A DNA stretch of 64,000 bases, taken from sequence record PZ386953.1; one strand, written 5' to 3'. The DNA comes from a phage. Both the position numbers and the translations under genes were made by a program. This document shows, piece after piece, positions 1 through 64,000 of this stretch. The stretch's first letter is position 1, and every line of letters starts with the position of its first letter. Below the pieces are notes generated by a model. It saw only the letters and a program-made list of their open reading frames with translations. It searched no databases and was not told where the DNA came from.

Positions 1-1
1 T

Positions 2-2590
2 ACTAAAAAGGGTGGTGTCAAGGTAAAACTTCGTCAGGATGCTAAAGAGTGGAATGATGCCACAGGGCAACTTCCGGATTCTGGCGATGTAGATATTCCA
101 ATATCTCCATCTGGTGTAGCTCAACCGCAAAACTTCAGATATTCCGTTCTCCAAGCTGGAGAAGTAACTCACGGTGTTTTGGCTTGGGACAACGTTGGGA
201 CATACGCTCAAAATATTGTGCAGGTAAGAAAGAACGGAGAGATTGTTTGGACAGCACAGACAGTTGAGCAGTTTGTCCGTGTTGAGGGTCTGACTAAAGG
301 ATTCTACACAGCCACTGTTGTTGCAACATCTTATAAAGGTGGTGTATCTCCGGAAGCATATTGTGAGTTCAACATTCAGGCACCTGAAGCTCCTGTTTCT
401 GTGGAGGTTAAACAGGGATACTTTGCTATTACCCTGATCCCGCACAGCAGAGACTTGGCTAGTGTAAGCACCCAGTACGACTTTTGGACATCTGGGATGA
501 CAAGATTGCCAGATACCAGTGATGCAACCGTTACTTCAAAAGCCACGCGTATGGGTGTTGGTTCAACTTGGACATCTGAAGGTCTGCAGAACGATAAGAT
601 TTATTATTGGTACATTAGAACCACAAACGCTTTTGGTAGTTCTCAGTTTGTAGAATGCGCTGCACGCTGCTATACATCCATTGAAGATCTGATGCCTCAG
701 ATAGATGCTGAATTTAAAAAGACAGAAACTTATAAAGAGTTGATGAGCACTTTAGATTCCTCTATCGAAGAGGTTGAAAATCGGGTCACAGAGCTCAATA
801 AATACATGGATGGTAGGGTAGATGAAGCATTCCAGCAACTCGGAGATAGGATAGGCGCGGTAGTTACAGAGACAACTCAGAAGTTTGAGGATGTCAATGG
901 TAACATTACAGCACTGGATAAGAAACTTGTTGCTGCACAAAATAAGTTTACTAACGACCTGAACACTGAAAGTGGTAGACTGGCATCCCTGATCGAGACA
1001 ACCAATAAAGCAACTACTGATCTTTTGAACAAAAAGACAGAGGCTTTAGATGAAAAATTGGTTGCCGCCAAGGGTGAGCTGGTAGAGCAAATAGGGGGTG
1101 TTGAGAGCGGATACCTTGCTGGAGATAAAACTCTAGATGGCAAGATCAATACTCAGAGAACAGAGCTTGATGCAAGTATCCTAAGCACCAACAAGGCAAC
1201 AGTGGATCTTTTGAACAAGACCTCTGAAACCCTGGATCAAAAGATTAGTCAGACAAATGCGACGGTATCTAAGAACTATACCACGTTAGATGGTAAGATA
1301 ACCACTGCAAAAACTGATCTCAATACTTTGATCGCTAATACCAATAAGGCCACCACAGATTTATTGAATCAGAAAACATCTGCACTGTCAGAGCAGATAA
1401 CTTCTGCCCGTGGAGAGATCTCTACCAACAAGCAGGCAATTAAGGACTTGGATGGGAAACTTACCTCCACAAAAACAGCACTTGATGCTACAATTTCTGA
1501 TACTAATAAAGCCACTGTGGATCTTATTAACGGTACCGCGTCAGCTATTCGCCAAGAACTTGCGGTTGCTAAACAGGAAATAATTGATGATGTTGGTGAT
1601 GTATCTGAGCTTAGAGCTGCAGTAGCTACAACATCTAAGGCTGTAACCGACTTAGAGGGCAAAGTAAATGCTCAATGGGGAACAAAGATACAGGTAGACT
1701 CCGCAGGGAATAAGTATGTTGCAGGTATCCAGCTGGGCATGGAGGGGTCTGGGGGACAAGTTCAATCATACTTCATGGTTAGTGCAAACAACTTTGCGGT
1801 ATACAACCCCGGAAACGGAACAGCAACCCTTGCTTTCGCAATCAAGAACAACCAAGCGTTCTTGAAAGACGCTTTTATAGAGAATGGCACAATCTCCTCT
1901 GCCAAGATTGCACAAGAAATTTCGTCAAACAACTACGATGGCAACGGGTACCATAAATACGGTTGGTATATTAACAAGAACGGGCATGCCCAATTTATGG
2001 ATGTGTGGGTGAAAGGCAACATTAACGCCAGTTCTGGTAACTTCACAGGGGCAGTTAACGCCACTAGTGGTACCTTCCGTGGAGATGTTTATGCCAATAA
2101 TGGTAGCTTTAGAGGCACCATAGATGCAACCGGAGGTACATTCCGTGGTCGTGTAGAAGCTTCTGTTATCCGTGCTAACCAGTTTGAAGGTGCAATTGTT
2201 GCACACAGGACTTACGGAGATTGTGCTCCAGTATATAACTCCCAGCAGAGGGTTTGCCGTTGGAGGTGGAGATACGTAGATAACGTTTCAGGTCAAGGTA
2301 AGAACGTAACATTCTTCTTTAAACTGAACGGTACTCGTGCCAACTCCCAACTAAATGCGTGGATAGCTGGTCATCAACTCCTTGCTGGCAAGAAGTACGG
2401 AAACGACAATGATGGCATGTGTGCAGTTGGGATAACAGGTCTAGGTGAACAGACTATAGACATTATTATTGAAATCTACACCCCGTGGTCAACGTCAAAC
2501 GTGACAGGTATTACAATATCCTGTCCTACTGTGGTTGTTAGTCGTTCTAACTCCAGCTTCCAGGGACCTTGGAACGAGTCTCACGACTAA
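2..2590 (+). CDS. tail fibre protein, 5'-partial, coiled-coil shaft
   Basis: Frame is open from the window edge (tool start 179 is an internal TTG); about 4 tandem ~60-aa repeats (TNKAT-DLLNK); G/S/T/N-rich C-terminus; hairpin terminator follows. Confidence 0.6.
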   Translation, partial: TKKGGVKVKLRQDAKEWNDATGQLPDSGDVDIPISPSGVAQPQNFRYSVLQAGEVTHGVLAWDNVGTYAQNIVQVRKNGEIVWTAQTVEQFVRVEGLTKGFYTATVVATSYKGGVSPEAYCEFNIQAPEAPVSVEVKQGYFAITLIPHSRDLASVSTQYDFWTSGMTRLPDTSDATVTSKATRMGVGSTWTSEGLQNDKIYYWYIRTTNAFGSSQFVECAARCYTSIEDLMPQIDAEFKKTETYKELMSTLDSSIEEVENRVTELNKYMDGRVDEAFQQLGDRIGAVVTETTQKFEDVNGNITALDKKLVAAQNKFTNDLNTESGRLASLIETTNKATTDLLNKKTEALDEKLVAAKGELVEQIGGVESGYLAGDKTLDGKINTQRTELDASILSTNKATVDLLNKTSETLDQKISQTNATVSKNYTTLDGKITTAKTDLNTLIANTNKATTDLLNQKTSALSEQITSARGEISTNKQAIKDLDGKLTSTKTALDATISDTNKATVDLINGTASAIRQELAVAKQEIIDDVGDVSELRAAVATTSKAVTDLEGKVNAQWGTKIQVDSAGNKYVAGIQLGMEGSGGQVQSYFMVSANNFAVYNPGNGTATLAFAIKNNQAFLKDAFIENGTISSAKIAQEISSNNYDGNGYHKYGWYINKNGHAQFMDVWVKGNINASSGNFTGAVNATSGTFRGDVYANNGSFRGTIDATGGTFRGRVEASVIRANQFEGAIVAHRTYGDCAPVYNSQQRVCRWRWRYVDNVSGQGKNVTFFFKLNGTRANSQLNAWIAGHQLLAGKKYGNDNDGMCAVGITGLGEQTIDIIIEIYTPWSTSNVTGITISCPTVVVSRSNSSFQGPWNESHD
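900..1560 (+). repeat. tandem in-frame coding repeats (~180 bp period)
   Basis: Four imperfect copies encoding TNKATxDLLNKxTxALxxK in the fibre shaft. Confidence 0.55.
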
Positions 2591-2598
2591 CCTTTAAA

Positions 2599-2626
2599 GC
2601 CCCGCTTCGGCGGGGTTTATTTTTAT
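2599..2626 (+). terminator. intrinsic terminator
   Basis: CCCCGC-TTCG-GCGGGG hairpin then TTTATTTTTAT. Confidence 0.7.
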
Positions 2627-2695
2627 GCTCAGATTGACTATTGTTACAAAATTTGGTAAAATACCTTGTAGAGATTTTCATACCGGAGGAGTGAC

Positions 2696-4186
2696 GTGGC
2701 TAAGTATGGATTGACAGAGGCTGGTTTCGTTATACCAACCCTAAATGACCTAATCGTTGAAACTAAGCAAAGCCTGATCCGTGCTTTTGGCGAAAACTTC
2801 AACGTACAGAGTAACTCCGTTGCAGATAAGCTGACCACTATCTTCAACGAGCGAGAGTATCAACTTATTCTTATGGCAGCATCTGTATACGCATCACAGA
2901 CGCTGTATGGGGCAGAAGGTATTTACCTGGACGAACTTCTTGGAAGACAAGGTATTTACCGAAGAGGCCGTTCTAAATCATCAGGTACCTGCCAGTTGAC
3001 GATCAACACAACTGTGCCGTACAATATGATTTATGATTCCAAAACTTATACGCTGGATAGTGGCAACTTTGTTCTTAGCAATGATGTGCAAGTGGCAGGG
3101 AATCTTATTGCCCACAGAATAAATGCTCCAGACCTAAGGATTGGTAAATACAACTTTCAAATTACCAACCAGACAGATGGAAGTATCAAAACAAAAAGTT
3201 TGGTTTTAACAGATAAGGCTCTGGACTCTTCTGATCTGCCAAGCTTTTACGGAGAGATTAAGCAATTCATTGTCGATAATACAACCCTGTTGAACGACGA
3301 TTTGATTCAGATCGATATGTTGACAGGAACGTTGTGGATAGGGTACAATTCGAATCTTGATCAAGTTGGACTTAATAGTAGGGTAGATTTCAGAGTATCC
3401 CCGATTGTAGGGGAAAGAACCATCACCCTGGATGTTATCGCTAACGAGGCTGGTGAGCTGTCAAGAGAGGCAGAAACCGTGACAACAATGTCACCTACTC
3501 CCAGTGGATTTATCAAGCTTACCAACCGCGAAAGATTCAACGAGGGCAGGGATGTTGAGAAAGATTCCGAGTATCGCTTAAGAGCTTCCAGCACTAAACA
3601 GTTAACATCGAAGGCTACCCGTCCTGCAATCCTTAGCGCGGTAAGCGAGGTGAAAGGTGTTGAGAAAGTGAGAGTGTTCTCCAACAACACCGATAAAACT
3701 GATGCTAAAGGTATACCTCCTTACAAGTTCCAAGTGGTTGTGTTTGGTGGTGCAACGGAGGACATTTGCCAAGCACTTTACCAAACTATAGCCTGTACGA
3801 ACAGAACTTATGGTAATATTTTCTACGATGTAACTACATCTGACGGTCAAACTGAAAGAATTTATTATTCCAAGGCAAATACCTACCGCCTGGATGTAAG
3901 AATTACCTACTCAGGTGCTGCGCTTTCCACAACCGAAAAAGATGCCATTGTAGAGGCTCTTTTGCAGGTTGTTAACGGACTGGATGTTGCAGATACGTTG
4001 TACAATATCCAATTGGTTGGTGCTGCATCTGCTGCTGTGTCGATAGGTAGATTTAATAGACTGGTAATTCAAGTTAAACCTGTGGGGGCTTCTGATGAAG
4101 CTTACACTGCAAACGATATTGTTGCAAACATGACCGAGGTGTTTGACCTCGATGAAAGTAATATAACTTTCCAACAAACTATTTAA
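2696..4186 (+). CDS. hypothetical virion/tail protein
   Basis: 496-aa ORF, GTG start 6 nt after GGAGGA, inside the structural block; no recognisable motif. Confidence 0.4.
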   Translation: MAKYGLTEAGFVIPTLNDLIVETKQSLIRAFGENFNVQSNSVADKLTTIFNEREYQLILMAASVYASQTLYGAEGIYLDELLGRQGIYRRGRSKSSGTCQLTINTTVPYNMIYDSKTYTLDSGNFVLSNDVQVAGNLIAHRINAPDLRIGKYNFQITNQTDGSIKTKSLVLTDKALDSSDLPSFYGEIKQFIVDNTTLLNDDLIQIDMLTGTLWIGYNSNLDQVGLNSRVDFRVSPIVGERTITLDVIANEAGELSREAETVTTMSPTPSGFIKLTNRERFNEGRDVEKDSEYRLRASSTKQLTSKATRPAILSAVSEVKGVEKVRVFSNNTDKTDAKGIPPYKFQVVVFGGATEDICQALYQTIACTNRTYGNIFYDVTTSDGQTERIYYSKANTYRLDVRITYSGAALSTTEKDAIVEALLQVVNGLDVADTLYNIQLVGAASAAVSIGRFNRLVIQVKPVGASDEAYTANDIVANMTEVFDLDESNITFQQTI

Positions 4187-4197
4187 GGCGGCGAGAT

Positions 4198-4884
4198 ATG
4201 GCAGAGATTAAGTCGGATGTTAACCACATCCACACTCTGCCAGATTTTGTTCAGGGAGGTCTTGACTACCTGCCTGGAGATTTTCTGGCTGAGAAGGTTA
4301 ATTTAGTCACATTCTTAACCGTGTACCTTAAAAGGTTGGAGGATGTTGATAAGATGCTGGTAGGTTTGGCTGAAGGAAGATTGCTTAATAATGCCAGCGG
4401 AAGATACCTTGACGAAGTTGGTAATCAACTCGGTATTCTTAGGAATGGACTTTCAGATGCTGATTTTCGTGCCACACTAATTATTCAGCAGGCCGCAGCA
4501 TCAAGGGGCGGGACTCGCGAAGATGTCATCTCCACCTTGCGACAATTGTTCGGAAGAAACAATTTCGATACGTGGAAAGGAGACAACTTCAGGTTTGACA
4601 TAAATATTAGAAAAACTTGCTTTGACATATTGCAGTCTATTGATCAGATCTTAGACATGCTACCACTGCCTTGTCATTTGCGTCTTACAGAATCGCAAGG
4701 GCAAGCTTTTGGTTTTGAAGGTGACTCTACAGCTCTTGGCTTCGGATCAGTGTGGGAAGAAAACCAATTCGGAGTTGGTGGGCTGGCTACTTTGCTGTAT
4801 GTTCCTGACGTAAGACCTGATTGGGACACCACAACCATTTATTGTGAAAGTATTACAGTAAACGCAACTAGACAGGAGGGTTAA
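4198..4884 (+). CDS. hypothetical structural protein
   Basis: 228-aa ORF tightly packed in the structural operon. Confidence 0.4.
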   Translation: MAEIKSDVNHIHTLPDFVQGGLDYLPGDFLAEKVNLVTFLTVYLKRLEDVDKMLVGLAEGRLLNNASGRYLDEVGNQLGILRNGLSDADFRATLIIQQAAASRGGTREDVISTLRQLFGRNNFDTWKGDNFRFDINIRKTCFDILQSIDQILDMLPLPCHLRLTESQGQAFGFEGDSTALGFGSVWEENQFGVGGLATLLYVPDVRPDWDTTTIYCESITVNATRQEG

Positions 4885-6956
4885 TGGCAACAGCTGTTTT
4901 TAAACCTTACCGTGATTACTCTACAATGGCTGCACGGTTTCATTACCGCACAGTTCAGGATACTGCCGTTCCTGGTAGGGATTATGATCATGTTGAGGGC
5001 GATATAACTATCCCAGTTGGGGCAACCAGTATTGAAATCCCAGTGGAAATTGTTGACAAATTACCCAACAGGTTACCAAGAAGCTTCTTTATGGAGTTTT
5101 CATCAAAATCTCAAGGGGTGATGATTGGGACACAAAGGGCGAAATGTACAATAGTTTCAGATGAGAATCTTGACAGAATATCTTGGGATACTGTCGAGGA
5201 GAGAATGTTTCACCCAAGATATTGGGTTACAACCACTCAGCAGACTGAAAGTACCTGTATTGTTGCAGATGACAACTGTTGTATTAACCGTTTAGTGTCA
5301 AGAACATATGGAGGTATGGCTGGGTGCATTTGGGAAACAGTTGACAAGTATGACCATTTCGGTATTGGGTTTGATGATCACTATGAGATGAGAAACACCA
5401 AGCTTTGGTTCAGAATGTCAATAACCAATGCCAGCAACTTCTCCACTCCTGAAAAGATGATTATGACTGTAGACCTTGTTGATGGTACAATCATCTATGT
5501 TCCTTTAGCTCAATATGCTGTCAGCATCTCAGAGGATAAGAATGTTGCAGAGATTCATATTGATTTCGAGGACTGCGTCGGGATGGATCAGAACAACAAC
5601 ATGATGGGTGTTGATCCTCGACAGGTGAGAAGAATTTTAATACCGCTCATGCCTAAAGACTGGGTAAGTAATAGCACAGACCCGAGAACGGAAAATGTAG
5701 AGTGTGAGTTGCGCCTAGATCTGCTTCAGCCAGACACGGGCTGGAAAATGATGCAACTTAACAATATTCAGGTTAAAGAGCACGACGTTGGGATCTGCAC
5801 CGCATATGACGATATGTGGAACGTATCTCCTTTAAGGGTGTTGAACAATATCAAGCGTCTGGGCTATACCGGAACCATAAACCATTATGTTGGTATGAGT
5901 CATTATTATGACTACACATGGTCAGGAACCCAATGGTCTATAAACAGAACAGGAGCGCTAAACGCTGCAGCTTATAAATGGCATGATGATTTTATGTACA
6001 ATGCCAAACGACATAACTTCGACGTTATGCAATCTGTAAGTTTTGAGCTTTTCAGCGATGCCTGCCCGTTGGAATGGACCCAAAGAGACTGGAACGATAA
6101 CTACGCTAAAACAGGGTATACACCTTGTAGCTACCTCCTGTCTCCAACCATTGAAGAGGGTATGAATTTCCTTACTGCAGTATTTAAGAATTTTGCATCA
6201 GCCGCTATGAGAAACAACCTGCCAGTGATTATGCAGGTTGGTGAACCGTGGTGGTGGTACAATACCGATACTCGTAGACCTTGTATTTATGATTACCCTA
6301 CAAAACAGGCGTTTTATGATGAGACAGGCGAGTATGCCTTAGATATTGGGACTATTGACGATCCTAAAACTGGAGGTGTTTACGACAAGTATGTAGCATT
6401 TTGTCGTGGTAAGCTTGGCGCTCGTATTGCGGCTATTTCAAAGGCAATAAAGGCACACGCTGCATCAGCTCAGATGACAGCTCTGCTGTTTTTCCCAACC
6501 ATTATGGAAACCGAGCTTACGCAAAAGCTTAACCTTGCTGACCAATATAAAAAAGAAGCAGGCGCTCTTGATTTCTTCTGCACTGAGTGCTACGATTGGG
6601 TGATGCAGGGAGGTATTGAAAAGGCAAAAGAGTCTGTAAACATACCTATCGTTAAGTTAGGTTGGCAACCGTCTGAAATACAATACCTTGCAGGGTTCGT
6701 TCCTAGTAAAGAGCTTGCTCCGGTATATGGATACGACCCAACTAGGAATTACCAAGAATTTTTATGGAGATGTATTTGCGGAAACATGGCAACTATAGAG
6801 TATAGATACCCTGAGGTAAAACAGTATGTGTGGGCATACCCGCAAGTAATGTCTGACAGCATCACTGTTACCGCTAGAGATTCTACCGTGCTTCATATGG
6901 GGCAGGTTGCTCTGAAAGGGTATGTAGAAGATGTTGTCCCGCCAGACTTCTCATAA
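4884..6956 (+). CDS. hypothetical structural protein
   Basis: 690-aa ORF; TAATG stop-start overlap with upstream gene; AGGAGGG RBS. Confidence 0.4.
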   Translation: MATAVFKPYRDYSTMAARFHYRTVQDTAVPGRDYDHVEGDITIPVGATSIEIPVEIVDKLPNRLPRSFFMEFSSKSQGVMIGTQRAKCTIVSDENLDRISWDTVEERMFHPRYWVTTTQQTESTCIVADDNCCINRLVSRTYGGMAGCIWETVDKYDHFGIGFDDHYEMRNTKLWFRMSITNASNFSTPEKMIMTVDLVDGTIIYVPLAQYAVSISEDKNVAEIHIDFEDCVGMDQNNNMMGVDPRQVRRILIPLMPKDWVSNSTDPRTENVECELRLDLLQPDTGWKMMQLNNIQVKEHDVGICTAYDDMWNVSPLRVLNNIKRLGYTGTINHYVGMSHYYDYTWSGTQWSINRTGALNAAAYKWHDDFMYNAKRHNFDVMQSVSFELFSDACPLEWTQRDWNDNYAKTGYTPCSYLLSPTIEEGMNFLTAVFKNFASAAMRNNLPVIMQVGEPWWWYNTDTRRPCIYDYPTKQAFYDETGEYALDIGTIDDPKTGGVYDKYVAFCRGKLGARIAAISKAIKAHAASAQMTALLFFPTIMETELTQKLNLADQYKKEAGALDFFCTECYDWVMQGGIEKAKESVNIPIVKLGWQPSEIQYLAGFVPSKELAPVYGYDPTRNYQEFLWRCICGNMATIEYRYPEVKQYVWAYPQVMSDSITVTARDSTVLHMGQVALKGYVEDVVPPDFS

Positions 6957-6968
6957 TCAGGAGATAAA

Positions 6969-8009
6969 ATGTCAAAACCTAGTTTTCCATTAGAGATTTG
7001 GGCAGAGGAGGATCAGGTTCTGCCTAACACCCACAGACAGAACAGGCTACGCCCGATTGATGATTTGTGGAGAAAAGGTTGGGATCTTGGTCAAAAGCCC
7101 TCATGTGAAGAACTTAACTATATTTTCAATATGCTCGGAACTTGGGCAAAATATATTGCTGACGAGCAGATCCCCGCTCAAGAAGGCCGTTATCTGGTAC
7201 GCGATAATAACTTGAGTGATCTTTTGAACATTCCTGTTGCCCGTAGAAACCTTGGGATTATTACTAAGGAAGAGGCAGACGCCAGATATGTAAAAGTTAC
7301 AGGTGATACAATGACAGGCCCACTGGGTTTGCAACGTATCAACTTTAAAGCTGCCGAGACAGATAAGGCTTGGATAGAGACAACTATTGGCCCAGATAAG
7401 ACAACTCTCGACTTTGGGTTAAGTGATAATACCGGGTCGTTTGATGATGGTGGTACATCTACAGTAGATGCGTTCCGTTGGAGATTCCAGCCAACTCAGC
7501 CGGATATTAATCCAGAGTTCACTTTGATGTACCTTAACGCGATCACGGCTAACCGTGCGCTGTTGAAAGTGGTAGGCAATGTTGAAGTTGTCGATAACAT
7601 GAGGTGCAATAACCTTACTATCAGCAATACAGCAACATTCACCAACTGTAATGTGGCTAGTCAGTTGACGGCTGGGTCAGTATATGTTAATGGTGGTGCA
7701 AGTTGTGACAGCATGGTTGTAAGAAGCCAGCACTGTGTTGTCGGTAACAGAAATGTGGTGCGCTCTGTGAATGGGGTGACGGCTAACGGTAACGGTGATG
7801 TAACAATCACTATCCCGCAGACAGGTGTGCAAGACATCAGAATCGGTGCAAGACTTGTTGACGGCGTTTCTGAATCTCCAATTCGCAACGGCTACGTTGT
7901 CACAGGCTGGCATTTCGGTGACAAAAAAGAGATGCGTGGTTCAACCTACTGGGCAGGACCTTTACAAAAACTTGTAAATGGTCAATGGATCACTGTTAAT
8001 TATGCATAG
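6969..8009 (+). CDS. tail fibre / receptor-binding protein, paralog A
   Basis: 346 aa; N-terminus, central FRWRFQP motif and C-terminal LVNGQWIT shared with 9024..10067. Confidence 0.5.
   Translation: MSKPSFPLEIWAEEDQVLPNTHRQNRLRPIDDLWRKGWDLGQKPSCEELNYIFNMLGTWAKYIADEQIPAQEGRYLVRDNNLSDLLNIPVARRNLGIITKEEADARYVKVTGDTMTGPLGLQRINFKAAETDKAWIETTIGPDKTTLDFGLSDNTGSFDDGGTSTVDAFRWRFQPTQPDINPEFTLMYLNAITANRALLKVVGNVEVVDNMRCNNLTISNTATFTNCNVASQLTAGSVYVNGGASCDSMVVRSQHCVVGNRNVVRSVNGVTANGNGDVTITIPQTGVQDIRIGARLVDGVSESPIRNGYVVTGWHFGDKKEMRGSTYWAGPLQKLVNGQWITVNYA
7965..7994 (+). repeat. 30-bp direct repeat, copy 1 (3' end of fibre gene A)
   Basis: CAAAAACTTGTAAATGGTCAATGGATCACT, identical at 10023..10052. Confidence 0.8.
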
Positions 8010-8023
8010 ATCGGAGGACTAGC

Positions 8024-8608
8024 ATGAAAATACTTCAAGAGTTTAAACTTTACCAACCGGGATCTGGCGAATACCACCCTAACAAGGGAACCAAGGAGCT
8101 GACCCCTCAAGAGGTTGAGGATTACACCGCATACACTGGGTATTTTTTACGTAATGATGATGGCGATTGGTATGTGCAGTCACGAACATTACGACAAGAA
8201 AATCCGGGTTGTATCTTCCTACTTGTTGACGAGAAGGGAATTCTTAAGACATCTACAGAAGAACCTGATGCCCTATGGCCTGCTCCAGGTCTTCGTGTGG
8301 TTATCGCCAAAAAAGAAGAGGTACCAGAAAACATTATGCTTCACCACGACGCTTTGCGTTTAGTTGGTGATGAATTTGTCACAGACAATGAATTCTTTGT
8401 TCAACAGGCAGAGGGTGTCATAGAGACAGAACTTGCTTGGGCTACTGCTAGAATTGGTGCCTATCAAGACATGATTGACCTTGAATATGATCTTACTGAT
8501 GACCAGAAACGTAACATCAGAGATTTGAAAATGTACAGGGTAAAACTTCTTGAAATAGATACATCTAAAGCCCCTGACATTTTCTTCCCGGAGCGACCTA
8601 CCCTCTAA
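8024..8608 (+). CDS. hypothetical protein (fibre-associated?)
   Basis: 194-aa ORF with GGAGGA RBS directly after the fibre gene. Confidence 0.35.
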   Translation: MKILQEFKLYQPGSGEYHPNKGTKELTPQEVEDYTAYTGYFLRNDDGDWYVQSRTLRQENPGCIFLLVDEKGILKTSTEEPDALWPAPGLRVVIAKKEEVPENIMLHHDALRLVGDEFVTDNEFFVQQAEGVIETELAWATARIGAYQDMIDLEYDLTDDQKRNIRDLKMYRVKLLEIDTSKAPDIFFPERPTL

Positions 8609-8619
8609 GAGGAGGTGTT

Positions 8620-8934
8620 GTGGAGTTGGATTTGGCGGCATTGTACGGTATCTGCATGGGTACCGTTGTCCCGATCTGTGTATGGGCTTTCAACCAGTGG
8701 CACACCAAATGGAAAGGCATTTCCAAGAGGTTGGATGAACTGGAGAAAGACCTCATCTTAGTGAAAAACAGTATGGTTACAAAAGATAAACTTGATTCTA
8801 TTATCGAGACCCGGTTAAGCAAGCTAGAGGCCGATATTAACGACCTTAAGCAGGATGTTAGGACAGATGTCTCCGGCATCAGAGCTGATGTACAAAAGAT
8901 TTTGCACATGCTTGTAGAGCATAGTAAAAGGTAA
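8620..8934 (+). CDS. small membrane-anchored coiled-coil protein
   Basis: GTG start after GAGGAGG; N-terminal hydrophobic segment followed by heptad-like sequence. Confidence 0.3.
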   Translation: MELDLAALYGICMGTVVPICVWAFNQWHTKWKGISKRLDELEKDLILVKNSMVTKDKLDSIIETRLSKLEADINDLKQDVRTDVSGIRADVQKILHMLVEHSKR

Positions 8935-9023
8935 ACAAAGGTCAGGACGGAAAGGACTCCGTTCTTGCATTTTGTTCACTAAAGTGTTAAAATAGTCCTA
9001 AGGAATTTTCTCAGGAGAACGTG

Positions 9024-10067
9024 ATGACTAAACCAGTTATCCCTCTTGATATTTGGGCCAATCAGGATGTTGTGCTTGAAAATACGGGAGAATTGAATAA
9101 GTCCCAACCAAAAAAAGAAGAGAGACTGAAAGGTTGGGATATGACACAAAGAGTGGCATGTGAAGTTGTTAACTTTGAACTTCACATGCTTTCTGCGTGG
9201 TTAAAGCATTTAACAGAAGATGTTGTCCCAGGATGGGATAATAGATTCTTAAGGGTCACTAATAATCTGGCAGACGTTCCAGACAAAGCTGCTGCACGTC
9301 AAGTTCTCAATGTATACTCGCCTGAAGAAATGGATGACCTTTATGTTGACAAGGCTGGAGACACAATGATCCAGACTCAAACTTTAGGTCTTCAAAGAAT
9401 CGAGTTTGCATCCGCGTCAACAGACAATGCGGCGATATACACCACCATAACTTCAGACAAGACGATGATGGATTTCTGGATTATGGACAACATCGGTGGT
9501 GCTGACGGCACAGACCTTGATGATCCCTCTCACCAAATAGACGGTTTCCGTTGGAGATTTCAACCTTCTGGTGGGCAGCCTGTGTTTTCAGCTATGAAGC
9601 TCAATGCTATAACTGCCAACCGTGCAAGACTGGCTATCCAAGGAAATCTTGAATGCAACGACGCAAAAAGTTCCTCTGCAAATGCCAATGCAGCTACGAT
9701 ACCAAGAGCCACTGTTAATGGACAACAATCCTGTGGAAGCGCTCAAATAGGTGGAAGAGTTGATTGTAACGATGAAACCGTCAGGGGCCAATATGCAACA
9801 GTTGGTGGAAGAAACGTGGTCCGCAGGGTAAATGGTAACAGCGCAGACGGTAGTGGTAACCTTACTATCCCTATGCCCAGCAGAGGGGTTGATGATGTGA
9901 GGATAGCAAACCGTTTCAAAACCACCTACAGAGAGTCAAGAGTCTACCCTGGACATGTGATGTGCTCGGGTAACTACGCTTATAAACACCCTTATCAAGG
10001 TGATTACTGGACAGGTGCTATCCAAAAACTTGTAAATGGTCAATGGATCACTATATCTTATGCTTAA
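9024..10067 (+). CDS. tail fibre / receptor-binding protein, paralog B
   Basis: Paralog of 6969..8009 with identical 30-nt 3' segment; ATG 3 nt inside tool GTG start, CAGGAGA RBS. Confidence 0.5.
   Translation: MTKPVIPLDIWANQDVVLENTGELNKSQPKKEERLKGWDMTQRVACEVVNFELHMLSAWLKHLTEDVVPGWDNRFLRVTNNLADVPDKAAARQVLNVYSPEEMDDLYVDKAGDTMIQTQTLGLQRIEFASASTDNAAIYTTITSDKTMMDFWIMDNIGGADGTDLDDPSHQIDGFRWRFQPSGGQPVFSAMKLNAITANRARLAIQGNLECNDAKSSSANANAATIPRATVNGQQSCGSAQIGGRVDCNDETVRGQYATVGGRNVVRRVNGNSADGSGNLTIPMPSRGVDDVRIANRFKTTYRESRVYPGHVMCSGNYAYKHPYQGDYWTGAIQKLVNGQWITISYA
10023..10052 (+). repeat. 30-bp direct repeat, copy 2 (3' end of fibre gene B)
   Basis: Identical 30-mer. Confidence 0.8.
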
Positions 10068-10078
10068 AAAGAGGGTAA

Positions 10079-10345
10079 ATGAAACTAACTCAGTTTTTAT
10101 GGGGACTGGTTGCGGCATCTGATGACCCTACGAAAGTGTCCCAATCTAAGCTATGGTCAAACATAGGTATGGCGGTGATGACTGGGGTGTTTATTCATAT
10201 GGGGTATAATGATACGCTTCCTGAATGGTATGCGTGGATATATGCGCCTTCGGTAGCTTGCCCCCAGCTTATTAGCAAATTCATCTCGCTCCGGTGGGGT
10301 TGCCAGCACCCTGACCACGTTAAAAACGAAGAGCAAAAAGCTTAA
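10079..10345 (+). CDS. small membrane protein
   Basis: 88 aa with 2-3 hydrophobic segments; follows fibre gene. Confidence 0.3.
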   Translation: MKLTQFLWGLVAASDDPTKVSQSKLWSNIGMAVMTGVFIHMGYNDTLPEWYAWIYAPSVACPQLISKFISLRWGCQHPDHVKNEEQKA

Positions 10346-10354
10346 GGAGAGATC

Positions 10355-12100
10355 ATGGCGCAAGACATGACAAGCTTTGAGCAGGCGGTAGATCAAGTAA
10401 TTGTTGATTCTGAACGTTTGCACCTGATTGTCAACGGTAACGCTGTGGATGAGGTTGTCGTAGAGGATGGGACCACCATCCCTACGGTACGAAAAGCCAT
10501 GCTTGACACCCTTTATTTTAAAACGCCGCCGATCCCTTGGGCGTATGGTGCATCCACAACAGTTTTTAACCAGCTATATGAGTTTAAAGGGGACACAGGG
10601 CCCCAGTGGTGGTACGCTCCCGCAGCATCAAAATCTAACCCGGTTAGAATGCCAGCAGATCCTTCACAATCCCCAAACTGGAGATTATATACTGACTCTG
10701 CAGTAATGGCAAAATACTATGCAAAACTTAACAGCCCAAGGTTCGAAGGTGACCCGCGAGTACCTACACCTCCAATGGACGATAAGTCAGAGTCTATAGC
10801 AAACACAGAGTTTGTTGTTGACTATGTTGATAGTATATTTAAAGCCATGGAGGGGATGAAAGTTACTGTAGGATCTTTGGTGGTGAAAGGTCTTACAGAA
10901 CTCGCTAACACCATAGTTGGTGGCACCCTTACCTTACATGGACCTGTTAATGGGGCAGATTCTACTGCACGCTTTAGGAATCTAATCCTCACGGCAAATA
11001 CTTCTACACTTACTTTTGCGTGGAGCGATCCTAAGCATGCAGACTGGAGAAGTACAGAGCTGCAACCTCATGAAGTGTCCACCCACAGGGTTATAGCTGA
11101 CACTATAACTTCTGGGAAACCAGTGGCTAATAATAACGATGTACATTTTGATGGTCTGGGTAATAACTTTTTTGACTACGTGTACATTCGTGGTAATGCC
11201 ATGAAGGCAGCAACCGAACCGACATTGCAGGTCGATGGGACCACCAGGGTTAAGAACCTTGAGGTGACAGGTACCGTTACAGGGATAACCTACTCTGTTG
11301 ATGGCACCATGATCTACCCTAGCTATATTGAAAGCACGGGCGATGCATTGATAAACGGCGATTTGGAGGTTGGCGGGTCTGTAGTTATCCGAGGTACAGC
11401 CTCTATCCAAAATATAGCTCTGAATACTTTAAGAGTCAATGAGCGTGCAACTTTTGAAGGAGAAGGGCTTACAGCCAATAAAGGTACAATTACTGAGCTG
11501 ACCACCACCACTTTAACTGCAACAACTGCAAACTCTGAAAACTGCAACATTACCAGAAACTTGCAGGTAAATGGAGATGTTAGTTTAAACGCCGCAGGGA
11601 CTGGCACCACCTACCTTCACAATCTTGAAATATCCGGCACAGTGACCGGATGGCTGCCAGACTTCTCTAATGTCAACTTTGTCTGTAATGGTATTAACTC
11701 CAGTGGTAAGATAACCACCTCTCAAGAAATTGAGGCTGGTAAAACCATCACTGCCCCTACTTTCCACGCAGGGAAGGTAGATTTCGATTTAGAGGAGGTT
11801 GACGCGTCCAGTGGGACATGGACACCTAACGGGCAGGCCAGTATGTATGTTGTCCACGCTAAAGGGGATTTTACAATAGGGCAGTGGCCTGGGACATCAG
11901 CGGAAGATAAACCTTATCCATTTACTGCGGTTATCTATGTAATTCAGGATGCTGTAGGTCACAACGTGACTTTGCACGATAAGTATGCTATCCTGTCGGC
12001 AACACCTGTTATTAACAACAAGGCTAACAGTGTTACCTTGCTGCAATTAACGTATTGTGGTGTTGGTGATATCGTAGATGTAGTAATTGCACAACGTTAA
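10355..12100 (+). CDS. tail fibre / tailspike-like protein
   Basis: 581 aa, G/T/N-rich repetitive beta-type sequence; AAGGAGA RBS; terminator follows. Confidence 0.45.
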   Translation: MAQDMTSFEQAVDQVIVDSERLHLIVNGNAVDEVVVEDGTTIPTVRKAMLDTLYFKTPPIPWAYGASTTVFNQLYEFKGDTGPQWWYAPAASKSNPVRMPADPSQSPNWRLYTDSAVMAKYYAKLNSPRFEGDPRVPTPPMDDKSESIANTEFVVDYVDSIFKAMEGMKVTVGSLVVKGLTELANTIVGGTLTLHGPVNGADSTARFRNLILTANTSTLTFAWSDPKHADWRSTELQPHEVSTHRVIADTITSGKPVANNNDVHFDGLGNNFFDYVYIRGNAMKAATEPTLQVDGTTRVKNLEVTGTVTGITYSVDGTMIYPSYIESTGDALINGDLEVGGSVVIRGTASIQNIALNTLRVNERATFEGEGLTANKGTITELTTTTLTATTANSENCNITRNLQVNGDVSLNAAGTGTTYLHNLEISGTVTGWLPDFSNVNFVCNGINSSGKITTSQEIEAGKTITAPTFHAGKVDFDLEEVDASSGTWTPNGQASMYVVHAKGDFTIGQWPGTSAEDKPYPFTAVIYVIQDAVGHNVTLHDKYAILSATPVINNKANSVTLLQLTYCGVGDIVDVVIAQR

Positions 12101-12107
12101 TATATCT

Positions 12108-12136
12108 AACCGCTCCTGACGGGGCGGTTTTCTTAT
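12108..12136 (+). terminator. intrinsic terminator
   Basis: AACCGCTCC-TGAC-GGGGCGGTT hairpin then TTCTTATC. Confidence 0.6.
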
Positions 12137-12148
12137 CTGGAGAACACA

Positions 12149-15100
12149 ATGCTTCCAATCCCTTTGCTAAAACTTGGTCGTCATTTCCTCGATAAGAGGG
12201 GTGGAATTAAGGAACTTGCTGTTCTGTCATACCCAATAGACAACAGTGATGGTACAAGCAATACAGTATCCTATGTAAATAGCTTAGCTATACTTTTTGA
12301 TGATGGTCAGCTTAATATTACTGGTTATAATAGGTTCGGAGAGTGTCGGACTGGAGATCTTGATACAATAAACTATCCTAATGAGGCAGCTTGGAACGTA
12401 GACCATGTTTGGAGAGCTGACCGTGCATTTGTAATCCGCACATTCGATAATAAATTTTTCTATATTGGTTGCACAGCTGGTCTTATCGGATCGGAGGCAG
12501 CAGGTGGAAACGATGTTTGTGTCAGAGAGTGGACACCTTTGCCGGAACAGATCGTAACAGGGTTGCATTTGGACACCCATCCTGAGAGACTTGTTGAAGT
12601 AATGGGTGGCGTAAACAATACAGTGTGGGTAATTGCTGCACCAGAGGCTGATGGTATGCTTCACCTGTACGGCTCTGGCAATAATACTTACGGCTCTCTT
12701 CATGTTGACAAAAATCAACACGCTACTCCAGTTAAGATTGGTGAAACATCTGAAAGTCCAGAGACAGGTCCTTGGAAAAACCCAAGAATTAATTGTGAAG
12801 TTCATGACAACTCGGTTATTTTTGGTGGTCCTAACGGATTCTGGATTGCAGGTTACGATTTCTTAAGAAATAACAGCAAAAACACACTAATTTATCCAGC
12901 CGAGCATGCGACTCTTGACCAGTTTAAAGGCATCTCGGTGGGCGAGACATGGAAAGGGTTTATGTGTGGACCTAATGGTGCAATTATAGCCACAGAAAGG
13001 ATGCACAAACCTGATGACCAACAGCTTGTTAATGTGTTTTATGGTCAGGATGTTTGGGGTGACGACACGTGGAGAAGCCTTAACATCACCTATACCCATG
13101 AAGTAATTATGGCTCGCGGGTACGGGACTAGTGGAATTTTCTTCAATAATGGTACAAAACAGTACCGTGGTTTCTCCAGAAACCTGTGTAACGATATTGG
13201 TGCTCAATCTGCTAATAATAATCCTAGGGCCAATTTTATTCATTACAGAGCGCTGGCAACAGCTAAGTTTGTTGAACAGACAGAGCCAGTAAGCTGGACA
13301 GAAAGCGTTTATTTTCAAGGGATCCACAGGGAAGGTTTCTTAGGCACATTCTGTGTGGTAAATGGAAAGCTTTGGTGGTCAGGTATCCCAAGGGGCAGTT
13401 TTTCAGGCTCTAATAACCTGTTCGGCGGCAGACTTAACAGCCAAGGGTTCACAGAGATTCCTGAGAATTGGTATAAAAATGTTCCGGTAGATAGCTGGAG
13501 TATCGAAGACATCTTTGATGTCAATGGTGTAAGCAGTGTTAGCAATATATACATTGGCGACACTGTCAAAATGAAGTTGAAACCTCAACCGGAGGGTGCT
13601 ACGTTCATTATTGACAAGATTGAGCTCGTGAACGCTGCAGGTACTGTTGTTACAGATGCAAACTATCAGTTCTCTACTAGCTGGAACCATGGCGGTGCTA
13701 ACGAGGTTGTGGTTACCCAGCATAACCGTAACATCAACAGACGCGGTCTGTATTCTGTCAAGATCACCTATCATGATAAACATGGCGCTGGAAGAACCCA
13801 CACCACACGAAACTTAAACTGGAACATTGTAGTTCCTGCATATCCGTCAGACGGCAAATGGCACACTGTTGGCAGGAAGAAACAGTTCCATGTAAACGAT
13901 ACTGTATACTTTGGGCTTAACGGCTCTCAGCCTGCTCCAGAAAGCGATACAGCATATATGGTTAGGCTTCACAGGCAAGATGCCGGATCTACCACGTATG
14001 ATGTGACCCAGGAGATCTACGACCAGAGACGCAGTATCTATGACAATCTTGTGAAAACACAAGCCTTGTGGGAGTTCAACCCTAACGGCAAAGGCGGGAA
14101 GATGCTGCAGGTTAACGAGCAGAACGGAACATCGTTAACAGTGCACGAGCATGCTGATCCATGGCCTGATCCTGGTAAGCCTAACCCAGGTGCTCGCACA
14201 CTGAAAGTTGTTAGCCACAACGCAGGGTATTTCGGGATACGTTGGGAAGCTACAGTAAAATATGTTGATGGAACAACAAACAATATAGGTATTACTCTGG
14301 GTGGTACCAGTGAAGATAGTTCTCTGAAAATTGCCTACACCCCTAGAGGCATCTCTATTGACAATATGGATATAGTTCGTAACGGTTACGGTGATGTAAA
14401 CATCAAAGTTACCCTCGGTGAACATCTTGGTGGAGAAAGGATCATCATGTATGCCTTTGACCATGATCCTCGCACCAATGGAACCTATGCAAATCAGGCG
14501 TGGAGTTACCTGATAAATGCACCTGAGCCAAATACTAAAGAGTTTTATTATGGTATGAAGCGCGATGTGTGCAAGAAAACAGGAACACATGACTGGATCG
14601 CTATCTGCGTTAAAGATGAGCGGACAGCTTGGGACGAGCCTGTTAACAGATGGTTCATAGGAATCCCAACCAGAAGTGATAAATATGTCACAGAATATAT
14701 TGTGTGCATGGGCGGCACCAACCTGAACCTGTGTTGGAACGAAGATGCAAACAAATATTCCGATTATGACTATATGAGAGATATCTCTTGTAATCAGTGG
14801 TTTAACCAGACTACAGGTTACCCTCCGCGTCAGGCGAGAGTAAACCCTGCAATCTTCACAGATACGCAGGTTTTCTTGACAAAACAGGCCAACGAGGTTC
14901 AGACCTTCAAGAACAAATACGACCCTAACAAGTGGTTTTATAACTGTTATGGCGCATTTTTCTGGGGTCCGGGGGAACTACCTAACGGGGGATCTTGCTT
15001 CGAGGCTGCAACCTATGGCAGCGACTATATTATGGGGCAAGTCAAGAAATACAAAATGATCCCTGGTCCTGAAACCCTGGGTAATGCTGTTGACCCGTAT

Positions 15101-17785
15101 ATAGTCTTCTCGTCTGTCCATGCAAATATGAACGGAGAGAAGTATCCGTTCGACGTTCCGGTAGCCAATGGATACAGACGTGTCGTGATGATCATTAAGT
15201 GCGACCTGATAGGTAAGCAAGTTCCTGCTGAAAACGGAACATCAACACACCCGTTTGAAATTGCTCTGCACTACCAATTTGCAGATTCTCCTTTTGCAGG
15301 GGATAAGAGAATATCTGATACAGATGCACAGCGTTGTAAGAAGGTATTGTTAGGTGCTGGATGGTGGTGGTATGAGTTTGACTTGACAGACAAACTCACA
15401 GACAACACAAAAACTCTTACAGGTATTCGTCTGGACCTTGGTGAAAACATGCACAAAAGTGTCTGCGATGGCACCTATGGTGATCCTACAGTACACTTGA
15501 AATATGTTTCTCTTGAGCATCCGGAGGAAACTGTTATTGGCCCCAAACTGAGACTGTTTGGCAGCTGGATTGCTAAAGACAGAGTAGGAATGGGTAAAAA
15601 GGTAAGAGGATTCCTGATGGATGCGGGGACAGAAGACATGCTGGTTAATGCAGTGTGGCCTACTCTAGAGGGAACCGACTACAACAATGCTGCAAGATCT
15701 GTCAACTGGTTTAACATCCACAGAGCCATGTGGACTACCAACTGCTATTTGTGGAGAGAGCTTAACGATAATGCCTTCGGCTTCAGCAATGGCAGAAGGA
15801 TGGCTATCATTTGCTGGACAACACTGCAACGTTGCTATGACCACAACTATGAAATAGGTGGTAGAGCGTGGAAAGACACCAGGGATAGAATTGTGTACAA
15901 CTTTGCAGACGACAACGGTGGTGGAGCGTATAACTTCGGCACAAGCAGACTTATCCACTTAAACGGATCCTCGGCCTACAAGAAAGAAGGTTACTCTGGA
16001 TCCATGATTGAGTGGGGTCTGGTAAAAGATGCTCGCGTATTGATGGGCCAACAACTTGCTGCTGCAATAGGTCCTAACGCAGTGCAATCTGTTAAACCAG
16101 CGTGGTTCGATATTCCATTGTGGTCATCCGGCACACCAGGGACTGCTGCAATCAATCCTACCACGGGAGATCTGGAAATCTCTTGGGAAGACTTGAAGCA
16201 GGTTGGGGGCTGGGATAAGACAGGGTATCAGGTGCAGTGGTGGAAATCTGACGGATCGTTAGCAGCTGATGAGTTTGTTAAGGACAATTTCTACACCATG
16301 TCCTCTGCAAAAGCACAGGAATTGTTCGGTCAGGCAACTCCGTCAACGATCACCATGTCCATGTGCTGTAAAGACAACAGGACTGGAGCTTTGGGGCCAA
16401 GGGTTGCTAAGGTTTTCTCAGGTATTAAATGGAATCCCTCTGTTCAAAGTGTTTCATGGAAGCAAATAGGTGATAACAAGCTGCTAGTTACCCCCGCCTG
16501 TCAGTTCAACGCAACTCTTAACGTTGATCCTGCTGCTGCGGCAAACTCAGCTAAAGCTTCTGACTTCTCTGTGTCTAACACTGCTATGGCAGATGTGAGG
16601 AAGATTGACACACTGAACGCCAGAATTACCTGTAAAAACACTTATGGCACATTCCAAATCATCAACAACTTCACAGATGCTGATTCTAAGGTAGTGAGGA
16701 CAGCAAGCCAGACTCTGAGTTTAGGAACTCTGGCCTATGCGGCCCTGATCACCGAACAGTCGGCAACACTCCAAGGAGGTGGTGTAGGCAAGTCCATTAC
16801 AACACCTGTGTGGAAGCCAAATGAGTGGGTTGTGTTTGATTTGACTGTGGACTTCTCCAGCGATAATAACTGGACATGGGTAAGGAATTGCTTGTCACAA
16901 CTGATGGGTGGTCCAAGCTCCGTTAGTGATAGCTACGACTCCACTGACCCGAGTGTGTTTCAGGTGGGTAAAACTCACCCGGAGACTGGAGCAACGTTGC
17001 CTGACAGGAAGTATGCTTTGGTTTGCATCTCTTACGGGAAGGCAGATGTCACCTTCTCAGGGACACACACTTATAACGGAACCTACAACTTCTCAAGGAA
17101 GTATAGTCTCAAAGCAGGGAACATTATAGACGAGGTTGGTGTGCTGTATAATCCGGGCAACGGCATAGGGATTGTGGGTGGTAAACTGCAGATGCAGGAA
17201 CCTTCTATTACCCCTTCCAACGTATCCGGGATTAGAAAGACTTGGGAAAGTAGTAATACCAACATTGCAACAGTGGATGCCACCACAGGACTGGTAACAT
17301 TTAAAGCTACTGGGAATGTCACCATAAAGTTTGTAGTTACAGATGATGCAGGGCGCAAAACGTCTTCAACATCTTTTACTGTCAAACAGATGGCACCACA
17401 GTGGAGAATGTGGATAGGTACAGCAACAAACGGGGCATACCCTAATCCGGCAGGTACTTCTGGTATGAAGACTTTCTCTACAAGCAAACCGATGGAGTAC
17501 GGCAGCGGTCCTAAGGTAGGGCAGATGGTGTACTTTGGTGCGTATATTCCTGAAATTATAGGGCTTCCGAGAAGTCAGCTTCAGTTGCTGTTTGGGGCTG
17601 GTGTTGACGATCTTGCCACTTTCGGGTATAGCGACAACATCGAGGCTGCAAGGAGTTCAGGATGGGTAGGGTTCAGAATGGAGTCTGGAAAGGAAGGCAG
17701 GATTCTAGGGACAGCCTCTATAGGTGTTATGTTCCCTGGTGACCAGCAGTATCGTCTAGAAGCCTACGCAACCTTTTCTCGTTAA
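12149..17785 (+). CDS. giant virion protein with Ig-like segment
   Basis: 1878-aa ORF; Ig-like (Big_2-type) stretch near C-terminus (VTFKATGNVTIKFVVTDDAGRKTS); bidirectional terminator follows. Confidence 0.5.
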   Translation: MLPIPLLKLGRHFLDKRGGIKELAVLSYPIDNSDGTSNTVSYVNSLAILFDDGQLNITGYNRFGECRTGDLDTINYPNEAAWNVDHVWRADRAFVIRTFDNKFFYIGCTAGLIGSEAAGGNDVCVREWTPLPEQIVTGLHLDTHPERLVEVMGGVNNTVWVIAAPEADGMLHLYGSGNNTYGSLHVDKNQHATPVKIGETSESPETGPWKNPRINCEVHDNSVIFGGPNGFWIAGYDFLRNNSKNTLIYPAEHATLDQFKGISVGETWKGFMCGPNGAIIATERMHKPDDQQLVNVFYGQDVWGDDTWRSLNITYTHEVIMARGYGTSGIFFNNGTKQYRGFSRNLCNDIGAQSANNNPRANFIHYRALATAKFVEQTEPVSWTESVYFQGIHREGFLGTFCVVNGKLWWSGIPRGSFSGSNNLFGGRLNSQGFTEIPENWYKNVPVDSWSIEDIFDVNGVSSVSNIYIGDTVKMKLKPQPEGATFIIDKIELVNAAGTVVTDANYQFSTSWNHGGANEVVVTQHNRNINRRGLYSVKITYHDKHGAGRTHTTRNLNWNIVVPAYPSDGKWHTVGRKKQFHVNDTVYFGLNGSQPAPESDTAYMVRLHRQDAGSTTYDVTQEIYDQRRSIYDNLVKTQALWEFNPNGKGGKMLQVNEQNGTSLTVHEHADPWPDPGKPNPGARTLKVVSHNAGYFGIRWEATVKYVDGTTNNIGITLGGTSEDSSLKIAYTPRGISIDNMDIVRNGYGDVNIKVTLGEHLGGERIIMYAFDHDPRTNGTYANQAWSYLINAPEPNTKEFYYGMKRDVCKKTGTHDWIAICVKDERTAWDEPVNRWFIGIPTRSDKYVTEYIVCMGGTNLNLCWNEDANKYSDYDYMRDISCNQWFNQTTGYPPRQARVNPAIFTDTQVFLTKQANEVQTFKNKYDPNKWFYNCYGAFFWGPGELPNGGSCFEAATYGSDYIMGQVKKYKMIPGPETLGNAVDPYIVFSSVHANMNGEKYPFDVPVANGYRRVVMIIKCDLIGKQVPAENGTSTHPFEIALHYQFADSPFAGDKRISDTDAQRCKKVLLGAGWWWYEFDLTDKLTDNTKTLTGIRLDLGENMHKSVCDGTYGDPTVHLKYVSLEHPEETVIGPKLRLFGSWIAKDRVGMGKKVRGFLMDAGTEDMLVNAVWPTLEGTDYNNAARSVNWFNIHRAMWTTNCYLWRELNDNAFGFSNGRRMAIICWTTLQRCYDHNYEIGGRAWKDTRDRIVYNFADDNGGGAYNFGTSRLIHLNGSSAYKKEGYSGSMIEWGLVKDARVLMGQQLAAAIGPNAVQSVKPAWFDIPLWSSGTPGTAAINPTTGDLEISWEDLKQVGGWDKTGYQVQWWKSDGSLAADEFVKDNFYTMSSAKAQELFGQATPSTITMSMCCKDNRTGALGPRVAKVFSGIKWNPSVQSVSWKQIGDNKLLVTPACQFNATLNVDPAAAANSAKASDFSVSNTAMADVRKIDTLNARITCKNTYGTFQIINNFTDADSKVVRTASQTLSLGTLAYAALITEQSATLQGGGVGKSITTPVWKPNEWVVFDLTVDFSSDNNWTWVRNCLSQLMGGPSSVSDSYDSTDPSVFQVGKTHPETGATLPDRKYALVCISYGKADVTFSGTHTYNGTYNFSRKYSLKAGNIIDEVGVLYNPGNGIGIVGGKLQMQEPSITPSNVSGIRKTWESSNTNIATVDATTGLVTFKATGNVTIKFVVTDDAGRKTSSTSFTVKQMAPQWRMWIGTATNGAYPNPAGTSGMKTFSTSKPMEYGSGPKVGQMVYFGAYIPEIIGLPRSQLQLLFGAGVDDLATFGYSDNIEAARSSGWVGFRMESGKEGRILGTASIGVMFPGDQQYRLEAYATFSR

Positions 17786-17794
17786 CAAGGGGGT

Positions 17795-17830
17795 AAATAA
17801 AAAGGGGCCAAACGGCCCCTTTCTTTTTAT
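17795..17830. terminator. bidirectional intrinsic terminator
   Basis: AGGGGCC-AAAC-GGCCCCT hairpin flanked by A-tract and T-tract between convergent genes. Confidence 0.7.
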
Positions 17831-17832
17831 AG

Positions 17833-18033
17833 TTAGTAATACTCCCAACATGCCCCATCTTCAGACGGCTTGACGCGCTTACCTTTATGGTCAACATAGG
17901 TATAGCCACAACCTTCACAAATAACAGGTGCTGCATAGCCTTCCTTCCACTGATCCTCAGTGATCAGACCTTCCAAATCTTTGCAGTCAAAGCCAAACAA
18001 CTCTTCAGAGCAATCTTTACAAAAATCAGCCAT
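17833..18033 (-). CDS. zinc-ribbon protein
   Basis: 66 aa with two CxxC pairs; starts just after the bidirectional terminator. Confidence 0.4.
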   Translation of the reverse strand: MADFCKDCSEELFGFDCKDLEGLITEDQWKEGYAAPVICEGCGYTYVDHKGKRVKPSEDGACWEYY

Positions 18034-18036
18034 TTC

Positions 18037-18444
18037 TCAGTCCTCGCATTTAACAAATTTTTCTATAGATCCACCAAGCACAGCTTGTTGTTTGATGGCA
18101 CTTTCTTCATCATAGTGGATAGACTTATGTTCCGTACCTCCAAACTTACCTGTGTGGAAGGTGTGCACCCAAATCTCTTTAGGAAGGTATTTATTCTCTT
18201 CCTCCACCAACTCCCACATACCCCACAAGTGATCTGTGATATCTCTGATGAAATATCCCTCGCCGAGGTTTGTATTCACACTGTAAGCTGATTCGTGATC
18301 TCCGCAAATATAACGGAAGGCAGTGTACTCTTTACCTGGTGTGAAGTGAGTATCCATTAGTATGGCTGTTAAAGAATAAGGGTCTCGAAAGCCCAAGAAC
18401 TTTAGTTTAACAATTTCGACATTTACATCTGCAAGATTATCCAT
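18037..18444 (-). CDS. hypothetical protein, weak metallophosphoesterase-like motifs
   Basis: ATG preceded by AGAGGAG on the - strand (tool start is 57 nt upstream); MDTH and GDHE motifs. Confidence 0.3.
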   Translation of the reverse strand: MDNLADVNVEIVKLKFLGFRDPYSLTAILMDTHFTPGKEYTAFRYICGDHESAYSVNTNLGEGYFIRDITDHLWGMWELVEEENKYLPKEIWVHTFHTGKFGGTEHKSIHYDEESAIKQQAVLGGSIEKFVKCED

Positions 18445-18605
18445 GACGATCTCCTCTGTTTGGTTGGTGAGAATTATATATAGATCTGGTGGTGGTGTCA
18501 AGCTTAATTTTAAGAGATCTGAGAGGGTATTTTATTCAGGAAGGCAATCGCACAGGGTGGAGAAATTTATGAAGGAACAGGCCTCGTTTGAGGCCTTAAA
18601 TTCTA

Positions 18606-18986
18606 TTATGACACTTTGACATAGCGCTCTGACAAAGCTGGGAAGCCAAAAGTAGTGCCGATACTACCATAGGCTATCCACCATTGGAGTTCATCGTGAC
18701 ACCATTTTCCGATCAGGAAGGTGCTGGGATAGCGGGTCAGTATTTTGGCATAAGCTTTAGGATCTACATCTTCTGGGATAATGATGCTTGGAATATCTTT
18801 GTTATGACCACAGCAGCAGTTTAGCGTTTTCAAACCTGCTGCCCACAAACTCATGATAGGCTTAGCCATACACTTATCAAGGCACACACGTTTTTTGCCG
18901 TCACGAAGATTTTTAGGCACATCAACGATAACATTTGGATGCTTGGCACCTTTCACTTTCCAATTATAGGATTTACACTTGCACAT
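18606..18986 (-). CDS. Cys/His-rich protein, possible HNH-type nuclease
   Basis: 126 aa, CKCK...CCCGHN cysteine cluster; GGAGA RBS. Confidence 0.3.
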   Translation of the reverse strand: MCKCKSYNWKVKGAKHPNVIVDVPKNLRDGKKRVCLDKCMAKPIMSLWAAGLKTLNCCCGHNKDIPSIIIPEDVDPKAYAKILTRYPSTFLIGKWCHDELQWWIAYGSIGTTFGFPALSERYVKVS

Positions 18987-19036
18987 TTAATCAGTCTCCG
19001 TCTAGAAAGCCGCACTATACGTTTTTGAGGTATACT

Positions 19037-19207
19037 TTACTTAAAGTCTTTATCACCTGCCACGATTGCATGAATCCACTCATTGTGATGCTCAATAGCG
19101 GTGAGATGTAACATGATGTAGTGATCGTCATTGCCAAACATGATATGATAGGCTTTGGCAGCATTTTGATATAACTTCCACATCAGGTAATGATATCTTC
19201 GCCTCAT
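19037..19207 (-). CDS. small hypothetical protein (56 aa)
   Basis: ORF fills the intergenic gap, GGAG about 9 nt upstream; below tool size cutoff. Confidence 0.25.
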   Translation of the reverse strand: MRRRYHYLMWKLYQNAAKAYHIMFGNDDHYIMLHLTAIEHHNEWIHAIVAGDKDFK

Positions 19208-19212
19208 GGCTC

Positions 19213-19683
19213 TTACTCCGGTTCAGGATCTGGGTAATCTTCAATAATAAAGGGCCATCCGTTCCGCTTAGCCTCAGACTTATACTCAATCTCCTTCATT
19301 GCAAACTCTAACTGATTCTTAGCCGGAATACATGCCGGAGAATCATCAATCCAGATATCTGGGTAGATATCAAACTGCGCCAGGTAGGCTGCCTTCTGAA
19401 CACCACCTGTGTAGAACACACCAACATCGAGCTCCTTGCGCCAATACTCAATGTCTACATTGTCTTGAGTAATGAATCGGAAAGTCACAAGGTAGACTGT
19501 CCACCCCTCCTTCTTCAGATCCCTGATCAGGCTGGAGAAGATGAAAGGGCTCGCATTAAACGTTCCATCAAAGTCGATGGCAATGATGTGCGTGCCGTGG
19601 CGAGTCTCATATGGATTGCTCGTGGTAAGATTGCTGTAATTAAAAGGGACTTCTTCCCCGCAGTAGCTGTAGTCCATATTCAC
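19213..19683 (-). CDS. HAD-superfamily phosphatase-like protein
   Basis: IAIDFDGT near the N-terminus matches HAD motif I (DxDGT). Confidence 0.45.
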   Translation of the reverse strand: MNMDYSYCGEEVPFNYSNLTTSNPYETRHGTHIIAIDFDGTFNASPFIFSSLIRDLKKEGWTVYLVTFRFITQDNVDIEYWRKELDVGVFYTGGVQKAAYLAQFDIYPDIWIDDSPACIPAKNQLEFAMKEIEYKSEAKRNGWPFIIEDYPDPEPE

Positions 19684-19955
19684 ACCTTCTCGTTGATAAA
19701 TTTACGGGCGGTTTGGTGAGTTGTTTCTGCTGTCTTCAGAATGATATTAATTTTATCGTCAAGATCATTCATCTCGGCAGTTAATTCAGGAATCTCTCCG
19801 GCATGCATGGTGAAATCATACATAGACATGCCCAAGATCTCATTGATGCGGCGGTTGCATTCTGCAGCACGCTGGTTCATTTTCCAAGCTAACACCAAAG
19901 CCTCCTGCGTAGCCTCTAGTGCAAAATCTAATACGTCGGCCTCTTCTTTCGTCAT
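19680..19955 (-). CDS. hypothetical protein
   Basis: 91-aa ORF, 4-nt overlap with downstream gene. Confidence 0.35.
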   Translation of the reverse strand: MTKEEADVLDFALEATQEALVLAWKMNQRAAECNRRINEILGMSMYDFTMHAGEIPELTAEMNDLDDKINIILKTAETTHQTARKFINEKV

Positions 19956-20012
19956 CTTAGTCTCTCCTGTTGTATTGTTGGTAGGTGTATGAATACCTTA
20001 TAACTCACCTTT

Positions 20013-20579
20013 TTATTCAAACTGCAATAGTAAGTCCACCACCGCGCTAGGTCTGTCAACAAATTCCCCAGGTCCACATGCCCACAGAGGGTATCCGTCT
20101 ACATACCGCCAAATCCAACCTGCAGTGTGGAGTTCGAGCAGGGCAGTACCGTCCTTACTGTCAACCACTCTTTCCCACAGTGTCGGGCAGCGAAGCTTGA
20201 GGATCGGATCCCCTCCCTTATACCCATCCATGTAGATACCCATTGCAAAGTTCAGCATCATCTTTTTGTGCACTGATCTTTTACTGAGGGTACTCATCAC
20301 TTCCTCTTTGTGAATGTTTGTAAGCTTCTCCTTGGCTACCCGCAGATCGTTGCAACCATTGTTCAGCAGATCTTCCAGACACTTGATCCGAAGGTCGTGA
20401 ATGTCTTTGTCGTGTACCGTTGGCACAGGGTCGTAGCGGTATAGCACTGTTGATACAAGGTTGCTCGGGTGTGGGTCTGACAGCAACCCATAACCCCAAT
20501 ACTCTTCTGTATCTGAAAGGACAAGACACCCAATGTCTCTGTCAAGCTTTCCTGTGTTGTAAGCCACATTGACCGCCAT
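20013..20579 (-). CDS. hypothetical protein
   Basis: 188-aa ORF in co-directional packed block. Confidence 0.4.
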   Translation of the reverse strand: MAVNVAYNTGKLDRDIGCLVLSDTEEYWGYGLLSDPHPSNLVSTVLYRYDPVPTVHDKDIHDLRIKCLEDLLNNGCNDLRVAKEKLTNIHKEEVMSTLSKRSVHKKMMLNFAMGIYMDGYKGGDPILKLRCPTLWERVVDSKDGTALLELHTAGWIWRYVDGYPLWACGPGEFVDRPSAVVDLLLQFE

Positions 20580-20581
20580 GA

Positions 20582-20827
20582 CTATAGCTCCACTAGCAAA
20601 GTGCTTTCAAAGTGCCGTTCATGCAAACCGTTGTAAGGGACCACTTCTACAACGCCATCACGGACATATGGGGCCATCATGGTGGTATAATCTCCAAACG
20701 GGTTGGTATTGTCACTAACCACAACCACCTTCTGCCCTTCCTTGGCAGAGTGCCAAATAGATCTGCACTTCATCAGGTGTTCGAGAGCTCCAGGTAAAAT
20801 TTTGTTACGTTCTTTACGGGTCTTCAT
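20582..20827 (-). CDS. hypothetical protein
   Basis: 81-aa ORF, 4-nt overlap with upstream gene. Confidence 0.35.
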   Translation of the reverse strand: MKTRKERNKILPGALEHLMKCRSIWHSAKEGQKVVVVSDNTNPFGDYTTMMAPYVRDGVVEVVPYNGLHERHFESTLLVEL

Positions 20828-21273
20828 AGCAGGTATAGCTCCTTATGAAAGTGATCTTTTAATTTCTCACTGAGAAACCTCTTGATACCTTCCTCTAAAG
20901 TGTTTTCGATGTAGTCCAGCTTAACTGCTTCGATGGACATATCATAGATTGCCAGCTCTAAGCTGTCAAGTCCCATCATAGCATGAACCATAAGATTTTC
21001 ATCTTCAGATACATTCAGGGGACTTCCTATAACATCTGGAGGCAGAATAGTTTCCCAATTATTCTGGGTGGTAGTTCTCCCGCCATCTACTTTACGGCGC
21101 AGTTCGAATGTGTTCTTAGTGTAGAACACTTCATAAGAAACGATACGACTGTCACTCTCATAATAAACGAAGTTCAGGTAGGAGCCTAGCCGCAGTCGGC
21201 AAACTTCCACCCCAAACCATTGTTTCTTATAAGAATTCAGGCTAATGCTGTCGCATTCACGTTTGCTCAACAC
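20824..21273 (-). CDS. hypothetical protein
   Basis: 149-aa ORF. Confidence 0.35.
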   Translation of the reverse strand: MLSKRECDSISLNSYKKQWFGVEVCRLRLGSYLNFVYYESDSRIVSYEVFYTKNTFELRRKVDGGRTTTQNNWETILPPDVIGSPLNVSEDENLMVHAMMGLDSLELAIYDMSIEAVKLDYIENTLEEGIKRFLSEKLKDHFHKELYLL

Positions 21274-21289
21274 GGCTATCTCCTTTTTG

Positions 21290-21523
21290 TTAATCTTCGT
21301 AAATCAGGATTTCTGCTTTAGGTTTTCGTGCTTTCAGGTCCAGCTCTATCCAGTGCACCATAGCTGTTTCAAGAAAAACAGCTTGGATGCATCCGTCCTC
21401 AGCGTGCCCCACCAACATAACGAGATCTTCACCTTCGTCATCTGCATCACGAACATAAAGAATCTCTCCAGATTCGAAGTCTTTCACAACCTGATTGCTA
21501 GATAATTTTCTAATTTTTGCCAT
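21290..21523 (-). CDS. small protein, divergent member of tandem paralog family
   Basis: 77 aa; shares G-x-V/I...V...F/L...D...IL pattern with the three 87-aa genes downstream. Confidence 0.4.
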   Translation of the reverse strand: MAKIRKLSSNQVVKDFESGEILYVRDADDEGEDLVMLVGHAEDGCIQAVFLETAMVHWIELDLKARKPKAEILIYED

Positions 21524-21524
21524 A

Positions 21525-21788
21525 TCAGAAACCCTCTAAAAAGCTCTTGTAGAAAACAATCTCAGTATCCACACCAGTCACAATCTTGTCGTTCCTGATT
21601 TCATCGGTAAGATAGGTGTCAAAACGCAGAACCTGTGTGGTGTTGTCACACATCCACTCAGCTGTGACCATTGCGAAAATCTTAGCATCTTCATTATCTG
21701 GTGTGAATGTTACCACCTCACCGCACTTAAACTTTTCGATAGGCTGAGTGTTAGCTTTCGGTTCTGCGATAGTGATTTTTGTGGTCAT
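21525..21788 (-). CDS. small protein, tandem paralog 1
   Basis: 87 aa; FxCGxVV...FD...VTxxD pattern. Confidence 0.4.
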   Translation of the reverse strand: MTTKITIAEPKANTQPIEKFKCGEVVTFTPDNEDAKIFAMVTAEWMCDNTTQVLRFDTYLTDEIRNDKIVTGVDTEIVFYKSFLEGF

Positions 21789-22051
21789 TATTCTCCTCCT
21801 TCTTTTGAATAGCTTGTCTCTCCAAGGATGGTAATTTTGGTGTCAAGCTCTGTAACTTTCATGTTTGGCGGCAGATCGTACAACTCATTATTTTCTAAAT
21901 CGAACCCCCACACACAATGTTCTCCTGTTTTGACAATCATAACTATGTTTTGAATGCCGTCTCCGTCGCAACTTACCACGGTCCCACACGGAAAACTGTC
22001 TGCACGCTTTTTGTTCTTCACCTTAGAATTGAATACAATGCTGGTAGCCAT
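21788..22051 (-). CDS. small protein, tandem paralog 2
   Basis: 87 aa; same pattern; 1-nt overlap with neighbours. Confidence 0.4.
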   Translation of the reverse strand: MATSIVFNSKVKNKKRADSFPCGTVVSCDGDGIQNIVMIVKTGEHCVWGFDLENNELYDLPPNMKVTELDTKITILGETSYSKEGGE

Positions 22052-22314
22052 TATTGTTCCTCCACCATAACTTCGCCAAGAATTTCTATGCAGGCATCCA
22101 TTTCTGTAACAACCAAACTGTGAGGCAGTTCTACAAACACCTTTCTGAACAGGTCAAATACCCCAACATATATGTTTGCAGGATGTGATTTTACAACAAG
22201 TGCTGTATTCACATCCCCAAGTTCATCAACAAACATCACCACAGTGCCTGGAGCTACTGAGGACAGATACTTCTTAGTTTTACGGTTTGATGCAAATTTT
22301 AACTCTGTTGCCAT
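22051..22314 (-). CDS. small protein, tandem paralog 3
   Basis: 87 aa; same pattern. Confidence 0.4.
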   Translation of the reverse strand: MATELKFASNRKTKKYLSSVAPGTVVMFVDELGDVNTALVVKSHPANIYVGVFDLFRKVFVELPHSLVVTEMDACIEILGEVMVEEQ

Positions 22315-22329
22315 AAATAACCTCCTCTC

Positions 22330-23811
22330 TTACTTAGCGTACTCGATTAATTCCACAGTTTTCCCAAAGCTCGGGATATAATTTTTATTATACCCCTCAG
22401 TGAGGACCCATAGAGTATCGTACTTTTTCCACTTGTTGTCAACAACCTTTTGTTCAAAGTTATGCTCAAAGTATAGGTCGGTCAGGACGATGACATCTTT
22501 TGCATTAGGTATGTTGGCATCCAGATACTCGAACACGCAAGCAGCTGTTGTGCCCCATGTTGAGTGGACCTCATAGTTGACCATCTCGTCTATGTTGCCG
22601 CGAGTGTATACTTTAACCTCTCCAACCTCAGTTGACCAACAGAACATTGTAACCTTAAACTCTTTATACAGATTGCACAATCCGGTGATTTCATTGAACA
22701 TTTTCTTTAAAGTTCTTTGAGAGATCGAGCCAGAAACGTCTAAAGCCACCACAATATCTATAGTGTTTTCCGGATTACGACCAGGAACAATAACGTGCTG
22801 GTTCTTGTTTATAGCCCCAACTTTTCGCATTGTGCTGGTCAAAGACCCAGATCGGCGACCAGGTTTTCTGTAGGTCAGTTCGGCCTTTCTTTTAGACAAC
22901 ATACGTTGCTTAATGATGTCTATATAGTTGATTACAGGCTTACCTCTGTTCTTGACAAACTCACGCACCGCCTCAGGGCAACGGCCTCCGGACGCTTGCA
23001 TTGCTGCCTCCAGCATATCACCAGAGTCCTGCATGGCCTGATCTTTATCAGATTGGCTGATTACAGGTTGTGGCTGATCATACCCCATAGCCTTTCCAAG
23101 ATTATCACTGGTGCCACCGTTCCCACTCATGTGATCATCGGTTTGTCGCTTATCACTTTGAGAGTTCTCACCTTTACCGTTCTTACTTTTACCGTTATTC
23201 TGATCTCTTTGCTTATCAAGAACTGCATAAACGTTCTCAGCAATCCATCCATGAAACTTCATGTCGCAGTAGCAGCTGGCTAAGAAGCCAAAAGGCTTAC
23301 CTTTCATGAACGTAGTGCTTTTCCCCTTCGGGAAGAAAACACAAGGAGGTTTGCTAAAGTCAACCACAAGGCCTGTGTTGATAACGTGATCACAAGCAAT
23401 ATTGAACAGTTCCGGCTCAAAGCTTTTACCACGGACTAGGTGATCACAGATAATATGCCCCACCTCATGTGACAGAAGGAAGGCCACCTCTTTCACAGAT
23501 TTTGGGGAATAGAAAACTTCAGCCATCTCAAACTGCTCGTCAGTTAGAGAAGCCTTAAGAATAGCCTTGCGTTCATCAGCCAATCCCATAATGAACTCAG
23601 GACTGTAATAGATGCGTTTATGGTCGGTTGCCATGGTGGAGCACCATGTGTGGTTTTCTACGAACTGCAACCCTGACAGTAGTGTGCCATAAAACGGCAA
23701 CTTTTCAAGGAGATACATACGTGCAGCCTGCAACATTCTCAGGGCATCATCTTTCTGCGAGGCAATGATTTCTGAACTTCTGCTATCCATTAAAACTCCA
23801 GGAGGGGCCAT
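22330..23811 (-). CDS. putative zinc metallopeptidase - vWA domain protein
   Basis: HEVGH (HExxH) in N-terminal half; DVSGS (vWA MIDAS DxSxS) in C-terminal half; alternative start at 23790 has a better RBS (first ATG lies inside a hairpin). Confidence 0.6.
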   Translation of the reverse strand: MAPPGVLMDSRSSEIIASQKDDALRMLQAARMYLLEKLPFYGTLLSGLQFVENHTWCSTMATDHKRIYYSPEFIMGLADERKAILKASLTDEQFEMAEVFYSPKSVKEVAFLLSHEVGHIICDHLVRGKSFEPELFNIACDHVINTGLVVDFSKPPCVFFPKGKSTTFMKGKPFGFLASCYCDMKFHGWIAENVYAVLDKQRDQNNGKSKNGKGENSQSDKRQTDDHMSGNGGTSDNLGKAMGYDQPQPVISQSDKDQAMQDSGDMLEAAMQASGGRCPEAVREFVKNRGKPVINYIDIIKQRMLSKRKAELTYRKPGRRSGSLTSTMRKVGAINKNQHVIVPGRNPENTIDIVVALDVSGSISQRTLKKMFNEITGLCNLYKEFKVTMFCWSTEVGEVKVYTRGNIDEMVNYEVHSTWGTTAACVFEYLDANIPNAKDVIVLTDLYFEHNFEQKVVDNKWKKYDTLWVLTEGYNKNYIPSFGKTVELIEYAK

Positions 23812-23823
23812 TGGCCCCTGTCA

Positions 23824-24864
23824 TTATTTAACGTGTTTGAAAATACCTGCCAACTCGGTCATTGTCATGCGGGTGGTCTTCATAAGATCTGTCATAGCTT
23901 TCTCCATAATTGGAGATACTACCATAAAGTTTCCTTTAGTGAAACCTTTATTCCAGTCGGTCACCAACAGGGGTTTAAGTCCAGCTCCAAGACGTTCACC
24001 AGTTAAAGCACAGCATTTGCGAATATACGAACTCTTAAATTGGCTGAACGACAGATCAACTTTCATACCTACATCGTAGAACGTTTGACAATAGAAAGTG
24101 TAAGCTTTGGCAATCTCAACATCATCAGGTAGTGCAGGAACCTCTTCTGTAAGCCCCTCTTCGACCTCCTGAGTCTCTTTTTCCTCTTCATGCACCTGTT
24201 GCGTCATTTCTTCAATCTCTTCTGTGATAGGCTCGTTTACAATGTCGGAAATGTGCTTCTTGGGTGCACGATAAGTAACTTTAGACATCGGTAGCATATC
24301 TTCCTCCTCTTCTTCGTCAAAGAGTGCTAGTTTATCCTCTTCCGTTCCATATTGCAAGATGAAATCTTCAAAAGTATAATCACCTTTCAATTTCTCCATA
24401 CGCTCTTCGCTCAGGTGGAGCATCATCTGCTGGACAATTTTTCGATCAGTTTCGTCTTTAATCAAGACTGCAGTCTTTTTATCTACCAGACAGTCCTTTA
24501 GAGAGTTGCATCTCAATCCCACCACACAACAGTTATCAACCGCATAAGGACCTTCATCATCTATCCGCTCCAGGGATGGGTAGAAAGGATTCCCCAGCCC
24601 GTTTTCATCTGTGTGCATGTCAAAAGGTATAAGGGTATAGTCGCATACTCCATCTCCTAAAAGTTTTTTACCAAATAGGAGGTATTCTTCCCATGACAGG
24701 TCGAACTCTATATCTCGTTTCCGTGCGTTATTCTGTTTGCGTCTATATTTTTTGAGCAAGCGCTCTAACTCTTCTGGTGTATAATATTTTTCAAGATTCA
24801 TGAGTCGTCTCTCGTGCTCTGTAAGTGAAGAAATCGTATCAATTGTCTCAACAGATGTCAACAT
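23824..24864 (-). CDS. acidic protein with two related Cys-containing segments
   Basis: 346 aa; poly-E linker; N- and C-terminal segments both begin LSW/FxxY/F; internal MSKVTYRA encoded by a 29-bp repeat. Confidence 0.4.
   Translation of the reverse strand: MLTSVETIDTISSLTEHERRLMNLEKYYTPEELERLLKKYRRKQNNARKRDIEFDLSWEEYLLFGKKLLGDGVCDYTLIPFDMHTDENGLGNPFYPSLERIDDEGPYAVDNCCVVGLRCNSLKDCLVDKKTAVLIKDETDRKIVQQMMLHLSEERMEKLKGDYTFEDFILQYGTEEDKLALFDEEEEEDMLPMSKVTYRAPKKHISDIVNEPITEEIEEMTQQVHEEEKETQEVEEGLTEEVPALPDDVEIAKAYTFYCQTFYDVGMKVDLSFSQFKSSYIRKCCALTGERLGAGLKPLLVTDWNKGFTKGNFMVVSPIMEKAMTDLMKTTRMTMTELAGIFKHVK
24265..24293 (-). repeat. 29-bp inverted repeat, arm 1
   Basis: Reverse complement of TACCGATGTCTAAAGTTACTTATCGTGCA, inside the 346-aa - strand gene. 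Confidence 0.8.
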
Positions 24865-24874
24865 CAAAAACGTG

Positions 24875-24903
24875 TTGACTTTACTCTAACTCCACAATAT
24901 AGT
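24875..24903 (+). promoter_or_regulatory. sigma70-like promoter
   Basis: TTGACT-17 bp-TATAGT at the strand-switch region. Confidence 0.5.
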
Positions 24904-24943
24904 GCACCCATTCGAAAGAAAACTAACATAGGAGCACTTACTT

Positions 24944-25843
24944 ATGGCAAATCTTAACAGTTTTAGTACGCGGTGGAAACAGGACATAACAACCAATCTT
25001 TCAGCTGGGGACATCCTTTCTGCAATTTACGAGGCTTTAGATGATAAAGCTACTTCAAAAGCGGTTTGTACCAACCCATTAATTCCTATAGTGATGAAGG
25101 TTATTGAGCGTAGATTGGTATCTGGGTCTGATAAGTGGACATATTTAGATAATGAAGGACACACCTATTCCAATGGGTATGTCGATATAAAAGTAGAATA
25201 CGCGGTATCATACCGCCGGAGCGGTTCTGTAACTTTCAACTTCTCTGGAGGTTTTCGATCTCTGGCTACCTCACCTTTTGTTTCCTCGGAGGAGAAGTAT
25301 GAGCTGCCATTTCTTTGGATGATGGCTAACGCGACAGGAAAAACCCCCGTTAGCATCCGAGTAAAATACAACTACAACGGATCTAGTAAGATCTATGCCG
25401 AAAGTGTCTCAGCAAGTTTTTATTTTGTGATGGGGGATGGAATCCTCAAACATATAAAGATGTGCGATATGCATGATGTTATAAATGAAGTGACTGATAA
25501 GAATGTTCTAGTGAAAGACCTCAACAATTTTTATACACCTGGAGACTATTACGTCAGCCGTCCACTGTGCATCTTTAATGCCGCACACCCTCTAGGTGAG
25601 TATTTGATCGCCAATAGCGATATTGCCAATAACCGCTTCGAGGTAGCAAGAGTTCAGAATGAGGTATTGACATCTTGCAAGAGCGGTGATAAGTTTACCG
25701 AAGAAGAGATGGGTGTTTTAGAAATGATGGGATATAAGTGTAGCCTTTGGGTAGATGAGGTGTTTAATGATTGCATCTATGGACAGGATATTTACCCATT
25801 AAAGAAGTATACTGATACAAGTTTAATTTATGCGAGGGTTTGA
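24944..25843 (+). CDS. hypothetical protein
   Basis: 299-aa ORF; AGGAG RBS; consensus-like promoter 24875-24903 upstream. Confidence 0.45.
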   Translation: MANLNSFSTRWKQDITTNLSAGDILSAIYEALDDKATSKAVCTNPLIPIVMKVIERRLVSGSDKWTYLDNEGHTYSNGYVDIKVEYAVSYRRSGSVTFNFSGGFRSLATSPFVSSEEKYELPFLWMMANATGKTPVSIRVKYNYNGSSKIYAESVSASFYFVMGDGILKHIKMCDMHDVINEVTDKNVLVKDLNNFYTPGDYYVSRPLCIFNAAHPLGEYLIANSDIANNRFEVARVQNEVLTSCKSGDKFTEEEMGVLEMMGYKCSLWVDEVFNDCIYGQDIYPLKKYTDTSLIYARV

Positions 25844-25845
25844 CT

Positions 25846-26118
25846 ATGATGAAGGCATGTGGTAATGTATATTACGTCGGTGAACATGTTCAGGCAGACA
25901 GTGTGTGGAAATCTATTAAGTCCACCACTGACGATGCCTTTCTGAGTGGACTATGTTTCCCCAATCCGGGAGACATCCTCCCTCATCCTGGAGATTTTGT
26001 TGTCAACAAGATGGACGGTTATACCGTGTGCCTGATGGTTGAAAAAATCTTTTTAGACACTAGACACAATCACCGTCTTGTGTTAAAATTTCAAGAATGT
26101 AAAATGACAATTGCCTAA
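25846..26118 (+). CDS. hypothetical protein
   Basis: ATG 7 nt after GAGGG; overlaps upstream stop. Confidence 0.4.
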   Translation: MMKACGNVYYVGEHVQADSVWKSIKSTTDDAFLSGLCFPNPGDILPHPGDFVVNKMDGYTVCLMVEKIFLDTRHNHRLVLKFQECKMTIA

Positions 26119-26126
26119 GGAGACCT

Positions 26127-26155
26127 TACCGATGTCTAAAGTTACTTATCGTGCA
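26127..26155 (+). repeat. 29-bp inverted repeat, arm 2
   Basis: TACCGATGTCTAAAGTTACTTATCGTGCA spanning the start codon of 26132..26488. Confidence 0.8.
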
Positions 26156-26488
26156 GCTATTTACTGCAATGAACACCCAATCAATAATGATGGTCACTGC
26201 CTTTTTAAAGAAAATCAATTGGGCTGTATTGTCCTCCCCGATGAAGGGGAAGGTTATCTGATTGCATTGACAGGGTTTGAACCTGAGGCTCTGGAAGCCA
26301 ATCTGGACTACCTGGTAGAAGAGGGTGCTGCAGACCTGGTTGCCAATGGCCTCTCCATAAGCCTTGACGAAGTAGAGCGCTTCATGGGCAATTACCGTGT
26401 AGTGCGTGAGTTTACTATCGAGGTGGAAACTCCCGAGTGGGGTAGCCATGAAACTAATGCCGAAGAAAAAGAAGAGGAGGTAGAATAA
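26132..26488 (+). CDS. hypothetical acidic protein
   Basis: ATG after AAGGAGA; first 8 codons lie in the 29-bp inverted repeat. Confidence 0.4.
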   Translation: MSKVTYRAAIYCNEHPINNDGHCLFKENQLGCIVLPDEGEGYLIALTGFEPEALEANLDYLVEEGAADLVANGLSISLDEVERFMGNYRVVREFTIEVETPEWGSHETNAEEKEEEVE

Positions 26489-26745
26489 TGAAAGTGCAGA
26501 TCTTGACTAATGCTGAGAAGATGTTTATTGAAGATACACCTTTTGAAGCTGGTGAGCTACAGTTCGTTTATTTTGTTGACTTAGATAAGGTGTTTCCTGC
26601 ACTGAATCTAGGTTTGGATGAAGTTCCTCATAAGGTTTTGTGCCGAGTTGTTCGTGCCTTAGCGGCAGAGGGGGAGTTCCACACCCTTCAAGATGTCCAG
26701 ACCTACGGGTATCTTGAACTACAACGAGAAGAAGAGGTGGACTGA
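26488..26745 (+). CDS. hypothetical protein
   Basis: 85 aa; ATGA stop-start overlap. Confidence 0.4.
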   Translation: MKVQILTNAEKMFIEDTPFEAGELQFVYFVDLDKVFPALNLGLDEVPHKVLCRVVRALAAEGEFHTLQDVQTYGYLELQREEEVD

Positions 26746-26747
26746 TA

Positions 26748-27128
26748 ATGGCTCAGTGGAAGACAACAGTTGACCTTCATGATCAGTGGTTAGGACGCAT
26801 CACTGAAGACGGGAAGCTAGTGGAGTGGGACAATAAGCATGTTAGCGAGTTGGCAAGTATTGTGGCTGGCAAGTTACGCTCCAAGTTCCCTGAACAACTG
26901 GATCCTGATAGTTCAAAGTTCGATCCTGAGTTAGAGGATGTTGTATACTACTTCGACACCGTTGATGACTACGACGCGTGGTTTGCAGCACGGGAGCTTT
27001 ACCCACAAGGCTCTGCTATGCGCCAGATGGAAGAAGATTATCCTCCGTGTGAGCAATTCAATAGTGCAATGACTTGCCTCTATGATTGGGCAGATAAGAA
27101 CCTTGTCTGGATTCGGACTGCATTTTAG
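26748..27128 (+). CDS. hypothetical protein
   Basis: 126-aa ORF. Confidence 0.4.
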   Translation: MAQWKTTVDLHDQWLGRITEDGKLVEWDNKHVSELASIVAGKLRSKFPEQLDPDSSKFDPELEDVVYYFDTVDDYDAWFAARELYPQGSAMRQMEEDYPPCEQFNSAMTCLYDWADKNLVWIRTAF

Positions 27129-27172
27129 TGGGCAGGAATGGCGGCAAGGATGCTGCTTAAGGAGTAGTAGAG

Positions 27173-27442
27173 ATGTTATACCAGCAATATGAACTTCGTG
27201 CAGAAAAAGAGTTAAATTTTGACAAAGATATTCACAGATATTATTATGGGAAAGTTAGAGGGCAAGCAAGAAAGTGTACTCCAACACTCTTTTATGCCAG
27301 CAGACGACTAGCGCCAGAAGAGGCAACAGCAGAAAGGGTTGCGTACAACTGGAGAGTCACGTATGATATTGACAGATTCGATGTGATATCTGTTTTGGAA
27401 AACTTTGAAAACACTTACACACAAGTAGAGGACTTTTACTAA
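27173..27442 (+). CDS. hypothetical protein
   Basis: 89-aa ORF. Confidence 0.4.
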   Translation: MLYQQYELRAEKELNFDKDIHRYYYGKVRGQARKCTPTLFYASRRLAPEEATAERVAYNWRVTYDIDRFDVISVLENFENTYTQVEDFY

Positions 27443-28626
27443 TGTCAAGAAACGTATTCGAAAGTGGTCAAATCACTGTCCGTGAGTTGCCAGCTATTAT
27501 TCAGTTTGCCCAACGTCATAGCCGATCTGTCCTAATTTTGGGACCAATGGGTGTGGGTAAAAGCCAGGTGATGAAGCAGATCGCTGATAATATGTTCGGT
27601 GAGCGAGATGACAACCTTGTTGACGTGCGACTGTCAGATAAAGATCCTGCCGACTTATCTGGGCTACCTATCCCTGTAGAAGCGGATGGAACTACACGTA
27701 CAGTGTTTGCAATTCCAGAATTTTGGCCTGCGAATCCTGACTGGAGCGGAATTATCTTTCTGGATGAGCTCACTCATGCAGATAACTACCTGCAAAAGGT
27801 TGCAATGCAAATTATGCTTGACCACAAGTGCGGCACCTATGCATTCCCTAAGGGCTCTGTTTTTGTGGCTGCGGGTAACCGTTCTACAGATGGTGCGGTT
27901 CTTTCGGCGCTCGAAGCCCCTCTGGCTAACCGTTTTATCATTGTAGAGGTTACAAGCAATGCAGAGGTGTTTATTGAGGACTACGCATTCCTCAACGGGG
28001 TTCACTCCTCTGTAATTGGGTATCTGAAAAGAGTTCCATCAGCTATTGATAATTATGAGGCTATGGCTGAGATTAATTGTCCATCTTTTGCCACACCACG
28101 ATCTTGGGTTGCTGCATCTGACATCTTGCACGATTTTGACAGCGGTATTATTTCTGACGCTATGGCCCGTGTTCTTCTGCAAGGTGCTATTGGTCACACT
28201 GCAGCGGTAGAGATCTGGACTTACCACACCAAGAAACGTAATTTACCGGAAATCGGTCGGATTATGGCAGGTGGCTGCAAAGAATATGTAGGTCCTAAGC
28301 AGCCAGACATTTTGTGGATTCTTGGATCTGAAGGTTGTATCGCTATTCGCAATATGATGGAAAATGCAAGTATCTCAGACGAAGATCTTGTCAGCTGCGT
28401 GGCAAACTTCCTCGATTTCCTTTGGGAAAACTTCAAGGACGAGAACCGAGATTTTGTATTCTCAGTCTTTATGGCGATGATGAAACCTAATGCCTTAGGA
28501 AATGCCTTGCTTATCGGTAAAGGGCGTGACAAGATTGTTGCTCAGCTGATCAAAGCATACCCAAACCTGATGAAGATTGTAAAAGAGTTTGGTGAAGAGT
28601 TTAGCGCCATTTTGGCTAAAGCTTAA
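27442..28626 (+). CDS. AAA+ ATPase, MoxR-like
   Basis: Walker A GPMGVGKS, Walker B IIFLDELTHA; TAATG overlap with upstream gene. Confidence 0.6.
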   Translation: MSRNVFESGQITVRELPAIIQFAQRHSRSVLILGPMGVGKSQVMKQIADNMFGERDDNLVDVRLSDKDPADLSGLPIPVEADGTTRTVFAIPEFWPANPDWSGIIFLDELTHADNYLQKVAMQIMLDHKCGTYAFPKGSVFVAAGNRSTDGAVLSALEAPLANRFIIVEVTSNAEVFIEDYAFLNGVHSSVIGYLKRVPSAIDNYEAMAEINCPSFATPRSWVAASDILHDFDSGIISDAMARVLLQGAIGHTAAVEIWTYHTKKRNLPEIGRIMAGGCKEYVGPKQPDILWILGSEGCIAIRNMMENASISDEDLVSCVANFLDFLWENFKDENRDFVFSVFMAMMKPNALGNALLIGKGRDKIVAQLIKAYPNLMKIVKEFGEEFSAILAKA

Positions 28627-28636
28627 GGGGGGTTGT

Positions 28637-29017
28637 ATGGCTAAAGTAGGTAAGCGGGGAAACTACCTGGTGGTATTGACCGAGGAGCCGGAGAAGGAGT
28701 ACGAATGCAGCTCCACTTGCGTGATCGATATCCGAGAAAAAGATGTAGATGAAGTCTGGTTTAAAATATTGGACGCTTGCGATAGCAGTGATTATTTCTT
28801 CATTTATGTCAACGATAAGGCTGGATTCTTCCATGACGACGGAGAGTTGCCGTATGAAATCTATGAACTTGTAGAGGCTTGCCATCGTGGAGATGCGGAG
28901 TTGTTTGGCCTACGGCTGAAAAGCGGTAAATTCTTCTATCAAGATGAGTGCATGAATCTTCATAACTTTGTAGAGGGAACTTGCAACGATGGAGAGATTT
29001 TGGCACACTACGATTAA
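28637..29017 (+). CDS. hypothetical protein
   Basis: ATG after AAGGGGGG; tool start 28589 overlaps upstream gene; terminator follows. Confidence 0.4.
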   Translation: MAKVGKRGNYLVVLTEEPEKEYECSSTCVIDIREKDVDEVWFKILDACDSSDYFFIYVNDKAGFFHDDGELPYEIYELVEACHRGDAELFGLRLKSGKFFYQDECMNLHNFVEGTCNDGEILAHYD

Positions 29018-29028
29018 TTTCTAAGACC

Positions 29029-29057
29029 TCCCCCGCTTCGGCGGGGATTTTCTATTT
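29029..29057 (+). terminator. intrinsic terminator
   Basis: CCCCGC-TTCG-GCGGGG (same stem-loop as 2599) then ATTTTCTATTT. Confidence 0.65.
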
Positions 29058-29066
29058 GGAGTCATT

Positions 29067-29567
29067 GTGAAAATTAAGATCTTTGCTATTATTTTGAGCG
29101 CACTTTTATCGCTGCCTGTTGTTGCAGCACCAAAACAAAAAGTATATCATACTTGCAAGCCATCAGATACTAAGGAAAACATTCTGGCATGCAATATCTA
29201 CAGGGAAGCTAGAGGAGATGGCACGATGGGTATGCTGGCATCTGGGTTTGCCACACTAAACAGGAAATCCCACCCTAAATACCCAGACACTATAAGAAAG
29301 ATTGTCTACCAACCTAACCAGTTTTCGTGGACAAACCACGGCAAAACTTTTAAGGTGACAGAAAAAGATTCATGGGATCACGCTAAAAGTCTTGCAAAGA
29401 TGCTTCTAAAGGTCTATAATAACAACCATGTTGCATACATGGCTATGGACATAACAGGTGGAGCAACACACTACCATACAACCAAAGTACGACCGAAATG
29501 GGCAAAAAAGATGCAGAGGACAGCTCAATTCGGGAGCCATATCTACTACAAGGAGCGCAATAAATGA
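29067..29567 (+). CDS. secreted cell-wall hydrolase, SleB-like
   Basis: N-terminal signal peptide (MKIKIFAIILSALLSLPVVAAP); LNRKSHPKYPDTIRKIVYQPNQFSW resembles the SleB/CwlJ hydrolase core. Confidence 0.5.
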   Translation: MKIKIFAIILSALLSLPVVAAPKQKVYHTCKPSDTKENILACNIYREARGDGTMGMLASGFATLNRKSHPKYPDTIRKIVYQPNQFSWTNHGKTFKVTEKDSWDHAKSLAKMLLKVYNNNHVAYMAMDITGGATHYHTTKVRPKWAKKMQRTAQFGSHIYYKERNK

Positions 29568-31546
29568 TTGTAAACAGTAATGAAACTAAAGCAGTGCTGA
29601 CCGGAAATATGGAGGTCACCAGGGGCTCAATTTCTCTGAACAAAGAGACTTTTGGGCTAATCATTAAAGGGATTTACGAAGATAAGGTGCTGGCAAGCTG
29701 CCGTGAACCAATCTTCAATGCTGTGGACTCCCATGTTGAGTCTGGACGGGGTGATGTACCGATCATCATTCACTCTCCTACAGACCTTGAACCATACTTC
29801 TTTGTGCAGGACGTTGGATTGGGCATGTCAGAAGAGATGGTCCGCAACACTTTCATGAATCTCGGGGAGTCAACCAAGCGCAACAGCAACGCTCTGGTAG
29901 GTAATAAAGGTGTTGGTTCAAAGGCTCCGTTCAGTATGGTGGACACTTTCGATGTTATCAGTGTGCACAATGGTGTTGAAAGCACATATCTATTGTTCTT
30001 GGATCAGGGTATCCCAAACGTTACCAAGATCCGTGAGCGGAAGACTGAAGAGCACAACGGGGTAAAAGTTCAGTTCCATGTTAAGAAAGAGCATGTCCTG
30101 AAATATCGCACTGCTATTGCATCGTGCTTACGCTATGCGAAGTTTCCGTTCATCGTCACCGATCCTATGACCAGTAAGATGTTAGAAGGTGACAAGGTTG
30201 AGGCACAGTATCATTACGAGAAGGATGGCTGGAAAATGACCATCCTGAAAGGTTATACCAGTTCTGATGAGAGCCGTGTTGTGATGGGTCACCAACCTTA
30301 CCGCTCCAAGTTCCTGGAGACATTGACCGATTACCCTGCAATCTGCGTGGAAATTCCTATTGGGGATTGCAATATTAACCCTGGGCGTGAATGGACCATA
30401 GAGGGCCATGACGACGGTGGATTCCAGGATCGCCTGGAGGCCTTTGTCAAAGAAGGTATACGTCTTCGCGGGGCAGAAGTTATTGCAGAACTGGAGACGG
30501 CAAAAACCTCCGCAGAAGCACGTGAAATGATGAAGAATAGTGGAGTGTTCGGACACATCTTCGGCAAAAACTTTATGTGGAACCGTTGGGAAGAAACAGG
30601 GCTTGGCGACTTAGGCGATTGTGAAATTTTCGCTGGCGGCTTAAATAAAGGCCGCATAGGCTATGCTCGTTACGGAAAGTCGGAGTTCTTACGAGGTGTA
30701 TACCTTGTATTTAACGACGGAGATGGTAAATATAACCGAAATAAGTGTAACTACTTAAGCGAAATCACCGGACGCAACGTTTTCTATTGCCGGAACACGG
30801 ATCTGGTGAAAGAGTTTAAAGAGGCGGCACACCATCCGTTCTTTGCAGATACTGTCAAATTGTTATCAGAGCTCCCTCGCCGACCTGCGAAGAAAGGTGA
30901 AACAAAAACTCATTACGAGCCAGGTTATTGGGTTAAAAAGCTTGAGAAGGATGGTTACTTCCGTCGTGAACGTATTACTAAGGCAGAGTTCAAGAAGATT
31001 AAGCACTGCATTCCTTATGAGGGTGATATCCAACGTGGAAGTTGTTGGCTGGGACAGCTGAGTAACATCTACCAGCAAAATTATGACCGTGTGCGTGCTG
31101 CACTCCAGATTCCTGAAGGTGAAGATCTGTACTTGGTATCAGAATCTCGTCTGCTTTGGACTGATCCTGATTGCCAGTATGTTACAGAGAAGAATGTGGA
31201 ACACTTGTTGAAAGAGGATGCTTGGAAATTCTTACTGACTCGCGCAGCAAATGAAACTTCATATGACAGCTTGTATAGACAATTAGGGAAAATTATCCCC
31301 ATGCAGGATTTTGGAAATTATCGGCCACATTTCCACAAGTGGGAAGGTAACACCGCGTGGAAGCACAGTGAGCTAAATCATCGTGCCAAAATCTTAATCG
31401 CCAACCGGGTTAAGTGCGGGAAGGCCTATATTGCAAGATTGGAAAAGAAATATCCACTTTTGAAGCATGTGGGCTTGAAATATTGGGACACCCCTGCTAT
31501 GATTGAATACCGTGAGCTGATCGATACAAAGAATAACATCAAATAA
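29564..31546 (+). CDS. GHKL-type ATPase-like protein
   Basis: Bergerat-fold motifs in order: N-box EPIFNAVDS, G1 DVGLGM, G2 GNKGVGSK. Confidence 0.5.
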   Translation: MIVNSNETKAVLTGNMEVTRGSISLNKETFGLIIKGIYEDKVLASCREPIFNAVDSHVESGRGDVPIIIHSPTDLEPYFFVQDVGLGMSEEMVRNTFMNLGESTKRNSNALVGNKGVGSKAPFSMVDTFDVISVHNGVESTYLLFLDQGIPNVTKIRERKTEEHNGVKVQFHVKKEHVLKYRTAIASCLRYAKFPFIVTDPMTSKMLEGDKVEAQYHYEKDGWKMTILKGYTSSDESRVVMGHQPYRSKFLETLTDYPAICVEIPIGDCNINPGREWTIEGHDDGGFQDRLEAFVKEGIRLRGAEVIAELETAKTSAEAREMMKNSGVFGHIFGKNFMWNRWEETGLGDLGDCEIFAGGLNKGRIGYARYGKSEFLRGVYLVFNDGDGKYNRNKCNYLSEITGRNVFYCRNTDLVKEFKEAAHHPFFADTVKLLSELPRRPAKKGETKTHYEPGYWVKKLEKDGYFRRERITKAEFKKIKHCIPYEGDIQRGSCWLGQLSNIYQQNYDRVRAALQIPEGEDLYLVSESRLLWTDPDCQYVTEKNVEHLLKEDAWKFLLTRAANETSYDSLYRQLGKIIPMQDFGNYRPHFHKWEGNTAWKHSELNHRAKILIANRVKCGKAYIARLEKKYPLLKHVGLKYWDTPAMIEYRELIDTKNNIK

Positions 31547-31556
31547 GGAGACCAAG

Positions 31557-32762
31557 ATGATTTTCATCTACGAACATTTCAAAACCCGTAAAGAAGCACG
31601 AGACCGCCGTGCAGAACTTGAGAAGAAGGGTTTCACATGTGCCGTTGAGAAAGGCGACACAACCTGGACACTGGCAGTTGGTGCCCCAGAGTTGTTCGAT
31701 CCTGACCGTGACAGCGTCTGCTACACCCGTGAGGATTTTGAAACCCGCGAAGAGGCCCGTTTATTTCGATACGGTCTGGAAGATAACGGTAAGTACGCTA
31801 TGATCTTAGATTTAGGCGAAGGTTCCGTTAAACGTTGGGGCGTGGTATACCCACTGTGTGTTGTTCACGGTGTGGGGTTCACTGGGGTGGCAATCAAGTC
31901 AGAAGAACCTTTAGTAGAAGTCAAAGATCCGGTGCTGGAGGTGGTGAGCAGTGTGTCTCAGCAACAGACTCGAAACATCGAGCCTTTGGTGGTTATTTGT
32001 GGGGAACTCCTCCAGATCACCTGCAACGAAGGCATTTTTGAAATTCGCCGCAGCGAAAGTGAGGAAGTTTACCAGAAAGTCTTCGACCATATCTCTGTTC
32101 AGGAATATGACGAGGCAATTGGTGAAATCCTTGTCTGGTTGGAACGCAAGAATGAGTTCACTACACTTGCAGACAACCTGATTATGAAAGATGGTAAGCT
32201 CTATTACTACGGTGTAGAGATGCAATCTACCATTGCAAAGAAAATTGAGGAAGATTATATAGATGGAACACTGGACGACCGATATGTTAAATTCCTTGTC
32301 CGTCTGCTACGCAACCCGTCTGCAAAATCTGTGAACATGCTCTACGATTTCATGCAGGCTAATGACATCCAGGTTGCAGAAGATGGTCGAATCATTTGCT
32401 ATAAGGGGGTTCAGTTTAACGGAAGCAAGTGGGTGGATTGGCACAGCGGTAAAGTTCCACAATACCAGGGTGCTTTTGTATCCATGCCTCGTAACTTTGT
32501 AGAAGATGATCCGGAAGCTGCGTGTTCTTATGGCCTGCACTGCGCCAGCAAAGAGTATGCAGCGGGCTATGGCACCGTAATGATGGTTATGGTTGACCCT
32601 GCGGATGTGGTTAGTGTGCCATACCAACACAACAGTGCTAAGTGCCGTGCATGCCGCTACGAAATCGTAGCAGCACCGGAATCACGCAAAGATGGCGATC
32701 CGATTGAATACGTGGTTGACCGTGATGGTAACACTATCGACATTCTTTACGAGGAGGCGTAA
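31557..32762 (+). CDS. hypothetical protein
   Basis: 401-aa ORF, AAGGAGA RBS, tightly coupled to flanking ATPase and helicase genes. Confidence 0.45.
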   Translation: MIFIYEHFKTRKEARDRRAELEKKGFTCAVEKGDTTWTLAVGAPELFDPDRDSVCYTREDFETREEARLFRYGLEDNGKYAMILDLGEGSVKRWGVVYPLCVVHGVGFTGVAIKSEEPLVEVKDPVLEVVSSVSQQQTRNIEPLVVICGELLQITCNEGIFEIRRSESEEVYQKVFDHISVQEYDEAIGEILVWLERKNEFTTLADNLIMKDGKLYYYGVEMQSTIAKKIEEDYIDGTLDDRYVKFLVRLLRNPSAKSVNMLYDFMQANDIQVAEDGRIICYKGVQFNGSKWVDWHSGKVPQYQGAFVSMPRNFVEDDPEAACSYGLHCASKEYAAGYGTVMMVMVDPADVVSVPYQHNSAKCRACRYEIVAAPESRKDGDPIEYVVDRDGNTIDILYEEA

Positions 32763-34132
32763 TGGAAAAAGGGCAGTATGATGTAGGCACAGATGCTGCC
32801 CTCGTTGCAATCATGAGCGGTGAGAATGTCTTCGTTTCAGGACCCGCAGGTTGTGGGAAGACGTACCTCATCAACATGATCCAGTCAATGTATGGAGACT
32901 CTTGCATAACGGTTGCCCCGACAGGGGTAGCCGCTTTAAACGTTAATGGAGCAACAGCACACCGAACCTTCGATCTTGCAGCAGGTGTGAGCATGGAGTC
33001 AGACTGGACCGCAATAAGGGCAAAAACAGCAAAGCCTTTGAAGAGCAAGGCATTTACCATCCTAATTATCGATGAAATCTCTATGATCCGTGCTGATAAG
33101 TTTATAGAGATGGATAGGAAACTCCGCTTCCTTCGAAAAAATGACAAACCTTTCGGAGGCATACAGGTCATATTGTTTGGCGATTTTTACCAGGCACCTC
33201 CTGTTGTCTCTTCTATGGAGAAGGAAGCCTACTTCAACTTCTACCATACGGACTTGTGTTGCTATACCGAATCTTGGAAAGAGCTTGACCTCCACAACAT
33301 AGCCCTAATAGATCAGTTCCGACAGGAGTCTATTCGATTTGCTACAATGCTCAACTGTGTTCGTGAGGGTCGTCGTATAAAAGAGGTTGTAGCAGAACTT
33401 AATGCTCGCTGTTACAAAGGAGGTGTACCAACAGACGCTCTCACAATTTGCGCCACCAACAAACAAGCAGAGGAAGTGAACAGAAGGTTCTATGATGCCA
33501 TCAACGCCCCAGAGAAGGTATACACTGGTGAAATGAAGGGTAAGTTTCCCTCTACCTTGCCAGTTGAGCAGGAGATGAAGTTGAAAATTGGCATGAAAGT
33601 TATGATAACCGCCAACGATGTTGACCCGACGCACAAAGTACCTTATTATGTTAACGGAACACGTGCCACAATTGTTAAATTTAAGAACAAGGCGGTGGTG
33701 GTGGAGCTTGAAGATGGAACACAGGTTGACATAGAACAAAGGTTGTGGGAGAATAACGAGTATAAGCCATCTCAAAGATACAACATTGCAGAAAGGAAGA
33801 TGGAGAAGTTTATAGAGAGGGTAGTGATTGGATCATACAAGCAACTCCCTCTGAAATCTGGGTACGCCGTAACATCTCATAAAAGTCAAGGACTTACGCT
33901 AGATTGTTACAACCTGGACCTTGGAAAGAACGGAGCTTTCTCTCCTGGGATGACGTATGTTGCTTTGAGTCGAGTTAAGACAATACAAGGAATAAACTTG
34001 TTGCGTCCACTAAGAGAAGTTGACATTATTGTTGACCCGCGAGTAGTAGAGTTTTACAATACAACCTTTCCTGACTTAGACAAAATTGTCAGGAAAGATT
34101 TTGAAACCAGAGCAGAAGAGGGGGACGTATGA
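32762..34132 (+). CDS. PIF1/RecD-like superfamily 1 helicase
   Basis: Walker A GPAGCGKTY; Walker B IIIDEISMI; C-terminal SH3-like core. Confidence 0.6.
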   Translation: MEKGQYDVGTDAALVAIMSGENVFVSGPAGCGKTYLINMIQSMYGDSCITVAPTGVAALNVNGATAHRTFDLAAGVSMESDWTAIRAKTAKPLKSKAFTILIIDEISMIRADKFIEMDRKLRFLRKNDKPFGGIQVILFGDFYQAPPVVSSMEKEAYFNFYHTDLCCYTESWKELDLHNIALIDQFRQESIRFATMLNCVREGRRIKEVVAELNARCYKGGVPTDALTICATNKQAEEVNRRFYDAINAPEKVYTGEMKGKFPSTLPVEQEMKLKIGMKVMITANDVDPTHKVPYYVNGTRATIVKFKNKAVVVELEDGTQVDIEQRLWENNEYKPSQRYNIAERKMEKFIERVVIGSYKQLPLKSGYAVTSHKSQGLTLDCYNLDLGKNGAFSPGMTYVALSRVKTIQGINLLRPLREVDIIVDPRVVEFYNTTFPDLDKIVRKDFETRAEEGDV

Positions 34133-34470
34133 GTTTGTGGAGAAATATAGTTAACTACGTGTGTGGCAATCCAACTCCTGAAGAGAAGGATGTTGTGATT
34201 CACGATTTTACTAAAAGATCTCGTGAAAAAGATCTACTGCTGACAAAGGTGACTGATAAAGATCCTGCAGTAGGGGACTGGGCAGGTTTTGCGTTTACAT
34301 CGGACAAATACACCTTTAACAAAGGTGACTATCTTGTTGTGGATTTTAACGAAGACATCGAGGGTGCTGAACCTTACTATCAAACCCTTATTGTTGCAGG
34401 GTGTGTTAATCTCTCTGCAGGTATGCACAGTTTGATTCTTTTTGAGCTTGACTCTGAAGACCTTGAGTAG
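34129..34470 (+). CDS. hypothetical protein
   Basis: 113 aa; ATGA overlap. Confidence 0.4.
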   Translation: MSLWRNIVNYVCGNPTPEEKDVVIHDFTKRSREKDLLLTKVTDKDPAVGDWAGFAFTSDKYTFNKGDYLVVDFNEDIEGAEPYYQTLIVAGCVNLSAGMHSLILFELDSEDLE

Positions 34471-34531
34471 TAAGATGTGAGTATAAAGGGGAGGCACTCC
34501 TCCCCACAAAAACTAAGGAGAGCACCAAACG

Positions 34532-35857
34532 ATGAGTAAAACCAAATTAGAACTAACCTGGATAGGTAAAAACGAGCGCAAAAAGTTAGAGCCGCACATT
34601 TTGTTAGAAGATTCTAGCAAGTCTTACCACAGCCAGAAAGTGACTGAAAACGATATTTTTGATAATAAACTGATTTTTGGAGATAACTTATTAGCATTGA
34701 AGGCGCTAGAGCAAGAGTATGCAGGCAAAGTGAAGTGTGTTTACATAGACCCACCATTCAATACTGGAAGGGCTTTTGAGCACTACGATGATAGCCTTGA
34801 GCATTCCATTTGGCTGGGCTTAATGAGGGATAGGTTAGAAATAATTCGTAATCTTCTAAGTGATGATGGGGTAATATTCGTTCACTTAGATGATTGCGAA
34901 ATGGCGTATTTAAAAGTTTTGATGGACGAGATTTTTGGTCGTGCAAATCAGTTAAATACCATATCGATGACCACAAATTCCCCTTCGGGATTTAAGGCAA
35001 TAGGAGCCACAGTTTTCTCCACAGCAAACTTTTTGCTTGTATATGCAAAAGATCGCACCCAGAAACCGCTTAACAAAATCTATATACCTAAAGGGTATGA
35101 TACAGGATATAACAAATACCTATTAAACCCGGATGACCATTATAAAAATTGGACGTGGTGCGGTATTGCCGATGCGTTTGCAAAGGCCAATGGCTATAAA
35201 GATGCAAAAGAGGCCAAGAAAAAACTGCCTGATACATTCGATGATGAATTAGCACAATTCGCAATTGATAATGCAGAACGTGTATTTCAATCTGTTGCAA
35301 TCGGCGGTGGTGCTAAAATAAAGAGAAAAGAAACTATCGAGAAGTCAAAGAAAGATAGGGATAAGGTTTATGTACATCCAAATGAAGATGTTGAAGGATT
35401 TTATATCGTAAATGGTAGGCAAATGGTCTTTTACTCCAACAGGCTTTTGGAAATTGACGGTGATATGCAACCTGCGGAACTAATAACTGATGTTTGGACA
35501 GACATTAGTTGGAATGGAATAGCAAATGAAGGCGGCGTTAGTTTCAAAAATGGGAAAAAACCAGAAGCGCTTTTGAAGCGAATTTTCGAAATGTGTACGC
35601 GAGAAGGCGATTTGGTATTGGATTCATTCGGTGGTTCGGGAACTACTGCTGCTGTAGCTCACAAGATGAAAAGACGTTGGATCTCAATCGAGCTGGGTGA
35701 TCATTGTCATACCCATATTATTCCGCGCTTGGAAAAAGTGATCGATGGTGAAGATCAAGGTGGTATTTCTAAGTCTGTAAACTGGCAAGGTGGTGGTGGC
35801 TTCAGTTATTACAAACTTGCCCCGACCTTAATTGCGAAAGATAAGTCTGATCAATAA
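34532..35857 (+). CDS. DNA N6-adenine (or N4-cytosine) methyltransferase, beta class
   Basis: Motif IV IDPPFNTG precedes motif I LDSFGGSGTT. Confidence 0.7.
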   Translation: MSKTKLELTWIGKNERKKLEPHILLEDSSKSYHSQKVTENDIFDNKLIFGDNLLALKALEQEYAGKVKCVYIDPPFNTGRAFEHYDDSLEHSIWLGLMRDRLEIIRNLLSDDGVIFVHLDDCEMAYLKVLMDEIFGRANQLNTISMTTNSPSGFKAIGATVFSTANFLLVYAKDRTQKPLNKIYIPKGYDTGYNKYLLNPDDHYKNWTWCGIADAFAKANGYKDAKEAKKKLPDTFDDELAQFAIDNAERVFQSVAIGGGAKIKRKETIEKSKKDRDKVYVHPNEDVEGFYIVNGRQMVFYSNRLLEIDGDMQPAELITDVWTDISWNGIANEGGVSFKNGKKPEALLKRIFEMCTREGDLVLDSFGGSGTTAAVAHKMKRRWISIELGDHCHTHIIPRLEKVIDGEDQGGISKSVNWQGGGGFSYYKLAPTLIAKDKSDQ

Positions 35858-35870
35858 AGAGTACAATCAA

Positions 35871-36176
35871 ATGATGAAATGTTATAAACCATACACTTTT
35901 GAAATCGATTTCGAACTTGACGATATGTTCACTGTGGAAGCTCAGGCAGTTGTCCAGTTGCCAGACCCAGAGTGCCGTGATTCTGATGTTGACTATTACG
36001 GATTTAGACAAATTACCGATGTGCATGTTTACCACAACGGTGAAGAGGTGGACTTCCACCAATTGCCAAACGATATGCGCCACTCAATTTACAAACGTGC
36101 AGCCCGTGAACTAGAGTCCTATCTGGATGCAGCGACGACAGCAGCTGCATTTGCTGAAGAAGTGGGAGGTTTCTGA
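35871..36176 (+). CDS. hypothetical protein
   Basis: ATG downstream of tool TTG start; avoids overlap with the methyltransferase. Confidence 0.35.
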   Translation: MMKCYKPYTFEIDFELDDMFTVEAQAVVQLPDPECRDSDVDYYGFRQITDVHVYHNGEEVDFHQLPNDMRHSIYKRAARELESYLDAATTAAAFAEEVGGF

Positions 36177-36571
36177 TGATTACAGGTGTGAAGATTATCC
36201 AATACCACTTAACCAAATTGGAAGATGCTGAAAAAGAGCTTGCAGAAGTTCTAAATAGTGGATATACTTTGCTATCATGCGCCTGCTCAGACACCTACGC
36301 TGTGTGGACACTTATCCGGAAGGAGGAGCCTGCAGGGATCTTGGTGCCAAACCCTAAGATTATCAGTGAAGTGGATGACTGCTCTCAGGACGGCCTGTCA
36401 GAAGACTGGGAAGCATGGGAAGGTGGTGAAAACCCTGCACCAGGTAAGTGGGTAAAATACAAACTACGTAGCGGTGCACAGCACGCTGGATACTCTGATA
36501 ACCTGGACTGGAGTCATTCTTCACCGGAATCATTGGTAAGTGCATATGATATCGTTGCTTTTCAGGAATAA
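36176..36571 (+). CDS. hypothetical protein
   Basis: 131 aa; ATGA overlap. Confidence 0.4.
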   Translation: MITGVKIIQYHLTKLEDAEKELAEVLNSGYTLLSCACSDTYAVWTLIRKEEPAGILVPNPKIISEVDDCSQDGLSEDWEAWEGGENPAPGKWVKYKLRSGAQHAGYSDNLDWSHSSPESLVSAYDIVAFQE

Positions 36572-36583
36572 GGAGAGAGTGTT

Positions 36584-37066
36584 ATGTCAGATTTTATGTG
36601 GAAAGTAGGTTATGCCTCTCCTGAAATGTGCGAGGCTTGCTTTGTAAAAATAGGCCGCGAGGATATTGACAAAGTGATCTTTAAGTTTCGTGATGTATCT
36701 GTGATCGGCAACCGAGTGCTTAAGCACTTAAAGAATCTGAAGCTCACCAAAAAGAAGTTCTTCGGACTTTTCGAAGAGAAAGTTGATGCTTGGACCCATT
36801 GCATTCAGGAAGCTAAATCTCACTACAGTGCTATCGTTACCCCAGAACGGGTAGCCAAGATGGAAGGATTCATCAACAGCACAGAGTTTGAGTGCCTAAA
36901 GGCTGCCCTTAATAGTTATCCAAAGTGCCTCAAACACCTTGACAAGTATGTAGAAAAGGATGGGGAAATGTATCTCACCCTGGATGCATACTATGAGATG
37001 CAAGAAATTTTAAATTTAGATTTGACATTGGTATCCACCGAGTATACAATAGGTATCCGGGTTTAA
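36584..37066 (+). CDS. hypothetical protein
   Basis: 160 aa; AAGGAGAGAG RBS; terminator follows. Confidence 0.4.
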   Translation: MSDFMWKVGYASPEMCEACFVKIGREDIDKVIFKFRDVSVIGNRVLKHLKNLKLTKKKFFGLFEEKVDAWTHCIQEAKSHYSAIVTPERVAKMEGFINSTEFECLKAALNSYPKCLKHLDKYVEKDGEMYLTLDAYYEMQEILNLDLTLVSTEYTIGIRV

Positions 37067-37070
37067 CACT

Positions 37071-37100
37071 AGGCCCTGCCCGAAAGGGTGGGGCTTTTTG
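37071..37100 (+). terminator. intrinsic terminator
   Basis: GCCCTGCCC-GAAA-GGGTGGGGC then TTTTTG; same 22-mer at 47206. Confidence 0.7.
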
Positions 37101-37117
37101 CATTAGGAGACAGCAAA

Positions 37118-37882
37118 TTGAAATTTATCTATAAAGAACACTACCACAAAGGTGTTGTGTGGAGTCTATTTGACGGATCTGGCGGTGCAGTCATTGACTG
37201 GGCAAAAGCTGGATATCTGTGCCTGTGCTTTAACGCAGAAGGTGCTGACCACGGCAGTTATGCAGAGGTGATCACCGATCATCCCAACATTCACTATGTG
37301 GACTATTGGATTGACCCGTGGTTCCCTCAGGAAACTTTTTGCATGTATCCGGCTCCAGATTTTATTCTTGCATTTCCTCCGTGCACGCATTTAGCGGTAT
37401 CAGGTGCTGCACATTTTAAGAAAAAGCTGGCTAAGGACCCCATGATCCAAATTAATGCTGTAAAGGATGCTCGGGTTGCGGAAGAGCTGGGAGAGATTTA
37501 CGATTGCCCGTGGCATGTAGAGAATCCTGTGGGTGTTATGTCCACACTGTGGCGCAAACCTGATTACCGTTTTCACCCTTCGGATTATGGCGGGTATTTA
37601 CCGGAAGATGATGTAAACCCATGGTTTCCTGAATTTATAGCTCCACGTGATGCCTATCCAAAAATAACTTGCGGCTGGATAGGTAATGGATTTATAATCC
37701 CAGCCACAAAACCTGTCCCGCAAATAGTTGACGCGGTTAGCGGGTATTCCATGCAACACGCCAAGCTGGGTGGAAAGAGTGCAAGAACGAAGATGATTCG
37801 AAGCCTCACACCACGTGGCTGGGCAAAAGCCGTATTCCTAGCAAACGAGCCTGTAGTAAGGAGCAGAATTAATGGGAAGTAA
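37118..37882 (+). CDS. DNA cytosine-C5 methyltransferase-like protein
   Basis: Motif I LFDGSGG, motif IV PPC, motif VI ENP in canonical order; TTG start 7 nt after AGGAGA (tool GTG start lies inside the terminator). Confidence 0.45.
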   Translation: MKFIYKEHYHKGVVWSLFDGSGGAVIDWAKAGYLCLCFNAEGADHGSYAEVITDHPNIHYVDYWIDPWFPQETFCMYPAPDFILAFPPCTHLAVSGAAHFKKKLAKDPMIQINAVKDARVAEELGEIYDCPWHVENPVGVMSTLWRKPDYRFHPSDYGGYLPEDDVNPWFPEFIAPRDAYPKITCGWIGNGFIIPATKPVPQIVDAVSGYSMQHAKLGGKSARTKMIRSLTPRGWAKAVFLANEPVVRSRINGK

Positions 37883-39950
37883 ATTTATGGCATCTGCATA
37901 CAACCGTTTCGGTGAGCCAAACCCGAAAGCAACTAAGTATAAAAGTGGGGGAAGTGTGAAACGAGACTATCGTGATGAAAAAGAAGTTGAAACTGTAGAG
38001 ACTGTTTTAGAAAATACTAAAATTGTCCCTGTCCCACAACAAAATATCGGTCTGATGGCTGCACAATATTTTGGTGTGCGATCAGCATTGTCCCAAGAAG
38101 ACGGTGTGACAGTCACTGCAACATATTTCCCATATTACGACCGCTACGGAAATCTGTCTGGTTTCAAAAAGCGTGACTGGACTATTCCTAAAGAGCAAAG
38201 GGGCCATTTCTCCGTTGTTGGCATCGTAAAGGCCAACTCCCAGATGTTTGGTCAAAAGCTGTGTGCATCTTCCAACAACCGTAAGCAGATTAACGTTTGT
38301 GAGGGAGAAGGTGATGTTATTGCAGCATGGCAGGCTGCATATCAGATACAAGTAAAAGGGATTCTCACCAACGCTAAAGCCCCGGCAAAGGTGAAGCAGT
38401 GGGCTAAAGAGGTCCAGGACGGGATCGACGCAGTTATCAACGGTGGTGATCTGGCAGGAAAACCCTGCCTGCCTTTTGTTGGAATTAACTGTGGATGTGC
38501 AAACGCAGTAGATACTTTTGCAAACAATGAGAAGTTTATCCGTAGCTATGGAACAGTTGTGCTGGCAATGGATAACGATGCAGCTAACGAGGTAGAGAAG
38601 CAAAAACACGTCATTAAAGGTGTTGAGGCCACGCACAATATCGCAGCATTTTTGATGGCTGATAACGTTTACCACGTAGAATACCCTGGTGAAGTAAATG
38701 ACCCTGACGGTGTAAAAGATATCCGAGACATGCTGAAGGCTAAAAAGCTGGAAGATATTGTCAACATGTTCCGGCACCCTGTTAAATATGTGCCTGATGC
38801 TGTGTCGGATTTAGAAGACTTCTCTATCGAGTCTTTGCGGAAAAAGACTTCCAACGGGGTAGATATCAGTGCAGAGTTCCCAAAACTGCAAAAAATGCTA
38901 AAAGGCTTGCACAAAGGGACACTTGTAATGCTTACAGGTCCATCAGGCGGCGGTAAAACAACCGTGGCTAAAAAACTGGAACACTGTATTGCAAGATACC
39001 TAATGGACCCGACATGCCCGAAGGCCGATGACTATGAAGAGGATGATCGTCTATGCATGATTCATCTTGAGGAGGACCCAGAGGAAGCAATTAACTCCTT
39101 GTATGCAAACCAGTTAGGGTTTGATGTTAAAGAGTTTGTTGAAGATCCTAGCCAGTTTTTAACTGATCAAGAACACGCAGAGATTCACCAATCATGGGCA
39201 AAAGCTGGAAAAATCAAAGTGTTCAAACATTTCGGGTCTATTCCAGTGGACGAGTTGATTACCAAGCTTAAGCAAATGGTTTGCCTGTACCATTGTCGTT
39301 ATATTGTGCTGGATCACCTGTCCATGGTAATTTCAGGGCTTAATGTTAAGGATGAGCGAAAAGAACTGGACATGGCTATGACCCAACTGGCTGCGTTTTG
39401 TAAGCAGTTTAACGTGTTTATCTTGGTGATCGCTCACCTCAAACGTACAGAGATTGTGCCCCCTAAGGACAAGGATGGTAACCCATTACCTTTCTGGTAT
39501 CCTGTGCGAAAAGAGAATTTGCGAGGATCGGCTGGGCTTGAACAGTTGAGTTGGGTAGTCATAGGTGTCGAGGCCGAAGAAATGGTGGATCGTTCTCGTG
39601 GACGTGTCCGTCTGGTAGGTCTTAAAAACCGTCCAGCAAAAACTTTAGGTATTGCTGACACTTTAGTTATGGATCCGCATACAGGTAAGTTCCATGATGC
39701 CAGTAATTGGTACTGGGACAAAGAAATGCAGATGTTTACAGACGGAGAAGGTGGGGAGGTTGTTTGGAGACCTCAGGCTATGTTTGAGGATCAGGAGCAT
39801 GCAGTTGTAGAAACACCTATGGGCAAGGTTGTGGCTGATAAGGTTGTAACACCCACTGTCAAGCCTATTGACACGCAGGAAGACCTCCAATACGATGATC
39901 CATCCTCTGATCCGGTCCCTGGTTTTGAGGATGATGAAACACCTTTTTAA
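37872..39950 (+). CDS. primase-helicase (TOPRIM + DnaB-like)
   Basis: TOPRIM-like EGEGD and DNDAANE; Walker A GPSGGGKTT; precedes the polymerase. Confidence 0.7.
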   Translation: MGSKFMASAYNRFGEPNPKATKYKSGGSVKRDYRDEKEVETVETVLENTKIVPVPQQNIGLMAAQYFGVRSALSQEDGVTVTATYFPYYDRYGNLSGFKKRDWTIPKEQRGHFSVVGIVKANSQMFGQKLCASSNNRKQINVCEGEGDVIAAWQAAYQIQVKGILTNAKAPAKVKQWAKEVQDGIDAVINGGDLAGKPCLPFVGINCGCANAVDTFANNEKFIRSYGTVVLAMDNDAANEVEKQKHVIKGVEATHNIAAFLMADNVYHVEYPGEVNDPDGVKDIRDMLKAKKLEDIVNMFRHPVKYVPDAVSDLEDFSIESLRKKTSNGVDISAEFPKLQKMLKGLHKGTLVMLTGPSGGGKTTVAKKLEHCIARYLMDPTCPKADDYEEDDRLCMIHLEEDPEEAINSLYANQLGFDVKEFVEDPSQFLTDQEHAEIHQSWAKAGKIKVFKHFGSIPVDELITKLKQMVCLYHCRYIVLDHLSMVISGLNVKDERKELDMAMTQLAAFCKQFNVFILVIAHLKRTEIVPPKDKDGNPLPFWYPVRKENLRGSAGLEQLSWVVIGVEAEEMVDRSRGRVRLVGLKNRPAKTLGIADTLVMDPHTGKFHDASNWYWDKEMQMFTDGEGGEVVWRPQAMFEDQEHAVVETPMGKVVADKVVTPTVKPIDTQEDLQYDDPSSDPVPGFEDDETPF

Positions 39951-40008
39951 TGTTTAACAAAGAGTGGGAGGGGTAGTACAACCGCCTCCCCTTTAAGGAG
40001 AACTGTAT

Positions 40009-42786
40009 ATGAGCATGTGGTCGTTCGACTTTGAGTCATCCGGTTTGCTGGAAGATCCAGATCTTTATTATCACTGCGGCCTGTTTAAAGAGCTGAATAA
40101 GAACCGTTTTATGCTGTTCCTTCCTCTAAATGACCGCACACACTACTCCGAAGAGGATATAGAGAAGGCTAAGAACTTTATTCTGGCAAAGAAAACTCTT
40201 CATAAAGATTTTGAAGTTCGCATAGCAGATTTTTCGGAGTTGGAAGGTTGGCTTACAGGCAATTCCGACTGGTCACCAACAGCTTTGAACTGCCATAACT
40301 GCTACAGTTATGACTTTATGCTGATGGAAAGATTATCCGGTATTCATTTTGATATGTTCCGTGATCCTAAATGCATGGGGACTATCAACGACCACCAGGT
40401 TAACCTGTTTGATACGTTGGCGATGAGCAGAATCTTGTGGCCTGATCGCCCTTTACCAAAAGGTTGTCCGGACTCTGTATTCAACCCGGTTACTAAGAAA
40501 ATGCAGCCTGTTGGTCCTCACGGCCTTATGGCATGGGGCTACGCCCTTGGTAACCAGAAAGTTCAAATTGATGACTGGCGCGATCTTCCGTTGTGGAAGT
40601 ATGTGGATCGTGTATTCGAGGACGTTATCATCCAGGAGCTGCTCTGGAAAGAGCTGGTAGCGGAATCAAAAGGTGTATTCTACGGCAAATCTGACATGCA
40701 GAACTTTATGTACGATCCAGCCAAAGAGAAGCCGAAAGGGTTCAAGAAAATCACCTGGAAGAACGCATTACGCCGAGGCATGCTGCAGCACTTCCTGATG
40801 GAGCTGCAGGCCCGTCAGGGTGTATACTTCGACATAGATGGAGCTATTGCTTTACGTGACCGTTGTGATGCGTGGATGAAAGAAATCGCTGATCGTGTTG
40901 AACCTCAACTTCCTTTAAAAGAGCTGTCAATGTCTCAGCGGCCCAAGTTCCCTGAAAAGCCGTTTAACCAAGATGGGACAATCTCCAACAATGGTTGGAA
41001 ATGGTTAAAAGATAAGCTTGGCTATCCTGTGGACATGAGTGCTTTGGAGTTCAAAGCCCCGCCTAAGCGAGCATTTACCTCCACAGGAGATGTCAGCAAG
41101 ATGGGGATAAAATGGTGTGAAGAGATGGGCTGCAAAGACCCTGATAAGATGGCTGATTTCTTGAGAGGCTATATTAAGGGCACTTCCACACCACAACCTT
41201 TACCTAAAGAGCTGATGGATCAGGCAATAAGTGATCTACAGCAGAAGCGAATGCCGGACTGCAAGATACCTATGAAAATCAGCAATCAGGACGACATTAA
41301 GCGATACCTGATCAGTGCTGGTTGGCTTCCGACAATGTGGAGAACTAAGGATGTAACTAAAGACAGCAAGAAGAAAGCTCTACCTGATGCAGATGTTGAT
41401 GCACGAGTATATGCATACATGGACGAGCTTTTAGAGTCAGAGTATTGTGACCTGATTATCAACTTCTGGAACAAAACTGATGCTAAGTTTCAGACAACCG
41501 TGCACAAGTTCCGAAGCTTTCCTAACTCCGAAAGGATTAAAAAGGAAGTATTCGGGAAAATACGTAGAAAAGCCAGAGCACTTATTACTTCTCCGCAGCT
41601 GAAAGATACGTTTGGACACCTATGCCCAAATCTTGAAAAATTGAACGGAGAGATGGCTAAAGATATCGTCTTGTGGTTATCATTGCGAAACCGCAGATCG
41701 GTCCTTGATCCAATCAAGGAGGATAAGGTTGATACTGGTCTTCTTAATCACCCACGTTTGAAGATTGACCATAAGCTTCCTGCTAAAAGTTCTGGATTAA
41801 CAAACACTTCCCGACAGAAACACAGTATTTGTGCAAACATGCCTAAACCATCTCCTAAAGTGGTTATGGGTAAAGAGATGCGCAGTCTGTGGGGTGTTCC
41901 TCCAGGATACTTTGAGATCGGTATTGACGGGTCCAACTTAGAGCAGCTTATCGGGGCTTGGGGTGCCTTTGAGTTCGACAACGGCCTGTATTACGATGTT
42001 GTAAGTAACGGGGATGCCCACCAAAACAATGCTGAGGCATATACGAAAGTAGCAGGTAGAGAGGTGTCTCGTAACGACGGTAAACCTATCACGTACGGGG
42101 TTATGTATGGGGCACAAAAAGATAAAGTTGCAGACATGCTGGATATCTCCCCAGAGTTGGGGCAAAGGGTAATCGATGCGCTTTGGGATGCCAACCCTGG
42201 TCTTAAAGGGCGTAAAGAGGATCTGGAGAAATTCTGGGAAGCAACGGGTAAGAAGTTTATCTACTCTTTTGATGGTCATGCTATCTGGACCCGATCTAAA
42301 CACTCTTTACTTAATGCATACCAACAAAATGGTGGTGCATCGTTGTGTGACTTAGTTGGGATACTCATGCACCACCAAATGGTGAAGCGTGGGTGGTACG
42401 ATGAAGGTGTTCGTCGTATTATTTATTACCATGATGAGTACCAACTTCAGGTCCCTGACACGCCTAAGTATAAGACTGTGTACACCTTCGACACAATTGA
42501 AGAATTGGAAGCATTTAAGGCAGAGCAGGAGGCCAAACTTCATGTGTTTGACGGTCATAAGTACAAAAAGGCACGCAAGGATGAAAACGGAAACGAAGTG
42601 GTTGACAGAGACGGAAACACGGTGTACGATCCTATCCTGAACGATGACGGAAAGCTTGAACTTATCTGGAGCCCTGTGGGTGAAATGGTGGTGCATTGCT
42701 TCTGGCAAGCTTCTAAAATGATGGGCGTTCCATTCCAGATCACAGGTGAATACTTGTGTGGTCGGAACTGGGGTGATTGTCACTAA
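40009..42786 (+). CDS. family A DNA polymerase with 3'-5' exonuclease domain
   Basis: Exo I FDFES, motif B K-x3-YG (RNDGKPITYGVMYG), motif C YHDE; AAGGAGA RBS. Confidence 0.8.
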   Translation: MSMWSFDFESSGLLEDPDLYYHCGLFKELNKNRFMLFLPLNDRTHYSEEDIEKAKNFILAKKTLHKDFEVRIADFSELEGWLTGNSDWSPTALNCHNCYSYDFMLMERLSGIHFDMFRDPKCMGTINDHQVNLFDTLAMSRILWPDRPLPKGCPDSVFNPVTKKMQPVGPHGLMAWGYALGNQKVQIDDWRDLPLWKYVDRVFEDVIIQELLWKELVAESKGVFYGKSDMQNFMYDPAKEKPKGFKKITWKNALRRGMLQHFLMELQARQGVYFDIDGAIALRDRCDAWMKEIADRVEPQLPLKELSMSQRPKFPEKPFNQDGTISNNGWKWLKDKLGYPVDMSALEFKAPPKRAFTSTGDVSKMGIKWCEEMGCKDPDKMADFLRGYIKGTSTPQPLPKELMDQAISDLQQKRMPDCKIPMKISNQDDIKRYLISAGWLPTMWRTKDVTKDSKKKALPDADVDARVYAYMDELLESEYCDLIINFWNKTDAKFQTTVHKFRSFPNSERIKKEVFGKIRRKARALITSPQLKDTFGHLCPNLEKLNGEMAKDIVLWLSLRNRRSVLDPIKEDKVDTGLLNHPRLKIDHKLPAKSSGLTNTSRQKHSICANMPKPSPKVVMGKEMRSLWGVPPGYFEIGIDGSNLEQLIGAWGAFEFDNGLYYDVVSNGDAHQNNAEAYTKVAGREVSRNDGKPITYGVMYGAQKDKVADMLDISPELGQRVIDALWDANPGLKGRKEDLEKFWEATGKKFIYSFDGHAIWTRSKHSLLNAYQQNGGASLCDLVGILMHHQMVKRGWYDEGVRRIIYYHDEYQLQVPDTPKYKTVYTFDTIEELEAFKAEQEAKLHVFDGHKYKKARKDENGNEVVDRDGNTVYDPILNDDGKLELIWSPVGEMVVHCFWQASKMMGVPFQITGEYLCGRNWGDCH

Positions 42787-42835
42787 TGTAAACTATCAGC
42801 ACAGGGAGGTGCTGTTGAGCAAAGAGGGGATTTTT

Positions 42836-43120
42836 ATGGTAGTAGAACCAACAAAAACATTTACATCTATGACTATCCCTGTTATTATGCAGGTGGAGTG
42901 TGTTCAGGTATCTCAAGTGTGGCCTGGCACCAAAATCCCAACAGGGCCTGATTTCTTTCAGGTTGGGAAAGTGTACAATGTCTGGAAGGCACCAGATTGT
43001 TACCCTTTCATTAAAGATGACCGTGGAATGTTGTGGTATCTTGGAAATGATTTGACACTGCACCTTGGGAATGCTATTATTGCAGTATTCAGACTTAACA
43101 AGAAGGAGACCGATCAATGA
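42836..43120 (+). CDS. small protein, paralog family 2, member a
   Basis: ATG after AAAGAGGGG; G-x-Y...KD..G..W pattern shared with next two genes. Confidence 0.4.
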   Translation: MVVEPTKTFTSMTIPVIMQVECVQVSQVWPGTKIPTGPDFFQVGKVYNVWKAPDCYPFIKDDRGMLWYLGNDLTLHLGNAIIAVFRLNKKETDQ

Positions 43121-43344
43121 CAACTTTGGTTAAAGCTACTTTTGTAGAAGAAAAGATGACAGACCTGTCCTTCTTTAAAGAAGGAAAGACCTACGAGGTT
43201 TATTACGATAAAGCTCGTGCAAACAAAATGATTAAAGACGAGGAAGGGGTTGCCTGGTATATCTCTCACCTGGCAAACGGTGAGTATCATATCTACGGAA
43301 CCACTTTGCTTGCCAAGTTTGTAGTTGTTGAAGAGGACCTATGA
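43117..43344 (+). CDS. small protein, paralog family 2, member b
   Basis: 75 aa; ATGA overlap; shared pattern. Confidence 0.4.
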   Translation: MTTLVKATFVEEKMTDLSFFKEGKTYEVYYDKARANKMIKDEEGVAWYISHLANGEYHIYGTTLLAKFVVVEEDL

Positions 43345-43535
43345 AAGTAAAGTATCTTGCTGAAGGTATGAATAGGTATTTTACCCTTGGGGAAGAATAT
43401 TGGCCCTTTACAAACAACGGTGATGTCTACGTGAAAGATAATTTCGGCACGCCGTGGTTTCTGCACTCTAATGGGCTGGGATACTCCATTTACTGCGGTG
43501 CAGTGAACAACACAACTCTTGCAGAGTTCGTTTAG
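43341..43535 (+). CDS. small protein, paralog family 2, member c
   Basis: 64 aa; ATGA overlap; shared pattern. Confidence 0.4.
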   Translation: MKVKYLAEGMNRYFTLGEEYWPFTNNGDVYVKDNFGTPWFLHSNGLGYSIYCGAVNNTTLAEFV

Positions 43536-43545
43536 AGGAGGTAGG

Positions 43546-43917
43546 ATGTTAGTAAAAGGTACCCACACAGTCAAACAACGTATTGAAGTTGAGATTGATG
43601 ATTGTGAGCTGAAGCATATTTTACGGTCATGCTCCAACGTTTTGCTCCTTAGTATTCTTCAGGAGCGAGCGGAGAACGAGTTCTTAAATGCATTGGCAGG
43701 CCGTCCCGGTGACTTCTGTGTGCGTAAGCGTGGTGACAACAAGTCATGGTTGTGGGAAATCGATGCCGACTGGGATTACCACAAAAATGAGGGTATAGAT
43801 GAGCCTATTCGTGAACTGACTGACAAAGAGATTCAGATGTACAATGAAGTTTGTCATTGGGCAACACGCCAACAAATTTACCTAGACCCTGTGTGGCTGA
43901 TTGAAAATAGCCATTGA
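43546..43917 (+). CDS. hypothetical protein
   Basis: ATG after AGGAGG (tool GTG start is 27 nt upstream). Confidence 0.4.
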   Translation: MLVKGTHTVKQRIEVEIDDCELKHILRSCSNVLLLSILQERAENEFLNALAGRPGDFCVRKRGDNKSWLWEIDADWDYHKNEGIDEPIRELTDKEIQMYNEVCHWATRQQIYLDPVWLIENSH

Positions 43918-43993
43918 CAAGAAGTAAGATTAGATATAAGATGCTTCGCACAAACAGAGTGTTGATTTTTAAATAACTAAGGAGACTGCTAAG

Positions 43994-44248
43994 ATGAAAA
44001 TTACTTTGAAGTCAGAATGCGTTGCAAATGACCGAGCTTTTAAAGATTGCACAGTCGGTGCAATTTATGAAGCAGAGTTTTGTGAGAACCCTCTGGTAAA
44101 AGCCCTCCTGGAAGAAGGGGCCCCTTTATCACAAGAAGAGATCGATGAGCTGGAAAACTCAGCACAGTGCCTTACCTTTAAAGATGATGAAGGAGACTCT
44201 GTCTGGTGCACTGTTAATGAAGTAGTTTTTGTAAAACCTGAACATTAA
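43994..44248 (+). CDS. small protein, paralog family 3, member a
   Basis: 84 aa; D-x-AF-x-DCT motif shared with 44312..44572. Confidence 0.4.
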   Translation: MKITLKSECVANDRAFKDCTVGAIYEAEFCENPLVKALLEEGAPLSQEEIDELENSAQCLTFKDDEGDSVWCTVNEVVFVKPEH

Positions 44249-44251
44249 TAC

Positions 44252-44280
44252 TTGACAACAGTGATGGAGCCTAATATAAT
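44252..44280 (+). promoter_or_regulatory. consensus sigma70-like promoter
   Basis: TTGACA-17 bp-TATAAT, perfect consensus. Confidence 0.6.
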
Positions 44281-44311
44281 GGCCCTATCAAAACGAAAGG
44301 GGACCACAGCA

Positions 44312-44572
44312 ATGACCAAACAATACCAACGAATTAAAGCCAAGGTTAAGCCAGACTATCTGGAGAAAGACTCTGCTTTTCGGGACTGCACAGCCGACAA
44401 AGTTTACACAGGGGCTGTCCTGTTGAACGATAAACTTGAAGTAGATGTGCTGGGTAAAGAGGCCGTTATCGAGGATGACAACGGTGACTGTGTTTTCTGC
44501 ACCACACGGGAGCTAGAAGTCTTAGAATACTTCGGTGAAATCTTCAACTCTTTAGACGACGAGGAAGCGTGA
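44312..44572 (+). CDS. small protein, paralog family 3, member b
   Basis: ATG downstream of consensus promoter 44252-44280 (tool TTG start is the -35 box itself). Confidence 0.4.
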   Translation: MTKQYQRIKAKVKPDYLEKDSAFRDCTADKVYTGAVLLNDKLEVDVLGKEAVIEDDNGDCVFCTTRELEVLEYFGEIFNSLDDEEA

Positions 44573-44961
44573 TGAAAAATATTTGGGATATTGATATCTT
44601 TGAAGCCTCTAAGCTTGACGGTGCTGATGGAGTTATTATGGTGTCTGATGGCAAGGCAACACTAACTTCCGGAGATATCATCTATGCCTTGGACGAGCTG
44701 GCGCTTCTGAAATCTACCGGTAACACTTTAGAGGAGCGTCTTCAAGGCTTCGCCTTCAAAGAAGGCACAAATACCGCCATGATGTGCACCACACGGACAG
44801 TTCAGGTTGGTAACGGTGTCTATATGATCATTGCGGTGTGTCCTAAATTCAGCAACGTCAATAAAGATGATGCTGACGCTGTCAACGATGTGGTTGTTCT
44901 CTTCGGAGGTGACGCTATGGCAGACCTGATGAATGCAGGAGAAGCGGCAAATGAAGACTGA
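44569..44961 (+). CDS. hypothetical protein
   Basis: 130 aa; ATGA overlap. Confidence 0.4.
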   Translation: MMKNIWDIDIFEASKLDGADGVIMVSDGKATLTSGDIIYALDELALLKSTGNTLEERLQGFAFKEGTNTAMMCTTRTVQVGNGVYMIIAVCPKFSNVNKDDADAVNDVVVLFGGDAMADLMNAGEAANED

Positions 44962-45253
44962 AAACATTACCCCAGCAGGGTTCTTAAAAGTATACCGTGA
45001 ACTGCTATATACTACAGAGGACAGTGTTCTAGAGTATCCAGAATATCTTTTGCTGTATAAGTATCTGCAGGAGGCTGGTGAAAATCTGCCAGTTAGTGCA
45101 GAAGGTGGTCCGAACTGGATATACAGCGCATGGAGAAAGGTTGACATTCTCCCAGATCCAGGTAAAGATATGGTAGTTTGGCAGCTTATCAACAACATTG
45201 GGATTCCAATCTTTGATGAAGCTGTTAAAATCTATTTTGAACTTGACGATTAA
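44951..45253 (+). CDS. hypothetical protein
   Basis: ATG about 9 nt after AGGAG; short overlap with upstream gene. Confidence 0.35.
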   Translation: MKTENITPAGFLKVYRELLYTTEDSVLEYPEYLLLYKYLQEAGENLPVSAEGGPNWIYSAWRKVDILPDPGKDMVVWQLINNIGIPIFDEAVKIYFELDD

Positions 45254-45270
45254 TATCAGGAGACCTTAAG

Positions 45271-45516
45271 ATGACTGAAGTAGTTGCTCGCGCAGGACAG
45301 AAAGTACGTTGTGTTGAAGTAGGTTTTGGTGGCAAAGGGTGTCAAAACTTGACTCAAGGTAAGGAATACGCTGTTATTTCTGGTGGTGGCGACGAAAGTA
45401 TTGTGTTCGAGGGCCACATCCTGGATGCTGAAAACTTTGAAATCTTTGACGACGATGGGGATCCGATCACCTGCCTGCTGGACGGGAATTGGGGAACTTT
45501 CGAAGTGATTGGCTAA
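45271..45516 (+). CDS. hypothetical protein
   Basis: 81 aa; CAGGAGA RBS. Confidence 0.4.
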   Translation: MTEVVARAGQKVRCVEVGFGGKGCQNLTQGKEYAVISGGGDESIVFEGHILDAENFEIFDDDGDPITCLLDGNWGTFEVIG

Positions 45517-45599
45517 CAAATACCTATTGTAATTTGCAGAAGGGGATGCTAAAATAGTGTCTCCTTCTATGTTGTTCAAATAAAATCGGAGATTCCATA

Positions 45600-45965
45600 A
45601 TGGAACAAATGAACGATCAAGCGTCGGTTGCGATGAACGAGCAAGAACAACCTCAAGAATTTTTCTTAGGGTTAAGTAAAGATCAAGTGTCTCTTCTACT
45701 AGTGCTTTCTTCTTTCATGGGAAGACTTCAGGAGCTCACACAACAACCAGAGGCTGAACAATTATTTCAAGCTCTGCGTGAAGAAGAAAAATATCGTCGT
45801 TTGGACTATGCCTTAGGTTGGGTAGCTCAACAACGAGATATGCTGATGGCCCTCTCTGGGACCACAAGTTTTGCAATGGGGCTGTTGGCTCAAGTTCAGG
45901 ACAAATTAATTCAAGCAGGGTTTGCACACACGGCAAACACTAACGAAGAACAAGGAGACAAATAA
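45600..45965 (+). CDS. hypothetical protein
   Basis: 121 aa; promoter-like TTGTAA-17-TAAAAT at 45527-45555 upstream. Confidence 0.4.
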   Translation: MEQMNDQASVAMNEQEQPQEFFLGLSKDQVSLLLVLSSFMGRLQELTQQPEAEQLFQALREEEKYRRLDYALGWVAQQRDMLMALSGTTSFAMGLLAQVQDKLIQAGFAHTANTNEEQGDK

Positions 45966-47191
45966 TGAGCGTTATTCAACAATTCGCTAACCCGATGAAT
46001 CCGCGTGAAACTGTTTTACTGGCTCACGGCATGATTAAACGTGTCAGCATCAAGCCTATCAAAGGTGCTGATCCTACAACAGGTATTAAAACCACTGTGT
46101 GGCAAGGTAAGAAAATTGAATCCAGCCACACCATCTCTTTACTGATTTCTGAACTGGATTCCTCTGATAACCTGCTTCAAGGTGGTGAAGAAGTTTGGAT
46201 CAGCATGGGTGATAAGCTGCTTAAACCTGGTCATCAAGACTCTGTCTCTGTTAAAATTGATGACAAGTGGGAAACCGTAACGCCGGGATGGATCGTAAAT
46301 ATTCCTTTGAAGGCAAACGAGCATAACGGTAAGACCTATTACAAAGGCTCACTGGCTAAGATGGTCAAGCTGGGTGCAGGAGAGGCTCCAGCAGCGACTC
46401 AGCAGCAAAAACAGCAACAAGGTGCACAATCACAAGGCCAGAAGCAGAAACCTCAGCAGAATGCCAATCAGGACGTTTTACGCATCTATGGTGATGTGAC
46501 TCAGATTGTTGGCAACGTGGTTACTGTTAATGACCACAAGATTGGCGAAGGTGCTATGGTTGTAACTGATGAGCAGCTTAAAGACCTGGTGGTAGGTGGT
46601 CGTGTTGCAGCCATTGTTGACAAAGACACCGGAAACATTATCAGTGGTTTCAAGGCCTATCCTCCTAAGGCAGAGAACGGCACTCAAGGCTCTGGTGGCA
46701 AGCGTAAATCCTCTTACGACCCTATCGGTGTGGAAACGGGGCATAGCATCAATGCGTTGCAGATCATCCTGGATCGCGGGTTTAAGGTAGACGACCCACT
46801 GGGCGTGGCTAAAACACTGCACGTAGTCACCATTGAGCTTAAGAAAGAGTATGCTCAAGCCACCAACCGAACTGAAGATGAAGTAGGTGCCAGTGTCGGT
46901 AATGCGGTGTTGAACGCTTGTCGCCGTATTGACAAGAAAACGAAAGTTGATGATTTTGCAGTGGCAATTACTGCAGAAGCAAAAGATGTCTTGACTAATC
47001 TAGCTGAGCCGTTGTACGATTGGATCAAGAACGGTGCTGAGTCCACTGACCATCAAGAACCTCAGGCTGCCAAACAGGAAGCAGCTCCACAGCAAAACAC
47101 TGTAGACGCTCCTCCTGTAAATGATGCGGAAGATGACCCAATGGATCAGAATCCAGCACAGTACGTCTTTGATGATGACATCCCATTTTAA
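45965..47191 (+). CDS. DNA-binding protein with SSB-type acidic C-terminal tail
   Basis: 408 aa ending ...YVFDDDIPF (E. coli SSB ends DDDIPF); Q-rich and G-rich linkers; TAATG overlap; terminator follows. Confidence 0.45.
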   Translation: MSVIQQFANPMNPRETVLLAHGMIKRVSIKPIKGADPTTGIKTTVWQGKKIESSHTISLLISELDSSDNLLQGGEEVWISMGDKLLKPGHQDSVSVKIDDKWETVTPGWIVNIPLKANEHNGKTYYKGSLAKMVKLGAGEAPAATQQQKQQQGAQSQGQKQKPQQNANQDVLRIYGDVTQIVGNVVTVNDHKIGEGAMVVTDEQLKDLVVGGRVAAIVDKDTGNIISGFKAYPPKAENGTQGSGGKRKSSYDPIGVETGHSINALQIILDRGFKVDDPLGVAKTLHVVTIELKKEYAQATNRTEDEVGASVGNAVLNACRRIDKKTKVDDFAVAITAEAKDVLTNLAEPLYDWIKNGAESTDHQEPQAAKQEAAPQQNTVDAPPVNDAEDDPMDQNPAQYVFDDDIPF

Positions 47192-47203
47192 CATTTAGTT
47201 AAC

Positions 47204-47234
47204 ATAGCCCTGCCCGAAAGGGTGGGGCATTTTT
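47204..47234 (+). terminator. intrinsic terminator
   Basis: GCCCTGCCC-GAAA-GGGTGGGGC then ATTTTTG. Confidence 0.7.
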
Positions 47235-47253
47235 GTATAAGGAGATCTAAAAA

Positions 47254-47670
47254 ATGACATTAGAAGATATCATTGTTAAACCTGAGAACTATGACCAATA
47301 CAACCTGTCAACTCAATCTGTAGACCTTGGATGCGCCACGGTCAGTGCGTGGCTGGTTAACGGAAAAGAGCTGGATAAATGCTTAGAAGCTCACATGTCT
47401 ATTAACAAGTTTCTGGATGAAAATACTCACTGGCTTGAGGGTGCAGGAGTATATGCTTCATGGTTGGAAAGTATGGGATTCGACTACCAATCTGAAGAAG
47501 GGTGGTGGAGCTATTTAGCTATCTGCCCAGAGACGCTGCAATGCTTCATGAAATATTCTGAAGATTTGGAGTACCGGGCGGTGGTTGATAGTGCTATTGC
47601 CCGTTATAGCCGTAAACCTTTTTCCCACGACATTAAAACTGTGGAAGAGTTTGTTGAAGTTTTCTGTTGA
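47254..47670 (+). CDS. hypothetical protein
   Basis: 138 aa; TAAGGAGA RBS. Confidence 0.4.
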   Translation: MTLEDIIVKPENYDQYNLSTQSVDLGCATVSAWLVNGKELDKCLEAHMSINKFLDENTHWLEGAGVYASWLESMGFDYQSEEGWWSYLAICPETLQCFMKYSEDLEYRAVVDSAIARYSRKPFSHDIKTVEEFVEVFC

Positions 47671-47766
47671 CACAGGTGGAAAGGTGTGCAATTATAACTT
47701 CATAGAACGGGAGGACGTGATGAACGAAGAAAACTGGGATGTATAACTAACAGGAGGCCACTGCCC

Positions 47767-47964
47767 ATGATTTATCGAATCCGTGTAAGAGAAGATGCAC
47801 CAGGCTGTTACTTTGACTGGCGTGGGTGGTGGTTTCTCCACCCAATGGATGGACTCACGGATAGAATGCTGGATGCTGCCCTTTATACAGATACCGACAT
47901 AGAATATAATCTCTATCTGAAGGACGGTATAGATAACGGCCTGTTTGAAGCAATTCCTGTGTAA
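47767..47964 (+). CDS. hypothetical protein
   Basis: 65 aa; AGGAGG RBS; promoter 47667-47696 upstream. Confidence 0.35.
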   Translation: MIYRIRVREDAPGCYFDWRGWWFLHPMDGLTDRMLDAALYTDTDIEYNLYLKDGIDNGLFEAIPV

Positions 47965-48029
47965 GAGACTGTGATAGCTATGTTTTATGATCTTCCTGTA
48001 ACACCACCTGTTGAACCCGGAGAACTAAG

Positions 48030-48455
48030 ATGATCTATGAAATGCCAAAACTGATTCGTGACGATGCCCAAAACGCCCACACCTTTATCATGGGCAAGCG
48101 CATGGATATTATTTGTCATAAAGATTTCTGGGAAGGTAGTTACTTCACAGAATATTTTGGTAAACTGGATAATGGTCTGCTGATCCAGTTCTACACCGAT
48201 GCGGAAAACAATATCTGCTGGGAGTTCGAAACTGAAGATATCCATAAACTTTTCACCTTCCTAGGTATTAAGGTTGAGGCCAAGTTTGAAGAAGGCGAGT
48301 GCGACGATTGTGGATTCTACGAGGTAACAGATTTCTATCTCCCAAGTGGTGAGAACCTTTACTATGAAAGCCACTTCGGCAACTCAAATATGCCACAAGG
48401 TTGGGATGAGTTTTTTGAAATTGCGGAAGAGGAGCTGACATACCGTGATTATTGA
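48030..48455 (+). CDS. hypothetical protein
   Basis: 141-aa ORF. Confidence 0.4.
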   Translation: MIYEMPKLIRDDAQNAHTFIMGKRMDIICHKDFWEGSYFTEYFGKLDNGLLIQFYTDAENNICWEFETEDIHKLFTFLGIKVEAKFEEGECDDCGFYEVTDFYLPSGENLYYESHFGNSNMPQGWDEFFEIAEEELTYRDY

Positions 48456-48903
48456 TACTGTAGCGGGAGATTTAATCTCCCTTTTTAAGAGCGGTGCTGG
48501 TCACCTGATCCACGGTTGTAACTGCTTTCATACAATGGGTGCAGGCATAGCGAAAGATATTGCCCGTGAGTTCCCTCAAGCACTGGCAGCCGACAAAGAG
48601 ACTGCCTATGGTAATCTGGACAAGCTGGGTATGTTTTCTTGTTGGGAGCATTTTGCCAAGAACAGGGTCGTATATGGAATCAACCTGTATACCCAGTTCT
48701 ACCCAGGGCCCAATGCTGAATACTTCTCAATAATGAAAGGTTTTGAGCGAGTCAACGAGGTATTCAAAGGTGTGTCATTGCCGTTCTACATTCCTAAAAT
48801 TGGATGCGGTATTGGCGGTCTAAAGTGGGAACATGTAGAAGATGTAATTAATCTTGCAACCACAGATATTGATGTGGTTGTAGTAGAGTACAAAAAGTGT
48901 TGA
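48445..48903 (+). CDS. macro-domain-like protein (ADP-ribose binding/processing?)
   Basis: N-terminal HGCNCFHTMGAGIAKDI and later IGCGIGGL resemble macro-domain glycine-rich loops. Confidence 0.4.
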   Translation: MIIDTVAGDLISLFKSGAGHLIHGCNCFHTMGAGIAKDIAREFPQALAADKETAYGNLDKLGMFSCWEHFAKNRVVYGINLYTQFYPGPNAEYFSIMKGFERVNEVFKGVSLPFYIPKIGCGIGGLKWEHVEDVINLATTDIDVVVVEYKKC

Positions 48904-48928
48904 CGACCATCTTCTGAGGTGATATAGT
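48900..48928 (+). promoter_or_regulatory. sigma70-like promoter
   Basis: TTGACG-17 bp-TATAGT. Confidence 0.5.
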
Positions 48929-48957
48929 TTCCACAACAACTAAGAGAGGAGAGCACT

Positions 48958-49128
48958 GTGGAGACTAAAATCTTAATTCTTGCTGTGGTAGATACAACCG
49001 AAGGAGCTATATTCGAATCTGCAGGGGGGTATTTCTACCTACCATACGGAAAAAGAACTTCCGAGCCAAGTAAAGATTCAATCCTCAAGGTGTTCCCGTG
49101 TGCTTTCTGGCTGGAGATTTTGGTATAA
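48958..49128 (+). CDS. small hypothetical protein (56 aa)
   Basis: GTG 8 nt after GAGGAGAG, downstream of promoter 48900-48928; below tool size cutoff. Confidence 0.25.
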   Translation: METKILILAVVDTTEGAIFESAGGYFYLPYGKRTSEPSKDSILKVFPCAFWLEILV

Positions 49129-49155
49129 GATTGCAGAGGATTTGGGAGAGAATTA

Positions 49156-49349
49156 TGAGAAACAAGAAAGAGCTTTACTCTGGTGAGTGGATCAACGATC
49201 AACAGGTGGGAGAGGTAACCTGCTTCCGATGTTTTACCAGGTACAATCTTAAAACTGCACCAAAAAGTGTTCCAAAGACTGATGGTTATTACATAAAAGA
49301 ACCTCATTGCCCAAAATGTAAATGCCGATTATACTGGAGTAACCTATAA
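49156..49349 (+). CDS. small zinc-ribbon protein
   Basis: ATG after GGGAGAGA; CFRCF...CPKCKC pairs. Confidence 0.35.
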
Positions 49350-49353
49350 AAGA

Positions 49354-49381
49354 TTGACATCTGAAAACTGCAGTGTATAAT
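49354..49381 (+). promoter_or_regulatory. consensus sigma70-like promoter
   Basis: TTGACA-16 bp-TATAAT. Confidence 0.55.
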
Positions 49382-49412
49382 ATATGCATAAACTAACAGA
49401 GAGTGATGTATT

Positions 49413-49604
49413 ATGGTAATTTTTAACCGGGATGGTATCATAGTTAGACAGCACCCCTTCCTTGAATACTATCAAATTGAGCAATGGTGCTACGGGGATT
49501 GCAGTCACTCCTACGGGCAAAGTTGGGGATATCGCACAGTTTTTGAATCAACAGATCTTGATAAAGTAAAACAGAAAGTTTTAGAACTTCTTAACAACAA
49601 GTGA
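49413..49604 (+). CDS. hypothetical protein
   Basis: 63 aa; consensus promoter 49354-49381 upstream. Confidence 0.35.
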   Translation: MVIFNRDGIIVRQHPFLEYYQIEQWCYGDCSHSYGQSWGYRTVFESTDLDKVKQKVLELLNNK

Positions 49605-49614
49605 GTATCGTGCC

Positions 49615-49947
49615 ATGGTAACTTTGGAAAGACGTAAAGCTATCGCCGCCACACTGGCAGACATCTTTTGGGATTGCAACTTAAAAGATACCCGAAATTG
49701 TGGCGCATCTGTAGATGTATTATTCCCACGGCCCACCATTGTTGCAATGGGAAACCTGTTAAACGTAGTGTACGGAGCATGGGACAAAGAAGGTGGATTC
49801 TATATCTGGCAACCTGACTACGGAGCCTGGAAAGAGGTAAGGGGTGCGGATGACTTTGGGCCTACAGTTGCTAAGATGGATGGCTGGGAAATTTATGTTG
49901 GAAACGACATGAAGCTGAAAGGCGAGATTGTTTACTGGTTACCTTAA
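49615..49947 (+). CDS. hypothetical protein
   Basis: 110-aa ORF. Confidence 0.4.
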   Translation: MVTLERRKAIAATLADIFWDCNLKDTRNCGASVDVLFPRPTIVAMGNLLNVVYGAWDKEGGFYIWQPDYGAWKEVRGADDFGPTVAKMDGWEIYVGNDMKLKGEIVYWLP

Positions 49948-49967
49948 GAAAGTGCAGGAGATAAAGT

Positions 49968-50213
49968 ATGAACAAAGGGTGGACATTTGTAGACGGCGTT
50001 AAAAACATGCCTCTAGGAAAGTATATCGTAGCCATGGCTGATGAGGATGGCAATGTAGATTTCGGAGCTTGCGAGGTTGTTCTTGCAGGATCTGGTAACT
50101 ATGTGAGTAAAACCGGGATAATTAACGGTCAGTTCTACTTTGATCACAACCCTGTTGTAGCGTATATGGCTATGCCAGAGTTCAAGTTCCCAAAGGAGGG
50201 TGCAGATGTTTAA
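49968..50213 (+). CDS. hypothetical protein
   Basis: 81 aa; CAGGAGA RBS. Confidence 0.4.
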   Translation: MNKGWTFVDGVKNMPLGKYIVAMADEDGNVDFGACEVVLAGSGNYVSKTGIINGQFYFDHNPVVAYMAMPEFKFPKEGADV

Positions 50214-50403
50214 GCTTAAATCTGCATGGAACATCGCTGTGGGGGACGAGATCCGTATCCCAGGTGGAAAGACCATTATGAAGATATCTCGTATTGAGTA
50301 CGAAGGTGACCGTGTATTCCACATCTTCGCAGAAGATGGTCGAGAAATTTATATACAGGCAGGTTCTCACATCTATATCCGTAAGAAAGGGGACGACAAA
50401 TGA
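50206..50403 (+). CDS. hypothetical protein
   Basis: ATG 5-6 nt after AAGGAGGG. Confidence 0.4.
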   Translation: MFKLKSAWNIAVGDEIRIPGGKTIMKISRIEYEGDRVFHIFAEDGREIYIQAGSHIYIRKKGDDK

Positions 50404-50729
50404 CAGAGATCATCATTTCAACTGCAGGGTATGTGTTCCTGACAATCATTGCACTGACTATTTTGGTGACAGTGTATGGGTTTGTTATCCTTCCTATCCT
50501 TGAGACATTTAGTTTGTGTCGGTGTTGGAGAAAAGCTTACGGTCCACAACCATGGAAGGACTGGCCCCACCTGGTGCGCTTAGCGTTCTCTTATGCTTAC
50601 GATCACTACAGTAGTGCATGCATAACCGGATACCACGCCCACAACTGGAGCTGGGAAGGGTTGAGGAAATGGAATGTTACAAAGACCATACCTCTGCGCA
50701 TGTACAAACCTAAAAACAAAGACAACTGA
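50400..50729 (+). CDS. membrane protein
   Basis: 109 aa with long N-terminal hydrophobic segment; ATGA overlap. Confidence 0.4.
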   Translation: MTEIIISTAGYVFLTIIALTILVTVYGFVILPILETFSLCRCWRKAYGPQPWKDWPHLVRLAFSYAYDHYSSACITGYHAHNWSWEGLRKWNVTKTIPLRMYKPKNKDN

Positions 50730-50732
50730 TAC

Positions 50733-50761
50733 TTGAAAATTCCTGGCATATCAAGTATAAG
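50733..50761 (+). promoter_or_regulatory. sigma70-like promoter inside a palindrome
   Basis: TTGAAA-17 bp-TATAAG; embedded in TACTTGA...TCAAGTA inverted repeat. Confidence 0.4.
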
Positions 50762-51036
50762 GGGGATTTCTAAAATGGATTTCCTCCTTTTGATATTTCA
50801 CCGGGCTGGATATTTTAAAATTCTTAGAAAATCAGAAAATGGATCGAAAACTAAAATGTATTTTTCAGAGTAGGCGCGACAAGCTGAATAACTCATCCTA
50901 TCGTTTGCACCATATTCCAGGCCACCATTATAGATTTTCCCACACATGCTCACATCCTTCTACCAGAACTTTCCCACTCGCCCTTGGCCTTTTATGGCAA
51001 TAATCCAGCCACTATCTTGAAGTTGCGGTACAGCTT

Positions 51037-51128
51037 TCCAAGTACTCGATCTGTTTTTCGTTTCAAAGATTGAATTTTCTGAAAATTTTTCTCGATAAAT
51101 TTCCAAGTACTCGATCTGTTTTTCGTTT
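51037..51128 (+). repeat. iteron-like direct repeats
   Basis: TTCCAAGTACTCGATCTGTTTTTCGTTT at 51037-51064 and 51101-51128; partial third copy TCGATTTTTCGTTTT at 51189. Confidence 0.7.
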
Positions 51129-51332
51129 TCTGAATCGGATTTTCTGGAAATCGTTCCAGCTCTCTACCTGAAATTTTTGGGGACGAAATCGATTTTTCGT
51201 TTTCAGAAATGGATTTTTAAAATTTCTATATGGGAATATTTTATGGGATACTGTTTTATAGGAAATTGTTACGGAGGGTAATTAGCATGCTAATTAAATT
51301 TATTAAATGCGAGGAGTTCTCATTTAGAATTT

Positions 51333-51350
51333 TGAATGATAATCATTCTC
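51333..51350 (+). promoter_or_regulatory. Fur-box-like sequence
   Basis: TGAATGATAATCATTCTC matches about 15 of 19 positions of GATAATGATAATCATTATC; weaker copy at 51464-51480. Confidence 0.3.
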
Positions 51351-51365
51351 GTTTGCAGAATAACG

Positions 51366-51388
51366 GGCAGGCCCGGTGATTGTCTCCC
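51366..51388 (+). repeat. 23-bp GC-rich element, copy A
   Basis: GGCAGGCCCGGTGATTGTCTCCC; exact reverse complement at 60968..60990; diverged tandem copy at 51505..51540. Confidence 0.75.
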
Positions 51389-51745
51389 GGCCCCTGTTGC
51401 CCCGGCTTGTTATTATAGTATCACACAGGACAAAGAAGGCAAGGATTTTTTGCATAAATTTTTAAATGATAATGATAACCGTTCTCATTTTATGCAGCGC
51501 CCATCCCCGGTGGTTGTCTCCCCCGTCACCGGTGCCTGCCGTCCTTTCGATAGGTATATTGTGCCCCCCCTGGCGGGGCCGCTGTCAACACCTTTTCAAA
51601 AAATTTTTCTAACCTGATGCGCTAACCGTTGCAACCTGGCGGGGCCAGCCTGGCAGGACCTAACTGACCAGGTGGGAGAGGGTGAAATCTTGCAAACCTG
51701 GTAGGCCCATGCTGTAGGGTAAACAATTGAAGAGGAGGTACAAAA

Positions 51746-51886
51746 ATGAAAGGTAATGCTACTCACCTGGGAAATGTAGTGATTAATGATACAGAAGCGC
51801 GGGAACATAAAGAAGAGTACGAAAAAATGGTGGTTAACCTGGCGGGGGCGGCAGGTGGATTCTATCATAAAAATAATTTAAAATAA
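51746..51886 (+). CDS. small protein (46 aa)
   Basis: ATG after GAAGAGGAGG; below tool size cutoff. Confidence 0.35.
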   Translation: MKGNATHLGNVVINDTEAREHKEEYEKMVVNLAGAAGGFYHKNNLK

Positions 51887-51889
51887 TCG

Positions 51890-51918
51890 TTGACAACAAG
51901 GTTAATCATGGTATTATT
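51890..51918 (+). promoter_or_regulatory. sigma70-like early promoter
   Basis: TTGACA-17 bp-TATTAT. Confidence 0.5.
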
Positions 51919-51967
51919 ACCCTACAAGGTGAACAACACCGCACTAACCAGTAAAGAGGATAAAATC

Positions 51968-52165
51968 ATGAACGCATACGGGATCAAAGTACGTCGCAAC
52001 ACTCGCCAGGTGGTCACCGATCAAATGGTTTGCCAGGTGGACGTAACCATCAACAACGGGCAAGGCCTTTATAAATTCCGTCGCGGTCAGAGCTATACCC
52101 GGCAACAGCTTAATCGTTGCGCCCTGACAAAAGGACAGATCAACCACTGGTTTAATAAAAAATAA
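51968..52165 (+). CDS. small basic early protein (66 aa)
   Basis: ATG after AAGAGGATAAAATC leader; promoter 51890-51918 (tool start 51890 is the -35 TTG). Confidence 0.5.
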   Translation: MNAYGIKVRRNTRQVVTDQMVCQVDVTINNGQGLYKFRRGQSYTRQQLNRCALTKGQINHWFNKK

Positions 52166-52168
52166 GTA

Positions 52169-52197
52169 TTGACATATAGTCCGACACCAAATACACT
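52169..52197 (+). promoter_or_regulatory. sigma70-like early promoter
   Basis: TTGACA-17 bp-TACACT. Confidence 0.45.
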
Positions 52198-52229
52198 AAA
52201 AGCACAAAAGACACTAAGAGGATAAAATC

Positions 52230-52628
52230 ATGAAAACCACCACCTTTAATTTTGATAATGCGGACTTTTCTTTTTCTGATGTCAAGAACTGCCGCCGTGA
52301 TCGTGGATTTTACAAGGCTTATAATCTGGTGGGCCTGGACGATGACAATAATTTGCACGAAGTAGCTGAGATCCGGTATTATGCCGCCGCCAGCGGGAAC
52401 ACTCACTACTGCGTGTTTTGGATTCACGACAACAAGAACAATAAGTACGGTTATACTGGCGGCAAGGCGAGCGGTCACGGTTACGATAAAGCTAACGCAG
52501 CACTTGAGAGCGCATTAAATGCTATGGGGATCACTGCCGACGGCTGGATCTACGAAGAAGAGTTTTTGTCGGCACTTGCTGACCACCTGGGCTATAAAAA
52601 ACACATTGTAACATGCGCCCACGAATAA
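52230..52628 (+). CDS. hypothetical early protein
   Basis: 132 aa; identical AAGAGGATAAAATCATG leader; promoter 52169-52197. Confidence 0.5.
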   Translation: MKTTTFNFDNADFSFSDVKNCRRDRGFYKAYNLVGLDDDNNLHEVAEIRYYAAASGNTHYCVFWIHDNKNNKYGYTGGKASGHGYDKANAALESALNAMGITADGWIYEEEFLSALADHLGYKKHIVTCAHE

Positions 52629-52710
52629 AAATCATTGACACGCTGCAAAATTTAAGTAAACTAGACACAAAAGGCGGGAATGTTTCCCGCCAGCACAAAG
52701 GAAAAAGATC

Positions 52711-53106
52711 ATGAATAAGAACGTACGCCGCATCATGAACGAACTGGCAAACGATGAAAAAATTATTGATATGCATTTGGTCAACATTTGCCGCCGTTGT
52801 GTAACATATAACAACCGCGCCGCAAAAGCGCGTGAGATGAACGCAAAAGGCACCTTAAAGCCCTTTCAGGTGGTTGTAAAATCTATAACTAGCGCAGCAG
52901 GCCAGGCGCAGGACCACAACAACGAGAGCGCTAATATTGATCCGTCTTACGTAATGAAACGGATCCGGACTTGCAAGAATAAAGAGCAGGTATATAACGT
53001 CATAGATTGGCTGGACTCCCTGGGCGATGTGGTTTACAATAGGTTTTCTGCAGCTATCGAGATCCAGCTTGACAGATTGGACGGGAAAGTACTAAAAACT
53101 TATTGA
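52711..53106 (+). CDS. hypothetical early protein
   Basis: 131 aa; promoter 52635-52662, leader hairpin 52673-52691. Confidence 0.5.
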   Translation: MNKNVRRIMNELANDEKIIDMHLVNICRRCVTYNNRAAKAREMNAKGTLKPFQVVVKSITSAAGQAQDHNNESANIDPSYVMKRIRTCKNKEQVYNVIDWLDSLGDVVYNRFSAAIEIQLDRLDGKVLKTY

Positions 53107-53108
53107 GT

Positions 53109-53154
53109 TTATTTTTAGATGGCCTTGACACCAGGGCCATCAATAAAGTAAACT
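53109..53154 (+). promoter_or_regulatory. 46-bp palindromic promoter box, copy 1
   Basis: TTATTTTTAGATGGCCTTGACACCAGGGCCATCAATAAAGTAAACT; 7-bp inverted repeat GATGGCC/GGCCATC brackets the -35 TTGACA. Confidence 0.55.
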
Positions 53155-53186
53155 AACCACAGTTGAGCGGAAAAGGAGGCTTAAAG

Positions 53187-53306
53187 ATGAGCACTACACG
53201 CCAGCACACAAAGGTAACCATCATCGTTTGCATCATTGGGTACATCCTGGCGCAAATGTTGATGGGTAGCGCCAACGGTGTCGCAAAATTTTTCTTAAAC
53301 TTTTAA
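53187..53306 (+). CDS. small hydrophobic peptide (39 aa)
   Basis: ATG 6 nt after AAGGAGG, downstream of promoter box 53109-53154; one hydrophobic helix. Confidence 0.35.
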   Translation: MSTTRQHTKVTIIVCIIGYILAQMLMGSANGVAKFFLNF

Positions 53307-53334
53307 TTGACAAGCTAACTTAAATCGATATAAT
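53307..53334 (+). promoter_or_regulatory. consensus sigma70-like early promoter
   Basis: TTGACA-16 bp-TATAAT. Confidence 0.55.
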
Positions 53335-53385
53335 AAGCACATAAACGGGAAAACTTCCCAGAACACACAAAAGGAGAAAAACACC

Positions 53386-53727
53386 ATGACTACTATGACC
53401 GCCTCAGAAAAAGCTATGCAGATCGCTGAACTGAAAAAACAGATCGCAGACCTTGAGAATAAGATCGATAACTTTGAAATCGACGAGGACAAGTACGACG
53501 AAAACTATGATGAATGGTTAGACGAGATCTACGGCGAAATTATGATCGGAAACATTTCTTTTCTTCCGTCGCGTATCCTCAAGGAGCTAGATCCTATCGC
53601 TTACCGCTGCGGATTTAGCGACTACATCGACAGCCTGGATATTGAGAACGATGAAGAATACCAGGAATTACAGACAGAGTTAGAAGAAGCAAAAGAAGAG
53701 CTTGCGGAGCTGGAAGAAAACGAGTAA
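53386..53727 (+). CDS. highly acidic coiled-coil early protein
   Basis: 113 aa, D/E-rich, ends EELAELEENE; consensus promoter 53307-53334. Confidence 0.5.
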   Translation: MTTMTASEKAMQIAELKKQIADLENKIDNFEIDEDKYDENYDEWLDEIYGEIMIGNISFLPSRILKELDPIAYRCGFSDYIDSLDIENDEEYQELQTELEEAKEELAELEENE

Positions 53728-53729
53728 GC

Positions 53730-53775
53730 TTATTTTTAGATGGCCTTGACACCAGGGCCATCAATAAAGTAAACT
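53730..53775 (+). promoter_or_regulatory. 46-bp palindromic promoter box, copy 2
   Basis: Identical 46-mer to copy 1, immediately after a stop codon. Confidence 0.55.
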
Positions 53776-53816
53776 TTATACTGTTAACACTGAACGAATG
53801 CATAGGAGTTAAAACC

Positions 53817-54062
53817 ATGGCAGCACTAATCACCAAATATTATGCCCCTACCAATACCAAAAGCGCCCGTATCATGGTAAAAGGCTTCGGACGTAAAAAG
53901 GTGTACACCTGGGATTATGCCTTAGACACGGAAGACAACTACACCAACGCAATGACCGATTTTATTAATGAACTAAATAAGCAGATCTTGACAAGTTATA
54001 AAGTGACCGATATTGCTTATATAGGTGAAGGCGGGATCTGTTTTGTAGGCATTGTGAAATAG
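53817..54062 (+). CDS. hypothetical early protein
   Basis: 81 aa; ATAGGAGTTAAAACCATGGC leader repeated at 58407; promoter box upstream. Confidence 0.45.
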   Translation: MAALITKYYAPTNTKSARIMVKGFGRKKVYTWDYALDTEDNYTNAMTDFINELNKQILTSYKVTDIAYIGEGGICFVGIVK

Positions 54063-54110
54063 TTATTTTTTCGGTGGTCCTGGTTGCAGGGCCATCTATA
54101 AAGATAATTT
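54062..54110 (+). promoter_or_regulatory. diverged promoter box, copy 4
   Basis: TTATTTTTTCGGTGGTCCTGGTTGCAGGGCCATCTATAAAG: same layout, degenerate arms. Confidence 0.3.
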
Positions 54111-54136
54111 ATTAACACCATGAAAGGAGAAAGTAC

Positions 54137-54490
54137 ATGATCAGCGGGGCAAGTTTTATTATTGGCGCTATTGCTACGGCTTTAATTGTAAATAAGATCC
54201 AGGATAAAAAGGAAAGAGGAAGTACCGCCCTTGCAGAATATCCATTTTGGGCATTCAACGATAACGAAGATTATATTATAAAGTATAAAAATAAAGAAGG
54301 TGACCAAGTAACACCGCGACCGATCCCGGCTTACAAAATGCAGGAAACACTATACCGCCTGAAGGCGGGGGGCGCAAAAATTGTAGACTTTTGGGGATAC
54401 GACCACACAGATCAGGAAGTTATAAAGCGCCGTATCCGGGCTATTCAGGCCAATATTGAAGTTAGCAAGGGGGGAATATATGAAAATTAA
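54137..54490 (+). CDS. membrane-anchored early protein
   Basis: 117 aa, N-terminal hydrophobic helix; GAAAGGAGA RBS. Confidence 0.45.
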   Translation: MISGASFIIGAIATALIVNKIQDKKERGSTALAEYPFWAFNDNEDYIIKYKNKEGDQVTPRPIPAYKMQETLYRLKAGGAKIVDFWGYDHTDQEVIKRRIRAIQANIEVSKGGIYEN

Positions 54491-54677
54491 TTTCGAGAAA
54501 ATTGTAAAGCGCCCTCATGATTCCGAAGAGCTGCCAGAACGCCGCCAGCGTAACAATAAACTGAATAAGCCAAAAAGGTTTGGGAAGATCTGGCGTAATC
54601 ATTATGATCGTAAATTGCCCGGCCTACTTTTGGAACGTGAACGACAGGCAGAACGATACCGCCATAAAGACAAATAA
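54480..54677 (+). CDS. small basic protein (65 aa)
   Basis: ATG after AAGGGGGG, overlaps upstream stop; terminator follows. Confidence 0.35.
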   Translation: MKINFEKIVKRPHDSEELPERRQRNNKLNKPKRFGKIWRNHYDRKLPGLLLERERQAERYRHKDK

Positions 54678-54685
54678 CAACCAAC

Positions 54686-54715
54686 TCCCCGCCATTGTGC
54701 GGGGCTTTTTATTTC
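54686..54715 (+). terminator. intrinsic terminator
   Basis: CCCCGC-CATTGT-GCGGGG then CTTTTTATTTC. Confidence 0.65.
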
Positions 54716-54836
54716 TATCCTACGAATAGCGCCCCTGGTTGGCCCTGTAAGCGCCAAAAAGGCCCCCACCTATGCAATCGCCCCCCTTTAACCTGAAAAC
54801 ATCGCCCATGGCCGTTTCATGGCGTTAAAAATATCA

Positions 54837-54864
54837 TTGACATCGTCAACAGGTTAGCTATACT
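54837..54864 (+). promoter_or_regulatory. sigma70-like early promoter
   Basis: TTGACA-16 bp-TATACT. Confidence 0.5.
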
Positions 54865-54896
54865 AACCACATCAAAGAGAGAAAGGAGTAAACGCC

Positions 54897-55157
54897 ATGC
54901 GTAAATTAAAAAATTTTGATAAAGTTGATGTTATCCTGAATAATTTTTACTACTGCAACAACAAGGCTATTTGGTGGCGTGATAGTTCCACCGATAAAGT
55001 TAAGGCGCGCTTTCTTCAAGGGCACTGGCAAGGCCGCCCAGTGATTAAAATCATGGGGCAATTGGTAGCTTTCAAAAATTGCCGCCGTGCTGATGATATC
55101 GAAGATATCTTGAACGTTTTACGCTACAACAATTTTAAAAATAGTGTTGACAAGTAA
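54897..55157 (+). CDS. hypothetical early protein
   Basis: 86 aa; promoter 54837-54864; GAAAGGAG RBS. Confidence 0.45.
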   Translation: MRKLKNFDKVDVILNNFYYCNNKAIWWRDSSTDKVKARFLQGHWQGRPVIKIMGQLVAFKNCRRADDIEDILNVLRYNNFKNSVDK

Positions 55158-55174
55158 GATTAAACAAGTATACT
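55147..55174 (+). promoter_or_regulatory. sigma70-like early promoter
   Basis: TTGACA-16 bp-TATACT, overlaps upstream stop codon. Confidence 0.5.
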
Positions 55175-55231
55175 TAATCACATAGGCGGGAAAAATTCCC
55201 GCCACCGCCGAAGAAAATAGGAGAAAATATC

Positions 55232-55855
55232 ATGACTACCGTTAACATTACCGCAGGTTACAATTTATCTTTCGACGTGCTGACCGACGAACAAAAAGAA
55301 AAAGCCGTTGAAATGGTCCGCGAAAGAGAGGAAAACAGCGGTGATAACTTTTTCGCAGAAAGCGTAATTGAATACTATAAAGAATATGTTTTTCCAGAGT
55401 ATGGCCTTGAAGATACCGAAGTACATTGGTCAGGCTTTTGGTGCCAGGGTGACGGCGCGTCAATCAGTGCTGAAAACGTGGATTTAGAAAAATTTTTGCG
55501 TAAAGTAAAGGCCCTGACCAAGTTCCGATCAATTCGTCACTTGTTCGGCACAATGCACGATGGCGAGTTATCAGCCAGTGTTGAACGCGACAAGTACAGC
55601 CATTACAGCCATGAAAACACTGTAAGCGGGTACATTGATACCACTTGGCTAGATCTGACCGCCAAACAAGAAAACAAAGTGGAAGACCTGGAAGAACTGA
55701 TCACCGAGACGGTACGGGAGCTATCCCGCAAGGTTTACGTAGACCTGGAGGAGGCCTATCTAGAACAGTTCACCGCAGAAAACCTGATCGGCCTTATCGA
55801 GGCCAATAACTGGCGGTTTGATGTCGATGAATATGGTGAGATGACTTTTTCATAA
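55232..55855 (+). CDS. acidic early protein
   Basis: 207 aa, net acidic; promoter 55147-55174 and leader hairpin 55185-55203. Confidence 0.5.
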   Translation: MTTVNITAGYNLSFDVLTDEQKEKAVEMVREREENSGDNFFAESVIEYYKEYVFPEYGLEDTEVHWSGFWCQGDGASISAENVDLEKFLRKVKALTKFRSIRHLFGTMHDGELSASVERDKYSHYSHENTVSGYIDTTWLDLTAKQENKVEDLEELITETVRELSRKVYVDLEEAYLEQFTAENLIGLIEANNWRFDVDEYGEMTFS

Positions 55856-55863
55856 ATAAAGTG

Positions 55864-55891
55864 TTGCAATAACCTAAAAACCTGCTATATT
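55864..55891 (+). promoter_or_regulatory. sigma70-like early promoter
   Basis: TTGCAA-16 bp-TATATT. Confidence 0.45.
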
Positions 55892-55945
55892 AAAACTCAA
55901 GGGGGCAAGACGTTTGCCCCAACACAAAACAAAGAGGATAACATC

Positions 55946-56326
55946 ATGAAAAACACTACCAAGGCTATTGACACCGTTATGTTTAACCTGGTTACATTCC
56001 GTGAAGATATGAAAGATCTTCCTCGTGAAACAGTGTGCGACCATATCGAAAACTATCGCAAACTAATCAAAGAGTTGCCTTTAAAACGTGATCAATATGC
56101 GGCTAACGCCATGCTTAATGCCATGATCAAAAAGATGATCCAGTGTGATTTAACCCTGGCCTATGATTATGCAGGCGGTCGTTTTGCAGTATACAATCAG
56201 CCCGTGCCCGGTATGAGCACCACCGAAGAATTGCACGCGCTCAATCTAAAACAAGACGTGTGGGATAGTATGCCTCGCGTGGTGGTATGGGTAGAAAGCG
56301 GAAAGATTTACGGCGATAATTTTTAA
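55946..56326 (+). CDS. hypothetical early protein
   Basis: 126 aa; promoter 55864-55891, leader hairpin, AAAGAGGATAACATCATG. Confidence 0.45.
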   Translation: MKNTTKAIDTVMFNLVTFREDMKDLPRETVCDHIENYRKLIKELPLKRDQYAANAMLNAMIKKMIQCDLTLAYDYAGGRFAVYNQPVPGMSTTEELHALNLKQDVWDSMPRVVVWVESGKIYGDNF

Positions 56327-56390
56327 TCAGGTAGCAGGCGGCATATTTGCCGCCTTATTGTTAATCAGAACTGTAAAAGAGGTACATAGA

Positions 56391-56762
56391 ATGGAATTTA
56401 TTATTTTGGCTGTATTGGTTGCCTTGTTTAACGCCTGGATCGCTGGCAAGATGGGAAGATCCGCCTTTTTATGGTTTATTATATCTATTTTCCTGGGGGT
56501 GGTTGCAACTATTGTATTGGTTATCCTTGCAATTGTTGACAAGGGGAATAATAGAAAGGGTAAAGTATTTTCAGACCTGTACGACGCTCAAACGTTTGTC
56601 AACGCCTATTATAGTGATCTTCCAGTCTCCCTACGCTGCAGCCTGGCACAACAGGTTTTTGATGAGGCTAAAACCAGAGATCAAGCCCATGAGATATGTT
56701 TAACTGAGGCGGATCGCCTATTTGAGAGGAATAGAAAATATGTGGGCCAACCGTTTAAATAA
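56391..56762 (+). CDS. membrane protein
   Basis: ATG after AAAGAGG; two predicted TM helices. Confidence 0.45.
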   Translation: MEFIILAVLVALFNAWIAGKMGRSAFLWFIISIFLGVVATIVLVILAIVDKGNNRKGKVFSDLYDAQTFVNAYYSDLPVSLRCSLAQQVFDEAKTRDQAHEICLTEADRLFERNRKYVGQPFK

Positions 56763-56985
56763 TGCCACGTTAATTAATCCCTTTAGTGAAGATTTGAAGC
56801 CAGCCGCCTGGCGTGACGGATTCAATAACGAACGCTTTATTTTCAGGCCTGATCTTGAGGAATTTTATAACAATGGATCGAACAACAGCGGAGATAATTT
56901 TTCTTGTGGTGTGCGTGGTGATGGTACTCCTGGGGGCCATTGTAAACCACGTCACTACTACCAGAAGGAAAGGGGGAGACGATGA
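56740..56985 (+). CDS. hypothetical protein (frame uncertain)
   Basis: ATG after GAGAGGA; TGA overlaps next start (ATGA); an alternative 41-aa TM peptide ORF exists in another frame (56873..56998). Confidence 0.3.
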   Translation: MWANRLNNATLINPFSEDLKPAAWRDGFNNERFIFRPDLEEFYNNGSNNSGDNFSCGVRGDGTPGGHCKPRHYYQKERGRR

Positions 56986-57101
56986 CAACCAAGGATAAGC
57001 CATGTACCGATAAGGTGCGCCGCGTTATGGTATGGCTTGAGATTATCGCCCTTGAAATATTGCTAGGCGTAGGGATGTACTTTATCGCTGTAAGTAACTA
57101 A
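56982..57101 (+). CDS. small membrane peptide (39 aa)
   Basis: ATG 6 nt after AAGGGGGAG; one TM helix; terminator follows. Confidence 0.35.
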   Translation: MTTKDKPCTDKVRRVMVWLEIIALEILLGVGMYFIAVSN

Positions 57102-57104
57102 GAA

Positions 57105-57134
57105 CGGCCCCCGATCATGGGGGCCTATCTTTTA
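57105..57134 (+). terminator. intrinsic terminator
   Basis: GGCCCCC-GATCAT-GGGGGCC then TATCTTTT. Confidence 0.6.
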
Positions 57135-57240
57135 AAAAAATTTTTCTTCCGTGGTGTTGCAATCCGATCCGGAATGTGGATAATAACAATCAACGGGGAG
57201 CTAATCCCCACCACCACAAAAACCAGAAAGGAGAAACAAA

Positions 57241-57441
57241 ATGAGCAACAATATCCGCGTTATTAACTTCAAAAAAGAAGAAAAAATTGCCGTGCTGATT
57301 GACGGTCAAGAAATCTTCAAGGGCGACTATGAAGATCATCAAACGGCGATTAGTATCACTCGCGTGATTGGTTACCATAATTTCTACCCCCAAGGCGCTG
57401 AGGCAGCAGTTAAACGAATCAAAGAGATTGTAGGCCTGTAA
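57241..57441 (+). CDS. hypothetical early protein
   Basis: 66 aa; promoter 57157-57186; GAAAGGAGA RBS. Confidence 0.45.
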   Translation: MSNNIRVINFKKEEKIAVLIDGQEIFKGDYEDHQTAISITRVIGYHNFYPQGAEAAVKRIKEIVGL

Positions 57442-57444
57442 AAT

Positions 57445-57490
57445 TTATTTTTAGATGGCCTTGACTTCAGGGCCATCAATAAAGTAAATT
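57445..57490 (+). promoter_or_regulatory. 46-bp palindromic promoter box, copy 3
   Basis: Same box with 3 substitutions (TTGACT, TAAATT). Confidence 0.5.
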
Positions 57491-57532
57491 TAAACCCTGT
57501 TAAAATAATCAGTGCAAAAAGGAGTAATGGTC

Positions 57533-57832
57533 ATGTTTATACCCGCCAATAATCTTTATTTCTTTGATGGTCAGATCGTAGACGGTGTGGAAGTGGAGAT
57601 CACTGGGTGCCCTGGTGGTCAGGCTATGACTTTTCGGAATAATGCCTTTGATGATTCTCGTATCGTTATGAGAATGGAAGTTACAAAGCTGGACGACAAG
57701 AAAACACTCATTGACTATTCCGTGAAAGATCATCCAGACCACCACATGATCTATGGTGATTTGTGCATTGTTGACCGTGACAAGGTGAGCGGCATTGTGA
57801 TCGCTATTGTGAACGATGTTTTCTCAAACTAA
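57533..57832 (+). CDS. hypothetical early protein
   Basis: ATG 8 nt after AAGGAG (tool GTG start is 21 nt upstream); promoter box 57445-57490. Confidence 0.45.
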   Translation: MFIPANNLYFFDGQIVDGVEVEITGCPGGQAMTFRNNAFDDSRIVMRMEVTKLDDKKTLIDYSVKDHPDHHMIYGDLCIVDRDKVSGIVIAIVNDVFSN

Positions 57833-57849
57833 TTTCAGCAGGTGATTTT

Positions 57850-58200
57850 ATGAAAGTTAAATTATATTACCTCAATGAGCTTAACCCGCTTGCACAAGTC
57901 CACGCCCTGGATAACGCTGTTTATTGTGAAAAGTCTATATACAGTGTTGAGCTTAACGCTATGCGTGAACGCCTTAAAGGCGGTTACTTTGACATCCATG
58001 CTGCAATCAACGGCCTGAATATAGAATTTATCCGCTTACGTAACAGCCGCCAGAATCTGGCAAGAATGGAACAAGATCCGGCCCACCTTCGTAAGCTGGT
58101 TATTGAAAATCATCTGATGTTTAATGCCGATGGTGATTATTACCATTTTCACCGTAAACGCTGGTACCGTAGCGGCAATATAGGAAAGAATGCAAAATAA
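57850..58200 (+). CDS. hypothetical early protein
   Basis: 116 aa; terminator follows. Confidence 0.45.
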   Translation: MKVKLYYLNELNPLAQVHALDNAVYCEKSIYSVELNAMRERLKGGYFDIHAAINGLNIEFIRLRNSRQNLARMEQDPAHLRKLVIENHLMFNADGDYYHFHRKRWYRSGNIGKNAK

Positions 58201-58236
58201 GGCCCCTGGCAGGGCCTGCAGCGATATAATCACATA

Positions 58237-58270
58237 AAGGCTATGCGGTTGCATAGCCTTTATTATTTTG
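58237..58270 (+). terminator. intrinsic terminator
   Basis: AGGCTATGC-GGTT-GCATAGCCT then TTATTATTTT. Confidence 0.65.
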
Positions 58271-58406
58271 GCGTTACAGCGGCCCCCAAGGCGCTTAAAA
58301 AATTTTTAAAGAAGTACTTGCATCAAGTCCTACAATATGGATAATAAAGGGTGTCGGGGGGCGGTGAGGCCTCCAATCATTAACCGGATAGATAGGAGTT
58401 AAAACC

Positions 58407-58691
58407 ATGGCTATTGTTACCGTTGGCGATGTAGTAGAAATGGAAGCCAAATACTTAAAAGCTGGTATGCATATCATACGGAATGATCAAGAATTGTTAT
58501 TAACCATGGTTGAATATAATCCCGGTCAGGATTATCCAAGCATTGACTACTTTTTCCAGTATGTTGATGAAGAATTAAAAGAGGATGAGGCTTATCAGGG
58601 TGAATTTTGTAATTTCTTTTGCTCTGATGAGGTTGTAAAAGTTATCTATCAACCTGGCGTACCTTTCCCGCTGCACGCTATCAATAAATAA
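58407..58691 (+). CDS. hypothetical early protein
   Basis: 94 aa; promoter-like 58318-58346; repeated leader ATAGGAGTTAAAACCATGGC. Confidence 0.45.
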   Translation: MAIVTVGDVVEMEAKYLKAGMHIIRNDQELLLTMVEYNPGQDYPSIDYFFQYVDEELKEDEAYQGEFCNFFCSDEVVKVIYQPGVPFPLHAINK

Positions 58692-58747
58692 ACCTGGCGG
58701 GGCCGAAAAGGCCCCCCAATTATGAAAATAAAGAGAGGCAAATCATC

Positions 58748-58981
58748 ATGATGGAACAAATTAAACGCGCCGAGGCTATTAATGGCAACGTGATCTATTT
58801 TGTCAGCAAAAACGAAAAAGGCGTACCCTATGCGGCGGTAATAGTACAGCCTGACGGCGATTATTGGTGCACTGTGTACGGCGCTTATTCTTTTGGGCGT
58901 CCGGTGCATGATAAAATTTTGAAAGTAGCGAACCCTACCGGGAAAAATATTACAGCAGAAAAATTTTTTGAAAATAGTTGA
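58748..58981 (+). CDS. hypothetical early protein
   Basis: 77-aa ORF after hairpin 58699-58715. Confidence 0.4.
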   Translation: MMEQIKRAEAINGNVIYFVSKNEKGVPYAAVIVQPDGDYWCTVYGAYSFGRPVHDKILKVANPTGKNITAEKFFENS

Positions 58982-59005
58982 CATGACTATATAAAACTGT
59001 AGTAT
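58978..59005 (+). promoter_or_regulatory. sigma70-like early promoter
   Basis: TTGACA-16 bp-TAGTAT. Confidence 0.45.
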
Positions 59006-59057
59006 ATAAATCAAAGGGGGCAACAAGCCCCACCAACCACAAAGAGGATAAAAAATC

Positions 59058-59237
59058 ATGGCTATTATTGCAAAGACCGAGATCGTAGGCTTAGATTCTA
59101 TTCTCCTCGCATATGAGGAAGCTATAGAAATGTATGTGGTTTCCTATGGTGAGTATATCCGTGAATATGAATCTATTGATCTAGCTTTTGAATGTTATAT
59201 TCGCCAGGTTAATAAAGCGTACGATGATTATCGTTAA
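59058..59237 (+). CDS. small protein (59 aa)
   Basis: ATG after AAAGAGGATAAAAAATC; promoter 58978-59005; below tool cutoff. Confidence 0.4.
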   Translation: MAIIAKTEIVGLDSILLAYEEAIEMYVVSYGEYIREYESIDLAFECYIRQVNKAYDDYR

Positions 59238-59328
59238 AATAGTTTGACAACAAACAACCATCTAACAAAGCATAATACATAAGGTGGTAGAATGATCCGC
59301 CACCCGGAACAAAGAAGAGGTAAACACC

Positions 59329-59574
59329 ATGAAAAGCAATAAAGGTTATAACGGTTACAAAAACAAAACTCATTGGAATGTAAGCCTTTGGATTAATAAC
59401 GATGAGTCATTGTACCGGTTGGCCCAAGGATTTATTAACGCTAATGCTAATCGTAATGATGCGGCGCGGGATATGATGCTTTTTCTGGAGCTAACCGGAC
59501 AAGATAAGACCCCGGACGGCTTCAAGTACAGCACTACGGCGATCCGTGCCGCGATGGTTGGAATGAAACACTAA
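59329..59574 (+). CDS. hypothetical early protein
   Basis: 81 aa; AAGAAGAGG RBS. Confidence 0.45.
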   Translation: MKSNKGYNGYKNKTHWNVSLWINNDESLYRLAQGFINANANRNDAARDMMLFLELTGQDKTPDGFKYSTTAIRAAMVGMKH

Positions 59575-59651
59575 AAGCACATAGCCGCCTTACCCTGGGG
59601 CTGTAGTAGCGGCCCCATGAATAAGGTTACTAACAGAAGAGAATAAACACT

Positions 59652-59756
59652 ATGAAACAGAAATTAATCGATGCAGTGATCTTGGTTATTGCCCTGGGTA
59701 TTGGCCTGATTGCAACCATGTCTAATATGATCTTGTCTTCCAACGGTATCGGGTGA
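59652..59756 (+). CDS. small membrane peptide (34 aa)
   Basis: Single hydrophobic helix; weak RBS; below tool cutoff. Confidence 0.25.
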   Translation: MKQKLIDAVILVIALGIGLIATMSNMILSSNGIG

Positions 59757-59765
59757 GGTTGGCAA

Positions 59766-59981
59766 ATGATCACTAACAAAACAGGCAAAACAGAATTTTT
59801 ACGCAACTTACAGATCGGCAAGCCTGAGATCTGGTACTGCACTAAAACACCGCGTGACGAAATGAAAGACTTCACCGCCACGCTGCAACGGGTAAAGATA
59901 TCTATCACGCAGAAAAAGGCCTTACTAGTGGTGGAAGGGGAGATCCCCCAAACCGTTGTTATAGTTGAGCGTACAGCATAG
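59766..59981 (+). CDS. hypothetical protein
   Basis: 71-aa ORF. Confidence 0.4.
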   Translation: MITNKTGKTEFLRNLQIGKPEIWYCTKTPRDEMKDFTATLQRVKISITQKKALLVVEGEIPQTVVIVERTA

Positions 59982-60072
59982 TTTAATTTATACCGATACC
60001 CGAAAATTAACCAACAAAGCATAAACAGGCGGTTACCGCCGCCTTAAACGTAGCAGAAAGAGGATAGACACA

Positions 60073-60363
60073 ATGAAAAAGATGATCGCAGTGGTTGCCC
60101 TGGTTGTTGGACTTAGTGCGCCTGCAATGGCTAATGAGCTGGCAAAAGAGGTTAATCTAACGGATATTCATGCCGTCAATCGAATCGGGGTTACTTATCG
60201 CTTATGCCTTGCCACTAAAACTTTTAATGACGGTACAACAGAGTACTACGGGTTTGAGGGTATCCGGTGCGGTGAGCTTGCTCGCGACCTTAAGGAAGAT
60301 CCAGACCTGGAAGATCTGCCCATCACCGTAAACGGTAAAGCTTACGTAAACCGCCAACAATAA
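60073..60363 (+). CDS. secreted/periplasmic small protein
   Basis: Signal peptide MKKMIAVVALVVGLSAPAMA; AAAGAGGAT leader. Confidence 0.45.
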   Translation: MKKMIAVVALVVGLSAPAMANELAKEVNLTDIHAVNRIGVTYRLCLATKTFNDGTTEYYGFEGIRCGELARDLKEDPDLEDLPITVNGKAYVNRQQ

Positions 60364-60379
60364 GTAAGGGAGATGTAAA

Positions 60380-60571
60380 ATGAATACTGAACAAGTTAGA
60401 AAGGTATTGGCGGTACTGCGTTATCATAATCATAGAAAGGTCATAGACGATCCTGATTATGTAGATTCAAGCCTGGAAGAAGACACGCTACAAGCTATCA
60501 GCCATATGCAAGAATTGCTTAAGCGCATGACAGAGAAAAACCGACCGGACTACATAGGGGGTAAAATATGA
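60380..60571 (+). CDS. hypothetical protein
   Basis: 63 aa; AAGGGAG RBS. Confidence 0.4.
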   Translation: MNTEQVRKVLAVLRYHNHRKVIDDPDYVDSSLEEDTLQAISHMQELLKRMTEKNRPDYIGGKI

Positions 60572-60879
60572 TCGCTATTACGCCAACCGTTTTAGATTGG
60601 TATCGGCAACGCATAGCTCCTCCGCTGGCTATCTTCAAAGATGCGGAATCAAAACAACGCCGGATCTCAATACATGAGATCATCAACCTTAACGCTGGAG
60701 GCACACCATACCGCCCAGGGCCTGGCCGTGAGATGGACAATACGTTAGCGATCCTGAAGATACGCCGTAAACGGTCCTCCCTTACGCTGGACTCCTTACA
60801 CACAATGCAGTCTCCGTTCCAGGTGACCGGGAAACGGATCGCCAGGTCCTGGACAAAGGCCAATGATCGGACCGTATAA
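60568..60879 (+). CDS. hypothetical basic protein
   Basis: 103 aa; ATGA overlap. Confidence 0.4.
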   Translation: MIAITPTVLDWYRQRIAPPLAIFKDAESKQRRISIHEIINLNAGGTPYRPGPGREMDNTLAILKIRRKRSSLTLDSLHTMQSPFQVTGKRIARSWTKANDRTV

Positions 60880-60967
60880 ATAAAAAGTGCTTTGGTACTG
60901 ATTTTGGGGGTTGACTTGTTCGGCCCCTTTTGCTATTCTTATTAAACGGGCGGCACTTGGGAACAGG

Positions 60968-60990
60968 GGGAGACAATCACCGGGCCTGCC
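60968..60990 (-). repeat. 23-bp GC-rich element, copy C (inverted)
   Basis: GGGAGACAATCACCGGGCCTGCC is the exact reverse complement of copy A. Confidence 0.75.
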
Positions 60991-61098
60991 TGTCATATAA
61001 GAACTATAAAAACCGTTGACATCTGCCAGGTGGTGGGGTAACATTTATCTTGAAGGGGCAAAAGTGCCCACACAACAACCAGAAGAGAGGAAAACATT

Positions 61099-61371
61099 AT
61101 GTCAAGCTGGATTAATCAAGAAGTCGAATCACGTTTTAATGCTATTTGGGATCTCATCGAAAAAGAGGACGGAACATCAAGCCCTTATCTCAATAATCTT
61201 GAATTCCATTTCGTGGAAGCGATGAACGCAGAACATGATCACGAAGGTGGTGCGGATGAGTTCGCTAAAGGGTATGGCTTCAACAATGCCAACGAAATGA
61301 TCGAGGCGGTTGTACTCCAGGCTGAGGAAGATTATCAATTAAAAACGCTTGAATTCTGCCGCCGTAAGTAA
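61099..61371 (+). CDS. acidic early protein
   Basis: 90 aa, D/E-rich; promoter 61005-61034 and leader hairpin. Confidence 0.45.
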   Translation: MSSWINQEVESRFNAIWDLIEKEDGTSSPYLNNLEFHFVEAMNAEHDHEGGADEFAKGYGFNNANEMIEAVVLQAEEDYQLKTLEFCRRK

Positions 61372-61433
61372 TAAGATAATGACACGGGCCAAAAGGCCCA
61401 CTAAACAAAAACCACATAAAGAGGAAAAACATC

Positions 61434-61697
61434 ATGAAACGTCTTGACCAGCTCAAACTAGTTCAATATATGGCTTATCGTGTTCTGGAAGTCCAGAAAG
61501 GTAGCAAAAAAGAGGTTTGCGAGAAAGCTTATAAGATCTTTACCCGCAAAAAAGATGACTGGATGCTACGCCAGACCAAAAAGGCTGACATCTTGGGGTA
61601 CCTGGAAGAAGAGATCCGACTTGAAGAACAAGAAGAGATCCGCCGTAGTGAGGCAGATTATCAGGCAGCTTGGGAAAACTGGATGAGCAACAAATAA
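61434..61697 (+). CDS. hypothetical early protein
   Basis: 87 aa; AAAGAGGAAAAACATCATG leader. Confidence 0.45.
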   Translation: MKRLDQLKLVQYMAYRVLEVQKGSKKEVCEKAYKIFTRKKDDWMLRQTKKADILGYLEEEIRLEEQEEIRRSEADYQAAWENWMSNK

Positions 61698-61763
61698 TAC
61701 AACAAGTTACATGGTCAGGGGCAATAAAGCCCCTTGATCACATAAAAATTATGCTATCCTTGG

Positions 61764-61792
61764 TTGACAGGGATCGGCAGTTTTGCTATATT
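61764..61792 (+). promoter_or_regulatory. sigma70-like early promoter
   Basis: TTGACA-17 bp-TATATT. Confidence 0.5.
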
Positions 61793-61842
61793 CTTTTTTG
61801 AAGGGAAGTTGTAAGAAAATTAACTGAGAGGTAAAAAACACC

Positions 61843-62262
61843 ATGAACATTAAATCTGATAATCCGGCATATAGCTTTGATAACGCTTTTTGTCACGGTC
61901 CGGCGGCGAAAGGATTCGAAATCGATGGTAAACTAATTATTGTCAATGTTGACGGGGAAGAGGTTGCAGTATATCCGGTGGCGGACGTTAAAAGCCGTCT
62001 ACAATGCCGCATGGATGTTACCGCCTATCAGCTTGATCCGGTCCGCGTAGTTGCCCTGGTCCTGGAGGAAGAGATCAAAGCCATGCATCATAGCAACAAG
62101 TTTATCGGTGACGCGCAAGATAATATGAAGGTATGCCGCCATAAAGTTAACGAAGTTCTTAAAGAATACGGCTTCAAAGATCTGATGATCAAGCGTGATG
62201 AAAAATTCCGCTATCGTAATGACCTGGCAAATCGAATCTATCAAATATACGAATCATTATAA
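61843..62262 (+). CDS. hypothetical early protein
   Basis: 139 aa; promoter 61764-61792; terminator follows. Confidence 0.5.
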   Translation: MNIKSDNPAYSFDNAFCHGPAAKGFEIDGKLIIVNVDGEEVAVYPVADVKSRLQCRMDVTAYQLDPVRVVALVLEEEIKAMHHSNKFIGDAQDNMKVCRHKVNEVLKEYGFKDLMIKRDEKFRYRNDLANRIYQIYESL

Positions 62263-62280
62263 TTTCTTAACTGAACTATC

Positions 62281-62310
62281 AGGGGCTTTAAAAGGCCCCT
62301 TTCTTTTTGT
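62281..62310 (+). terminator. intrinsic terminator
   Basis: AGGGGC...GCCCCT hairpin then TTCTTTTTG, ends the early array. Confidence 0.65.
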
Positions 62311-62879
62311 CTGTATTTCTCCTACCACAAACGGCCCCACCTGGCAAGTGGAATAATTGACTAGCCATCAATCCCACACACTGTACAAATATACATGTAA
62401 AATAGCTATTGCATAATCTTTCATTGTGTGGTAGCAGGGCCATTTTTACACGTTTTTCCTTCCAAAATTGCACGTAATGCCGCTATTGCACAAAATTTAA
62501 CCTGATGCATATCTTCAGTGTCTTGTCAACAACTAAAAATCTTTATAAGTCATACACTTACACACTCACAAAAGCGTGTTCTACGTGAAAAATCGAGTAT
62601 AACTATAGCCGCCAGATCTCAGAATTTACGTACGTTCACCATTCTATAGTCTGCTAAGTATTTATTCCAACCATAGAATAATGGAATAGTCAATACCTGC
62701 ATAAAATAATTATTCGTGTAAACTGCATAACATAAATCAGCTTAGGTGTCAACATTTTTCGTAAACAGCCTGAAATTATCACGGTGAGTTATCATAAACA
62801 GAGAAATCTTTAGTCGTCTAATGTTTACTGTACATTACTATACTTACTGGAATCATTAGATGACTAAGAGAAAGATAAG

Positions 62880-63360
62880 AAATAATTAACAATACAATTA
62901 TTTTATCTGTAACAATAAGGCAACTATGCAAACGAATGGCATGGCGCGACGGAGTCGCGACATAATATAAAAGCAGTAACCATCACCCCCGTGATAGTTT
63001 GTCTGCAAACTATTAATCAGATCATAGTTGCCTTGTATTTAGTTAATCATGACATAACAAGCAAGGCAACTATAGATCTGCTAATAGTTGCCCTGCTTTT
63101 ATATTATGTCATATATTATTAACCTGTTAATTGTCAGCTTATTGGCTGTTAGCTTGTCAATTGTTAACTTGTTAATTGTTATCATGCAAACGAATGTCAT
63201 GGCTTATCATCTTTGTGTAAACAGTCAATCATGTAAATGATAAGTATGTGAACAGTTATCCATGTAAACTATTAGACATGTAAACAATCAGGTGTGCAAA
63301 AGTGTCATAGTATGTCACTATTGTGTCTAAAGTGTCACCAGTATGTCAGACAAGTTTTTC
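62880..63360. repeat. repeat-dense AT-rich non-coding region
   Basis: AAGGCAACTAT in alternating orientation x4 (62918, 63026, 63063, 63085); GCAAACGAATG(G/T)CATGGC x2; several (T/C)GTAAAC motifs; TTAATTGT repeats. Confidence 0.6.
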
Positions 63361-64000
63361 TCCTCTTTGTCAAGTGCTGCATGAAAAATTTACAAACTGG
63401 TATGGTAGCATTTTTGCGGCCCTGTTTACATTCAGCGATGTATGTATAAACCTTGCTGTGTGGGCGTTTAGACGTCTAGACGGTTGGAAGTCTGCAGGTC
63501 AATATCTAATCTATTGGCTGCTAACCATATCCCACACAAATAGTAATAAATATAATTGTTATATGCGTAAACAGTAACTCATGTTATCAATCCCTGTATG
63601 TATCGCCAGTGGTGCGCATAATGGGTATTATGTTAAATTGCCCGTAATGATAACTATTCTCACAATGATAGGTATTCTCATTCACCCCCACAAGATAGGT
63701 TGCAAATGTTGTGCCACTGTGTGAACGGCCTAGCCTATTAATTTGCCTCACTGCCTTGATATTTGAGAATTGTTATAAGAATGAGAAGTATTCCCATTTC
63801 GTCCGCTTGGCAGCACTCCAGTCGCTACCGGCTCCTGACAGGGCAGCACTCCTGTCGGTCAGGTCAAAATCGTGGTATAACTGGACCTGTTCAGATATTT
63901 CTGGCTGACTCTTCAGGCCTGTGTGGGAAAAGCCGACCCCTCCGGCGGCGGGGAGGGGGTCAATTAAAAAATTTACGGGGTATATGAAGCGCTCTTCAGG

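Follow-up and report, generated by a model that had tools for sequence, protein, structure and literature searches.

What does a palindromic box do when it recurs directly behind stop codons in the early genes of an rV5-like coliphage: does it control transcription as DNA, does it act as RNA, or does it merely propagate itself? The window analyzed here, a 64,000-nucleotide stretch of phage DNA (record PZ386953.1), belongs to a Vequintavirus, and the boxes lie in its early-gene region. The repetition reported in the initial annotation is confirmed, the 46-mer being matched exactly at 53109-53154 and 53730-53775 and with three mismatches at 57445-57490, when 0 matches to a 46-bp box are expected from shuffled sequence; the degenerate copy proposed at 54062 was recovered with an nhmmer profile at 54061-54112 (E 1.5e-14). 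All four copies are oriented on the plus strand. The full element is a 49-nt hairpin span, at 53106-53154 (copy 1), 53727-53775 (copy 2), 57441-57491 (copy 3) and 54061-54109 (copy 4, the degenerate one). The claimed adjacency to stop codons also holds, every copy (4/4) starting within the stop codon of the upstream ORF or immediately behind it: the first base of the element is the last base of the TGA of ORF 52711-53106 in copy 1, of the TAA of ORF 53386-53727 in copy 2 and of the TAA of ORF 57241-57441 in copy 3, and copy 4 overlaps the TAG of ORF 53817-54062. The start codon of the next gene follows 27-42 nt downstream of the box.

Neither the profile nor a covariance model of the element (R1) detected further copies in the window, and R1 found none in the 72 kb that make up the rest of the closest complete genome, EdH4; the four copies are the set of the whole genome. 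A blastn search of the box against phages yielded matches in Vequintavirus only, where the box is present in essentially all 121 records, and there was no blastn match in 5,426 E. coli genomes. Pattern scans of IMG/VR and metagenomes added a few rV5-like contigs and otherwise returned chance hits; an Rfam search of the 50-64 kb region gave no hit at E <= 1, R1 found no members in a Krischvirus locus, and other phage groups have homologues of the flanking ORFs without box-like elements alongside them. The genes around the boxes are small ORFans that have no assigned function in the annotations, PHROGs or Pfam. The repeat_region annotated in phage isim is unrelated to the box and sits inside a coding sequence. 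In rV5, the element has no annotation, and the Murica record (KT001917) labels it 'terminator', with 45-bp features that coincide exactly with copies 3 and 4; our analysis calls for correction of these annotations.

The box had been described as a 7-bp inverted repeat with the -35 hexamer in its loop. The inverted repeat is present but forms only part of the structure: the upper stem consists of 10 pairs including one U.G (arms GAUGGCCUUG/CAGGGCCAUC) and is capped by a 4-nt loop that holds the ACA of the hexamer, whereas the TTG is paired within the stem. Moreover, the upstream T-run and the A-rich '-10' segment pair as a second, lower stem of 10 A/U pairs, the 3' arm of which is the -10 hexamer itself, and the two tiers are separated by a 2x3 internal loop, the G/C upper stem ending in the tetraloop. 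In copy 1, the lower stem is formed by 53106-53115/53145-53154 and the upper stem by 53118-53127/53132-53141, with the loop ACAC (dG -25.1 kcal/mol, z -6.1). Copy 2, with an identical 46-nt core, forms the same type of hairpin (dG -22.3, z -5.1), and copy 3 has the loop ACUU and an 11-bp lower stem (dG -23.6, z -5.6). Copy 4 has lost the -35 (CTGGTT) and keeps the two-tier hairpin through G.U pairs and swapped A-U pairs, folding well on the plus strand (-24.0, z -5.1) and poorly on the minus strand (-10.3, z -1.0).

Comparison of 27 distinct copies from 17 genomes bears out the hairpin predicted for read-through RNA as the main selected feature of the box. All copies and variants fold into one bipartite shape (-20.6 to -30.1 kcal/mol; z from -5.1 to -7.0, except for one variant at -2.8), and RNAalifold independently predicted the identical structure. 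The paired fraction is 98.7% of 540 pair cells, compared with 35-57% when the partners are slid; four pairs are altered on both sides, the lower stem displays compensatory C-G/U-A and A-U/G.U/G-C series, and the covariation score was reached by 0/500 shuffles. Nucleotide diversity in the stems (0.023) is as low as at codon positions 1 and 2 and compares with 0.080 in the loops, 0.093 in the leaders and 0.122 at third codon positions. Pairing drops to 86.9% on the minus strand, and the plus strand is the more stable one in 27/27 copies (-23.9 versus -14.9 kcal/mol); it is because of the conserved G·U pairs that only the plus (mRNA) strand folds well. Natural indels stretch the hexamer spacing to 19 or 20 nt and leave the hairpin unharmed. 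Given that the degenerate copy retains the hairpin without a -35, selection acts on an RNA hairpin rather than on a DNA operator, and this hairpin is under purifying selection, with compensatory change, in all four copies.

Copies 1-3 also contain σ70-like hexamers, TTGACA/T and TAAACT/TAAATT, 18 nt apart, with 10/12, 10/12 and 9/12 matches to the consensus, respectively. In copy 1 (53125-53154, plus strand), TTGACA occupies 53125-53130 and TAAACT 53149-53154; the hexamers of copy 2 are at 53746-53751 and 53770-53775, and those of copy 3 are TTGACT at 57461-57466 and TAAATT at 57485-57490. TTGAC is invariant in these three copies, and the sixth position of the -35 and the next loop base vary. 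The hexamers of copy 1 precede CTAACCACA, a feature shared with the consensus promoter at 54837, and copy 1 together with its leader aligns with the neighboring consensus-type early promoters at 52635 and 54837; the former, corresponding to P194 of rV5 (52635-52662, plus strand), reads TTGACAC-N16-AAGTAAACT and matches copy 1 across the -35, the -10 and the leader. Judging from these similarities, a σ70 promoter within copies 1-3 is plausible. Against it stand the 18-nt spacer, compared with 16-17 nt in the other predicted early promoters of the phage, a -10 that matches the consensus at 4/6 positions only, and a T-run upstream of the box where other promoters have an A-tract; the natural 19- and 20-nt spacings suggest that the constraint on the promoter is weak. 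We found no Vequintavirus transcript map or transcriptome paper in the literature.

At the level of genome evolution, homologous recombination uses copies 1 and 2 as direct repeats and removes the two-gene cassette between them. This optional 621-bp cassette (53155-53775, plus strand) comprises an ORF for a 39-aa membrane peptide (53187-53306), a perfect-consensus promoter (53307-53334), an ORF of 113 aa (53386-53727) and one box, and its precise deletion leaves a single chimeric box. The exact deletion is carried by magaca, ime, ECP26, ECP32 and phiWec189 and by one IMG/VR contig, which places it in five or more phage genomes that belong to different lineages, and the junction is present in 6/121 records; on both flanks, the closest relatives of the deleted genomes are undeleted ones. 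In a sliding-window test, mosaic breakpoints between genomes were not enriched at the boxes, and therefore there is no evidence of wider shuffling beyond the 621-bp deletion. Loop alleles are common to paralogous copies. Gene conversion between the copies, instead of compensation that arose independently, could account for part of the covariation at columns 10/58. Two further candidates were rejected: the loss of copy 1 in rV5_ev146 is not box-mediated but results from a 501-bp deletion between CGCCAGCACA microhomologies, and the chimeric junction in 'Campylobacter phage A147' is probably an assembly artefact, the junction being located at a contig end, opposite an intact copy.

Taken together, we favor, with moderate confidence, the interpretation of the box as a composite intercistronic cassette of the PeSL (promoter-early stem-loop) type, in which an RNA hairpin is combined with an internal σ70-type promoter. 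PeSL cassettes have been described in RB49/phi1, T4/PST and KVP40/nt-1 (Arbiol et al. 2010, PMC2839356; Comeau et al. 2014, PMC4122927); PeSL stem-loops lacking obvious U-tracts lowered the expression of a downstream reporter, and in one subclass the stem-loop overlaps the -35 (PMC2839356; PMC4122927). The box has the same layout, with an AT-rich stop-codon stretch, σ70-like -35 and -10 hexamers, a stem-loop, and a Shine-Dalgarno sequence and start codon within ~80 nt. Its upper stem overlaps the -35; the predicted hexamers and the AT-rich upstream sequence are found in copies 1-3, with a spacer of 18 rather than 17 nt, and copy 4 lacks the -35; the stop codon is overlapped by the base of the hairpin in 4/4 copies, and the start codon lies at the distance given above. 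Both PeSLs and the box are intergenic repeats of an ORFan-rich (hyperplastic) early region, both recombine between neighboring copies such that the intervening ORFs are deleted and a chimeric copy is left, and both include degenerate members that miss a hexamer. Furthermore, rV5-like phages share early genes with the RB49-like Krischvirus, including a macro-domain protein with 68% identity. The differences are also clear. PeSLs were described in T4-like myoviruses and the box resides in a Vequintavirus, a difference of taxonomic scope rather than of mechanism; the box consists of four copies of one nearly identical sequence, unlike the ~50 heterogeneous PeSL motifs; and its long, bipartite hairpin takes in the whole promoter, the -10 itself being a stem arm, whereas the GC stem of the Krischvirus PeSLs, seen directly in one locus, is short and lies between the hexamers or next to them. 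The comparison is one of sequence on the side of the box, where any promoter or attenuator activity and any mini-circles are putative.

Under the PeSL-type interpretation, the hairpin would form behind the terminating ribosome in read-through transcripts initiated at upstream early promoters and would separate the cistrons at the RNA level. Its most likely role appears to be that of a processing or 3'-end stability element, considering that a helix of ~22 bp broken by an asymmetric internal loop has the geometry of T7-type RNase III sites; alternatively, it might act as an attenuator without a U-tract, as reported for PeSL stem-loops. In copies 1-3, the σ70-type promoter (TTGACW-18-TAAAYT) would restart transcription for the downstream gene, and copy 4 would be a hairpin-only member; no DNA-binding regulator needs to be postulated. 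A more specific proposal, namely, that the 49 nt are doubly coded, as an early promoter in DNA and as a dedicated processing site for RNase III or a phage factor in read-through RNA, can be advanced only tentatively.

Among the alternatives, a pure RNA element has the most to recommend it, even if we consider it rather doubtful. According to this explanation, the box is an RNase III-type processing site or a barrier to 3'-exonucleases in the polycistronic early mRNA, the message upstream retains a protective hairpin, in the manner of REP elements or the T7 R0.3-R1.3 sites, and the resemblance to -35 and -10 hexamers is an inactive relic of an ancestral promoter. [quoted passage not shown] Copies 1-3 carry a UA/UG pair resembling the canonical distal box, and a promoter-free reading is favored also by the equal conservation of copy 4, by the tolerated spacing variants and by the strong consensus promoters that already lie upstream of every box. 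However, position 2 of the proximal box would, in the presumed register, be a G-C pair, a known antideterminant (G-C being acceptable at position 1), and copy 4 lacks the UA/UG distal-box pair. In addition, the invariance of TTGAC next to a variable sixth position in copies 1-3 agrees with the information content of a -35 hexamer, and the context of copy 1 from the -10 to +1 is the same as in bona fide-looking promoters. Like the T7 R1.1-type sites, the box is intercistronic, lies on the mRNA strand, extends over about two helical turns split by an asymmetric internal loop and, by analogy, would keep a hairpin at the 3' end of the upstream message; unlike them, it shows a mixed proximal/distal-box match, has neither sequence similarity to these sites nor an Rfam hit, and contains a predicted promoter, which the T7 sites do not.

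The intrinsic (rho-independent) terminator implied by the Murica features is improbable. A stable hairpin directly past a stop codon is terminator-like, and PeSL stem-loops that lack obvious U-tracts do cut downstream reporter expression, but the box lacks a U-tract: AAUAAAGUAAA comes after the upper stem, mixed sequence after the full hairpin, and the 3' flank is A-rich. The T-run upstream and the A-run downstream are the reverse of the terminator order on both strands. A terminator scan that called 0/4 copies recognized the true terminators at 54687, 56336 and 57106, the first of which is a canonical GC stem followed by a T-run (54687-54704, plus strand) that ends the operon with copies 1, 2 and 4. 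Termination would also be at odds with the box itself being the sole consensus promoter for the downstream genes in the operon.

It is very unlikely that the box is an operator, as initially suggested, at which a dimeric DNA-binding protein of the phage or the host recognizes GATGGCC-N10-GGCCATC and blocks the -35 of a promoter class. Copies 1-3 do possess a perfect 7-bp inverted repeat flanking the -35, and confinement to one early-gene stretch could mean co-regulation; yet, in copy 4, the half-sites are GGTGGTC and GGCCATC, with 2/7 positions of the left one changed, and there is no -35 to occlude. All 3/3 upper-stem changes in this copy are wobble-compatible on the plus strand only, namely the two in the half-site and U.G to C-G at the eighth pair, which adjoins the 7-nt half-site and is not within it. 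The conserved U.G pair carries the stem past the DNA palindrome, conservation with compensatory changes reaches the second stem (the T-run and '-10'), and the fold of the minus strand is ~9 kcal/mol poorer in every copy.

Equally little speaks for a selfish or neutral REP/MITE-like palindrome that spreads locally and is functionless for the phage: short palindromic units behind stop codons, the deletions caused by the box and the loop alleles shared among copies fit such a repeat, but there are only four copies, in a single orientation within 4.4 kb and none in the host, conserved across Vequintavirus, with stems constrained like codon positions 1 and 2 and compensatory changes in orthologous copies. 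REP/MITE elements are scattered in large numbers and in both orientations, and they also occur in the host or in other replicons; the box resembles REP and intercistronic mRNA-stabilizing hairpins of enterobacterial operons as a repeated, transcribed imperfect palindrome that follows a stop codon inside an operon, and differs from REP in being confined to Vequintavirus, not dispersed, and in having neither a RAYT-type transposase nor a counterpart in E. coli genomes.

The boxes create a predictable deletion hotspot, the two-gene 621-bp cassette being lost in ~4% of the sequenced isolates, which is relevant to the genome stability and engineering of therapeutic phages. Should the double coding prove true, each small early gene would be autonomous at the levels of both transcription and mRNA, the box would define a covariation-supported RNA family specific to rV5-like phages, and there would be a mechanistic reason for the stem-loops without U-tracts in PeSL-type cassettes. 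The comparative evidence presented here is the clearest so far for RNA-level selection on the stem-loop of such a cassette, and it would carry PeSL-type regulatory and recombination cassettes beyond the T4-like phages into the Vequintavirinae, which are in wide use for the biocontrol of E. coli O157.

The box lies in the early region of the phage, a run of small genes of unknown function on one strand that are set apart by consensus σ70 promoters and a few canonical terminators. More than 110 complete genomes of rV5-like Escherichia phages (genus Vequintavirus) match positions 52900-57700 at 94-98% identity, EdH4 and 'C12' being the closest (~97.7%). The copies listed in the initial annotation were all recovered: exact copies of the 46-mer start at 53109 and 53730, and one with three mismatches starts at 57445, with none expected by chance, and the degenerate copy was regained at 54061-54112 (E 1.5e-14) by a profile built from the copies. 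The profile search revealed no further copies in the 64 kb, and a covariance model detected only these four in the window; applied to the closest complete genome, it gave no hits over the 72 kb beyond the window. The box was found in 121 phage records, every one from Vequintavirus, and is absent from the complete E. coli genomes searched; all copies start within, or directly at, the stop codon that ends the upstream ORF. Seventeen GenBank records (MG0656xx, e.g. C12, A147 and A141) are named 'Campylobacter phage', with C. jejuni as the host, yet share 94-98% identity with rV5-like phages of E. coli over the box region; several are flagged UNVERIFIED. The hosts have probably been mislabeled, unless the preparations were contaminated.

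When the plus-strand RNA is folded, the same two-tier hairpin is obtained from each copy (copies 1 to 4 at 53106-53154, 53727-53775, 57441-57491 and 54061-54109, respectively): a lower stem of 10 A/U base pairs (AGUUUAUUUU / AAAGUAAACU), a 2x3 internal loop, an upper stem of 10 bp including one U.G pair (GAUGGCCUUG / CAGGGCCAUC) and a terminal tetraloop. Free energies range from -22 to -25 kcal/mol, and comparison with shuffled sequences gives z-scores of -5 to -6. The putative -10 element, TAAACT, pairs with the upstream T-run, forming the 3' side of the lower stem. The -35 hexamer had been placed in the loop of an inverted repeat; given this fold, that holds for ACA, whereas TTG is paired in the upper stem.

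The comparative set consisted of 54 copies from 17 genomes, with 27 distinct sequences among those aligned. Standard pairs occupy 98.7% of the 540 pair cells, compared to 35-57% when the partners are slid by 1-3 columns, and at four lower-stem pairs both sides have changed. Neither the observed covariation score nor the percentage of paired cells was reached in any of 500 shuffles; the count of double-change pairs was matched by 100 of the 500 and is therefore weak as a single measure. RNAalifold, unaided, predicted the identical structure. Most telling are the orthologues of copy 4, in which one pair goes from U-A to C-G and another from A-U through G.U to G-C; neither series can have been copied from the other paralogues. 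Compared to copies 1-3, copy 4 differs at three positions in the 5' arm of the upper stem, all of which keep pairing through wobble (A-U>G.U, C-G>U.G, U.G>C-G), and its loop and -35 (CTGGTT) are wholly dissimilar. The G.U pairs confine the structure to the mRNA strand: 98.7% of the cells are paired on the plus strand versus 86.9% on the minus strand, the mean free energies are -23.9 and -14.9 kcal/mol, respectively, and the plus strand gives the more stable fold in 27 of 27 copies. Nucleotide diversity across nine collinear genomes is 0.023 in the hairpin stems, 0.027 at codon positions 1+2, 0.080 in the hairpin loops, 0.093 in the downstream leaders and 0.122 at third codon positions. Thus, the remark in the initial annotation that the box would form an RNA hairpin turned out to be the key point: covariation, G.U pairing on the plus strand only and low stem diversity indicate that the selected object is the RNA hairpin.

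That the box is also a promoter is plausible from its sequence. Against TTGACA-N18-TATAAT, copies 1-3 score 10/12, 10/12 and 9/12, with TTGAC invariant and variation at position 6 of the -35 and at the loop base after it; copy 1 with its leader aligns with the neighboring promoter at 52635 (TTGACAC...AAGTAAACTA...CACA...GCGG) and has CTAACCACA downstream of the -10, as does the consensus promoter at 54837. Arguments against promoter function are that the spacer, at 18 nt, is longer than the 16-17 nt of the other predicted promoters of the phage, that a T-run rather than an A-tract lies upstream, that the hexamers are confounded with the hairpin stems, and that copy 4 lacks the -35. Natural variants in which one base is inserted in the loop or internal loop have their hexamers 19 or 20 nt apart and keep the hairpin. 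No transcript maps covering the box were found in the literature on Vequintavirus, and the box is in neither of the lists of 33 promoters and 20 terminators in the rV5 genome paper. A symmetric DNA operator, as originally proposed for the palindrome, is not supported, fitting neither a copy without a -35, nor arm changes that keep pairing through wobble, nor a structure on the plus strand only. Copies 3 and 4 are labeled 'terminator' in the Murica record, but the U-tract is absent and no copy was called in a terminator scan.

A second class of cassettes consists of eight consensus-type early promoters, each with a GC-rich hairpin downstream (e.g. GGCGGGAAUGUUUCCCGCC), at 52635-52691, 53307-53359, 55147-55203, 55864-55920, 57157-57209, 58978-59031, 61016-61075 and 61349-61399. 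These hairpins start 10-12 nt past the -10 (~+3 to +5 of the transcript), are followed by a CA-rich leader and a Shine-Dalgarno sequence, and would form at the very 5' terminus of each early mRNA, which they may protect from 5'-end-dependent decay; read on the minus strand, they resemble terminators followed by a T-run. A long hairpin at 59579-59634, stable on both strands (-24.9 and -23.9 kcal/mol) and located between the convergent ORFs 59329-59574 (plus strand) and 59630-60022 (minus strand), is a likely bidirectional terminator.

The boxes are also associated with gene loss. In magaca, ECP26, phiWec189 and one IMG/VR contig, a single box, with the left flank of copy 1 and the right flank of copy 2, follows the ORF that precedes copy 1, and exactly 621 bp are gone, encompassing a 39-aa ORF, a 113-aa ORF and a perfect-consensus promoter between them. 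A junction query detected the chimeric arrangement in 6 of the 121 records; in one of these, A147, the junction falls at the end of a contig, probably reflecting misassembly. On both flanks, every deleted genome is closest to undeleted genomes rather than to another deleted one; therefore, the deletion either recurred or was passed around by recombination. The loop alleles ACAC, ACUC and ACUU occur at all three paralogous sites in differing combinations, consistent with gene conversion; other mosaic breakpoints show no concentration at boxes. In rV5_ev146, a 501-bp deletion between CGCCAGCACA microhomologies (4973-4982 of its locus L021 versus 52688-52697 / 53199-53208 of the window) takes out the upstream ORF and copy 1, and divergence from the window is complete downstream of ~54625. 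Between copies 2 and 4, an 81-aa ORF (53817-54062) with homologues 35-46% identical in unrelated phages (Seuratvirus/Nonagvirus siphophages, Pseudomonas myophages and Klebsiella podophages) is a small, horizontally mobile gene.

RNase III sites typically contain a helix of ~22 bp, with internal loops that limit cleavage to a single bond, so that a protective hairpin remains at the 3' end (PMC1540722, PMC6212723), and are preferentially located in intergenic regions inside transcripts. Because the base-pair determinants match only in part, the box can be considered an RNase III-type site only hypothetically. The 65-aa ORF downstream of copy 4 (54480-54677) is a match (E 2.6e-11) to Pfam PF08200, bacteriophage T7 protein 1.1. 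The R1.1 RNase III site precedes gene 1.1 in T7, a coincidence worth noting that is no evidence.

The description of the promoter-early stem-loop cassettes (PeSLs) of the T4-like phages RB49 and phi1 fits the box feature by feature (PMC2839356, PMC4122927): a stop codon upstream, within an AT-rich stretch; a promoter that is σ70-like (in the box, judging by sequence); a stem-loop, which may overlap the -35; thereafter, a Shine-Dalgarno sequence and start codon; location in ORFan-rich regions; and loss of ORFs through exchange between flanking copies. Unlike the PeSLs, the box belongs to a phage that is not T4-like, is present in only four, near-identical copies, and forms a long bipartite hairpin enclosing the whole putative promoter. 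The macro-domain (Tk.4) protein of rV5 (ORF209; locus L020, 620-1078) is 68% identical to that of Krischvirus MIZ6 (locus L097, 20001-20456), for which reason the Krischvirus locus was retrieved; its PeSLs, inspected directly, contain stem-loops that, like the box, lack U-tracts. Krischvirus (RB49-like) is the group in which PeSLs were defined, and several other early ORFs are noted as RB49-like in the rV5 record; given this similarity of early genes, early-region genes have been exchanged between the two phage groups. The box is most aptly classed as a composite, PeSL-like cassette of a Vequintavirus.

Follow-up and report, generated by a model that had tools for sequence, protein, structure and literature searches.

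Three mutually unrelated acidic proteins from the putative early region of an rV5-like Vequintavirus, one of them with Ocr-like charge

Introduction

Ocr (gp0.3) of phage T7 is a DNA mimic that inhibits type I restriction-modification (R-M) systems and BREX. The locus analyzed here raises the question of whether three acidic proteins of a different phage could act in the same way. The window, i.e. the whole stretch of 64,000 nucleotides under analysis (PZ386953.1), belongs to an rV5-like Vequintavirus with 98% identity to phage JLBYU08 (98.1% over 9 kb). Coliphages of the rV5-like group are isolated very commonly and serve in therapy cocktails, and they have roughly 100 small early genes for which we know of no function. 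The initial annotation had singled out three early proteins of 113, 207 and 90 aa as candidate DNA mimics. In this work, we analyzed their genes, charge, families and genomic contexts, together with published restriction phenotypes of related phages.

Results

The three ORFs exist as described in the initial annotation in position, length and strand (+). The 113-aa ORF (53386-53727) encodes a homologue of rV5 gp187 and matches PHROG 9294 (E 3e-53), the 207-aa ORF (55232-55855) corresponds to rV5 gp180 and PHROG 5162 (E 2.5e-87), and the 90-aa ORF (61099-61371) to rV5 gp162 and PHROG 7287 (E 3e-47). All three profile matches are full-length and to PHROGs of unknown function, and the dN/dS values relative to rV5 were 0.17, 0.07 and 0.05, respectively. 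The PHROG matches together with dN/dS ratios of 0.05-0.17 establish the three ORFs as genuine genes.

A separate cassette on the + strand, made up of a sigma-70 promoter, a 5'-UTR hairpin and an RBS, precedes each gene. The promoter of the 113-aa gene (53307-53334; TTGACA-16-TATAAT) fits the consensus at 12/12 positions, its counterpart in rV5 being P192 upstream of ORF 192, the homologue of the 113-aa ORF; the GC hairpin GGGAAaacTTCCC (53346-53360, fold -5.5 kcal/mol) lies between promoter and RBS. The 207-aa gene is preceded by a promoter with 11/12 consensus positions (55147-55174; TTGACA-16-TATACT; P186 in rV5) and the GC hairpin GGCGGGAAAAATTCCCGCC (55185-55203, -14.6 kcal/mol), and the 90-aa gene by one with 10/12 (61016-61044; TTGACA-17-TAACAT) and the GC hairpin GGGGCAAAAGTGCCC (61055-61069, -8.8 kcal/mol). 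The rV5 record places promoter P168 upstream of ORF 168/167, the homologue of the 90-aa gene included. Early expression of the three genes is plausible, since a near-consensus sigma-70 promoter stands before each of them and promoters are annotated in rV5. The same order of promoter, hairpin and RBS was also seen at further early genes.

The proteins had been described as strongly D/E-rich with acidic C-terminal runs. The pI calculation showed all three to be acidic, with values of 4.05 for the 113-aa protein (D/E 35 versus K/R 9, net charge -26), 4.45 for the 207-aa protein (44 versus 20, net -24) and 4.40 for the 90-aa protein (19 versus 7, net -12), but only the first one is exceptional. 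The window has 240 ORFs with a length of 60 aa or more, and the 113-aa protein has the lowest charge per residue among them (-0.23, the runner-up having -0.16); the 90-aa protein comes 5th and the 207-aa protein 10th in acidity. Comparably acidic ORFs that had not been flagged are located at 26111, 48030, 43994, 45271 and 58407, the last of them an early ORF of 94 aa (58407-58691, + strand; pI 4.25, PHROG 12610, dN/dS 0.13). The acidic C-terminal run was found in the 113-aa protein, whose last 20 residues carry a net charge of -9, but not in the 207-aa (-4) or the 90-aa protein (0, ending in RRK). Hence, the 113-aa protein alone of the three is extreme in charge. Homologues of the 90-aa protein, the product of a small accessory gene, occur in T1-like, RB49-like and other enterobacterial phages; with a pI that spreads from 4.2 to 6.6 among close homologues, acidity is not a conserved trait of this protein. 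The three proteins are mutually unrelated and do not form one class, so that their treatment as a group was not borne out.

We then considered the restriction phenotypes of vequintaviruses that carry these genes in the BASEL data (PMC8594841). The efficiency of plating (EOP) of Bas57-59 was 0.06-0.83 on EcoKI and 0.22-1.0 on EcoCFT_I hosts, with 9-15 and 4-6 sites for these systems, respectively (PMC8594841 S1 Data, S5 Table). In contrast, EOP fell to ~1e-4 to 1e-3 on EcoRI, and no plaques were obtained on EcoRV or EcoCFT_II (PMC8594841). For comparison, Bas01, with 3 EcoKI sites only, plated on EcoKI with an EOP of ~1e-4 (PMC8594841). The two type I hosts thus barely restrict vequintaviruses, whereas restriction by EcoRI, EcoRV and a type III system is strong; this type-I-specific resistance is present in the data and not remarked on in the text of the paper (PMC8594841). 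Site avoidance does not account for it, because 9 EcoKI sites were observed in the window versus 7.9 expected. Since vequintaviruses plate near-normally on both type I hosts although they have 9-15 EcoKI sites, it is plausible that they encode a type I counter-measure.

The counter-measure need not be one of these three. Type I systems likewise hardly restrict the phi92-like relatives Bas60-62, which, judging from organism names and identity counts, appear to have no detectable homologue of any of the three proteins. The resistance may therefore be due to a common factor in another part of the genome. Along these lines, the acidity would be incidental to ordinary early takeover or accessory proteins (e.g. 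inhibitors of transcription, division or proteolysis), and the resistance would come from the N6/N4 DNA methylase that the phage also encodes (34532-35857), from a virion-packaged Dar-like protector or from another early gene. The many further ORFs of similar acidity in the window, the methylase, the shared phenotype of the phi92-like phages and the variable acidity of the 90-aa protein are all in keeping with this explanation. However, one would not expect a site-specific methylase to protect against two unrelated type I specificities and yet leave EcoRI, EcoRV and type III sites unprotected, and the 113-aa protein stands clearly apart in charge, with an acidity that is universal in its family (pI <5 in 70/70 members). 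We regard incidental acidity as possible, though on balance rather doubtful.

The likeness to Ocr was assessed in composition, sequence and fold. T7 Ocr has 117 aa, 34 D/E, a net charge of -28, a pI of 4.05 and an acidic tail, against 113 aa, 35, -26, 4.05 and an acidic tail in the 113-aa protein. Very high negative charge density combined with an acidic tail, as in Ocr, was found in this protein only; the charge density of the 207-aa and 90-aa proteins is about half as high and neither has an acidic tail, and the Ocr-like composition proposed for all three is thus confined to one. The absence of recognizable sequence likeness, already noted in the initial annotation, was confirmed. None of the three proteins matched any Pfam family at E<=0.1, the Ocr, ArdA and YeeU families included, and hhalign gave probabilities of 0.1% and 0.2% against T7 Ocr for the 113-aa and 207-aa profiles, the 90-aa protein having been checked by Pfam only. 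An Ocr-like fold was not found. On this profile evidence, none of the three proteins is a member of the Ocr, ArdA or YeeU families.

In the 113-aa protein, a conserved core (YDxxLDEIYG...SRILKELDPIAYRCGFSDY) is flanked by one heptad helix at the N-terminus and by an acidic one at the C-terminus, i.e. coiled-coil-like helices are added to a core of ~45 aa that is found among the earliest genes of many unrelated phages. In the family alignment, Y41, S62, L65, E67, D69, P70, I71, A72, Y73, C75 and D79 are at least 90% conserved, and the relatives include 64-aa core-only forms and zinc-ribbon-like (CPICG) forms. Core homologues in Autographiviridae lie at the far left, early genome end, namely gene 2 of Proteus phage PM16 and gene 4 of Pseudomonas phage Lepni01.

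In its strongest form, the hypothesis of the initial annotation would have the 113-aa protein act in the manner of Ocr. It would be an elongated and probably dimeric acidic mimic of DNA, the first product to appear after injection, would fill the groove in which type I R-M enzymes bind DNA, and would be the source of the EcoKI and EcoCFT_I resistance of vequintaviruses. The near-identity to T7 Ocr in size, charge, pI and tail, the perfect-consensus promoter and the Ocr-like position of the core homologues in Autographiviridae genomes argue in favor of this proposal, as does resistance to two type I systems with sensitivity to type II and III systems and no site avoidance, the pattern expected of a general type I inhibitor. 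Against it, sequence and profile similarity to Ocr is lacking, as are Pfam matches to Ocr or ArdA, and the best-conserved part of the protein is the small core, in which the presence of non-acidic residues hints at contact with a specific protein. Moreover, the 64-aa homologues do without the long acidic helices, and type I resistance is also seen in the phi92-like phages, which apparently lack this gene. All in all, we consider a true Ocr analogue unlikely.

The 207-aa protein belongs to a much larger family. A profile search matched 7,427 clusters (at least 7,400; 50% identity clusters, E<=1e-3), the hallmark of which is the invariant SGFWSQGDGA ... YSHENTV motif (QGDG / YxHE). G58, Q72, G73 and G75 are invariant, and D74, A76, Y125, H127 and Y169 nearly so. 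The pI is below 5 in 93% of the members, the median net charge lies between -18 and -20, and acidic columns recur at i/i+4/i+7 spacing in helices 1-2 (positions 20, 27, 31, 35 and 43, 47, 51). A Pfam scan of 140 members revealed no recurring family, LPD families included (LPD39 in 1/140, E 0.008); no NCBIfam model matched the protein or its family, no sequence or solved-fold match was found in the PDB, and fold comparison showed no likeness to any known mimic. The domain is also embedded in a 1,479-aa Fic-containing multidomain protein and occurs in multidomain proteins of 658 and 775 aa; it is circularly permuted in two large proteins other than the Fic-containing one. Since its dominant motif is invariant and non-acidic, the protein points to a specific site and not to a generic mimic; the QGDG loop and the YxHE motif suggest a putative ligand, catalytic or partner-binding site.

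The family extends to conjugative plasmids. The 207-aa protein shares full-length homology and the SGFWSQGDGA/YxHE motifs with a plasmid family named 'antitoxin of toxin-antitoxin stability system' in RefSeq, and two plasmid homologues found the window by tblastn at 55409-55819 (E 1.5e-8 and 7e-8). In the three plasmids examined, all of them alphaproteobacterial and with proteins only ~30% identical to that of the phage, genes for a strawberry-notch helicase, toprim and DUF2493 proteins lay beside the homologue in 3/3 cases, ParB in 2/3, SSB and RadC in 1/3, ArdC (ArdcN + zincin, E 1e-43) in 1/3 and, directly downstream, PF03230 Antirestrict (E 1.7e-37) in 1/3. The plasmid versions have a conserved partner gene upstream, of which the phage window contains no counterpart.

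Two functions could be proposed for the 207-aa protein. According to the first, the 207-aa protein would be an antitoxin neutralizing a host or plasmid toxin, as implied by the names 'YeeU-like antitoxin' in JLBYU08 and the RefSeq plasmid entry, and as might fit the Phd/YefM gene directly downstream of the homologue in one plasmid. Yet neither the phage protein nor its 140 relatives match Pfam YagB_YeeU_YfjZ (PF06154) or another antitoxin family, no NCBIfam model or YeeU-type fold was found for the protein, and no conserved toxin partner adjoins the gene in the phage, CbtA-type toxins included, or in 2/3 plasmids. YeeU-type genes of E. coli CP4-type islands stand downstream of RadC and antirestriction genes, a place similar to that of the 207-aa family, and the family's name has probably spread from a neighboring gene. 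An antitoxin role is thus very improbable.

According to the second, the protein would be an anti-restriction factor from a new family common to phages and conjugative elements, acting through mimicry by its acidic helix faces or through the QGDG/YxHE site. Its place next to ArdB/KlcA (PF03230) and in clusters with ArdC, ParB and SSB, its occurrence within the large Fic-containing protein and the family-wide acidity with positionally conserved stripes speak for this role. Nevertheless, proximity is not function: the clusters also hold replication, partition and toxin-antitoxin genes, with Phd/YefM next door once. The invariant residues are, besides, mostly non-acidic, and the fold resembles no known mimic. 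We judge this second role to be improbable too, if less so than the first.

Discussion

Taken together, these results lead us to favor, by a little better than an even chance, three unrelated early accessory proteins that act on host proteins in takeover or counter-defence over one class of DNA mimics. We infer the following roles for the three proteins. Host RNA polymerase would transcribe the genes immediately after DNA entry, each from its own promoter-hairpin-RBS cassette, and the products would act on host proteins stoichiometrically or enzymatically. The helical 113-aa protein, with its Ocr-like charge, would bind and block some conserved protein of the host or of a defence system. Of the elements seen here, its acidic helices alone might plausibly imitate nucleic acid, and for this reason it would be the best of the three candidates for a type I counter-measure. 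The 207-aa protein may have an establishment or anti-defence role by way of its QGDG/YxHE site, its conserved acidic helix faces perhaps providing a secondary interaction surface. For the 90-aa protein, a small gene across enterobacterial phage groups, no mechanistic clue was obtained.

An anti-restriction role of the three proteins is possible. That one of them, most likely the 113-aa protein or else the 207-aa family, is a new inhibitor of type I restriction structurally unrelated to Ocr, ArdA and ArdB seems unlikely to us, but would explain the near-normal plating of vequintaviruses with 9-15 EcoKI sites and, in the case of the 207-aa protein, would give a function to a family of >7,000 clusters across phages, conjugative plasmids and large multidomain proteins. 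The 113-aa protein is an obvious candidate for vequintavirus type I resistance, and one that is cheap to test. The 207-aa protein marks a very large mobile-element family that recurs among anti-restriction genes but for which there is neither a Pfam model nor a solved relative, only a misleading database name; with a function for it, thousands of genes in plasmids and phages could be better annotated.

Several known systems resemble parts of this picture. YeeU/CbeA antitoxins share a database name with the 207-aa protein, which differs from them in having no Pfam, NCBIfam or fold match and, in the phage, no toxin gene adjoining it. Iyer and colleagues reportedly described, in 2017, the domains of large 'polyvalent' proteins that phages and conjugative elements encode. 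The 207-aa domain is likewise found inside large multidomain proteins, and a zincin domain typical of polyvalent proteins (MPTase-PolyVal) is carried by the ArdC gene near its homologue on one plasmid, although the Pfam LPD families do not recur in the 207-aa family. ArdA (PF07275) and ArdB/KlcA (PF03230) are expressed early and share their plasmid establishment clusters with the 207-aa family, and ArdA is likewise acidic; the ArdA profile matched neither the three phage proteins nor the 140 relatives. The promoter-early stem-loop (PeSL) cassettes of T4-type phages, reportedly described by Arbiol and co-workers in 2010, also combine a sigma-70 early promoter with a short GC stem-loop before small accessory ORFs and are repeated many times in a variable region; the window phage is of another lineage, and the likeness is one of layout that does not imply gene shuffling. 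Finally, whereas Ocr is a compact all-helical dimer, the 113-aa protein is predicted as two heptad helices flanking a small alpha/beta core; like Ocr, it would putatively be expressed straight on entry from a strong host promoter, and homologues of its core hold the same leftmost-gene position in other Autographiviridae.

Three acidic proteins encoded in a probable early region

The 9-kb stretch around the three genes under study is closest to Escherichia phage JLBYU08 (Vequintavirus murica; 98.1% identity), with LL12, Murica, rV5 variants and BASEL phages such as MaxTheCat and AlexBoehm at 93-95% identity. About 17-22 records of a phage collection (MG0656xx, "Campylobacter phage ..."), attributed to Campylobacter jejuni, share 92-100% identity with this stretch of an E. 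coli vequintavirus; probably their labels are wrong or the isolates were contaminated. Between 50 and 64 kb the window contains a series of small + strand ORFs, nearly all annotated as hypothetical, the remainder being occupied by tail-fibre, lysis, rIIA/B and replication genes. Among the few early ORFs of the region with any Pfam family is one encoding an 81-aa basic protein (59329-59574, +), which matches DUF7249 (E 7e-13).

The ORFs for the 113-aa (53386-53727), 207-aa (55232-55855) and 90-aa (61099-61371) proteins, all on the + strand, exist where the initial annotation had placed them and are genuine genes. Each has a full-length match to a PHROG of unknown function (E 3e-53, 2.5e-87 and 3e-47, respectively), and the dN/dS values relative to rV5 gp187/ORF192, gp180/ORF185 and gp162/ORF167 were 0.17, 0.07 and 0.05. 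Their description as early genes is plausible: sigma-70 promoter matches lie upstream of each (12/12, 11/12 and 10/12), in agreement with the sigma-70 promoters annotated upstream of the corresponding genes in the rV5 record, and each leader carries a short GC hairpin and a GGAG-type RBS. These near-consensus promoters, the leader hairpins and the rV5 annotation make early expression a reasonable prediction. The elements recur in a fixed order, in which the promoter is followed after ~10 nt by the short GC hairpin (e.g. GGCGGGAAnnnTTCCCGCC), an ACACAA-rich leader and the GGAG RBS; this cassette was found at 52635-52700, 53307-53376 (113-aa gene), 55147-55225 (207-aa gene), 58978-59050 and 61016-61095 (90-aa gene). 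In layout it is similar to the PeSL (promoter-early stem-loop) cassettes of T4-type phages, which have been proposed as drivers of modular gene shuffling.

All three proteins are acidic by isoelectric point calculation: 113-aa, pI 4.05 (35 D/E, 9 K/R, net charge -26); 207-aa, pI 4.45 (44 D/E, 20 K/R, net -24); and 90-aa, pI 4.40 (19 D/E, 7 K/R, net -12). Nevertheless, the strong acidity and acidic C-terminal runs ascribed to all of them in the initial annotation were borne out in full for the 113-aa protein only. Among the 240 window ORFs of at least 60 aa it is a clear outlier in charge per residue (-0.23, the next being -0.16), while the 90-aa protein comes 5th and the 207-aa protein 10th; neither of these two shows a run of acidic residues at its C-terminus, and the 90-aa sequence ends in RRK. 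Other + strand ORFs are as acidic as these two or more so (-0.12 to -0.16 per residue), namely 26111-26488, 43994-44248, 45271-45516 and 58407-58691, the last encoding a 94-aa protein (PHROG 12610) under purifying selection (dN/dS 0.13). Also very acidic is a 141-aa ORF (48030-48455, +; 31 D/E, net -21, pI 4.21) that overlaps the start of a macro-domain ORF (48445-48903, +; PF01661, E 1e-5). Because macro domains remove ADP-ribose, this pair could be another counter-defence module.

The three proteins share no relationship with one another, nor with Ocr, ArdA, ArdB or YeeU, and are best seen as early accessory proteins that probably target proteins of the host or its defences. No mechanistic lead emerged for the 90-aa protein. 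It had no match in Pfam, NCBIfam or the PDB, and its close homologues are vequintaviral, with variable acidity (pI 4.2-6.6, net 0 to -14). By tblastn, 35-50% identity was found in a 45-kb coliphage, UPEC06, T1-like Citrobacter and Salmonella phages and a 165-kb myovirus, and the rV5 record describes its counterpart as similar to an RB49 hypothetical protein.

A large family from anti-restriction clusters

The 207-aa protein is of greater interest as a phage member of a very large family that is uncharacterised and occurs in anti-restriction clusters. A word-indexed search retrieved only 47 relatives; searching 1.84 billion cluster representatives with a profile gave 7,427 matches at E<=1e-3, of which 4,667 reached E<=1e-10. 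In an alignment of 140 diverse members, G58, Q72, G73 and G75 are invariant and G68, F69, D74, A76, Y125, H127, Y169 and L172 are at least 97% conserved, a motif that argues for a specific, defined site and against a non-specific acidic decoy. The family as a whole is nonetheless acidic, with pI <5 in 93% of members and a median net charge of -18 to -20, and helices 1-2 show positionally conserved acidic columns with i/i+4/i+7 spacing. The family has no relative of solved structure. The domain is also present in a Fic-containing protein of 1,479 aa, and it is circularly permuted in two relatives of 658 and 775 aa (P0259 and P0263), where the order of the halves is swapped, with the C-terminal one (R..YxHENTV..IYxxLE..NEYxF) first and the N-terminal one (FxxLxxxAKEKA..SGFWSQGDGASF) after it. 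P0263 contains an additional motif that, by eye, may be ParB-like.

In RefSeq, family members on 106 plasmids, mostly alphaproteobacterial, are named "antitoxin of toxin-antitoxin stability system". Two plasmid relatives matched the window by direct tblastn (E 1.5e-8 and 7e-8), thus confirming the homology of the plasmid and phage proteins. The names "antitoxin" and "YeeU-like" found no support in family and fold comparisons. All three plasmids examined have the gene in a co-directional cluster of the same kind: the upstream side carries ParB in two of them and SSB, DUF932 and RadC in one, followed by a conserved ~138-aa partner (L002 8604-9023; L010 8577-8993; L014 7589-7999) translationally coupled to the family gene through an 8-nt overlap; on the downstream side come genes for a strawberry-notch helicase, a toprim protein and DUF2493. 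The partner has no Pfam match and is absent from the phage window. In addition, ArdC (ArdcN plus zincin) is encoded 5 kb upstream in one plasmid and a PF03230 Antirestrict gene directly downstream in one. Taken as context, these findings are good evidence that the family acts in establishment or anti-defence.

Type I restriction and the Ocr analogy

The Vequintavirinae have been described as "exceptionally susceptible" to R-M systems (PMC8594841), but as regards type I systems the raw plating data of the same work give a different picture, one not pointed out in its text. The BASEL vequintaviruses Bas57-59, grown on a restriction-less host, plated with efficiencies (EOP) of 0.06-0.83 on EcoKI and 0.22-1.0 on EcoCFT_I (S1 Data / S5 Table), despite carrying 9-15 EcoKI and 4-6 EcoCFT_I sites; Bas01, which has three EcoKI sites, plated at ~1e-4 in that assay (PMC8594841). 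EcoRI reduced the EOP of Bas57-59 to ~1e-4 to 1e-3, and no plaques formed in the presence of EcoRV or of EcoCFT_II, a type III system (PMC8594841). Site avoidance is not the explanation, since the window contains 9 EcoKI sites against 7.9 expected. A type-I-specific counter-measure of vequintaviruses is therefore likely, and none is named in the literature found.

According to tblastn and homologue searches, Bas57-59 carry the three genes. Three points call for caution. The phi92-like phages Bas60-62 share the indifference to type I systems (EOP 0.06-1.3 for Bas57-62 overall) and are also strongly affected by EcoRI and EcoRV, whereas EcoCFT_II abolished plaques of the vequintaviruses only and left phi92-like phages at 0.06-0.56 (PMC8594841). 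Judging from organism and identity counts in the tblastn searches, Bas60-62 seem to lack all three genes. Evasion of R-M through phage DNA methyltransferases is a possible alternative: the replication module encodes an N6/N4 DNA methylase (34532-35857, +; PF01555, E 6e-42) and a second methyltransferase candidate (37088-37882, +), a cytosine methyltransferase in the JLBYU08 annotation that has no Pfam match. Protection may also come from a virion-packaged protein akin to P1 Dar.

As for the three acidic proteins, the best candidate among them for a type I counter-measure is the 113-aa protein, an assignment that we regard as rather unlikely. It shows no homology to Ocr: nothing above threshold was found for it in Pfam, only coiled-coil noise, and hhalign of its family profile against T7 Ocr gave a probability of 0.1%. 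Its 70 relatives, all with pI <5, align over a conserved core, YDxxLDEIYG-x-I-x-G-x-F-x-x-SRILKELDPIAYRCGFSDY, in which eleven columns reach 90% conservation or more. In vequintaviruses the core lies between two heptad helices, one N-terminal and the other, very acidic, C-terminal; 64-aa relatives consist of the core only and others have CPICG zinc-ribbon-like tails. Phages of Vibrio, Pseudomonas, Proteus, Providencia and Microbacterium carry the core, and two Autographiviridae have it at the very early end of their genomes (gene 2 of PM16, with an annotated terminator of its own, and gene 4 of Lepni01), the same place that Ocr has in T7. This position supports an immediate-early role directed at the host or its defences, mimicry not being thereby established. 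The likeness to Ocr in composition, proposed for all three proteins, is quantitatively good for the 113-aa protein only: T7 Ocr and this protein have 117 and 113 aa, 34 and 35 D/E residues and net charges of -28 and -26, with an equal pI of 4.05 and an acidic tail in both.

Follow-up and report, generated by a model that had tools for sequence, protein, structure and literature searches.

A compact run of overlapping small genes in an rV5-like Vequintavirus, with a probable missed membrane-peptide gene in an alternative frame

Genes and signals at the locus

The window, a 64,000-nt stretch of DNA from sequence record PZ386953.1, belongs to a Vequintavirus, an rV5-like myovirus of E. coli. Its stretch 55900–58300 matched 121 phage records at ∼90–96% identity, with 115 of the 121 aligned over at least 80% of the length. 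The corresponding region of rV5 has been described as containing 88 mainly small ORFs with sigma-70-type promoters annotated within it, and 15 rV5 proteins carry predicted transmembrane (TM) domains (PMC3606486). All of the ORFs flagged in an earlier note on this DNA are on the plus strand (Table 1). Between the two hairpins at 56336 and 57106, four ORFs overlap in series: ORF183 and ORF182 share 23 nt, ORF182 and the alternative-frame ORF ∼113 nt, and the alternative-frame ORF and ORF181 17 nt, with the frames running 0 > 1 > 2 > 0. The positions given in the earlier note were all correct (ATG 56740 to TGA 56983–56985, 81 aa; 56982–57101, 39 aa; 56873–56998, 41 aa), and the TGA of ORF182 shares an ATGA with ATG 56982, as read directly in the sequence.

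Table 1. Positions of the ORFs, signals and homopolymer runs discussed in the text (window coordinates).
Feature	Position	Strand	Frame	Remarks
rV5 ORF193 homologue, 39-aa single-helix peptide	53187..53306	+		Very strong Shine-Dalgarno (SD); phrog_16391
Terminator-like hairpin, weak T tract	56336..56355	+		5' of the putative operon; terminator in the Murica and HdK5 annotation
ORF183 homologue, 123 aa	56391..56762	+	0	First cistron
rV5 ORF182 homologue, 81 aa	56740..56985	+	1	Only ∼56740–56872 behaves as constrained coding sequence
GAGGA, SD-like element	56857..56861	+		11 nt 5' of the alternative-frame ATG
Alternative-frame ORF, 41-aa predicted single-pass membrane peptide	56873..56998	+	2	+1 relative to ORF182
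T5 run	56898..56902	+		Site of natural T5>T4 deletion; reads UUU_U in the ORF182 frame
G5 run	56932..56936	+		Site of natural G5>G4 deletion
Strong SD AAGGGGGAG of the 39-aa ORF	56970..56978	+		Within the KGGD codons of the alternative-frame peptide
rV5 ORF181 homologue, 39-aa predicted single-pass membrane peptide	56982..57101	+	0	
Strong intrinsic terminator: 8-bp hairpin with 7 GC, and a T tract	57106..57125	+		Closes the putative operon; terminator in the Murica and HdK5 annotation
34-aa single-helix peptide	59652..59756	+		Annotated in ime, Murica and A51.2; phrog_14631

The first cistron, ORF183, encodes a protein with two predicted TM helices, both N-terminal. It was matched by tblastn only in 119 Vequintavirus records, at 96% amino acid identity or more, and falls in family phrog_13090; its omega of ∼0.07 served as the positive control for coding selection. 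The 'putative holin' label that this protein carries in the BASEL records was found to be unsupported, with no significant match in Pfam, NCBIfam or a named PHROG and no linkage to the lysin.

ORF181, at the other end of the series, is 100% identical to rV5 ABI79246 and occupies the same position between ORF182 and the terminator. Its N-terminus is basic, its helix (VWLEIIALEILLGVGMYFIAV) is invariant and contains two Glu, and its relatives are all 39–40 aa long and at least 73% identical. The strong ribosome-binding site reported in the earlier note was borne out: AAGGGGGAG lies ∼5 nt upstream of ATG 56982, its duplex with the anti-SD sequence (−10.7 kcal/mol) is in the top 1.6% of the 386 ATGs scored, and the value is −10.7 kcal/mol or better in every sequence aligned.

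Two peptides outside this cluster, at 53187 and 59652, would each add an independent member to this class of small membrane peptides in phages. The 53187 peptide has an SD of −11.6 kcal/mol and an omega of ∼0.31 (p = 3e-4), and its ORF lies immediately downstream of a promoter/stem-loop cassette. The 59652 peptide, from a protein cluster of 26 members, exists as two alleles that are 53% identical, each of exactly 34 codons with a hydrophobic N-terminal half, and both share the C-terminal motif VATM[AS]NMILSS[NH]GIG. One hydrophobic helix was found in each of these two peptides and in each of the 41-aa and 39-aa peptides, as the earlier note had described them.

That note had also called the peptides unannotated, which holds for only one of the five ORFs. 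The rV5 record (DQ832317) annotates ORF182 (56740..56985), ORF181 (the 39-aa ORF) and ORF193 (53187..53306), and the 34-aa ORF at 59652..59756 appears in the annotation of ime, Murica and A51.2 (as 'putative membrane protein' in A51.2). All four proteins have accessions in public protein collections and belong to PHROG families whose function is unassigned: 12060 (ORF182), 13629 (ORF181), 16391 (53187 peptide) and 14631 (59652 peptide). The ORF181 protein matched its family over residues 1–39 of 39 (E = 2.1e-32), and the 53187 and 59652 peptides matched theirs from end to end (E = 1.8e-31 and 8.1e-23). The ORF182 protein matched residues 1–73 of a 73-residue profile (E = 6.3e-52), which leaves the C-terminal 8 residues of the window's protein outside; the window has the long 81-aa form, which differs from rV5 ORF182 in its tail. 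These four are direct orthologues of rV5/PHROG Vequintavirus hypothetical proteins.

The alternative-frame 41-aa peptide, MDRTTAEIIFLVVCVVMVLLGAIVNHVTTTRRKGGDDDNQG, had no match in PHROGs or Pfam, and no GenBank record inspected annotates it. Five sequence variants of its 41-aa form were absent from a collection of 15 billion proteins, and it was present in two JGI gene calls only (P0059 and P0060), there as a 60-aa ORF begun at an upstream ATG that is missing in most genomes. It is the sole new point among the ORFs named; the others are ordinary, already catalogued, genus-specific phage genes.

Searched by tblastn with each piece in turn, a set of 50,697 phage records gave matches only in ∼119–121 records, all Vequintavirus. 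ORF183, ORF182, the alternative-frame peptide and ORF181 were found in Vequintavirus alone, to which the 53187 and 59652 peptides are likewise confined, and only the upstream ORF184 reaches other genera. Two extra loci came from a scan of IMG/VR and three from a metagenome scan. No match with known function was obtained for these ORFs in Pfam, NCBIfam or PHROGs. Judged by sequence comparison, the flagged micro-ORFs are more than chance ORFs and are to be taken as real genes.

Selection in the overlapping frames

Selection was measured on 47 homologous sequences (42 unique) from GenBank, IMG/VR, ENA and Logan, aligned to the window. Since recombination inflates tree-based counts (514 parsimony events), each variant was counted once and compared with a neutral simulation that preserved the observed transition/transversion ratio. 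ORF181 was under coding selection in its own frame, with 21 synonymous variants over 57002–57098 against 11.2 expected (P = 0.0005), as was the N-terminal part of ORF182 in the ORF182 frame, with 19 against 11.8 over 56763–56872 (P = 0.014). Counts in the remaining frames of these two regions were at or below expectation. Replacements in the ORF182 N-part were conservative, and both indels found in it (−3 and +3 nt) keep the frame.

Downstream of the alternative ATG the pattern changes frame. Over 56876–56958 the alternative frame had 20 synonymous variants against 12.2 ± 3.0 expected (P = 0.009), a signal that is moderate (P ∼0.01–0.02 before correction for three frames) and comes from recombining lineages of one genus at 87–98% nucleotide identity; earlier subsets of the sequences pointed in the same direction. 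Over the same positions the ORF182 frame had 9 synonymous variants against 12.3 expected (P = 0.90). The character of the replacements follows the same division. Those in the alternative frame (V>A, V>I, M>V, I>M, T>A) are of a conservative kind, and nonpolar-to-polar changes number 1 where 4.8 were expected (P = 0.047). Those in the ORF182 frame, among them C>W, C>R, R>C and G>D, are radical; here 10 nonpolar-to-polar changes were seen where 5.3 were expected, and the cysteines are not conserved. Within the TM core of the alternative-frame peptide, hydrophobic-to-polar changes numbered 0 of 13 against 3.4 expected (P = 0.027), and the synonymous excess of the core by itself was not significant (P = 0.14). 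From the alternative ATG to the T5 run there were already 6 synonymous variants against 2.8 expected (P = 0.035).

Residues 8–24 of the peptide (IIFLVVCVVMVLLGAIV) have a 17-residue mean Kyte-Doolittle hydropathy of 3.45. At least 80% of its 41 aa was covered by tblastn in 119 phage records, and every full-length relative retains both the ATG and the TAA of the ORF, apart from the homopolymer-deletion variants discussed below and the UNVERIFIED record D1. The GAGGA upstream of its ATG has a duplex energy of −6.2 kcal/mol, similar to the ORF182 (−6.0) and ORF184 (−5.8) starts, and it is missing from only 2 of the 43 sequences tallied; GAAGA replaces it in one lineage. Conservation of residues 33–41 is not independent evidence, because this segment overlaps the SD and start of ORF181. 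By these measures, the selection supporting the alternative-frame peptide is comparable to that of the ORF182 N-part, which every pipeline annotates.

In the ORF182 protein the highest 17-residue hydropathy is −0.19, and an AlphaFold2 model built with 9 homologues was uninformative, with a mean pLDDT of 49 and a pTM of 0.16. The ORF182 stop codon varies: 25 of the 42 unique sequences have 81 codons and 17 have 73, the short form ending at a TAA 8 codons (∼20 nt) upstream of the ATGA. The ATGA overlap with ORF181 is therefore found in only ∼60% of sequences and, given that ORF181 has its own strong SD everywhere, ATGA coupling is not a conserved feature. Translational coupling, as proposed in the earlier note, thus keeps its plausibility from the tight overlaps and the single terminator at the end, but loses the ATGA junction as a conserved element.

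It could be argued that only the annotated frames are genes, such that ORF182 encodes a protein of 73 or 81 aa with a fast-evolving and probably disordered Gly/Cys/Arg-rich tail, and the alternative ORF is an untranslated by-product. All of the GenBank annotation inspected calls the ORF182 frame and none the alternative one, the 41-aa ORF is destroyed in some natural variants, and codon usage fits the ORF182 frame equally well. Indeed, a codon-usage frame score was decisive everywhere but in the overlap, where the log-likelihoods were −110.0 and −111.2. To this extent the earlier note was right that the translated frame is undecidable from a single sequence; the comparative data, however, favor the alternative frame. 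The ORF182 frame is also open in all sequences, but this openness is automatic: the third codon positions of the tail coincide with second positions of the helix codons, which are rich in T and so bar stops. In simulation the chance of acquiring no new stop was ∼0.6 in both frames, and openness therefore carries no weight. Restricting the genes to the annotated frames would also have to accommodate a tail with no sign of purifying selection in either the synonymous or the nonpolar-to-polar counts, with unconserved cysteines and with a stop that shifts by 8 codons, and it leaves the synonymous excess and the kept hydrophobicity of the alternative frame unexplained. We regard it as a real but clearly less probable explanation.

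Another explanation would be that what is conserved here is an RNA structure or a regulatory element, such as a hairpin that controls ORF181 translation, rather than a second coding frame. The window sequence does fold as a long hairpin at ∼56900–56967 (z = −2.45 for a 161-nt fold), but the consensus fold of 22 variants was weak (−7.2 kcal/mol) and compensatory changes were seen in 0 of 20 pairs. A three-base periodic synonymous excess is not expected from RNA structure, and Rfam gave no family match in 52000–61000. As the single-sequence hairpin is not conserved and shows no covariation, this explanation was rejected, and we consider it very improbable.

On these comparisons, the alternative frame, and not the overlapping annotated tail of ORF182, is probably the frame conserved by evolution, and the 41-aa peptide is probably a gene missed in more than 100 published genomes. 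The ORF182 tail, as judged from the same counts, evolves neutrally, and its annotation gets no support from selection. The ORF182 annotation in >100 Vequintavirus genomes, several of them from candidates for therapy or biocontrol, would thus probably mis-describe the C-terminal third of the protein and omit a membrane-peptide gene. The locus also illustrates cleanly why coding should not be read from a long open frame that lies over a helix-coding one: a T at the second codon position bars stops in the −1-shifted frame, and gene callers would systematically choose the wrong frame there. None of these results overturns existing knowledge.

Natural variants and fusions of the two frames

With an artificial query that joined the ORF182 N-part to the alternative-frame peptide, we matched real proteins of 85 aa. 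Two of these (P0047 and P0048) result from a T5>T4 deletion at 56898–56902, with the frame switch at 'DNF|L', which fuses the ORF182 N-part to the TM helix; two others (P0049 and P0050) result from a G5>G4 deletion at 56932–56936, with the switch at 'TPG|AIV'. In T4 genomes the peptide begun at the alternative ATG is cut after 15 residues and the helix is available only as a fusion. In G4 genomes the alternative-frame peptide ends after 23 residues, and the fusions are without the helix. The deletions occur in four genetic backgrounds (T4 in two) with the neighboring genes intact, and P0047 was found on 7 contigs from several samples; at least T4 therefore looks like a real circulating genotype. 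Among the 119 Vequintavirus GenBank records, apparently none carries the T4 or G4 deletion, as judged by tblastn cover of at least 80% where such a break would leave ≤∼76%. A 33-nt in-frame deletion that removes the alternative ATG was seen on one short contig. Given these three kinds of natural variant, the 41-aa ORF is dispensable in some phages.

The fusions raise the question of whether the functional product is the ORF182 N-domain joined to the helix, made by +1 frameshifting at UUU_U or by mutational switches at the T5 and G5 runs. The natural in-frame fusions are of exactly this type, and a minority of RF2 genes use UUU_U as their +1 shift site (PMC5009743). UUU_U occurs twice in the ORF182 frame, at 56863–56866, 1 nt after the SD-like GAGGA, and at 56899–56902 in the T5 run, and constraint passes from the ORF182 frame to the alternative frame near the first of these sites. 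The resemblance to RF2 (prfB) thus comprises a shift-prone UUU_U, an SD-like element upstream and a conserved +1 frame downstream. Unlike in RF2, however, the shift site lacks an in-frame stop, the A-site codons being ordinary sense codons (UAU and UCU) that are neither slow nor stops; the SD-like element is spaced 1 or 5 nt away instead of 3 nt; and the +1 ORF keeps its own ATG and SD. Selection in the alternative frame is already present upstream of the T5 run, and a shift at that run therefore cannot be the main route. Nor are the fusions positive evidence for linkage, because an open overlap will by default turn any −1 deletion into a fusion ORF, and both the helix-less G4 fusions and the apparent lack of fusion deletions in the GenBank records speak against it. 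A functional fusion product accordingly seems unlikely to us, and we would give equally little credence to the broader proposal that the ORF182 N-domain and the alternative-frame helix are halves of one unit, linked by UUU_U frameshifting or by reversible T5/G5 changes. Were they so linked, the phage population would carry soluble and membrane-anchored forms of one small early protein.

Proposed operon and relation to known systems

We lean, on the basis of the sequence features and per-frame selection above, towards reading the locus as a compact four-cistron operon (ORF183, ORF182, the missed 41-aa peptide and ORF181) with a closing terminator. One mRNA, ending at the terminator at 57106–57125, would yield four translation products. 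The first would be the two-helix membrane protein of ORF183, and the second the ORF182 protein, with a functional part limited to its first ∼45 residues. The 41-aa membrane peptide would be initiated at ATG 56873 through its own GAGGA, in the +1 frame over the annotated C-terminus of ORF182, and the 39-aa single-pass peptide of ORF181 would be made from its own strong ribosome-binding site. Ribosomes staying in the ORF182 frame would traverse the unconstrained tail and stop either 20 nt before the ORF181 start or on it; termination there could aid initiation of ORF181 but would not be required for it.

Out-of-frame overlapped or embedded genes are well known in phages, including lambda Rz1 in Rz, T7 18.7 in 18.5 and P2 lysC in lysB. 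The ORF182/alternative-frame pair resembles these in that the smaller gene lies +1 relative to the larger one, over its 3' part, has start signals of its own and encodes a putatively membrane-targeted product. It differs in that the alternative-frame peptide has no lipoprotein signal or lipobox and its partner, ORF182, has no TM domain. When compared with the lipobox pattern [LVI][ASTVI][GAS]C, the peptide reads FLVVC, FLAMC, FLGMC or FLVMC, with V or M at position −1; its n-region (MDRTTAE) is acidic, and the Cys is followed by 10 hydrophobic residues. A two-component spanin was rejected on the lack of a lipobox and of a TM domain in ORF182 and on the location away from the lysis genes; the +1 overlap is a shared feature. 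Single-gene lysis peptides embedded in other genes, such as phiX174 E in D and MS2 L, are likewise short, single-helix peptides in the alternative frame of a longer gene. Those examples, however, belong to tiny ssDNA or ssRNA phages without an endolysin, whereas the phage studied here is a 137-kb myovirus with a conventional lysozyme, and no sequence similarity was found between them and the 41-aa peptide. In rV5 the lysin is gp89 and the proposed holin gp129, both encoded far from ORF181–183, and the text and supplements of the rV5 paper make no mention of gp181, gp182, gp183 or gp193 (PMC3606486).

In size, single helix and charged flanks the peptides resemble regulatory or toxic inner-membrane peptides of <50 aa from bacteria and phages, such as type I toxins and the small membrane proteins of T4, and several such genes are scattered through this small-ORF block. 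For a type I toxin-like role, no antisense RNA partner and no match in Rfam, Pfam or NCBIfam was found. Small accessory peptides acting early on targets in the host inner membrane are our guess as to function, a working one prompted by size, hydrophobicity and genomic context. The five short membrane peptides now defined in the small-ORF region of this well-used phage group, which includes the BASEL phages Bas48–59, could be tested for toxicity, exclusion or host-target binding. We infer for the alternative-frame peptide both translation and insertion into the membrane. By the positive-inside rule its C-terminus would be inside, with RRK following the helix, and the N-terminus of ORF181 would be inside by virtue of its basic N-terminal segment; the two peptides would thus insert in opposite orientations.

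Repeated stem-loop and promoter cassette

A 49-nt intergenic cassette is present in four copies in the window, sharing 71–100% identity, with the gene for the 39-aa homologue of rV5 ORF193 (53187) lying directly downstream of the first copy. The cassette hairpin (GATGGCC...GGCCATC) carries a TTGACA -35 box within its loop, and TAAACT is found 18 nt downstream; the cassette is a stem-loop and a promoter in one. In this it is reminiscent of promoter-stem-loop modules that have been described in T4-type phages. A separate direct repeat was also located in the window.

Window coordinates of repeats and of the genes and ORFs discussed
Feature	Position	Remarks
Direct repeat (TTTCCAAGTACTCGATCTGTTTTTCGTTT...), ~47–57 nt	51032-51217	three copies, 65–74 nt apart
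49-nt cassette	53106-53154	intergenic
49-nt cassette	53727-53775	intergenic
49-nt cassette	54061-54109	intergenic
49-nt cassette	57442-57490	intergenic
ORF183 homologue	56391-56762	
49-aa ORF	57117-57266	
34-aa peptide gene	59652-59756	

Variation and conservation among small genes

Two sharply distinct alleles of the 34-aa peptide gene, MKQKLIDAVILV... and MLEKIFTVVVVG..., were observed across the window and five related sequences (L001, L004, L007, L008 and L010). The alleles are 53% identical, have the same length and share a conserved C-terminal motif; the gene content beside them varies among genomes. The homologue of rV5 ORF183 is extremely conserved (omega ∼0.07; at least 96% amino acid identity across 119 genomes) and is distant from the lysin. 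BASEL-collection records name this protein a “putative holin”, and other records a “membrane protein”; no holin-family match was obtained for it.

A natural 33-nt in-frame deletion, equivalent to approximately window positions 56869-56901, was identified in L046, an ENA scaffold of 1691 bp. This deletion removes 11 codons of the ORF182 homologue together with the ATG of the overlapping +1 frame, and brings the GAGGA element of that frame closer to an in-frame ATG internal to its helix, with a spacing of 13 nt.

Annotation and host labels

The 49-aa ORF is probably spurious. Its start lies within the terminator hairpin, it overlaps the start of a well-supported 66-aa gene at 57241, and it is annotated in a minority of records, among them A51.2 (153-nt CDS) and rV5_ev158 (called as 49 aa).

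Seventeen GenBank “Campylobacter phage” records (MG0656xx; e.g. L016 and L040), with C. jejuni as the stated host, are Vequintavirus genomes, and several are flagged UNVERIFIED. Over the stretch compared, these records are ∼92–96% identical to the E. coli phage of the window, and their host label looks doubtful. In one such record (D1), the G run ahead of the start of the 39-aa ORF181 homologue is altered by a 1-nt indel.
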